Shown one piece after another: positions 1 through 4,369 of a stretch of 4,369 nt of DNA. The stretch is from a virus. Taxonomy: Duplodnaviria > Heunggongvirae > Uroviricota > Caudoviricetes. Every line of letters starts with the position of its first letter. Positions within the stretch are counted from its first letter, which is position 1. The notes under the pieces were generated by a model that was not told the DNA's origin, made no database searches, and saw nothing but the letters and a program-made list of their open reading frames with translations. Made by a program: the position numbers and the translations under genes. Where the stretch lies: IMG/VR virus record IMGVR_UViG_2585427751_000011, positions 1 through 4,369 of that record; one strand, given 5' to 3'.

Positions 1-228
1 ATCAAACTCCATTTGATATTAACTTTTGTTTATATCTTTATGTGGTTTATTTCAAAAATAACTCAATAAAAAACAAATAGATACAGAGCAAATTTAAAAA
101 TTTGAAATTAACCAGTTGATATTTACTAAGTTAATATCTAACATATCAAACATACACTAGTGAGTAACTCAATAGAGTAGCACACATGAGTAATAAAGTT
201 TGCCATAGAAAGTACACAGGGGGCCATT
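1..228. promoter_or_regulatory. AT-rich leader upstream of ner; putative early operator/promoter region of a Mu-like element
   Basis: No ORF in the six-frame track here. Strongly AT-rich compared with about 50% GC in the downstream coding DNA. Contains repeated TTGATAT/ATATCAA motifs (13-19, 116-122, 143-149) and the inverted repeat ATCAAA-n5-TTTGAT (1-17). In phage Mu the operator/Pe region lies immediately upstream of ner. Confidence 0.4.
116..144 (+). promoter_or_regulatory. Candidate sigma70-type early promoter (-35 TTGATA 116-121, 17-bp spacer, -10 TAACAT 139-144)
   Basis: Hexamers match consensus at 5/6 and 4/6 with a 17-bp spacer, oriented toward ner. An IHF-consensus match (TAAccagTTGATA, 109-121) overlaps the -35, and ACTAAGT (125-131) lies in the spacer. 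Such matches arise easily by chance in AT-rich DNA. Confidence 0.2.
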
Positions 229-474
229 GTGAGTCTTATTGAAGATTGGTCTTCCGCCGATATAAAGGCAGCCTTAGAAAAACGCGATACCAATTTGTCA
301 CGTTTATCAAGGGAAAATAATTTGCAGCCTAGGACTTTGGGTAATGCTTTGCGAGTTCCCTACCCTAAAGGTGAAAAGATAATTGCTAGGGCTATAGGTG
401 TAGAGCCACAGGTTATTTGGCCTACTAGATATGAACGACGTGCGCGGAGGAAATATGTGGGTTGCAATGACTGA
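229..474 (+). CDS. ner: Ner-like DNA-binding transcriptional regulator (Mu Ner / Nlp family)
   Basis: 81-aa ORF with a GTG start preceded by AGGGGG (218-223) at 5-nt spacing. The translation (…DWSSADIKAALEKRDTNLSRLSR…TLGNAL…YPKGEKIIARAIGVEPQVIWPTRY…) aligns by eye with Mu Ner (…DWHRADVIAGLKKRKLSLSALSR…TLANAL…WPKGEQIIANALETKPEVIWPSRY…). Position directly upstream of a MuA-like gene matches Mu gene order. Confidence 0.85.
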   Translation: MSLIEDWSSADIKAALEKRDTNLSRLSRENNLQPRTLGNALRVPYPKGEKIIARAIGVEPQVIWPTRYERRARRKYVGCND

Positions 475-2539
475 ATTGATTTCATTCAGTGACCTACCTA
501 GTTCTTTGGCAGGTCTGCACAAAAAAGCAAAGAGGGAAGCGTGGAAAACGCGGCTAAAACCAGGGGTAAAAGGGAAAGTTTTAGAGTGTGAAATAGGGGC
601 TTTGCCTTTAACTGTTCAGCAGGCAGTACGCGAACGCTATGCCCTGCAACTGATGACGCAAAAAGCCGATGAATCACCGGCTCCGGTAGTGACAAAGGCC
701 AGGCGCTCACCTGCCGTGGTTGATGCGGTGGAGGCATATCGCGGATCACCACAACTGATGCTCGAACGCCTCAATGCCCTGACTGAAAACCAGCGCCAGG
801 TGGCTGATGCACGAATCGCGATCGTCAGCGAAGTTCTGAAAGTCGCGCAACAACCTGGTTTCAGCTGTGCGAAGGCTATCCGGTTTATCGTTGACAACCT
901 GGCACGTTCGCAACTGGACGAGCGCATTGTGGCAATGGTTGAGACGGCGAACGCCAAAAAGGGAAACAGCCGTGCGTTGAGTGAAATCACGCTGAAACGC
1001 TGGATTGCAGCCTTTAACAAGGCGCAGAACGCCGCTGAACGCCTGCTTTTGCTGGCACCTGGTAAGCGCCAGGAAATAAAAGCCGAAGATATTAACTGGC
1101 TGCCCGAATTTCTGGCGCAGTATCGCCAGTCAAACGGCCGACCAATGACCGAGGCTTACGAGGATTTTGTCGCTGAATGGCAGCACCGGCACGCTGATGA
1201 GCCTTATATGCTCGATATCATGCCGTCTTACGACACCATCCGCCGCGCAATGAAGAAACTGCCGGAAGTGGTGAAACAAAAAGGCCGGGTGACCGGCAGT
1301 GAATACCGCCAGCTTGAGGGATTCACGCGCCGCGACTGGTCCAGAATGCCGGTGAATTATGTCTGGATTGGTGACGGTCACGGCATGAAGCTGAAATGCA
1401 GGCACCCGGTTCACGGGCGGCCATTTGCACCGGAAGTGACCTTTGTTATCGACGGTGGCACGCGCTTTGTGGTGGGCTGGAGCCTTGACCTGGCTGAAAA
1501 TGTTTTCGCCGTAGCCGGTGCCATACAGTACGGTATTCGTAATCACGGCAAACCGTTTCTGTATTACTCGGATAACGGTTCCGGGGAAACCGCCGACATC
1601 CTGGATAAGGAAGTTGTGGGGATCCTGCCGCGACTGGGGATTAATCACCCAACCGGGATTGCCGGTAACCCGCAGGGACGGGGCATTATCGAACGGCTTA
1701 ACCGCACGTTACCGATGCGTATAGCCCGTAAATACCGCACCTATTTCGGGAAAGGTGCAGATCGCGAGACGTTACGCAAAACCAACCGCGATTTACGCTC
1801 GGCATTTACCGCCCTGCAACAGGGCAAACGGCTGAACGCCCGGCAACAGTCAGCGATGCGTGATTTACCGTCCTGGTCTGAACTGATTGATGCCATTCGT
1901 GATGGCGTTGAGTGGTACAACAACCGGCCGCACGATGAATTACCCATGAAGCCGAACGGGAAGCATTACAGCCCGGCGGAGTTCAGAAAAAAACGCCTGG
2001 CAGAAGAGGACACGGAAATTGAATGGCTGTCCGATGTTGAGCTGCGGGATATGTTCCGGCCAATGGTGGAACGCCCTGTAAGACGCTGTGAAATACGCTG
2101 GCTGAATAATATTTACTACGCGCCCGAGCTGAGTGATGAGCATGGCCGCAAGGTGCTTATCAGCTATGACATTCATGATGCCGAACGAATTACCGTACGT
2201 CGCCCGGATGGCAGCGTGATTTGCGAGGCGGTATGGGACGGCAATAAACGCGAAGCCTTCCCGGTCAGCGCGGAATACTACAAACAGCAGCAACGCCTTA
2301 AAGGTATGCGTAAACGCGCAGAGGAAAAAATCCGTGATGCCGAGGATGAGGTTGTCAACGTGCTGGAGCACAAGCCGCAGGAGCCCTGGCTGGAAAACAT
2401 ATACCGCCCTGTGGGTAATACGGTGACCGTTCAGCAACCTGCCGTTGATGATGAGCCTGATGAAGAATACGAGCGTAATTTCCAGCGGGGATTGCAGTTG
2501 CTCGAAGCGAAATTAAAAGAAAATGACCCTCTGGCCTGA
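455..2539 (+). CDS. A: Mu-type DDE transposase (MuA homolog); ORF is open from 431 but ATG 455 is the better-supported start
   Basis: Long ORF (702 aa from 431, 694 aa from 455). N-terminus from 455 (MWVAMTELISFSDLPSSLAGLHKKAKREAW) aligns with Mu A (MELWVSPKECANLPGLPKTSAGVIYVAKKQGW). GGAGG at 446-450 precedes ATG 455. Core contains DDE-like motifs: VWIGDGHG (D codon 1373-1375), YYSDNGSG (D codon 1571-1573), GIIERLNRT (E codon 1691-1693). C-terminal IYRPVGNT…DDEPDEEYER resembles the MuA C-terminus IFRPSGNT…DDEYETERDEY. Overlaps the ner 3' end by 20 nt. Confidence 0.9.
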   Translation: MWVAMTELISFSDLPSSLAGLHKKAKREAWKTRLKPGVKGKVLECEIGALPLTVQQAVRERYALQLMTQKADESPAPVVTKARRSPAVVDAVEAYRGSPQLMLERLNALTENQRQVADARIAIVSEVLKVAQQPGFSCAKAIRFIVDNLARSQLDERIVAMVETANAKKGNSRALSEITLKRWIAAFNKAQNAAERLLLLAPGKRQEIKAEDINWLPEFLAQYRQSNGRPMTEAYEDFVAEWQHRHADEPYMLDIMPSYDTIRRAMKKLPEVVKQKGRVTGSEYRQLEGFTRRDWSRMPVNYVWIGDGHGMKLKCRHPVHGRPFAPEVTFVIDGGTRFVVGWSLDLAENVFAVAGAIQYGIRNHGKPFLYYSDNGSGETADILDKEVVGILPRLGINHPTGIAGNPQGRGIIERLNRTLPMRIARKYRTYFGKGADRETLRKTNRDLRSAFTALQQGKRLNARQQSAMRDLPSWSELIDAIRDGVEWYNNRPHDELPMKPNGKHYSPAEFRKKRLAEEDTEIEWLSDVELRDMFRPMVERPVRRCEIRWLNNIYYAPELSDEHGRKVLISYDIHDAERITVRRPDGSVICEAVWDGNKREAFPVSAEYYKQQQRLKGMRKRAEEKIRDAEDEVVNVLEHKPQEPWLENIYRPVGNTVTVQQPAVDDEPDEEYERNFQRGLQLLEAKLKENDPLA

Positions 2540-2546
2540 AATAAAA

Positions 2547-2576
2547 AAATAACCCGAGCGGCGACTCAGGTTATTT
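2547..2576 (+). terminator. Stem-loop with flanking A/T runs between A and B; possible weak intrinsic terminator or attenuator
   Basis: AAATAACC (2547-2554) pairs with GGTTATTT (2569-2576), with inner pairs 2556-2558 to 2565-2567 and a 6-nt loop. Sits 8 nt after the A stop codon and is followed by GATT. The stem is AT-rich and therefore weak. Confidence 0.25.
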
Positions 2577-2614
2577 GATTAAACAAAGGAACTACACAAA
2601 CGCGAGGTAATAAT

Positions 2615-3136
2615 ATGACCGATATAAACGATGTAATCAAGACCATTGATGAACTTATTGATGGCGGCGTGCTGACGCAGTATGCCATCGCCAGAGAGGC
2701 GGGAATTTCCGACGGCACATTATCGGCTTTCCGCAAGGGGAAATATAAAGGCGATAACGCCGCTGTGGCTGCTTCCCTGCGCTCCTGGTATGAGAACTGG
2801 AATAAACAAAGCGCACTGCCGGAACCGCCGCAGTTTGTGGAAACTCAGACAGTCCAGGAGCTGCGCGCACTGTTTCAGGCGGTTCGCCTGATGGGCTGTA
2901 TTAACGTTATTGTGGGCGTACCGGGTGTGGGTAAAACGGCCACTGCCCGTAATTACTGCCAGGAGCAACCAAACACCTGGATGATCACCCTGTCACCCGC
3001 GCACTCCAGCGTCACGGAGTGTCTGCTGGAGCTGGCCGATGCGCTGGGGATTGATTACACCCGCGCGAACAAAGGGGCATTATCTGTAAACGGTGAGCCG
3101 GGCTTACGGCCCGGCCCCTGCGGAGGGCAAATATGA
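2615..3136 (+). CDS. B: MuB-like AAA+ ATPase (target DNA activator), 3'-truncated: N-terminal HTH and Walker A only; probably non-functional
   Basis: 173-aa ORF with GAGGT (2604-2608) 6 nt before the ATG. The HTH region YAIAREAGISDGTLSAFRKGKYKGDN matches Mu B (QIALESGLSTGTISSFINDKYNGDN); PEPPQFVETQTV is nearly identical; Walker A is GVPGVGKT; WMIT…ECL.ELA matches. Similarity ends after …KGALS (about 3085) and the ORF stops at 3134-3136. Mu B is about 312 aa and continues with the Walker B region (…LVIIDEADHL…); no such continuation exists in any frame downstream. Confidence 0.8.
   Translation: MTDINDVIKTIDELIDGGVLTQYAIAREAGISDGTLSAFRKGKYKGDNAAVAASLRSWYENWNKQSALPEPPQFVETQTVQELRALFQAVRLMGCINVIVGVPGVGKTATARNYCQEQPNTWMITLSPAHSSVTECLLELADALGIDYTRANKGALSVNGEPGLRPGPCGGQI
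3097..3115 (+). other. Perfect GC-only hairpin (7-bp stem GCCGGGC/GCCCGGC, 5-nt loop TTACG) at the point where MuB homology ends
   Basis: Base pairs 3097-3103 with 3109-3115 read directly from the sequence. It lies within the last, non-homologous codons of the truncated B ORF and about 18 nt upstream of ATG 3133. Confidence 0.45.
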
Positions 3137-3486
3137 ATGAACATCACACTGTGGCAGCAACAGATGATTCAGGCCTTCAGGTCAGTGGTGACAGTCCTGT
3201 CACGGTACTGGCAGAAGTGCGTTGCAGTCGTGCGCAGTTTCGTCGTGCGGGGTTCCTGTTCATGCGGGGACGCCAGCAGGTTGACGTCACCCCGGAGCAG
3301 CTTGCCCGACTGGAAGCGGAGCCATGCCTCACTGTACGAATACTACAGACGCCTGGTGATGATGCGGGAGCCGTGGCGGGTGTGGTTCATGCAGAGACCG
3401 GTGCAGATTTAGCCGAAGCCGGACAGGATGCTCCCCGGAAAAAGACCGGCAATAACGCCAGACAGGCGAAAAAGGCTCGCGCATGA
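3133..3486 (+). CDS. Hypothetical protein (117 aa), GC-rich, basic C-terminal tail
   Basis: ATG 3133 is preceded by GGAGGG (3122-3127) at 5-nt spacing. Start overlaps the B' stop (ATGA) and the stop overlaps the next ATG (ATGA at 3483-3486). First codon positions are G-rich, as expected for real coding sequence. No family recognised. Caveat: in GC-rich DNA open frames occur by chance; the alternative ORF 3137-3412 is in the same frame as B'. Confidence 0.45.
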   Translation: MNEHHTVAATDDSGLQVSGDSPVTVLAEVRCSRAQFRRAGFLFMRGRQQVDVTPEQLARLEAEPCLTVRILQTPGDDAGAVAGVVHAETGADLAEAGQDAPRKKTGNNARQAKKARA

Positions 3487-3719
3487 ATTACGCCAACGGT
3501 TACACCGAAACGCAGGCCGACAGTGGCGCGGTGATGTATGCGCTTTATTTCTCCTGCGAGGAAATGATCGCACCGCTGACTGATATCAGCTCGCTGGATG
3601 ATTTCCTGCGCCATTACGAAACCTTCACCGAACCGGAAGGCACACCGGAATTTAAGGCGCACATCAGCCTGCCAGGTGCAACCGCCGCCGGTGAAAAAGC
3701 CGGACCGTCAGAGGAATAA
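3483..3719 (+). CDS. Hypothetical small acidic protein (78 aa)
   Basis: ATG overlaps the upstream stop (ATGA); AAAGG lies 7 nt upstream. Translation has about 14 Asp/Glu against 3 Lys/Arg. The next gene's SD (GAGGAA, 3711-3716) is embedded in its 3' end. No family recognised. Confidence 0.45.
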   Translation: MNYANGYTETQADSGAVMYALYFSCEEMIAPLTDISSLDDFLRHYETFTEPEGTPEFKAHISLPGATAAGEKAGPSEE

Positions 3720-3722
3720 CAG

Positions 3723-4010
3723 ATGACAACCATTTTTATCAAACCCGCGCCGGGATGCCTGATCCGCGATCCGGACACCATGAAACCGCTGGCGCAGGAG
3801 GGAGAGGAAAAACCCTTCACCCCGTTCTGGTGCCGCCGTCTTAATGACGGGGACGTCATTGTGGTGGAAAAAGCGGCTGAAGCAGCACCGGCAGCAGCGT
3901 CTGCAACGACTGATGCCGCCGGAAAACCCGCGGGAGCGGCAGCAGAAAAACCTGCGACTGAAAAACCCGCGACTGAAAAACCCGCAGCATCAGACAAGGG
4001 GACGTCCTGA
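3723..4010 (+). CDS. Small protein preceding the tail sheath gene (recalled as DUF2635 / Mu gp38-like); C-terminal Ala/Pro/Lys-rich tail with (EKPAT) repeats
   Basis: GAGGAA sits 8 nt before ATG 3723; the stop overlaps the sheath ATG (TGATG at 4008-4012). The N-terminal half (MTTIFIKPAPGCLIRDPDTMKPL…FWCRRLNDGDVIVVE) resembles, from memory, the short conserved ORF found just upstream of sheath genes in Mu-like tail modules. The C-terminus is low-complexity, encoded by the tandem repeat. Confidence 0.6.
   Translation: MTTIFIKPAPGCLIRDPDTMKPLAQEGEEKPFTPFWCRRLNDGDVIVVEKAAEAAPAAASATTDAAGKPAGAAAEKPATEKPATEKPAASDKGTS
3945..3989 (+). repeat. 15-bp tandem repeat, about 3 copies (GAAAAACCYGCGACT), in frame, encoding EKPAT-EKPAT-EKPAA; degenerate copy at 3921-3935
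   Basis: Units at 3945-3959, 3960-3974 and 3975-3989 read directly. Copies 1 and 2 differ at one base; copy 3 diverges in its last 4 nt. Confidence 0.8.
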
Positions 4011-4369
4011 TGATTAACTTTGATTATATCGGCGATAACAATCGCATTCCGCTGGTACAGATTGAAATCAATAATTCAATGGCCGTGACCGGCACTCCAC
4101 CACAGCGTCAGGCGGTACTGTTGTTTGGTCAGGCTGCAATGAAAGACACCACCATTCAGGGGCGCGGTCAGCTTGATGTACCAGTACGTATTACCCGAGC
4201 TTCACAAGCAAGAGAACTCTGGGGGCGAGGTTCCATGATTGCACTGATGGTAGAGGAATTTATCGCCATTAACCCTGACACAGAGTTATATGCCATTGCA
4301 CAGGGGGCTGGAACAGGTCAGTCCAGGGCATGCGTGATGAATATCATTGGAACAGCATTGGCAGACGGG
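4010..4369 (+). CDS. Phage tail sheath protein, N-terminal part (Mu gpL-like); continues beyond the window end
   Basis: ATG 4010 with AAGGGG 8 nt upstream; open to the window end (120 codons, no stop). Translation MINFDYIGDNNRIPLVQIEINNSMAVTGTPPQRQAVLLFGQ…RASQARELWGRGSMIALMVEEFIAINPDTELYAIA… fits the remembered N-terminal pattern of Mu-like sheath proteins (…FDNS.A…LL.GQ…A…FG.GS.LA.MV…N…ELW…). Confidence 0.65.
   Translation, partial: MINFDYIGDNNRIPLVQIEINNSMAVTGTPPQRQAVLLFGQAAMKDTTIQGRGQLDVPVRITRASQARELWGRGSMIALMVEEFIAINPDTELYAIAQGAGTGQSRACVMNIIGTALADG

Follow-up and report, generated by a model that had tools for sequence, protein, structure and literature searches.

Laboratory mini-Mu elements and the B-defective, non-killing Mu 'X' prophages keep both ends of the phage together with c, ner and A. 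As B is non-functional in them and the kil and lysis genes are absent, derepression need not kill the cell, and A-dependent rearrangements beside the prophage are the expected outcome. The 4,369-bp stretch of DNA analysed here, which we call the window, belongs to an element that likewise keeps both ends, c, ner and A, with a non-functional B and neither kil nor lysis genes. Unlike laboratory mini-Mu, it appears to have arisen naturally by microhomology deletions, and it still carries its complete right arm as well as remnants of neck and tail genes. Judged from sequence comparison, the window very probably makes up the left third of a defective, 13.1-kb Mu-like prophage in malX, reduced by four internal microhomology deletions in the course of ordinary decay.

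With canonical Mu, the element shares its gene order as well as Ner, the MuA N-terminal domain, Mu-transpos_C, MuB (E=5e-34 to PDB 8xvb), homologues of gp36, gp37 and gp38, the sheath L, Gin-type inversion and Com/Mom. However, there is no megablast-level DNA similarity to Mu in the phage collection, and only the N-terminal domain of the element's A matches solved MuA in phmmer searches. The right terminus ends in TA, whereas that of Mu ends in CA, and the flanking duplication in two intact relatives, whose flanks match over ATAA and TACA, looks like 4 bp instead of the 5 bp of Mu.

Intact relatives of the element are found in E. coli. Window positions 1-3084, 3079-3495 and 3494-4369 are each 100.000% identical to a single intact Mu-like prophage (GCA_052996365.1), in which the three segments are spaced by 16,943 bp and 743 bp. 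Two other intact prophages, in STEC2018-553 (NZ_CP075665.1) and isolate AF39 (NZ_OZ547136.1), are 96-99% identical to every retained segment. The intact relatives follow the order c-ner-A-B-...-Mor-lysis-terminase-portal-F-G-I-T-HI1506-gp36-gp37-DUF2635-sheath-tube-..., and those from E. coli have in common the termini TGTAACCAGG... / ...GCGCTATA, the c-ner-A-B start, the order from T to the sheath, and a right arm with an invertible segment, gin, a DUF6645/SASA gene and com-mom. Compared with them, the element is without half of B, the early accessory genes, Mor, lysis, packaging and head genes, and everything from the tube through the baseplate. Sp18 of O157:H7 Sakai, an intact Mu-like prophage (PMC2669165), probably belongs to the parent phage group, given that description and 97.5% matches in O157:H7 genomes. 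The element itself is a defective derivative of this Mu-like prophage group (E. coli Sp18-type) and not a functional member of it.

The Mu-type ends that the preliminary description had proposed to look for were found, and they do not differ from the ends of intact copies. The left terminus TGTAACCAGGTAAATCATTTGATACC and the right terminus ...GGTATCAAAAAAATCGCCGCGCTATA are common to intact prophages at many sites, and we take them as family-specific ends with predicted transposase-binding repeats. Identity to the intact prophage of GCA_052996365.1 also extends over the 812 bp between the left terminus and the end of c. A c-like repressor gene, likewise sought upstream, lies directly there: it encodes 168 aa on the minus strand, ends one base to the left of window position 1 in every extended locus, has a weak PF02316 match, and is 100% identical in sequence to intact copies.

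The window opens with the AT-rich divergent regulatory region from c to ner (1..228; GC 0.30), which is 100% identical to that of intact prophages and probably holds operators, the early promoter and a putative transposition enhancer. It contains an inverted repeat (12-25/128-141) and a promoter-like site on the plus strand (116-144), in a promoter/terminator scan that did no better than on shuffled sequence. An Rfam scan of the whole window gave no matches. All genes described below are on the plus strand. An 81-aa ner-like early repressor (229..474) matches Pfam HTH_35 (E=6.7e-27) and phrog_769, 'transcriptional repressor' (E=7e-31). It is followed by an intact, 694-aa MuA-type transposase (455..2539, in an ORF that opens at 431), with matches to phrog_310 (E=1.8e-205), Mu-transpos_C (PF09299, E=3.7e-17) and HTH_Tnp_Mu_1 (PF02316, E=1.7e-8), and an N-terminus that matches the MuA enhancer-binding domain 1tns. 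Exactly the same 694-aa transposase is also encoded by intact prophages at at least five different chromosomal sites. The preliminary description had placed ner, A, a truncated B and the start of a sheath gene within one 4.4-kb stretch, and these gene calls hold by profile search.

The target activator gene, in contrast to its full-length counterpart of 310 aa in the parents, is truncated, and the element has no full-length MuB-type AAA+ activator downstream of A. This B' (2615..3136) matches phrog_296 over residues 1-157 only, and aligns to residues 3-156 of the 312 of MuB in 8xvb; the HTH and Walker A are retained, but no later part of the protein. Residues 158-173 are an out-of-frame tail, in which translation reads through into the 3' end of the T gene and intergenic DNA. 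BLAST breakpoints and a three-way sequence display place deletion junction 1 at 3079..3084, in the 6-bp microhomology ATTATC, which is common to B codon ~157 and the final codons of the major-head gene T. Its size, taken from the parent contig GCA_052996365.1, is 16,943 bp, which in that parent hold early, Mor, lysis, terminase, portal, protease and major-head genes. Immediately after it (3085..3132) come the last codon and stop of T and the T-HI1506 intergenic hairpin (GCCGGGC-TTAC-GGCCCGGC), by alignment to positions 19995-20054 of locus L012. All 250 matching complete-genome records break at window position 3084; what lies to the right of it maps to another place in the respective prophages.

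From the stop of B' at 3136 to the sheath start at 4010 there are 874 bp, in agreement with the proposed distance of about 875 bp. The preliminary description had further stated that no head, lysis or late-regulator genes separate B' from the tail module. Within the gap, however, lie a second deletion and three small ORFs that belong to the distal part of the head/neck module. One ORF encodes an intact HI1506-related protein of 117 aa (FluMu_N; 3133..3486; PF17891, E=3e-9; phrog_3622, E=2.5e-65), whose gene is the next after the major-head gene in intact relatives and is annotated as HI1506-related in loci L001 and L012. Another (3483..3719) is an in-frame gp36::gp37 fusion of 78 aa, in which codons 1-4 of the gp36 family are joined to codons 114-187 of the gp37/DUF1834 family; it matches phrog_490 at profile positions 125-188 of 190 only, and its parent genes are Phage_Mu_Gp36 (139 aa) and Phage_Mu_Gp37 (187 aa). 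Deletion junction 2 lies within it at 3494/3495, with 743 bp missing and breakpoints drawn from comparison with intact relatives. The last is a DUF2635 protein of 95 aa (3723..4010; PF10948, E=9e-20), in whose gene a 15-bp tandem repeat (3945-3974) gives rise to 90- and 95-aa alleles among loci. The exact DUF2635 protein occurs in 3018 blocks of the collection, and all ten places listed are Mu-like prophages with head and tail modules. One of these ten prophages is without terminase and portal genes.

The ORF that starts at 4010 was proposed as a tail-sheath gene, and profile searches agree: its first 120 codons (4010..4369), which run past the window end, match phrog_5292 (E=1.3e-42) and phrog_165 (E=4e-33). 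Pfam finds no match in this 120-aa N-terminal piece, but it does find Phage_sheath_1/1C in full-length copies of the gene from related loci. The sheath gene of the complete element consists of 485 native and 38 out-of-frame codons, versus 500 codons in the parent, so that the last 15 residues are lost. A full tail gene set does not follow it. The tube, assembly chaperone, tape measure, DNA-circularisation protein, gpN-like and gp45-48-like baseplate genes are absent from the extended contigs, and the tail relics comprise the truncated sheath, a 94-aa gpP fragment, a fibre-gene remnant without its 5' part and a fibre-assembly gene. The extended element has no lysis cassette, and head and packaging genes are absent from it. 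Matches to PADLOC defence-system HMMs were not found among the retained proteins, and NCBIfam was uninformative; we therefore rejected defence-gene cargo as a cause of retention.

The element very probably derives from an extant, intact Mu-like phage, of the type found in O157 and other E. coli, which was whittled down by four internal deletions, each at a short microhomology. For deletions 1 to 4 these microhomologies are of 6, 1-2, 2 and 5 bp. Deletion 1 (16.9 kb, at ATTATC) took the 3' half of B, kil, gam, the semi-essential region and Mor, together with lysis, terminase, portal, protease/scaffold and the major head gene, and deletion 2 (743 bp) joined gp36 to gp37. Beyond the window, deletions 3 (5.2 kb) and 4 (3.15 kb) shortened the sheath, removed the tube, chaperone and tape measure, and also cost the DNA-circularisation protein and most baseplate and fibre genes. 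In total, ~26 kb are missing in four blocks relative to intact relatives. The opposite course, with insertions turning the short form into intact prophages, is implausible, since the reading frames of B, gp36/gp37, the sheath and P are interrupted at the junctions. What is retained are both termini, c, ner, an intact A, B', a few neck-gene relics, and a right arm with the invertible segment and its Gin-type invertase, the DUF6645/SASA gene and com-mom. The late region (Mor/C, lysis, terminase, portal, head and tail) is incomplete in the extended loci through deletions 1-4, and the element cannot carry out phage production, lysis or phage-type replication. In its working state, the early operon would be kept off by c; A, once made, could still act on the intact ends, though weakly and on nearby DNA without B.

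The preliminary description had preferred a deletion-derived defective prophage, and the base-exact breakpoint and the three segments 100.000% identical to one intact prophage bear this out; no observation speaks against an origin by deletion. Its alternative, a compact domesticated element that pairs a Mu transposase with contractile-tail genes in a tailocin-like manner, draws on the sheath gene that comes after the transposition genes inside the window; the element does share with R-type tailocins a sheath-gene fragment without nearby capsid genes. We consider this alternative highly improbable, and it is effectively excluded by the extended contigs. The sheath there is frameshifted at residue 485 of 500, and tube, tail chaperone, tape measure, gpN-like and gp45-48-like baseplate genes, the fibre 5' part and a lysis cassette are all lacking. 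With a truncated sheath and no tube, tape measure or baseplate, the element cannot be a tailocin, and it resembles these particles in neither function nor membership. The adjacency of the transposition and tail modules is thus a deletion scar without a function of its own and not a new transposase-plus-tail device. The chance that the window is instead an assembly chimera of two parts of one normal prophage is close to negligible. The window does end one base short of the contig end in loci L009 and L032, and junction 1 is found in none of 5426 complete RefSeq E. coli genomes; an exact-pattern scan likewise detected it neither in GTDB species representatives nor in JGI metagenome contigs, and the carrier lineage is represented by drafts and metagenomes only. 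However, identical junctions recur in 170-340 kb contigs that different assemblers produced and that stem from several sources, namely NCBI isolates, ENA metagenomes, Logan and IMG/VR, and these contigs span the whole element into host DNA on both sides. Since the junctions occur in at least 15 independent assemblies, a chimera does not explain them. At 99.6-100% identity, the window matches contigs of isolates and gut metagenomes as well as Logan runs; it also matches a single IMG/VR UViG, of 4 kb, which is identical to it. The exact B' fusion protein and the 78-aa fusion occur in 62 and 82 blocks of the collection, respectively.

A further explanation holds that the element is not inert debris but a natural mini-Mu, a satellite-like mobile parasite that depends on intact sibling Mu-like phages to move and package it. 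In its favour, the two termini, c, ner and A match intact, widely transposed prophages at 100% identity, end-anchored rearrangements of the flanks imply that the ends are still in use, and an identical junction 1 is found in a second context, locus L011, in glpQ. On the other hand, all other records (at least 14) are at one malX site in one clone, which indicates vertical descent rather than spread. The left arm of L011 is divergent up to window position 2626 and identical beyond, a pattern that equally fits a crossover between two resident prophages, and the relics (half of B, fused gp36/37, truncated sheath) resemble accident more than design. We therefore regard such a parasite as unlikely, and decay of a Mu-like prophage by deletion remains the preferred reading.

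A decayed prophage may nevertheless retain enzymatic activity, and variation at the host site bears on this. The element is inserted in malX of E. coli, with flanks 99.95-100% identical to K-12 MG1655, on which grounds Shigella and E. albertii were rejected as hosts. A split uidA (309 + 295 aa) is seen in all gene-called carriers that keep the relevant part of this gene. Within the near-clonal lineage there are five left and four right host junctions, all nine exactly at the element termini, while the copies differ by 1-4 SNPs; this is the footprint that an active mini-Mu-like A+ B- element would be expected to leave, and the putative activity is read solely from population variation. An apparent divergence of 0.2-0.3% between copies proved to be a BLAST artefact of alignments that ran into the inverted repeats of the invertible segment. 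A target-site duplication was among the features to be looked for, and none of the five flank pairs duplicates contiguous malX sequence, because the host flanks have themselves been deleted, with 102 bp to 6.8 kb of host DNA missing between paired flanks. We also considered each flank pair as a target-site duplication or as an adjacent single microhomology deletion, and no one scheme fits all classes. This variation suggests that deletions beside the element are still being made by the intact transposase, in the absence of B. More specifically, and tentatively, since we would put it slightly short of an even chance, the element may be an enzymatically alive, natural A+ B- mini-Mu, whose transposase and ends repeatedly attacked DNA 70 bp to 6.6 kb away and produced at least seven nested end-anchored deletions eroding malX, malI, hdhA, uidR and uidA-C in one E. 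coli clone; the glpQ copy would perhaps have come about when an element recombined with an intact sibling phage or was mobilised by one. Attacks on nearby DNA would be in keeping with an element that has lost its MuB-dependent choice of target and its cis-immunity. A search of one literature library found no publication on a Mu-like prophage with malX, or on a Mu prophage with adjacent deletions.

The odd adjacency in the window is thus explained as a scar, and one candidate 'transposase plus tail' device can be struck off. Because the parent phage is extant and 100% identical, all four junctions can be read at base resolution, which makes the element a clean example of how prophages shrink. 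It inactivates malX and, in some strains, also the uid operon, the basis of the beta-glucuronidase test for E. coli. The polymorphic junctions suggest that even a prophage incapable of particle production can go on altering the chromosome around it by means of its transposase. If the element is indeed a live mini-Mu, it would document in nature, and at the scale of a population, how the transposase of a 'dead' prophage erodes a genome.

Seven ORFs, six of them complete and one open-ended, lie on the plus strand of the window, and profile matches identify the genes that the preliminary description had correctly named: ner, A, half of B and the start of a sheath gene. A Ner-type HTH_35 protein (229-474) is followed by a Mu-type transposase A (455-2539, in an ORF from 431; phrog_310, E=1.8e-205; Mu-transpos_C and HTH_Tnp_Mu_1 domains), whose N-terminus matches the structures 1tns (MuA enhancer-binding domain) and 1g4d (Mu c repressor). 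The match of the truncated B gene, B′ (2615-3136), to the 'DNA transposition protein' family is restricted to its first 157 residues. B′ can be aligned with residues 3-156 of the 312 residues of MuB (PDB 8xvb, E=5e-34), so that the N-terminal HTH and Walker A are kept, while the remaining AAA+ module and the C-terminal domain are lost. Downstream lie a FluMu_N-domain protein (3133-3486; phrog_3622, E=2.5e-65), a 78-aa gp36::gp37 fusion ORF (3483-3719) whose match to phrog_490 is limited to the C-terminal third of that profile, a 95-aa DUF2635 protein (3723-4010) and the N-terminus of a tail sheath (4010-4369; phrog_5292, E=1.3e-42). The distance from the B′ stop to the sheath start, first put at about 875 bp, measures 874 bp. 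The low-complexity C-terminal tail of the DUF2635 protein contains a 15-bp tandem repeat (GAAAAACCYGCGACT, encoding EKPAT; 3945-3974), whose strain-variable copy number gives rise to 90-aa and 95-aa alleles.

Bases 1-228 are AT-rich (GC 0.30). Since a c-like gene of 168 aa terminates directly upstream, one base before window position 1, in all extended loci, this stretch is the divergent control region of c and ner. About 100 bp of this region are enclosed by a 14-nt inverted repeat (TTTGATATTAACTT at 12-25 and AAGTTAATATCTAA at 128-141, 93% complementary), which overlaps the sole plus-strand promoter-like site (116-144). The two repeat arms are candidate operator sites.

Intact Mu-like relatives, the prophages of STEC2018-553 (L001) and AF39 (L012), show what this element has lost. 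In these, c, ner, A and B (310 aa) are followed by kil, gam and other early genes; then by gp16/GemA, Mor, lysozyme, an Rz1-like LysC, terminase-region genes and the portal (DUF935); by F, G, protease, T (the major-head gene), an HI1506-related gene, the gp36 family, gp37/DUF1834 and DUF2635; by sheath, tube, chaperone, tape measure, N-like, P, gp45-48-like baseplate and fibre genes; and finally by an invertible fibre-assembly segment, the invertase, DUF6645/SASA, DUF1378, DUF826, com and mom. When 5,426 complete E. coli genomes were searched with megablast, 250 records matched, each covering at most 71% of the window. Among the matches listed, all left-hand matches end at window position 3084, and the right part of the window maps to a second place within the same records. 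The first internal deletion scar, junction 1, is the hexamer ATTATC (3079-3084), which B (...GGGGCATTATCCCGCGCC...) shares with the end of T (...GCGGATTATCTGTAAACGG...), and it spans 16,943 bp on the contig of an intact relative, GCA_052996365.1. At junction 2 (3494/3495), 743 bp are missing, and the reading frame continues uninterrupted from codon 4 of the gp36-family gene into codon 114 of gp37/DUF1834. Comparison with AF39 revealed two further deletions beyond the window in the 13.1-kb element. One, of 5.2 kb with TG as microhomology, extends from sheath codon 485 into the 3′ portion of P, a baseplate gene, and the sheath has lost its last 15 residues and gained 38 out-of-frame residues; the other, of 3.15 kb with TAACG as microhomology, begins where the gp45-like gene starts and ends inside the fibre gene.

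The parent phage is extant. Intact prophages at no fewer than five unrelated sites in the chromosome encode the exact 694-aa A, and every one of them has a complete B and early region. The exact 95-aa DUF2635 protein is recorded in 3018 blocks, and the ten places among the matches listed all belong to Mu-like prophages that have head and tail modules; one lacks terminase and portal. Both exact proteins occur together on contig JBFCVG010000001.1 of GCA_052996365.1. Identity to this contig is 100.000% for each of the window segments 1-3084, 3079-3495 and 3494-4369, and likewise for the 812-bp stretch that runs from the left terminus through c. Because all segments are identical to an extant intact prophage, the window, judged by sequence, arose very recently by deletion from a phage that is living and mobile. 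The right arm of the element is 99.9% identical to AF39 through to the terminus. Sp18 of O157 Sakai is a described E. coli Mu-like prophage, reported to be intact (PMC2669165), and 97.5% matches in O157:H7 genomes suggest that Sp18 belongs to the same phage group.

The adjacency of ner-A-B′ and sheath is real, and it is explained by the 16.9-kb microhomology deletion and three others in a known kind of prophage, as the simplest reading in the preliminary description, a deletion-derived defective prophage, had proposed. The alternative offered there, a compact, tailocin-like element pairing a transposase with contractile-tail genes, is excluded, because the extended contigs show a 13.1-kb element that has kept neither tube nor tape measure nor a baseplate set.

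The phage group has further properties of its own. Its right terminus ends in TA, whereas that of Mu ends in CA. In two intact relatives, the flanks match over 4 bp only (ATAA and TACA; L001 19184-19195 with L045 15676-15690, and the ends of L013/L012), so the target duplication of the group may be 4 bp rather than 5 bp (n=2). An independent internal deletion occurs in the same group (L022 5995-7677; ENA ERZ27269332 k141_122180), where a terminase-region ORF is fused to the protease gene (560-aa product) and portal, F and G are removed; internal deletions seem to be common in this family. A 'tRNA-OTHER' is annotated on the minus strand of intact relatives (L001 36909-36988; L012 17169-17248), between the F-like head-morphogenesis and G-like virion-morphogenesis genes, in the region deleted from the window's element.

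In the assembly collection, 62 blocks record the exact B′ fusion protein and 82 the 78-aa fusion. Contigs as long as 340 kb span the element, and three loci (L007, L009 and L010) match the window at 100% identity. Junction 1 was absent from complete RefSeq genomes, GTDB representatives and JGI metagenome contigs, and is present in one IMG/VR UViG. The insertion site is malX, with a left flank (uidC-uidB-uidA-uidR-hdhA-malI-malX′) and a right flank (malX″-malY) that are 99.8-100% identical to K-12 MG1655. Among carriers with gene calls, those that still have this part of uidA share a split version of the gene (309 + 295 aa).

Junction 1 has a second context, in an element inserted in glpQ (L011 6619-10862; GCA_000700725.1 JNMZ01000005.1). 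There, c, ner and the 5′ part of A are AF39-like and differ from those of the window, and the left terminus is TATAACC, as opposed to TGTAACC in the malX remnant. The sequence is about 3% divergent from the window up to position 2626 and identical to it for the next 850 bp, from 2626 to the contig end at 3476. The simplest guess is that the remnant crossed over with another resident prophage; alternatively, this could be a copy mobilised by a helper.

To the right of the window lies a 1,327-bp G-segment-like invertible region (L003 13216-14542, compared with L002 and L004), which has inverted repeats of about 130 bp at its two ends and contains a Caudo_TAP fibre-assembly gene. It is seen in both orientations among near-identical element copies, and the adjacent Gin-type serine invertase therefore appears to work still, or to have done so until recently, even though no tail can be built. 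Between gin and com-mom is a gene for a 684-aa SASA (sialate O-acetylesterase-like) and DUF6645 protein (L004 15289-17343), which is intact in most remnant copies; in L040 the product is shorter (637 aa) and the element is about 140 bp shorter. This protein matched no defence-system or NCBIfam model, and no protein retained by the element matched known defence-system models.

Although the element itself is ordinary, its borders with the chromosome vary. We surveyed these junctions in the malX-uid region (loci L002-L010, L025-L033 and L037-L043), giving positions in the coordinates of the K-12 locus (L014, 2587-9848). The left flank ends at five points (9175, 9103, 8738, 4345 and 2587) and the right flank starts at four (9278, 9382, 9443 and 9848). 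The observed combinations are 9175|9278 (L039), 9175|9443 (L003, L026, L043), 9103|9848 (L004, L027, L041), 4345|9278 (L002, L025, L037) and 2587|9382 (L040), with left end 8738 in L005, L006 and L028. Carriers that represent these classes are GCA_016693655.1 for 9175|9278, GCA_965180465.1 for 9175|9443, GCA_029999515.1 for 4345|9278, GCA_049838385.1 for 2587|9382 and the source of ERZ28662013 for 9103|9848. At all nine junctions the element is preserved to its very last base (TGTAACC... / ...GCGCTATA), and the copies in L002, L003 and L004 are only 1-4 SNPs and one 15-bp repeat indel apart. From 9175|9278, both 9175|9443 and 4345|9278 differ on one side only. The resulting adjacent deletions are nested, range from 72 bp to 6.6 kb and have taken parts of malX, malI, hdhA, uidR, uidA and uidB; of the seven derived end-points, four are no more than 600 bp away from the junction nearest the element. 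One class (L003 6569-6574 and 19683-19688; likewise L026 and L043) has GGTCTG at both edges, which mimics a 6-bp target duplication; however, the two flanks come from malX positions 273 bp apart, and intact family members show 4-bp flanking repeats. We found no single scheme that accounts for all flank classes.

Intramolecular transposition classically leaves nested deletions that are anchored on the ends of the element, the 'adjacent deletions' of IS and Mu genetics, and random illegitimate deletions would not end at the last base nine times. Since all nine junctions lie at exact termini among near-identical copies, the variation suggests that transposase still acts on the ends without B. MuB normally steers the transpososome to distant targets and underlies the cis-immunity of DNA near the ends (PMC2837660). 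With B truncated, and kil and the lysis genes deleted, the cell would survive sporadic expression of A, which would favour nearby targets. What merits follow-up here is solely the evidence that a Mu remnant that has no functional B and makes no particles may still be deleting the adjoining chromosome.

Follow-up and report, generated by a model that had tools for sequence, protein, structure and literature searches.

Tail-gene remnants directly behind the transposition genes of a defective Escherichia coli Mu-like prophage: a probable deletion scar

Introduction

Why do tail genes lie immediately behind the transposition genes of a Mu-like phage, and would transcription from the early promoter reach them? 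The question is raised by positions 229 to 4369 of the window, the whole 4,369-nt stretch of viral DNA analyzed here. The first-pass annotation conjectured that early transcription, if not terminated by the weak hairpin after A, would run into the sheath gene, bypass the late activator of Mu and might serve a domesticated or tailocin-like use. We conclude, with a probability of about 0.85, that this is an ordinary decaying prophage gutted by internal deletions, in which any read-through from early into tail genes is an accidental by-product.

Gene content and organization

The window covers the left portion of a Mu-like prophage of E. coli that is defective and sits in malX. Every ORF with family support in 229-4369 lies on the plus strand, and the ORFs follow one another nearly contiguously in the order ner, A, truncated B (B'), gp35, a gp36'-'gp37 fusion, gp38 and the N terminus of the sheath gene (Table 1). 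The co-directional, contiguous layout first described is real, as the whole window, junctions included, is 99.6 to 100% identical to nine independently assembled contigs, which were fetched with the B' protein from NCBI, ENA and Logan and comprise isolate genomes, gut metagenomes and Logan assemblies. All ORFs are indeed on the plus strand, but seven rather than eight are supported (ORF 3137-3412 has no family match), and spacings of 3 nt or less outside the A-B gap hold only approximately. The ner and A genes overlap by 20 nt, taking the A start given by RefSeq and the database contigs; the 75-nt A-B gap is as reported; B' and gp35, and likewise gp35 and the 78-aa fusion ORF, overlap by 4 nt (ATGA); a 3-nt gap precedes gp38, which overlaps the sheath gene by 1 nt. 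The designation of tail genes applies to the last three ORFs only, the gp35 product being a head-to-tail connector complex protein in the Mu annotation (AF083977).

Table 1. Features of the window (positions from its first nucleotide)
Feature	Position	Strand	Basis or remark
Candidate early promoter Pe, TTGATA-17-TAACAT	116..144	+	Consensus match; 85 nt upstream of ner
ner homologue, 81 aa, GTG start	229..474	+	Pfam HTH_35 6.7e-27, phrog_769
Transposase A, full length, 694 aa	455..2539	+	Pfam Mu-transpos_C, HTH_Tnp_Mu_1; phrog_310 1.8e-205
A-B gap hairpin	2547..2576		Weak on + strand; terminator shape (then T run) on - strand
B', truncated transposition ATPase	2615..3136	+	phrog_296 match ends at residue 157
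Deletion junction D1, ATTATC microhomology (6 bp)	3079..3084		BLAST break points, junction alignment
GC-rich hairpin, T-gp35 intergenic origin, 8-bp core stem	3097..3115	+	Fold of 3085-3135
gp35 homologue (HI1506-like), intact, 117 aa	3133..3486	+	Pfam FluMu_N 3e-9, phrog_3622 2.5e-65
Chimeric 78-aa ORF	3483..3719	+	phrog_490 match covers profile positions 125-188 of 190 only
gp38 homologue, DUF2635, 95 aa	3723..4010	+	Pfam DUF2635 9.3e-20; Mu annotation, putative sheath terminator
Tail sheath (L), N-terminal 120 codons	4010..4369, off window end	+	phrog_5292, phrog_165

In matching contigs, a 168-aa c gene on the minus strand adjoins the left side of the window, divergent from the early genes ner-A-B, an arrangement characteristic of Mu-like prophages. 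The intact prophage L001 has exactly the same c repressor (168/168 residues) and Ner (81/81); identity to Mu Ner is 53%. Transposase A matches that of L001 at 685 of 694 residues, and its domains (PF09299, 3.7e-17; PF02316, 1.7e-8), Mu-transpos_C and the Mu DNA-binding N terminus, are those of a Mu-type DDE transposase. Over residues 1 to 157, which include Walker A, B' matches the 310-aa B of L013, another intact relative, at every position; its last 16 residues are foreign sequence, and it has neither the Walker B stretch VDEADHL nor anything that follows this stretch in B. With 157 of 310 residues and no Walker B, B' does not qualify as a functional AAA+ target-capture protein.

Behind B', gp35 is identical to the L013 protein (117/117) and gp38 nearly so (94/95). 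The latter contains a 15-nt tandem repeat (3945-3985, 2.7 copies, TRF) and is 90 aa long in other element copies, a 15-nt in-frame difference. The chimeric ORF consists of MNYA, the first four codons of gp36 (J), followed by residues 114 to 187 of gp37 (K), the tail terminator. The sheath N terminus is 44% identical to Mu L, and the window ends inside this gene, at the end of draft contig L009. No Rfam family matched the window at E <= 1.

Internal deletions

BLAST alignment to L001 resolved the window into 1-3084 (L001 20001-23081, 97.5% identity), 3079-3495 (39740-40174) and 3494-4356 (40916-41727), with the same breaks against L013. At D1, B codon 157 is joined to the last 11 nt of the major-head gene T, and 16,833 bp are absent relative to L013. 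At D2 (BLAST break at 3494/3495), 743 bp are absent and gp36 codon 4 is fused in frame to gp37 codon 114. Only one position differs between window 2800-3476 and the corresponding pieces of L013 (3' half of B and T-gp35), and 3495-4369 is 98.9% identical to L013.

In the intact relatives, the D1 interval holds the rest of B, kil, gam, gp16, a Mor/C-family gene, and lysozyme and spanin genes, as well as terminase, portal, protease and T, and all head genes as far as T are lost. Lost with it were the sole Mor/C-family activator gene (L013 9278-9700), a t9.2-like early terminator (L013 9212-9235, intrinsic and clean in form) and the stretch preceding the protease gene, in which PI of Mu lies; in an intact relative, these three keep late expression apart from early expression. 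As the break points show, D1 and D2 together brought gp35, what is left of gp37, gp38 and the sheath gene up against ner-A-B'.

Fuller copies of the element reveal two more deletions beyond the window, which truncated the sheath and removed the tube, tape measure and baseplate genes. The four blocks absent relative to intact prophages total about 25.9 kb, and internal deletions left about 13.1 kb of a prophage once about 38.8 kb long. In full copies the sheath ORF is 523 aa long: residues 1 to 485 are native, and the native last 15 residues are lost and replaced by 38 unrelated to the native C terminus. The genes for the tube, the assembly chaperone and the tape measure are gone, as are N, V and gp46-48; the fibre gene has lost its 5' part, and P retains its last 94 codons (residues 281 to 374), having lost the first 280. 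Both element ends are retained, with the same end sequences as intact E. coli Mu-like prophages. The cargo genes and com/mom are also kept; full copies L002-L004 contain gin, mom and the invertible segment, which is seen in both orientations among copies. Gene order is collinear with Mu (T-gp35-J-K-gp38-L) wherever sequence is kept, the set being incomplete from deletions. The alignments thus indicate that tail genes lie directly behind the transposition genes only because of the 16.8-kb deletion and three smaller ones.

Transcription across the junctions

C-dependent late promoters of Mu combine a -10 hexamer, without a -35 element, with a C site (a 16-bp dyad whose centre is at -43.5), and they require the C activator. 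The canonical Mu cascade runs from Pe through Mor to Pm, and from there through C to Plys, PI, PP and Pmom (PMC2582627; also the Mu record AF083977). The regions equivalent to Plys, PI and PP fall inside D1 or a further deletion, D3, and the Mor/C-family gene falls inside D1. As this sole gene is deleted, expression of the remnants cannot depend on an element-encoded late activator; most simply, any such expression would come from the repressor/Ner-controlled early promoter. The proposed late-activator bypass survives to this extent, and not as a designed rewiring, since the arrangement is a deletion scar.

The candidate early promoter is the sole plus-strand sigma-70-like site in the window, and its placement relative to ner matches that of Mu Pe (AF083977 991-1028; Mu ner at 1099). 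A consensus scan of low power found no plus-strand sigma-70-like site within 229-4369, and the sole plus-strand terminator-like site there (3525-3544) has a fold no more stable than that of shuffled sequence (z +0.49). Both strands together hold 2 promoter-like and 5 terminator-like sites, against shuffle means of 4.0 and 5.4, so that this absence is not statistically meaningful in itself; weak or nonconsensus promoters may occur within 229-4369. The earlier statement that no obvious promoter or strong terminator intervenes is accurate for canonical sites as scanned, but it missed the GC-rich hairpin at 3097-3115.

This hairpin (fold of 3085-3135, -21.7 kcal/mol, z -1.5) sits between B' and the start at 3133, within the B' reading frame; the T stop codon is at 3087-3089. 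TransTermHP predicts a terminator at the corresponding position in Mu (AF083977 20068-20087). An intrinsic terminator, consisting of a GC-rich hairpin and a U tract, was not found between B' and 3133: the hairpin is followed by CCCUGCGGAGGG and went unreported by the scan. It could nevertheless pause or partly stop RNA polymerase. The region of the A-B hairpin (2536-2600, 65 nt) folds at -11.1 kcal/mol (z -2.7) and is flagged by the scan on the minus strand only; in L001 and L013 the stem arms are invariant and the loop is variable. Since these intact relatives must express B through the same stem, the hairpin is not a full stop, in line with the condition set in the first-pass annotation, that the weak hairpin after A does not terminate. 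The first good plus-strand terminator-like site in the full element lies beyond the sheath gene (L004 13596-13615).

We hypothesize that relief of the intact c repressor would let RNA polymerase start at the candidate early promoter, and that the transcript would cover ner-A-B' and continue through gp35 and the fusion ORF to gp38 and the sheath gene, encountering no canonical terminator or new promoter between early and remnant genes; the ATGA-type overlaps would keep ribosomes on the message. The anatomy and the low-power consensus scan make such read-through plausible, and the claim that early transcription runs into the sheath gene can be kept in this conditional form, in that no recognizable barrier lies between the early promoter region and the sheath gene. 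The co-expression would be an accidental by-product of decay, and nothing suggests that it serves a purpose.

It is possible, if rather unlikely, that the remnants are instead insulated, with the hairpin at 3097-3115 or the A-B hairpin stopping most early transcripts, or with the remnants silent or driven by cryptic promoters. The A-B hairpin is conserved, and the GC-rich hairpin with its 8-bp core lies right after the junction, where the Mu record has its predicted terminator. However, the latter has no U tract and lies inside a translated frame, and intact phages must pass the post-T hairpin to carry a transcript from upstream of the protease gene to the tail genes, just as they must pass the A-B hairpin to express B. 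Promoters for the remnants are likewise wanting, with no plus-strand promoter-like site in 229-4369 and no Mor/C activator in the element for late-type promoters.

Distribution and host flanks

Copies of the element come from E. coli (e.g., 4-203-08_S4_C3 and 2-011-08_S3_C2). A Shigella host, considered at first since the window is in no complete E. coli genome, was rejected in view of these source names and of the close match of the host flanks to K-12. The D1 junction was present in none of 5,426 complete E. coli genomes, 232 of which match the junction halves, far apart and never joined. It was also absent by exact scan from a contig collection with one genome per species, whose E. coli representative evidently does not carry the element. 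A literature search returned no paper on a Mu-like prophage at malX. At 99.6 to 100% identity, the copies give no power to tell selection on the surviving ORFs from decay that has not yet set in.

The host flanks are 99.8 to 100% identical to K-12. On the K-12 locus, the left flank ends at 10261, 10189, 9825 or 5431 and the right flank begins at 10529, 10934 or 10364. Near-identical strains carry different host deletions, always abutting the exact prophage ends. Neither a 5-bp target duplication nor matching flanks were seen in the sampled copies, and the duplication of L001 is ambiguous. We read the mismatched flanks as secondary, adjacent deletions, and their position at the exact ends suggests transposase activity. 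Loss of MuB-dependent cis-immunity has been described experimentally (PMC7350765); by analogy, host deletions at the ends of a B-truncated prophage look like a population-level footprint of such a loss.

Contig L011 also carries the D1 junction, here at glpQ, a second location in the chromosome, and combined with a different immunity region. L011 differs from the window by 2.7% overall and at no position over 2800-3476, the divergence being mosaic within A. An old age for D1, considered in view of the 2.7% divergence, was rejected on account of the identity over 2800-3476 and the mosaic pattern.

The element might be viewed as a natural mini-Mu, a nonlethal transposable element in which deletions were tolerated or favoured and tail remnants are passengers: kil, lysis and structural genes are lost, whereas both ends, c, ner, A, gin, com/mom and cargo are kept, and co-resident Mu-like helpers may mobilize it. 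The full-length A, the retained ends and c, the variable host flanks that always abut the exact ends, the two orientations of the invertible segment and the D1 junction at glpQ all fit. However, L011, identical around D1 and mosaic in A, may stem from homologous recombination between prophages, and no simple new insertion with a 5-bp duplication occurs among the copies. We consider this view improbable; it is compatible with a decaying prophage, and under it the layout would still be a deletion scar.

Fate of the tail-gene remnants

Judging by the genes that are left, the products of the remnants would be unable to build a tail. A defensive function of the fusion operon, in which the truncated tail terminator, gp38 and the C-terminally altered sheath, made together when the early promoter fires, act as dominant-negative poisons of assembly in co-resident or superinfecting related Mu-like phages and the remnant is kept for that purpose, is very unlikely. 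Hardly credible is the tailocin-like domestication suggested at first, whereby tail genes under repressor/Ner control would let the host make contractile particles without a late activator. The contiguous, co-directional early and tail genes with no promoter or terminator match between them, and the intact gp35, gp38 and repressor, are what such a system could display, but the sheath C terminus is lost in full element copies, the genes from tube to the fibre 5' part are missing together with the first 280 codons of P, gp37 is cut to its last 74 codons, and no lysis genes are left, lysozyme and spanin lying inside D1. We therefore abandon this proposal in view of the microhomology scars at the junctions and the gutted tail gene set. 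Finally, the chance that the B'-gp35 join is a chimeric contig from collapsed repeats is negligible: the window does end at a draft contig end, suggesting repeated phage DNA in that genome, but the nine independently assembled contigs match it over its whole length with several different host flanks.

Implications

The wider significance of the locus is small. As a lesson for annotation, an odd operon layout was explained by mapping deletion junctions against intact relatives, and a sheath gene at a contig end is not enough to call a tailocin. Of modest interest are the host deletions at the exact ends of a natural B-truncated prophage.

Comparison with known systems

Intact E. coli Mu-like prophages, such as those of AF39 (NZ_OZ547136) and STEC2018-553 (NZ_CP075665) and others in O157:H7 strains, are collinear with the element wherever sequence is kept. 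Compared with them, the element is without the remainder of B and the semi-essential early region, together with the early terminator and the Mor/C-family gene; the lysis genes, every head gene as far as T, and gp36 are also gone, as are most of gp37 and the tail genes from tube to the 5' part of the fibre gene. Mu (AF083977) has the same module order, c / ner-A-B ... T-gp35-J-K-gp38-L, and every window ORF matches a collinear Mu gene at 22 to 60% identity; both have a hairpin or terminator after T. Mu separates early, middle and late operons, whereas that whole interval is deleted in the element, and the A-B gap of Mu is 38 nt long without a hairpin, in contrast to the 75-nt hairpin-bearing gap here.

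With R-type tailocins the element shares a chromosomal, repressor-controlled sheath gene without head genes. However, it has no tube, tape measure, baseplate or lysis cassette, its fibre is incomplete and its sheath C terminus is replaced, and by this gene content it would be incapable of working like one. Like laboratory mini-Mu/Mud elements and Mu deletion derivatives, it keeps the ends, c, ner and A around a large internal deletion, and its loss of B resembles the B-deficient Mu derivatives studied in PMC7350765. Unlike laboratory mini-Mu, it is natural, was produced by four microhomology deletions and still carries leftover connector and sheath genes, the invertible segment, gin, cargo and com/mom.

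Gene layout of the window

The first-pass annotation had placed tail genes directly behind the early operon, in a set of eight ORFs that all lay on the + strand. The strand assignment holds, but the number does not: seven ORFs have family support, an extra ORF at 3137-3412 gave no family hit, and the eighth ORF was not found. Each of the window ORFs matches a collinear phage Mu gene, and the Mu record annotates gp35 and gp36 (J) as head-to-tail connector complex proteins, gp37 (K) as the tail terminator, gp38 as a putative sheath terminator, and L as the tail sheath. The ner and A genes overlap by 20 nt, the A-B gap is 75 nt, and among the later ORFs there are three overlaps (4, 4, and 1 nt) and a single gap of 3 nt. 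After these small corrections, the layout observation is essentially right. Within the DUF2635 ORF, a 15-nt tandem repeat, GAAAAACCCGCGACT (2.7 copies, 3945-3985), encodes a repeated EKPAT in the C-terminal tail; its copy number differs among copies of the element, giving proteins of 95 versus 90 aa.

Features of the window and its matches to the intact Mu-like prophage locus L001
Feature	Window positions	Strand	Match or content
ner	229-474	+	HTH_35, 6.7e-27
Transposase A	455-2539	+	Mu-transpos_C; phrog_310, 1.8e-205
B' (B-like, 173 aa)	2615-3136	+	phrog_296 (DNA transposition), match ends at residue 157
FluMu_N/HI1506-like ORF (gp35)	3133-3486	+	family match
78-aa ORF (gp36-gp37 fusion)	3483-3719	+	match limited to the final third of a 190-position family
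DUF2635 ORF (gp38)	3723-4010	+	family match
Tail sheath, first 120 codons	4010 to window end (4369)	+	family match
L001 20001-23081	1-3084		operator region to mid-B
L001 39740-40174	3079-3495		final 11 nt of T (major head) to start of gene after gp35
L001 40916-41727	3494-4356		3' third of DUF1834 gene through sheath

Origin of the arrangement by internal deletion

Against complete E. coli genomes, megablast matched window 1-3084 to Mu-like prophages as one continuous block at 97.6%, ending there, and aligned to L001 (NZ_CP075665) the window falls into three pieces. The right-hand part is closer to another intact prophage, L013 of E. coli AF39, against which the break points are identical. At the first junction (D1), B and T share the 6-bp microhomology ATTATC, and 16,833 bp separate the two copies in L013. 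At the second (D2, 3494/3495), 743 bp were lost, so that gp36, cut to its first four codons, continues in frame at gp37 codon 114. Residues 1 to 157 of B' are identical to L013 B and are followed by 16 foreign residues, the frame having read through the T stop codon and the T-gp35 spacer to end in the ATGA that starts gp35; B' retains Walker A and is without the VDEADHL Walker B stretch and all beyond. Among 5,426 complete genomes of E. coli, not one has the D1 junction, and its halves are matched in 232 of these but never joined; the B'-gp35 arrangement is thus derived, recent, and restricted to one lineage.

Structure and distribution of the full element

By exact look-up, the B' protein occurs in 62 blocks of the collection and the 78-aa fusion in 82, with Escherichia coli as the host according to source names. 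Three contigs (L007, L009, and L010) are 100% identical to the window. The window end at 4369, after 120 codons of the sheath gene, is the end of draft contig JOQJ01000032.1 (L009); this coincidence suggests a repeat boundary and thus a second Mu-like prophage sharing the remaining sheath gene in that genome.

In the full copies (L002 to L004), the element lies within malX, between uidABC-uidR-hdhA-malI and malY, and measures 13.1 kb versus 38.8 kb for the intact prophage. Outside the window, the element has two further deletions. In D3 (about 5.2 kb), which took out the tube, chaperone, and tape measure genes and N, sheath codon 485 is linked to codon ~281 of baseplate gene P; the resulting sheath has 523 aa, of which the 38 at the C terminus are unrelated. 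D4 (about 3.15 kb) accounts for the loss of V, gp46, gp47, gp48, and the fiber gene's 5' part. The retained right part, comprising the invertible fiber segment, gin, the esterase/DUF1378/DUF826 cargo, and com/mom, is 99.9% identical to L013. The left end (L004 6575; the same in L002, L003, and L013) starts 5'-TGTAACC, matching a Mu-type end. At the right end (L004 19697; the same in L002, L003, and L013), homology stops at ...CGCCGCGCTATA-3'. Phage Mu finishes in CA at this end; the element appears instead to finish in TA, at a position that is approximate, as no copy has a clean target duplication.

Regulatory signals and predicted read-through

In a consensus scan, the sole promoter-like site on the + strand lay at 116-144, ahead of ner, with none in 229-4369; the sole terminator-like site on that strand (3525-3544) folds no better than shuffled sequence. 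This agrees with the initial observation that no obvious promoter or strong terminator lies between the early and tail genes; promoter-like and terminator-like counts are near the shuffle expectation, so the missing signals are weak evidence alone.

Two hairpins lie between A and gp35. The region of the A-B hairpin (2536-2600) folds at -11.1 kcal/mol (z -2.7), and in the intact relatives L001 and L013 the stem arms are invariant and the loop is variable; the 38-nt A-B gap of phage Mu has no hairpin. The structure (2547-2576) has a canonical terminator shape on the - strand, with a 13-pair stem and then a T run, but not on the + strand, which is without a proper U tract, and it may end antisense transcription into A. 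The second hairpin (3097-3115), overlooked in the first-pass annotation, follows T; its GC-rich core is 8 bp long, and a fold of the 51 nt around it gives -21.7 kcal/mol. No U tract follows its stem, and it is now within the translated B' frame.

In phage Mu, early transcription starts from Pe, the early transcript encodes Mor, which makes Pm active, and the middle transcript encodes C, which activates Plys, PI, PP, and Pmom (PMC2582627). According to the Mu record, mor is immediately followed by a terminator, PI precedes I, and PP lies within N. In L013, a clean intrinsic terminator (9212-9235) lies between a gp16-family gene and the sole Mor/C-family gene (9278-9700). That terminator, the Mor/C-family gene, and the region upstream of the protease gene (the position of PI in Mu) are inside D1, and the PP-equivalent region is inside D3. 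These losses leave the retained connector and tail genes without their promoter region, an activator encoded by the element, or the terminator shielding them from early transcription.

Judged from this sequence anatomy, read-through is a reasonable and the simplest prediction: transcription from the early promoter would continue through ner-A-B' into the connector and tail remnants. It is the simplest because L001 and L013, with the stem arms of the A-B hairpin unchanged, need to express B across it, because the hairpin after T has no U tract and is inside a translated frame, and because the next good + strand terminator-like site lies beyond the sheath (L004 13596-13615 in a full copy). The c repressor and ner match those of an intact prophage exactly, so such transcription would obey normal immunity control. 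The conjecture that this reflects a domesticated or tailocin-like use is refuted, as the element fails structurally as a tailocin on every count. Because the gene products are unable to make a tail, we regard co-expression of the remnants as an accident of decay.

Probable transposase and invertase activity

Host flanks vary among copies of the element that are otherwise 99.6 to 100% identical, and they always abut the exact prophage ends. Mapping the flanks of L002 to L010 and L014 to L022 on the K-12 locus (L023; NC_000913.3 1690000-1704000) revealed at least four left flanks, ending at L023 10261, 10189, 9825, and 5431 (the last inside uidA), and three right flanks, starting at 10529, 10934, and 10364; none of the mapped copies has a simple 5-bp target duplication. 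Mu-type intramolecular transposition yields just such independent host deletions, stopping exactly at the ends. The flank pattern looks like the outcome of a transposase making adjacent deletions again and again in a Mu-like element without B, and it fits a loss of the cis-immunity that depends on MuB (PMC7350765). Host deletions ending exactly at the prophage ends suggest past activity of A in the B-less element and, by implication, of the early promoter.

The adjoining uidA (beta-glucuronidase) is split into two ORFs (309 and 295 aa) in most copies (L003 575-2385 and equivalents), so it is probably a pseudogene in this lineage. At about 13200-14570 (locus coordinates), a Caudo_TAP fiber-assembly gene between inverted repeats lies on opposite strands in L002, L004, and L020 versus L003, L005, and L006. 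Gin has thus been active too, having inverted this G-like segment since the deletions.

A second site carrying the D1 junction

The D1 junction and an identical 173-aa B' also occur in a prophage within glpQ (L011; GCA_000700725.1, contig JNMZ01000005.1, 6600-10862). Its immunity region differs (c, 176 aa; ner, 82 aa; A, 696 aa); compared with the window, it has 0 mismatches over 2800-3476, and A is mosaic (2 to 10% per 200 nt). The contig ends inside gp35. Recombination between prophages could account for this occurrence, and so could a spread of the element in its deleted form.

Comparison with known systems

The element belongs, in defective form, to the Mu-like prophages of E. coli. No paper on it was found in the literature, and it adds one more example to a well-known type. 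Functionally, it is similar to a laboratory mini-Mu without B.

Follow-up and report, generated by a model that had tools for sequence, protein, structure and literature searches.

Gene content of the window and structure of B'

The window, that is, the whole stretch of 4,369 nt that was analyzed, begins in the early region of a Mu-like prophage and passes, directly after a shortened B gene (B'), into late genes that are unexpected at that position in the Mu-type gene order. Its features are listed in Table 1. The repressor gene c lies just left of the window on the minus strand, window position 1 being the base after the repressor coding sequence in L001 and L010, and a sigma-70-like site was found at 116–144 in the early regulatory region. 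The transposase gene A contains no stop and no frameshift. The DGHG and SDNG motifs of its product align with Mu A D269 and D336, while its IIERLN motif was matched to the third catalytic residue (Mu A E392) by inspection only, as MAFFT misplaced that residue. The protein is only 26% identical to Mu A; intact prophages at five other loci encode exactly the same protein. In public gene calls and in the RefSeq annotation of L001, A starts at ATG 455 (694 aa), so that its first 20 nt lie within the end of ner; a start at 431, which would give the longest A ORF (702 aa), is probably not the real one.

Table 1. Features of the window, internal deletions of the full remnant, and junctions between remnant copies and host DNA
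Feature	Position	Strand	Evidence or carriers
Early regulatory region between repressor c and ner, AT-rich	window 1–228	.	GC 0.30
ner-like early regulator, 81 aa	window 229–474	+	Pfam HTH_35, E 6.7e-27
MuA-type transposase A, 694 aa, apparently intact	window 455–2539	+	Pfam Mu-transpos_C, HTH_Tnp_Mu_1
B' ORF (half-length MuB homolog), 173 aa	window 2615–3136	+	
B' codons 1–157: N-terminal HTH-like domain and AAA+ start including Walker A (codons 101–108)	window 2615–3085	+	100% identity to intact B; 8xvb; 2mqk
Junction 1: ATTATC microhomology, B joined to 3' end of major-head gene T	window 3079–3084	.	ATTATC at both parental sites
B' alien tail: 16 codons VNGEPGLRPGPCGGQI and TGA stop	window 3086–3136	+	identical to parental T-end and spacer in L035
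HI1506-related / FluMu_N protein (gp35-like late gene)	window 3133–3486	+	Pfam FluMu_N, E 3e-9; identical in intact prophages
78-aa in-frame fusion: gp36 codons 1–4 and gp37 residues 114–187	window 3483–3719	+	register comparison with parent L035
DUF2635 (gp38-like) protein	window 3723–4010	+	Pfam DUF2635, E 9e-20
Tail sheath gene, N-terminal 120 codons, continues beyond window	window 4010–4369	+	Phage_sheath_1 in L005, L035
Internal deletion 1	L002 3174–20000		versus intact L002 prophage
Internal deletion 2	L002 20437–21159		versus intact L002 prophage
Internal deletion 3	L002 23130–28325		versus intact L002 prophage
Internal deletion 4	L002 28718–31870		versus intact L002 prophage
Left junction	K-12 locus 3673 (uidB)		L029
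Left junction	K-12 locus 5431 (uidA)		L003, L023
Left junction	K-12 locus 9824		L006, L007
Left junction	K-12 locus 10189		L005, L011, L021
Left junction	K-12 locus 10261		L004, L008, L009, L010, L028, L032
Right junction	K-12 locus 10364		L003, L028
Right junction	K-12 locus 10468		L029
Right junction	K-12 locus 10529		L004, L032
Right junction	K-12 locus 10934		L005

The first-pass annotation had described the ORF behind A as a MuB homolog cut off after Walker A at about half the normal length, and this description was borne out, as the product has 173 aa against 310 aa and contains the HTH, GVPGVGKT and PEPPQFVETQTV, the last at residues 69–80. The gene lies directly downstream of A with the same spacing as in intact relatives. 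Residues 1–157, ending in ...KGALS, match the N-terminal part of the 310-aa B of these relatives at 100% identity, and in comparison with more distant intact B genes the differences are all synonymous. The same annotation had called the first ~155 residues well conserved against Mu B. The extent was close, since exactly 157 residues are derived from B, but the identity to Mu B is only 43% (BLASTP, 155 residues, 3–157, E 6e-41), compared with 100% to the true parent. In structure searches, residues 3–156 of the Mu B cryo-EM chain 8xvb matched B' residues 4–157 (E 5e-34), and the MuB N-terminal domain structure 2mqk was matched by B' residues 3–62 (E 3.2e-7); accordingly, the N-terminal HTH-like domain of MuB-type activators is present. 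The Walker A P-loop (GxxGxGKT) of B' aligned with GNPGVGKT of Mu.

Everything from Walker B onward is missing, as had been claimed. Past ...KGALS157, intact B continues with RAIRRRLMGTRGLVIVDEADHL, and its Walker B (VIVDEAD, corresponding to Mu D173/E174) follows 16 residues after the breakpoint, whereas B' lacks Walker B and the rest of the AAA+ fold and its alignment with Mu B stops at S157. The Pfam family AAA_22 scored 22.4 bits in B' (cut-off 27) versus 66.9 bits in the parent B. In the Pfam search of B', the Phage-MuB_C domain (PF09077) was absent; it occupies residues 223–299 of the parent B (88.6 bits) and also occurs in Mu B. The 3' half of the full-length parent gene encodes VIVDEADHLGIDGLEQLR. 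B' therefore resembles Mu protein B (ATP-dependent target DNA activator B) in having its gene directly after A, an HTH-like N-terminal domain, the PEPPxFVETQTV linker motif, and Walker A, and differs from it in keeping 157 of about 310 residues, in lacking Walker B, the remaining AAA+ fold, and PF09077, and in ending with 16 unrelated residues.

These added residues correspond to what had been noted as the last ~8 codons of unrelated sequence; the tail is indeed alien, but it is 16 codons long. It translates the last bases of T, the T stop TAA (3087–3089), the T/gp35-like spacer, and the RBS of the next gene, and a GC-rich hairpin lies in the tail region at 3097–3115 (−23.6 kcal/mol, z −1.8). 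The TGA stop of B' (3134–3136) overlaps the ATG of the next gene (3133), and this gp35-like late gene is now transcriptionally fused behind the early operon. Public records name B' "AAA family ATPase" or "transcriptional regulator", whereas at this deletion junction only a pseudogene fragment is left.

Behind the gp35-like gene, the 78-aa fusion marks a second junction at 3494/3495, where ~0.72 kb has been deleted and the two sides overlap by 2 nt (CA). A 23-bp direct repeat suggested here by BLAST overlap was ruled out, because the exact parent shows only the 2-nt overlap and the remainder is BLAST over-extension. In the DUF2635 gene, TRF detected a 15-bp tandem repeat, GAAAAACCCGCGACT, in 2.7 copies at 3945–3985, which encodes PATEK repeats at the C-terminus of the protein. 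The copy number differs among otherwise identical elements, giving DUF2635 proteins of 90, 92, or 95 aa.

The deletion junction and the parent phage

When the window was compared by megablast with 5,426 complete E. coli genomes, approximately 250 E. coli records matched its left part at 96–98% identity, with all matches ending at 3084, and the right part mapped ~16.9 kb downstream in intact prophages. Using the exact A protein, intact prophages of ~38 kb were located at five chromosomal sites (L024, L025, L027, L031, and L033), each with a 310-aa B. Window positions 1–3084 were identical to these five prophages at 3084 of 3084 nt, and positions 3079–3495 and 3494–4369 were 100% identical to the late region of a parent contig (L035). 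Contig JBFCVG010000001.1 of GCA_052996365.1, with loci L024/L035, serves as the parent example.

In the exact parent, junction 1 corresponds to a deletion of 16,943 bp between two ATTATC hexamers. The first lies within B, in the context ...AAAGGGGCATTATCCCGCGCC..., and the second, found 16,943 bp further on in the context ...GTCGCGGATTATCTGTAAACGG..., belongs to the end of the major-head gene T. The window has one ATTATC only, with the left flank from the B copy and the right flank from the T copy. Alignment to Mu B and its relatives, the proposed means of mapping the breakpoint, placed it after S157, and the nucleotide matches to intact prophages end at nt 3084. Besides the B 3' half, the deletion took kil, gam, mor, the lysis genes, and all head genes. 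Truncation of B by a point mutation was ruled out, as the DNA after 3084 is late-gene DNA; since this DNA is not B, no single-base correction gives a long B ORF. The absence of substitutions in 3,084 nt relative to five intact prophages argues that the deletion is very recent, so that the truncation, which had been supposed to be recent, is more so than was guessed.

The reality of the junction was evaluated from its recurrence. The public collection contains the exact 173-aa B' in 62 indexed blocks, among which 24 contigs were examined, comprising NCBI E. coli isolate assemblies, ENA human-gut metagenomes, and Logan assemblies. The gene order was the same in nearly all 24, look-ups by the 78-aa fusion and by A gave the same architecture, and the window was 100% identical to L008, L010, L011, and L029. 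Junctions 1 and 2 were found in none of the 5,426 complete E. coli RefSeq genomes, the remnant occurring only in draft, metagenome, and Logan assemblies. The window ends where a contig ends (L010; JOQJ01000032.1 of GCA_000714025.1), and short-read assemblies of genomes with several Mu-like prophages can be misjoined, so that a chimeric join, or a false stop hiding a full-length B, might be suspected. However, the exact product and gene order recur in the 24 contigs, which come from unrelated isolates, gut metagenomes, and Logan, and some of the carrier contigs exceed 200 kb. Moreover, the overlap at the join is just 6 bp, far under any assembler k-mer. An assembly chimera was ruled out by the number and independence of the contigs and by this short overlap, and with late-gene DNA following 3084 no single-base fix restores B; an assembly or sequencing artefact is thus extremely improbable.

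One contig, L012 (GCA_000700725.1 JNMZ01000005.1), is ambiguous and is a possible example of such a misjoin. It lies near nrdAB/glpQ, carries c, ner, and A of the L002 type, and covers the equivalent of window positions 617–3476. Its 78 differences from the window all precede position 2627, and the rest, starting at 2627 and running through junction 1 to the contig end, 19 nt short of junction 2, shows none. L012 represents either recombination of the remnant with an intact prophage or a misjoin in a genome holding both.

A selected short protein was also considered, in which B' would act as an HTH regulator or as a dominant-negative protein against the B of superinfecting Mu-like phages. B' retains an undamaged start codon, RBS, and N-terminal domain, its expression from the early operon is predicted on derepression, and the remnant is retained in many isolates. 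In addition, the MuB N-terminal domain mediates filament–filament contacts (work cited in PMC11292022). However, not a single nucleotide has changed since the deletion, leaving no time for selection to act or be detected, and the tail is the chance product of translation running on through a hairpin between genes. A P-loop half-domain would also be unlikely to fold without the rest of the AAA+ domain. Furthermore, neither the 90% cluster look-up nor the database-wide homolog search found a separate family of short B proteins with the C-terminus of B'. Apart from B', the 90% cluster consists of contig-end partials of normal B, continuing ...SRAIRRRL..., and the other short B entries are contig-end partials or different accidental fusions. 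Thus, a function selected for B' is very unlikely, and the two findings that were to overturn the truncation, namely a natural family of short B proteins with this tail and a sequencing error that restores the ORF, did not emerge.

It was concluded with high confidence that B' is the scar of a very recent 16.9-kb deletion in a Mu-like E. coli prophage that is now a defective remnant of 13 kb. According to the proposed course of events, a Mu-like phage circulating in E. coli would have inserted in malX, and illegitimate recombination between the two ATTATC copies would have removed 16.9 kb, joining B codon 157 to the last 11 nt of T. As the start of B stayed intact, translation would cross the T stop region and the spacer for 16 codons and end at the TGA. 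Three further short-homology deletions would then have produced the 13.1-kb remnant.

One of the accidental fusions mentioned above, P0040 from another E. coli contig, is a 178-aa protein with a start identical to B (41% of the query) that also contains the head protease domain Mu-like_Pro_N of Pfam. It seems to have arisen by a separate deletion that connected B with a head gene, and deletions from B to the late region may be recurrent in this phage type.

The 13.1-kb remnant in malX

The full remnant is 13.1 kb long and lies in malX, for example at 6575–19697 of L005. In comparison with the intact L002 prophage it carries four internal deletions (Table 1), each with 2–8 nt of homology at the junction. 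Three of them, beyond junction 1, lie in the tail region, and deletion 3 fuses the remnant's sheath to a fragment of baseplate gpP. The remnant keeps c, ner, A, B', a few late-gene fragments, an invertible segment with a Gin-like recombinase, a DUF6645/SASA gene, com/mom, and both termini, with c, ner, and A intact in full copies. The termini, which lie outside the window, are TGTAACCAGG... on the left and ...CGCGCTATA on the right in L003–L005, L028–L030, and L032. In contrast to these retained parts, kil, gam, mor, the lysis genes, all head genes, and most tail genes are absent.

The loss of B had been presented as the main defect of an otherwise whole element. This does not hold, as B' is the left edge of the 16.9-kb deletion, which is one of four. 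The modules for particle formation (early accessory, lysis, head, and tail) have been left incomplete by the four internal deletions, and the remnant is unable to form phage particles. As kil and the lysis, head, and most tail genes have been lost, derepression should no longer kill the cell and would be non-lethal. The intact parent prophage type is 100% identical at the nucleotide level to every retained segment of the window; it differs in being ~38 kb long, in possessing a 310-aa B together with complete early, lysis, head, and tail modules, and in occupying other chromosomal sites, whereas the remnant lacks the 16.9 kb and three further segments and lies in malX.

Neither defective Mu-like prophages nor B-defective derivatives of Mu are new, and the latter include the classical Mu X mutants, in which IS1 is inserted in the early region or B, and mini-Mu elements. 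The malX remnant itself is undescribed so far. On its own, the truncated B is ordinary prophage decay and matters mainly for annotation. The remnant as a whole, which shows four short-homology deletions and not one substitution after the event, gives a dated picture of the disarming of a transposable phage.

Several variations among copies of this phage type were also observed. A segment of ~1.3 kb with a tail-fibre assembly gene has opposite orientations in L004 (13216–14542) and L032 (15376–16702), with identical flanks. It is bounded by imperfect inverted repeats of ~130 bp and adjoins the gene of the 190-aa Gin-like recombinase, and short-read contigs often break at it; the Gin-like invertase seems to be still active in the remnant. 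Comparison of L029 (19040–19048) with L030 (19040–19189) revealed an extra in-frame deletion of 141 bp with a 9-bp overlap in the DUF6645/SASA gene of one copy, the protein having 637 versus 684 aa. An intact prophage of this phage type lies in dcyD (L002/L044, NZ_OZ547136.1; K-12 comparison locus L045). In the L002/L044 insertion, the one intact insertion checked, the duplication is 4 bp (TACA) versus the 5 bp typical of Mu. The right terminus of the phage type ends in ...GCTATA, that is, with TA versus the canonical CA of Mu.

Host flanks of the remnant and the putative activity of A

Mu B is an AAA+ ATPase that forms polymers on DNA, brings the target to the transpososome, activates A, and is the source of cis-immunity (PMC2837660, PMC7350765, PMC11292022). 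The interface residues of Mu B whose mutation abolishes filaments are R157, E174/D176/H177, R220..., and 301–312 (PMC11292022), and all of these filament-interface residues are absent from B'. As interface and catalytic elements are missing, complete loss of B function would be expected. Thus, B' should not hydrolyze ATP, polymerize on DNA, capture targets, or confer cis-immunity, and its sequence predicts the loss of ATP-dependent DNA binding, of filaments, and of the stimulation of A.

In vivo, Delta-MuB prophages transpose at ~1% (about 100-fold lower) with the whole genome still reachable, and their cis-immunity is lost, insertions starting 98 bp outside the ends (PMC7350765). The remnant represents a natural counterpart of such a laboratory Delta-MuB prophage. 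Like Mucts B::kan (Walker and Harshey 2020, PMC7350765), it has A and both ends together with a B that is predicted to be non-functional. It differs in being a natural deletion derivative that also lacks kil, lysis, and head genes, whereas the laboratory element was engineered. Moreover, the activity of the remnant is deduced from population polymorphism, whereas the transposition of Mucts B::kan was measured (PMC7350765).

The host DNA beside the termini of the remnant copies was mapped on the K-12 locus L014 (uidB to malY; malX = 9356–10948). Nine junctions were obtained, five on the left and four on the right (Table 1), most of them in at least two independent assemblies. All nine start at the exact terminal base of the element (left TGTAACC..., right ...GCTATA). 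The flanks are all collinear with K-12, and each left junction lies to the left of each right junction. By comparison, the remnant copies themselves differ by at most one SNP and one 15-bp repeat indel across the 4.4-kb window. A simple insertion with target duplication was not found in any left–right pair of remnants, and the ancestral site could therefore be placed only indirectly, presumably at 10262–10368. GGTCTG, which stands beside both ends of L004, was rejected as a target-site duplication, as both occurrences are native to K-12 and lie 267 bp apart. L028 (10261/10364) bridges the flank types of L004 and L003. Most simply, these junctions would derive from a single insertion between 10262 and 10368, after which at least eight one-sided deletions of ~0.1–6.7 kb occurred independently. 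Some of these deletions remove uidA, uidR, hdhA, malI, and part of malX. As the flank variants share the four internal deletions and are near-identical, the flank deletions would be later than the loss of B and would have arisen quickly.

The element had been expected to be immobile or to transpose poorly. In agreement with this, no new sites were occupied, all copies seen except the ambiguous contig L012 still being at the malX/uid locus. However, the host DNA at both termini differs among near-identical copies, which indicates that the ends of the remnant and its A, the activity of which is putative, still act locally. When an element transposes replicatively within its own molecule into a target close by, one-sided deletions anchored exactly at a terminus are expected, and nearby targets are usable for intramolecular transposition only when cis-immunity is absent. 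On the basis of the anchoring at the termini, we lean toward the view that the flank deletions were made by A through intramolecular transposition without B or cis-immunity. They are also what an element like Mucts B::kan would be expected to leave.

Alternatively, the differing flanks may be ordinary spontaneous deletions or may be older than the loss of B. Terminus anchoring is the single basis for the attribution to A, and short-homology deletions do occur in the element, as the four internal ones demonstrate. However, nine junctions at the exact terminal nucleotide, never inside the element or a few bases outside it, are unexpected for random deletion, and the four internal deletions are common to all variants, which by parsimony makes the flank changes later. 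Moreover, the deletions, of ~0.1–6.7 kb, fall mostly within the zone normally guarded by B-dependent cis-immunity. An origin of the flanks without transposase is accordingly possible but rather unlikely. The pentamers at the new junctions showed no clear fit to the Mu NYSRN consensus, which is a weak test given that A is only distantly related to Mu A.

If the flank deletions are indeed the work of A, occasional expression of A without B would lead to inefficient transposition without cis-immunity, and intramolecular strand transfer into DNA near the element would delete host sequence from the exact terminus. Such terminus-anchored, A-driven deletions could account for the many flanks in the uid–malXY region. 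It is thus tentatively favored that a B-less, non-lethal remnant with intact A acts as a local deletion generator in wild E. coli, with at least eight events in uidABC-uidR-hdhA-malI-malXY. The cost of losing B-dependent cis-immunity would then be visible in wild strains, and the flanks would provide population-level evidence for what this immunity guards against, amounting to a natural test of its purpose. A "dead" prophage would still be reshaping its neighborhood, including uidA, the beta-glucuronidase marker used for E. coli identification, and this would offer a mechanism for the loss of this diagnostic locus.

The uidA gene was also compared in carrier contigs that keep it whole (upstream flank of L003–L011). 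It is called there as two ORFs of 309 and 295 aa, compared with the 603-aa gene of K-12, and the alignment of the flank to K-12 contains one indel. Hence, uidA was probably frameshifted in this lineage before some copies lost it entirely.

Follow-up and report, generated by a model that had tools for sequence, protein, structure and literature searches.

A probable 16.8-kb deletion fuses a MuB-like gene to the end of the major head gene T, next to a native stem-loop, in a Mu-like prophage remnant of Escherichia coli

INTRODUCTION

In phages T7 and SPP1, a stable hairpin lies directly 3' of a top-expressed structural gene, and the genes downstream of it have the same orientation. T-phi, which follows gene 10 of T7, is a classic and experimentally verified terminator for the phage RNA polymerase. 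In SPP1, gene 13 for the major capsid protein ends at 8777, and a terminator is predicted at 8775–8815 (PMC6316719). Phage Mu has a comparable element, i.e., a stem-loop at 20068–20087 of the reference record (AF083977.1), with the stem AAAAGGCGGT TCAG ACCGCCTTTT, which follows the major head gene T and is annotated as "terminator, predicted by TransTermHP." One account of Mu late transcription names four promoters for late genes, Plys, PI, PP, and Pmom (PMC2582627). Our search of the literature returned nothing specific on an experimentally mapped terminator after T of Mu or in Mu-like phages.

The stretch of DNA analyzed here (4,369 nucleotides; IMGVR_UViG_2585427751_000011:1-4369), which we refer to as the window, is the left part of a 13.1-kb Mu-like prophage remnant of E. 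coli. Like decayed or cryptic prophages, the remnant has several deletions at microhomologies of 1–6 bp with breakpoints within genes, has lost the head and lysis modules, and is inherited at one chromosomal site. Unlike them, it keeps c, ner, a full-length transposase gene, and both intact termini, which is unusual for remnants. In these respects, it resembles mini-Mu elements and Mu A+ B− derivatives, in that both ends, the repressor, ner, and A are kept, B is inactivated, morphogenetic genes are deleted, and host deletions are anchored exactly at the element ends. It differs from them in being of natural origin, in having a transposase that is only very distantly related to Mu A, and in that activity is inferred from the comparison of strains.

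The initial annotation of the window proposed a recombination breakpoint at 3086–3135, where a loss of similarity to Mu B, an increase in GC content, and a perfect GC hairpin coincide. Here, we identify what was joined at this position and analyze the hairpin in intact Mu-like prophages and in more distant relatives.

RESULTS

Organization of the window

The window is 100% identical to part of the E. coli draft contig JOQJ01000032.1 and to two metagenome/SRA contigs. Its features, in window coordinates, are as follows.

229–474, plus strand: ner-like early regulator (HTH_35; Pfam PF13693, E = 6.7e-27), annotated as a helix-turn-helix protein in intact relatives
455–2539, plus strand: transposase A, full length, 694 aa from the ATG at 455 (Pfam Mu-transpos_C and HTH_Tnp_Mu_1)
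2615–3136, plus strand: B', 173 aa, a truncated MuB-like AAA+ ATPase followed by 16 out-of-frame codons (alignments and PDB search)
3079–3084, no strand: junction of deletion 1 with the 6-bp microhomology ATTATC (end of the left homology and start of the right homology in a three-way alignment)
3079–3089, plus strand: last 11 nt of the major head gene T with the stop codon TAA at 3087–3089 (L001 3001–3011, the annotated end of the gpT CDS)
3097–3115, plus strand: native stem-loop of the T/HI1506 spacer, with seven G-C pairs, a possible U-G closing pair, and no U-tract
3122–3127, plus strand: Shine-Dalgarno sequence GGAGGG of the HI1506-related gene, identified from the sequence and outside the main stem in every fold
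3133–3486, plus strand: HI1506-related protein, the Mu gp35 equivalent (head-to-tail connector; Pfam FluMu_N, E = 3e-9; RefSeq and Mu annotations)
3483–3719, plus strand: 78-aa in-frame fusion of gp436 (Mu J) and DUF1834 (Mu K), from the comparison with the intact prophage AF39
3723–4010, plus strand: DUF2635 protein (Mu gp38 equivalent; Pfam PF10948, E = 9e-20)
4010–4369, plus strand: 5' part of the tail sheath gene (Mu L equivalent), which runs off the end of the window (99% identity to the AF39 sheath gene)

The A reading frame is open from 431, and the gene has the same length as in intact prophages. Pfam Phage_sheath_1 was found on the full-length sheath gene in other copies of the remnant (L003–L011). 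In a megablast search of INPHARED, the only matches were two Stx phages with an inserted Mu-like phage, which gave no information additional to that from the E. coli genomes.

Window 1–616 is without a counterpart in many E. coli relatives, which match from 617 onward; based on this pattern, the operator/ner/5'-A segment represents a separate mosaic (immunity) module. The similarity of the transposase to Mu A is very remote (PDB 4fcy, E = 0.33), and the part that matches Mu A is the N-terminal DNA-binding domain only (3e-5); because this match is weak and N-terminal, the DDE residues of the transposase are not checkable by alignment to Mu A. The B and T proteins are close to those of Mu, unlike the transposase, i.e., this prophage family pairs Mu-like head and B genes with a divergent transposase. 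Between the A stop codon (2539) and the B start codon (2615), there is a long, A/T-flanked stem-loop at 2547–2576 (AAATAACCCGAG...CTCAGGTTATTT), which was called on the minus strand by a terminator scan, has an RNA-fold z score of −2.2 relative to shuffles, and may be an attenuator between A and B. Near the other end of the window, where the DUF2635 C-terminus is encoded, 2.7 copies of a 15-bp unit (GAAAAACCCGCGACT) are repeated in tandem at 3945–3985; they encode EKPAT repeats, and the copy number differs among loci, giving rise to 90-aa versus 95-aa alleles.

B is joined to the end of the major head gene T

In megablast comparisons with intact prophages, homology extended from position 1 to 3084 of the window and then ended, in 13 full-length as well as in >200 partial E. 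coli matches. In intact E. coli Mu-like prophages, this segment is ner-A-B. The right block (3079–4369) matched complete E. coli genomes with up to 99% identity and is annotated there as the end of gpT followed by the HI1506-related, gp436, DUF1834, DUF2635, and tail sheath genes, with window position 3079 corresponding to the 11th base from the end of T. In AF39, window 617–3084 maps to 5936–8410 and window 3079–3495 to 25238–25654 (AF39rc coordinates); the two halves have the same orientation in this single intact prophage and lie 16,833 bp apart, with 96–99% identity. The three-way alignment places ATTATC once in the window and once at each parent site, one of which is within B and the other 11 nt upstream of the T end. 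The join has no added bases, no IS end, and no att site, and the microhomology is kept once.

The 16,833 bp missing from the remnant contain about 29 annotated CDS. The C-terminal half of B, kil, gam, and the remaining early region are lost, as are Mor, the lysis genes, the terminase/packaging, portal, and protease/scaffold genes, and almost all of T. In intact AF39, an additional feature annotated in RefSeq as "tRNA-OTHER" lies between the minor head and virion morphogenesis genes (L001 169–248, minus strand), and it is among the DNA deleted in the window.

Because both sides are collinear with one intact prophage, these data support an internal deletion and not the acquisition of foreign DNA. 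Illegitimate recombination across the ATTATC repeat would have fused the MuB-like gene, at its codon 157, to the final 11 nt of T. As judged by this comparison, the joined DNA is rearranged and not foreign. The suggestion in the initial annotation that foreign or rearranged DNA was joined here is, therefore, borne out for rearrangement, with the join at 3079–3084, only 1–6 nt from the position proposed, but not for a foreign origin.

In the assembly collection, 62 blocks index the exact 173-aa B', and we read 24 of the carrier contigs. These carriers are from NCBI isolates, ENA metagenomes, and Logan/SRA assemblies, and their DNA is 99.6–100% identical. The recurrence of the exact fusion in independent assemblies argues that the join is not an assembly artifact. 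Database entries for B' from several E. coli isolates also exist, under the names "AAA family ATPase" and "DNA transposition domain protein." By contrast, the junction is absent from all 5426 complete RefSeq E. coli genomes.

B' is a fragment of a Mu B homolog

The intact 310-aa B protein is a clear homolog of Mu B (PDB 8xvb, E = 2.7e-84). All of the residues 1–157 of B' are identical to those of intact B (157/157), and homology stops at 3084, in agreement with the initial annotation in which similarity to Mu B ends at about 3085; the 16 residues that follow are unrelated and end in SVNGEPGLRPGPCGGQI. These 16 codons are read out of frame from the 3' end of T and the spacer downstream of it. 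B' keeps the N-terminal domain and the Walker A motif (GVPGVGKT) and is without the Walker B motif (VIVDEAD, in LVIVDEADHLG) and the C-terminal DNA-binding domain, since residues 158–310 are encoded by the deleted DNA. Based on the deletion of the Walker B motif and the C-terminal domain, we regard B' as a fragment and not as a functional member of the MuB family, and it is predicted to be ATPase-dead.

Within the remnant, the hairpin coincides with codons 161–167 of B' (EPGLRPG), and the B' stop codon TGA (3134–3136) overlaps the start codon of the next gene at 3133 (ATGA). The deletion would also have placed the surviving late genes straight behind the early ner-A-B' operon, leaving the early promoter as the sole promoter upstream of them. 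The position of the hairpin in B', the ATGA overlap, and the location of late genes behind an early promoter are accidental by-products of the deletion.

The hairpin is present in intact prophages

The hairpin consists of GCCGGGC (3097–3103), the loop TTACG, and GCCCGGC (3109–3115), exactly the 7-bp all-GC stem with a 5-nt loop that was described initially. It is the sole perfect all-GC 7-bp hairpin in the window, and at least one such hairpin occurred in 4.6% of 1000 dinucleotide shuffles. A gap of 7 nt separates it from the T stop codon upstream and a gap of 17 nt from the connector gene start downstream, and a 24-nt window at this position folds at −16.3 kcal/mol with a stem of 7–8 bp.

The 57 nt at 3079–3135, which comprise the T stop codon, the 7-nt gap, the hairpin, GGAGGG, and the ATG, are 100% identical in intact prophages; accordingly, the GGAGGG at 3122–3127 and the ATG at 3133 noted initially are found in those prophages as well. 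Identity of this piece was 100% in the complete genomes listed and at least 99% in 207 records, and its annotation was always gpT/HI1506. The sequence was found in a Mu-like prophage context only, in 232 of the 5426 genomes and at a median of 2 and a maximum of 8 places per genome. Among viral contigs, the E. coli-type spacer is identical in 12 of 13 loci, and in the 13th, a G-C pair is replaced with a G-U pair by a single C-to-T substitution. In AF39, the 43-nt T/HI1506 spacer is the only sizeable gap from the protease I gene to the tail tube gene, and at all other boundaries in this interval, the genes overlap or are separated by up to 14 nt.

As the whole 57-nt context already exists in intact prophages between gpT and the HI1506-related gene, the hairpin is not the recombination scar that had been considered. 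In this comparison, it predates the deletion and was not made by it.

Strong hairpins recur after T

Mu has a hairpin with an unrelated stem at the same place. As in the E. coli prophages, a few nucleotides separate the stop codon of T from a strong, GC-rich stem with a short loop, and the connector gene's Shine-Dalgarno sequence comes after this stem; the flanking genes are orthologous, with gp35 being the HI1506 homolog. In loci with the Mu spacer, the T protein is 91% identical to the E. coli prophage T used here. The two elements differ in that the stem of Mu is flanked by an A-run and a T-run, like that of a classic bidirectional intrinsic terminator, whereas the stem in the E. coli prophages is all G-C and without a U-tract; the terminator role is predicted for the Mu hairpin and putative for the E. 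coli hairpin. Enterobacterial relatives in which T is 68–85% identical have yet other stems, and in total, at least five unrelated stem sequences were observed.

For a broader survey, we used 160 T-homolog loci from genomes and viral contigs. The 70 nt that follow the T stop codon made up 120 distinct regions, which we compared with coding 70-mers of the same locus as the background. Conservation here means the outcome of this positional energy test and not of a formal covariation test, as the spacers of different groups cannot be aligned. In 47.5% of the 120 regions, the best hairpin was stronger than those in at least 95% of the coding 70-mers of its own locus (5% expected), and the median hairpin energy after T was −15.4 kcal/mol versus a background mean of −10.6 kcal/mol. 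Among diverse bacteria, the stem sequences after T are unrelated, but a hairpin recurs at this position. No outstanding hairpin follows about half of the T homologs, and on visual impression, these are mostly loci in which the next ORF follows within a few nucleotides.

Only 11 of the 78 strong hairpins have at least four T's in the next 8 nt. No U-rich tract is present directly 3' of the E. coli stem, the tail of which is CCCTGCGG. In a scan for terminator and promoter consensus sequences, the hairpin was not called, and the totals were no higher than in shuffles. Similarly, the fold of the 101 nt at 3060–3160 was not better than that of shuffles (z = −0.92), so that the local stem alone is notable.

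GC content at the join and alternative explanations

GC content is 55.1% in B' (2615–3084) and 58.2% at 3085–4010. The mean GC content of 60-nt lines is 54.0% to the left and 58.2% to the right (Mann-Whitney, P = 0.04). With 300-nt flanks, the step at the join is 3.3 points, which is matched or exceeded at 48% of the positions in an intact relative; with 926-nt flanks, it is 5.7 points, which is matched or exceeded at 18% of the positions. A GC jump as proposed in the initial annotation is, thus, present at 3–6 points but was overstated, and it lies within the normal variation of an intact prophage; the four lines counted by hand were counted correctly (0.683, 0.633, 0.50, and 0.55) but were not representative. 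The difference is a normal difference between early and late modules within the variation of intact AF39. Composition alone does not identify the breakpoint; comparison with intact relatives does.

These data bear on the idea that foreign DNA was acquired from 3086 onward with the GC jump as a mosaic boundary. The GC content is slightly higher to the right of the junction, and Mu-like prophages are mosaic elsewhere, as in the left 616 nt of the window; however, the GC step is within the native variation of AF39, and the right block, which the initial annotation had proposed to search for in another context, is found in >200 genomes at its normal position after T. The collinearity of both sides with AF39 counts as refuting a foreign origin, which we consider extremely improbable. 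A different proposal is that the hairpin helped to cause the deletion, with the hairpin stalling replication or being cut and the free end re-annealing at ATTATC 12 nt upstream. In the 37.5-kb intact prophage, the hairpin after T is among only four with a folding energy of −16.3 kcal/mol or lower (24-nt windows), and with 0.58% of all positions within 15 nt of such a hairpin, at least one of the eight deletion endpoints would be that close by chance in about 4.5% of cases. This coincidence test is post hoc and borderline, however, and the other seven endpoints are not beside such a hairpin, the nearest being about 150 nt away. Moreover, the hairpin lies outside the deleted interval, and palindromes known to provoke breakage are far longer than a 7-bp stem. 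A causal role is, therefore, unlikely, although the hairpin may have contributed passively via stalling and template switching.

Two further alternatives concern what the hairpin does. A regulatory structure ahead of the 3133 start codon was the suggestion in the initial annotation that came closest, but the element is better described as a stem-loop following the major head gene than as a regulator of translation by which the ribosome-binding site of the 3133 gene is masked. The hairpin does end 6 nt before GGAGGG, and in one fold, a weak 4-bp helix pairs 3116–3119 with 3124–3127. Yet, when the proposed occlusion was checked by RNA folding, the Shine-Dalgarno sequence was never in the main stem, and the small second helix was marginal, with partners that changed with the length of the fold. 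Also, the hairpins of the family are anchored near the T stop codon and are at variable distances from the next start codon. We consider translational regulation of this kind very unlikely. Even less probable is that the palindrome is a REP-like host element, as had also been proposed, or a DNA site for a dimeric protein. GCCGGGC-N5-GCCCGGC is a perfect DNA palindrome, as such a site might be; however, REP and BIME elements share a consensus and are scattered over each enterobacterial chromosome in hundreds of copies, whereas this sequence, found in a minority of the genomes and at few places in each, is not dispersed through every chromosome. No Rfam match was obtained for the whole window at E ≤ 1. 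In related phages, the sequence of the stem changes completely, while the hairpin and its position stay; this turnover of the stem with retention of the structure argues for an RNA or single-strand structure and against a sequence-specific site.

The remnant has four internal deletions

Comparison of the remnant with AF39 identified four internal deletions, which leave 13.1 kb in full-length loci.

Deletion 1: 16,833 bp, from codon 157 in B to a site 11 nt upstream of the T end; microhomology of 6 nt (ATTATC)
Deletion 2: 743 bp, from gp436 (Mu J), at its codon 4, to the DUF1834 (Mu K) C-terminus, with the junction at 3495; microhomology of 1 nt
Deletion 3: about 5.2 kb, from the sheath C-terminus to baseplate P, outside the window; microhomology of 2 nt (TG)
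Deletion 4: about 3.1 kb, further tail genes, outside the window; microhomology of 5 nt (TAACG)

The product of deletion 2 is an in-frame ORF of 78 aa, consisting of 4 codons of gp436 and the C-terminal 74 codons of DUF1834. In the assembly collection, 82 blocks index this fusion, which is recorded as a "hypothetical protein."

A Mu-like prophage in glpQ (L012 8007–10862; GCA_000700725.1) has a different c/ner and an A gene that is 3.8% divergent from that of the window. It is 100% identical to window 2627–3476, including the B'/T junction, and its contig ends 19 nt before the second junction. This locus is either a recombinant of co-resident prophages or an assembly chimera.

Host junctions of the remnant vary

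We mapped the flanks of the remnant (L003–L011 and L176–L184) on a locus with an uninterrupted uidA-malX-malY region (L093). There are at least four left host junctions, at L093 positions 3345, 7738, 8103, and 8175, each in at least two independent samples, and at least three right host junctions, at 8278, 8443, and 8848. All of them end on the first base (TGTAACC...) or the last base (...GCTATA) of the element. Three loci were read at both junctions, and the host intervals missing from them all overlap at 8176–8277. Otherwise, the host flanks are 99.98–100% identical, and the carriers represent a near-clonal E. coli lineage.

The same four-times-deleted element has differing host junctions, a pattern indicating that the host deletions were repeated, end-anchored, and later than the internal deletions. 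Mu-mediated adjacent deletions have been classically described, and loss of B, a target-delivery and immunity factor, would be expected to favor them. The comparison of strains suggests that the transposase of the remnant is still active. Tentatively, the remnant could be a natural B-less mini-Mu whose transposase still makes local adjacent deletions, a reading that we regard as plausible without leaning toward it.

In the commonest flank class, GGTCTG abuts the element on both sides (L004 6569–6574 and 19683–19688; L093 8170–8175 and 8443–8448). The two copies of GGTCTG are 267 bp apart in the uninterrupted malX, and a simple model of adjacent deletions leaves the shared 6 nt unexplained. A local hop of the remnant between L003 and L004, with GGTCTG resembling a target duplication, was considered and rejected, given the 267 bp between the copies and the fact that nested deletions suffice. 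At the intact AF39 copy, the flanking duplication has 4 nt and not 5 nt.

A 1.3-kb tail-fiber assembly segment (locus positions 13216–14542) beside a gene for a Gin-like resolvase is inverted in L003 and L005 relative to L004. With both orientations present in otherwise near-identical remnants, the invertase appears to be still working.

DISCUSSION

Here, we analyzed a junction in a Mu-like prophage remnant of E. coli. We consider it very likely that a 16.8-kb deletion by illegitimate recombination joined B to the end of T and that the hairpin next to the join is the phage's own stem-loop, with a putative role as a leaky terminator or stabilizer. The junction itself is ordinary prophage decay, and there is nothing unusual in it.

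What the stem-loop after T does has to be compatible with the transcription of the genes behind it. To our knowledge, no Mu late promoter lies between T and P, and therefore, the connector and tail genes need read-through of the stem-loop. Because the downstream genes are transcribed through it, the stem-loop cannot be an efficient terminator, and the low number of strong hairpins with a T-rich tail also fits a leaky element better than an efficient terminator. The hairpins of T7 and SPP1 differ in this respect, as they have U-tracts. Based on its position, its conservation, and the analogy to these systems, the hairpin is most likely a leaky terminator or an mRNA 3' stabilizer. On the late mRNA, it would cause leaky termination or form a barrier to 3' exonucleases, and the I-T mRNA would stay in excess over the connector/tail mRNA downstream. 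In the remnant, where its normal context is lost, the hairpin probably does little.

For annotation, these results mean that the GC hairpin belongs in the record as a T-following stem-loop, as in the Mu reference record, and that the 173-aa "AAA family ATPase" and the 78-aa "hypothetical protein" are deletion fusions and not genes in their own right. The finding is of modest interest, which lies in the stem-loop that is conserved after T and in a B-less remnant that is apparently active, while the interest of the breakpoint itself is low; for the specialist, it is limited to a B-less remnant that is apparently still remodeling its chromosomal flanks. More generally, Mu-like prophages of many bacterial groups recurrently have a strong stem-loop behind the major head gene, and this usually has no U-tract. 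It offers a cheap and testable handle on the unequal output of head versus tail proteins from one late operon.

Follow-up and report, generated by a model that had tools for sequence, protein, structure and literature searches.

The three open reading frames at positions 3133-4010 of the window (the whole 4,369-nt stretch of DNA analyzed) are very probably the remains of the neck and tail-completion block, equivalent to Mu genes 35 to 38, of a decayed Mu-like transposable prophage of E. coli. All three were found on the + strand where the sequence-only reading had placed them: ORF1 (3133-3486, 117 aa), ORF2 (3483-3719, 78 aa) and ORF3 (3723-4010, 95 aa). That reading presented them as a three-gene cassette of unknown function, with the first two proteins as candidates for something undescribed, and conceded that they might equally be ordinary tail-module accessory proteins in the Mu gp36/gp37 position. 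The concession proved essentially right and the claim of novelty did not hold, as ORF1 matches Mu gp35, ORF2 the C-terminus of Mu gp37 and ORF3 Mu gp38; the comparison with the Mu families that it had proposed as a check thus returned the clear family matches that it had named as evidence against novelty. These ORFs are already known, ordinary genes since they are leftovers of neck genes, the acidic 78-aa product being, as judged from the alignments, the end of a tail terminator left by a 743-bp deletion.

The gene order gp35-gp36-gp37-gp38-sheath was observed in an intact, 99% identical E. coli relative, which has 743 bp extra between the points joined at position 3495 of the window. In the prophage of E. 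coli AF39, genes coding for gpT, an HI1506-related protein (354 bp), a gp36 family protein (420 bp), a DUF1834 protein (564 bp), a DUF2635 protein (288 bp) and the sheath follow one another in this order. blastn aligned positions 3079-3495 of the window with 3001-3417 of the AF39 locus (L001), and positions 3495-4369 with 4160-5034 of the same locus. Therefore, 743 bp are missing from the window.

ORF1 (3133-3486, + strand) is an intact homologue of Mu gp35 and of HI1506 of FluMu, named 'HI1506-related protein' in RefSeq. It matched PF17891 (FluMu_N) with 36.9 bits (gathering cut-off 25.8, E = 3e-9), Mu gp35 itself reaching 40.8 bits, and phrog_3622 matched its full length (2.5e-65). BLASTP against Mu gp35 gave 4e-11 with 47% identity over 43 aa, and phmmer linked ORF1 to HI1506 (PDB 2OUT, 1.2e-4), which was also the top Foldseek hit of its AF2 model (probability 1.0, E = 1.2e-3). 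The model contains a folded N-terminal domain (pLDDT about 80 at residues 21-72) and a disordered tail, first acidic then basic (pLDDT <50 at residues 76-117), that includes a variable (EA)n stretch and ends in ...PRKKTGNNARQAKKARA, in agreement with the basic tail reported for the first protein. The second, C-terminal domain of HI1506 was not found in ORF1, where the sequence match stops at residue 92. A homologue search returned 86 clusters. Furthermore, ORF1 has the same length as its counterpart in the intact relative, which is located between gpT and gp36; in the window, ORF1 lies between what is left of these two genes, the final 11 nt of T on its upstream side and codons 1-4 of gp36 on its downstream side.

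According to the alignments, ORF2 is no independent gene but an in-frame deletion chimera, in which 4 codons of gp36 precede 74 codons of gp37. The first part (MNYA, 3483-3494, + strand) is the beginning of an adaptor gene of the Mu gp36/PF07030 family, which starts at position 3405 of the AF39 locus, and this stub gives ORF2 both its start codon and the ATGA coupling to ORF1 (3483-3486). The second part (3495-3719, + strand) is the end of a tail-terminator gene (Mu gp37/DUF1834), with 74 codons specifying residues 114-187. Indeed, protein alignment resolved ORF2 into MNYA plus DUF1834 residues 114-187, its C-terminal part being 95% identical to the C-terminus of the relative's 187-aa DUF1834 protein. 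The phrog_490 match was confined to positions 125-188 of 190, and BLASTP against Mu gp37 aligned residues 118-172 (4e-15, 38% identity). ORF2 had no match to PF08873, the Phage_Mu_Gp37/DUF1834 terminator core, which in the full-length parent covers residues 1-119, exactly the part missing from ORF2. The parent matched the solved Mu tail terminator (PDB 9khy/9lj8) at 6e-42. With only residues 114-187 of 187 kept, ORF2 is short of the full terminator length of about 180-190 aa, and with its core deleted it is unlikely to form the hexameric ring that caps tube and sheath. The PF07030 adaptor domain is absent from the window, in which only gp36 codons 1-4 persist; the relative's 139-aa gp36 protein matched it with 6.6e-36. 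The strong acidity already pointed out for the middle protein was confirmed (14 D/E, 3 K/R, net charge -11), and is the native charge of the C-terminal region of the terminator. Searching with ORF2 recovered only six homologue clusters, all composed of gene fragments. The members of its own cluster and nearly all its homologues are marked partial or lie on short contigs, and are apparently full-length genes cut at contig ends.

blastn located the junction that gave rise to ORF2 at position 3495, inside the cassette, where it had been missed by the sequence-only reading. There, a 743-bp in-frame deletion joins gp36 codon 5 to gp37 codon 113, with 1 base (A) common to both sides. A 9-bp direct repeat, CACCGAAAC, adjoins both breakpoints in the intact phage. 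Simple slippage between the CACCGAAAC repeats was considered and rejected, the observed junction being 9 bp off the predicted place.

ORF3 (3723-4010, + strand) is an intact homologue of Mu gp38 (DUF2635). It matched PF10948 with 70.5 bits (gathering cut-off 26.6, E = 9.3e-20), compared with 78.9 bits for Mu gp38 itself, and also matched phrog_208 (2.9e-24) and, by BLASTP, Mu gp38 (7e-19, 67% identity over 43 aa); its homologues fell into 50 clusters. A conserved 48-aa N-terminal domain is followed by a variable, disordered tail rich in Ala, Pro, Glu and Lys, and the AF2 model showed pLDDT >89 at residues 1-49 and <50 over most of the tail. The DUF2635 domain is a confident prediction, yet Foldseek of its model against the PDB returned no usable structural neighbour (best E = 0.77). 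The tail contains a 15-bp tandem repeat (3945-3985, + strand; EKPAT unit, 2.7 copies, TRF score 75) whose copy number varies among copies of the element, resulting in ORF3 products of 90 and 95 aa. Immediately downstream, the first 120 codons of a tail sheath gene of the Mu gp39/L family (4010-4369, + strand) were recognized by phrog_5292 (1.3e-42) and phrog_165 (4.2e-33), as had been predicted. The chaining of the ORFs by ATGA overlaps stood for the truncated upstream gene B' and ORF1, and for ORF1 and ORF2. It did not stand for ORF2 and ORF3, which are separated by a gap of 3 nt (TAA CAG ATG), nor for ORF3 and the sheath gene, where the ORF3 stop codon (4008-4010) overlaps the sheath ATG (4010) by 1 nt (TGATG), a layout shared by the intact relative and Mu.

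Upstream of ORF1, B' (2615-3136, + strand) is a truncated gene of 173 aa for a MuB-like transposition ATPase, residues 1-157 of which matched phrog_296 'DNA transposition protein' (4.4e-53); the AAA ATPase gene of an intact relative measures 933 bp. The deletion junction suspected at the cassette was found just upstream of it, at 3079-3084, where blastn against intact relatives aligned the left part over 1-3084 and the right part from 3079. The 6 bp shared by the two sides are ATTATC, and the 16.8-kb deletion extends from the middle of B to 11 nt before the end of T. These 11 nt of the major head gene T (3079-3089, + strand), including its TAA stop codon (3087-3089), correspond to the interval that opens at position 3001 of the AF39 locus, where gpT ends at 3011. 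From base 3079 onward, B' runs out of frame across this end of T and the T-gp35 spacer, and its TGA stop codon overlaps the ATG of ORF1 by chance (ATGA, 3133-3136). The spacer includes a GC-rich stem-loop, GCCGGGCU-UAC-GGCCCGGC (3092-3118, + strand; RNA fold -21.7 kcal/mol, z = -1.4), which is found after T in intact phages. It has no T-run and the terminator scan made no call at this site, whereas a predicted terminator is annotated at the equivalent position after T in phage Mu. A Shine-Dalgarno-like GGAGGG (3122-3127, + strand), read from the sequence 5 nt before the ATG of ORF1, is identical in the intact relative.

The description of the cassette as GC-rich was correct in direction, with 57.7% GC at 3133-4010 versus 53.8% in the A/B' region and 52.3% in the whole window, though the effect is modest. 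GC3, which had been suggested as a check of the coding frames, did not single them out here; dN/dS against intact relatives was used in its place and did so, at 0.05-0.09 for the frame of ORF2 and 0.11-0.15 for that of ORF3. These coding frames are under purifying selection within the family. NCBIfam and PADLOC scans of the three ORFs yielded zero matches, an Rfam scan of the window at E up to 0.1 yielded none, and inverted repeats were not found in 2900-4369. The promoter and terminator scan of 2400-4369 gave counts at chance level, with no promoter-like site between B' and ORF1. Within the collection of papers searched, neither DUF2635 nor HI1506 nor any Mu-like prophage in malX is mentioned.

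The window belongs to a 13,123-bp remnant inserted in E. coli malX, while an intact Mu-like prophage measures 39,074 bp. Its ends, TGTAACC... and ...GCGCTATA, are located inside malX. Mu-type markers were detected (Mu-transpos_C, 3.7e-17; HTH_Tnp_Mu_1; HTH_35, 6.7e-27; phrog_296), and with its transposase, ner-like regulator, B ATPase gene and defined ends in a host gene the remnant is a Mu-like transposable prophage. Four internal deletions of 16.8, 0.74, 5.2 and 3.15 kb, whose junctions overlap by 6, 1, 2 and 5 bp, eliminated the 3' portion of B along with the early genes, the genes for lysis and head, the adaptor gene with most of the terminator gene, and the tube, tape measure and baseplate genes. 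We propose that the prophage shrank from about 39 kb to 13.1 kb through these deletions, and that the 743-bp one spared only four codons of gp36 and also took codons 1-113 of gp37, in frame by chance. The resulting 78-aa chimera would then have taken over the gp36 start codon and its ATGA coupling to ORF1.

In intact Mu, the gp36 dodecamer is located on the portal, and the gp37 hexamer caps both tube and sheath, its C-terminal beta-hairpin joining domain I of the last sheath ring in a common beta-sheet (PMC11915804). gp35 and gp38, neither of which was resolved in the virion structure (PMC11915804), are presumed from gene position and annotation to have a structural or assembly role. In the Mu record, genes 35-38 carry the labels connector, connector (J), tail terminator (K) and putative sheath terminator. 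In the remnant, the head, portal, adaptor, tube, tape-measure and baseplate genes are gone, and the sheath gene lacks its 3' end: it has 485 sheath codons followed by 38 out-of-frame codons, the last 15 residues being lost. We infer that the neck block no longer has an assembly function there. The deletions also removed the late-gene activator gene and the region upstream of the head genes, and expression of ORF1 to ORF3 would depend entirely on read-through of the early ner-A-B' operon. The remnant retains the c repressor gene. Against a silent, functionless block, ORF2 is in frame with a good start context, and ORF1 and ORF3 are intact.

The junctions between the remnant and host DNA vary between strains and always fall exactly at the remnant ends, which suggests that the transposase is still active. 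By eye, the host bases at the variant end junctions fit the Mu target consensus NYSRN poorly, which speaks neither for nor against a part played by the transposase.

An alternative is co-option by the host, whereby ORF2 as a terminator fragment, perhaps aided by gp35, gp38 and the truncated sheath, would hinder tail assembly of superinfecting Mu-like phages. If expressed, ORF2 would occupy the sheath surface normally bound by the terminator hairpin. It keeps the region aligned to Mu gp37 residues 118-172, and the gp37 C-terminus binds the sheath (PMC11915804); moreover, the in-frame deletion preserved translational coupling, and the remnant has a wide distribution across E. coli assemblies and gut metagenomes. 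However, one third of deletions are in frame by chance, and since the copies are almost identical, their spread can be explained by recent clonal descent instead of selection. The presence of the c repressor gene, the lack of an evident promoter upstream of the block and the loss of the 113-residue core needed for the hexameric ring also count against this explanation, which we regard as very unlikely, and ORF2 may not fold. It is likewise very unlikely that ORF2, expressed by read-through from the early operon, acts as a decoy that blocks correct tail capping of superinfecting Mu-like phages; if it did, superinfection interference would have been created by gene decay.

Even less probable is the idea, ventured by the sequence-only reading, that ORF2 is a small acidic phage protein of its own, for instance a DNA mimic, a factor against restriction or other defences, or an assembly chaperone. 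Its 78-aa length, its net charge of -11, its start codon coupled to an upstream ORF and the lack of significant Pfam, NCBIfam or PADLOC matches are all compatible with such a protein. However, 95% identity links its last 74 residues to the C-terminus of the 187-aa terminator, its first 4 codons come from the adaptor gene, its PHROG match is limited to positions 125-188 of a 190-position profile, its junction sequence is confined to one remnant lineage, its cluster members and nearly all its homologues are apparent contig-end fragments, and it is located in the late structural module, outside the early and accessory regions. An anti-defence protein or DNA mimic is thus refuted in practice by alignment to intact relatives, and ORF2 is better read as a gp36-gp37 deletion chimera found in a single remnant lineage.

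The same remnant was found in dozens of independent assemblies, and its recurrence shows that it is no assembly artefact. An exact protein-sequence look-up found the ORF2 product indexed in 82 blocks of the searched collection, on 42 contigs. The gene order around it was the same at each of the 10 places examined, which come from independent NCBI, ENA and Logan assemblies. Carrier contigs reach 204 kb and contain the complete remnant flanked on each side by host DNA. The window is 100% identical to contig JOQJ01000032.1 of GCA_000714025.1, and remnant copies are nearly identical (0-1 SNP in 4.4 kb), their main difference being a 15-bp indel. The joined arrangement was found in none of 5,426 complete E. 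coli genomes, and exact-pattern scans for both junctions gave no match in GTDB species representatives or JGI metagenomes and matched one IMG/VR contig, the sequence of which is the same as the window. That the source contig stops inside the sheath gene and that the junctions are missing from the complete E. coli genomes, GTDB representatives and JGI metagenomes could suggest assembly or chimeric-read artefacts in a genome that really carries an intact prophage, yet this is scarcely credible given identical junctions and gene order in the 10 places (NCBI isolates, ENA metagenomes and Logan) and overlaps of 1-6 bp, too short for de Bruijn graph mis-joins.

The decayed neck block serves mainly as a caution: a small acidic ORF without a family match in a tail module, seemingly an anti-defence candidate, is here a tail-terminator stump. 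It was comparison with an intact relative that exposed ORF2 as the stump, which one of the four deletions produced as the prophage decayed.

Compared with genes 35-38 of phage Mu, which lie upstream of the sheath gene L (gp39), the window has the same order and tight gene coupling but lacks the adaptor gene and the first 113 terminator codons. Furthermore, ORF3 has an extra 45-aa low-complexity tail relative to Mu gp38 (67 aa), whereas ORF1 (117 aa) is shorter than Mu gp35 (136 aa). ORF1 has in common with HI1506/FluMu gp35 of Haemophilus influenzae (2OUT, PF17891) the N-terminal beta-rich domain; HI1506 is described as a two-domain protein, whereas ORF1 matches only the first domain and continues with a disordered tail. 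Another close system is the E. coli AF39 prophage (NZ_OZ547136.1, integrated in dcyD), whose nucleotide identity to what is retained of the cassette is 98.9-99.5% and in which ORF1 and ORF3 have identical lengths. Similar prophages are found in other E. coli, including O157:H7 strains. The AF39 prophage is complete (39 kb) and codes for gp36 (139 aa) and full gp37 (187 aa), whereas the window's element has lost 26 kb through its four deletions and differs in its immunity region.

Laboratory mini-Mu elements consist of the Mu ends and A, with or without B, most late genes being deleted. Like them, the remnant keeps both ends, the repressor, ner and an intact A, and has lost most morphogenesis genes. 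Unlike them, it is of natural origin, having arisen by illegitimate recombination, and it still carries the neck cassette, a truncated sheath gene, the 3' end of baseplate gene P and the right arm from gin to mom. The remnant resembles a natural mini-Mu that may still rearrange neighbouring host DNA, which makes it more interesting than the cassette itself.

Along its + strand, the window first encodes a ner-like protein (229-474; HTH_35, 6.7e-27) and a Mu-type transposase, A (431-2539; Mu-transpos_C, 3.7e-17). Next comes the 173-aa ORF B', which corresponds to the first half of a MuB-type transposition ATPase (2615-3136; phrog_296, 4.4e-53, residues 1-157). It is followed by three small ORFs and, from 4010, by the beginning of a tail sheath gene. 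The small ORFs, ORF1 (3133-3486), ORF2 (3483-3719) and ORF3 (3723-4010), lie upstream of the sheath gene as the sequence-only reading had described. That reading took them for a GC-rich cassette of unknown function, chained by ATGA overlaps and possibly encoding an anti-defence-type acidic protein, with ordinary tail-module accessory proteins in the Mu gp36/gp37 position as its cautious alternative. Our results bear out the alternative, as clear matches to the Mu gp36/gp37 families were found. ORF1 and ORF3 are known genes of the Mu family and ORF2 is the stump of a tail terminator gene left by a deletion; all three lie within a decaying prophage. The ATGA chain holds for B'/ORF1 and ORF1/ORF2 but not for ORF2/ORF3 (3 nt apart) or ORF3/sheath (one-base overlap), and the GC excess exists but is modest (57.7% vs 53.8% in the A/B' region).

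ORF1 belongs to the Mu gp35 family. It passed the cut-off for Pfam FluMu_N (36.9 bits, cut-off 25.8), matched phrog_3622 over its full length, and matched both Mu gp35 (BLASTP, 4e-11) and the sequence of the solved FluMu gp35/HI1506 structure 2OUT (1.2e-4). Furthermore, 2OUT was the top PDB neighbour (probability 1.0) of the ORF1 AlphaFold model, in which residues 21-72 reached a pLDDT of ~80. The basic C-terminal tail quoted earlier for this protein was confirmed. Between the folded domain and this tail, ORF1 relatives have a dipeptide repeat, (EA)n or (GA)n, whose length varies so much that the proteins span 112-131 aa; the version in the window (about 3405-3420, residues 92-97) is among the shortest.

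ORF3 belongs to the DUF2635 (Mu gp38) family, with a score of 70.5 bits against a cut-off of 26.6, and Mu gp38 is 67% identical to it over 43 residues. The DUF2635 domain (window 3723-3870, residues 1-49) is predicted with a pLDDT above 89 as three short strands and one helix, and a Foldseek search of the PDB with the model gave no significant match (best E 0.77). Across the family, the 48-aa N-terminal domain is nearly invariant, in contrast to the tail, which differs widely in both length and sequence. In ORF3, the disordered tail contains a 15-bp tandem repeat (EKPAT unit; window 3945-3985) whose copy number differs among otherwise identical remnants of the prophage (L003, L004, L006, L007, L009 and L012), yielding a 90-aa or 95-aa product. 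Length-variable low-complexity stretches are thus found in both intact small proteins, as (EA)n in ORF1 relatives and EKPAT in ORF3.

The 78-aa product of ORF2 is, as first read, strongly acidic, with a net charge of -11 from 14 acidic residues against 3 basic ones. It had no significant match in Pfam and matched only positions 125-188 of the 190-position phrog_490 profile, which pointed to a gene fragment. Complete E. coli genomes were searched by megablast using a 1,370-base query that included window 3079-4369, and 23 of them cover this interval in two pieces (94% of the query) with extra DNA in between. In the best-matching genome, E. coli AF39, which bears an intact Mu-like prophage, the annotated gene order is gpT (major head protein), an HI1506-related protein (354 bp), a gp36-family protein (420 bp), a DUF1834 protein (564 bp), a DUF2635 protein (288 bp) and the sheath. 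Window 3079-3495 aligns with positions 3001-3417 of the AF39 locus (99.5% identity) and window 3495-4369 with positions 4160-5034 (98.9% identity), indicating a loss of 743 bp at window base 3495. This deletion keeps the reading frame: the initial MNYA of ORF2 represents gp36 codons 1-4, and the remainder corresponds to residues 114-187 of the DUF1834 protein (187 aa), from which it differs at one amino acid. A search with the full-length DUF1834 protein found the solved Mu tail terminator (PDB 9khy/9lj8; 6e-42), and Mu gp37 residues 118-172 align with ORF2 (4e-15). Pfam Phage_Mu_Gp37 covers residues 1-119 of the full-length protein, exactly the portion absent from ORF2. Since ORF2 is the C-terminal stretch of the terminator, its negative charge is native to the terminator's own C-terminal region.

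In family comparisons, dN/dS was 0.05-0.09 for the terminator C-terminus (dS 0.17-0.38) and 0.11-0.15 for ORF3 (dS about 0.6); judging from these two regions, differences in ORF1 being too few, the coding frames of the family are under purifying selection. Retention of the terminator C-terminal region in ORF2 and the in-frame join at 3495 would suit co-option of the block as a decoy against related phages, but nothing else supports this scenario, which we regard as very improbable. Remnant copies differ by 0-1 SNP and are too alike for any selection test. A free-standing acidic anti-defence protein is ruled out by the alignment and by the lack of an independent family. PADLOC and NCBIfam scans returned no matches.

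The window is part of a 13,123-bp remnant of a Mu-like prophage, located inside malX with malI and malY on either side and with a host flank 100% identical to E. coli. The same gene order was observed in all 10 places examined: c repressor, ner, A, B' (173 aa), ORF1, ORF2, ORF3 (90 or 95 aa), a 523-aa sheath ORF, a 94-aa fragment, a tail-fibre assembly gene, a Gin-type invertase gene, a 684-aa SASA/DUF6645 gene, DUF1378, DUF826 and mom. Contig JOQJ01000032.1 of GCA_000714025.1 is identical to the window and ends in the sheath gene. The exact ORF2 product is listed for 82 blocks of the assembly collection and for 42 contigs, under the name 'hypothetical protein [Escherichia coli]'.

When one complete remnant was aligned with the intact 39,074-bp prophage of AF39, four internal deletions emerged. 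The first (16.8 kb, 6-bp overlap ATTATC) begins in mid-B and stops 11 nt short of the T gene end, and the second (0.74 kb, 1-bp overlap A) extends from gp36 to gp37. The third (5.2 kb, 2-bp overlap TG) reaches from the 3' end of the sheath gene into baseplate gene P, and the fourth (3.15 kb, 5-bp overlap TAACG) from immediately beyond P to the tail-fibre region. An assembly artefact is ruled out, since many independent assemblies share these junctions, on contigs of up to 204 kb, and mis-joins cannot arise from overlaps as short as 1-6 bp. In the remnant, the sheath ORF keeps 485 sheath codons, to which 38 out-of-frame codons have been added, and its final 15 residues are gone.

The ATGA overlap of B' and ORF1 is accidental, because the shifted B' frame crosses the T-gp35 spacer and stops there by chance. 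Past the first deletion join (3079-3084), the out-of-frame reading (window 3079-3136) crosses the end of T, the post-T stem-loop and the ORF1 ribosome-binding site, and its stop is the TGA within ATGA. The first deletion also took the late-activator gene (Mor/C family) and all sequence upstream of the head genes, and no promoter-like site was found between B' and ORF1. Therefore, any expression of the block would presumably have to start from the early operon.

Remnant-host junctions differ between assemblies, each lying exactly at the element ends, which are outside the window (loci L003-L012). Four left and three right breakpoints were observed in uidA and malX. In the coordinates of the reference locus L015, where malX spans 8894-10486, left flanks end at 9799, 9727, 9362 or 4969 (inside uidA) and right flanks start at 9902, 10067 or 10472. 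As no single insertion site accounts for all junctions, several independent end-adjacent deletions, or local hops, must have happened. This pattern looks like repeated transposase-mediated deletions beside the ends by a still-active natural mini-Mu (A intact, B truncated).

The tail-fibre assembly gene (Caudo_TAP) adjoining the Gin-type invertase gene is on the + strand in some assemblies and the - strand in others (L003-L010, about 12.7-13.3 kb, locus coordinates, downstream of the window), so the invertible segment still flips in the remnant. The SASA/DUF6645 gene (sialate O-acetylesterase-like), between gin and mom with the DUF1378 and DUF826 genes (L003-L005, about 14.4-16.5 kb, locus coordinates, also downstream of the window), may be a cargo gene; all three are intact in both the remnant and the intact relative. 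The immunity region (window 1 to about 616; L005 5795-7134), comprising the c repressor, operators, ner and the start of A, had no match in the AF39 prophage, which is elsewhere 96-99% identical, but STEC prophages, those of E. coli O157:H7 among them, match it at ~97%. For some genomes, similarity to the window starts only at about base 617. This module has therefore been exchanged between Mu-like prophages. In the intact relative, an 80-nt 'tRNA-OTHER' (RefSeq) is annotated on the opposite strand between the F and G head genes (L001 169-248), within the portion deleted from the remnant.

The curated Mu record assigns head-to-tail connector proteins to genes 35 and 36 (J), the tail terminator to gene 37 (K) and, putatively, a sheath terminator to gene 38. 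A 2025 cryo-EM study of Mu (PMC11915804), in which gp35, gp38 and gp41 were not resolved, showed gp37 to be a hexamer capping the tube and sheath, with a C-terminal beta-hairpin that shares a beta-sheet with the last sheath ring, and gp36 to be an adaptor that sits on the portal as a dodecamer.
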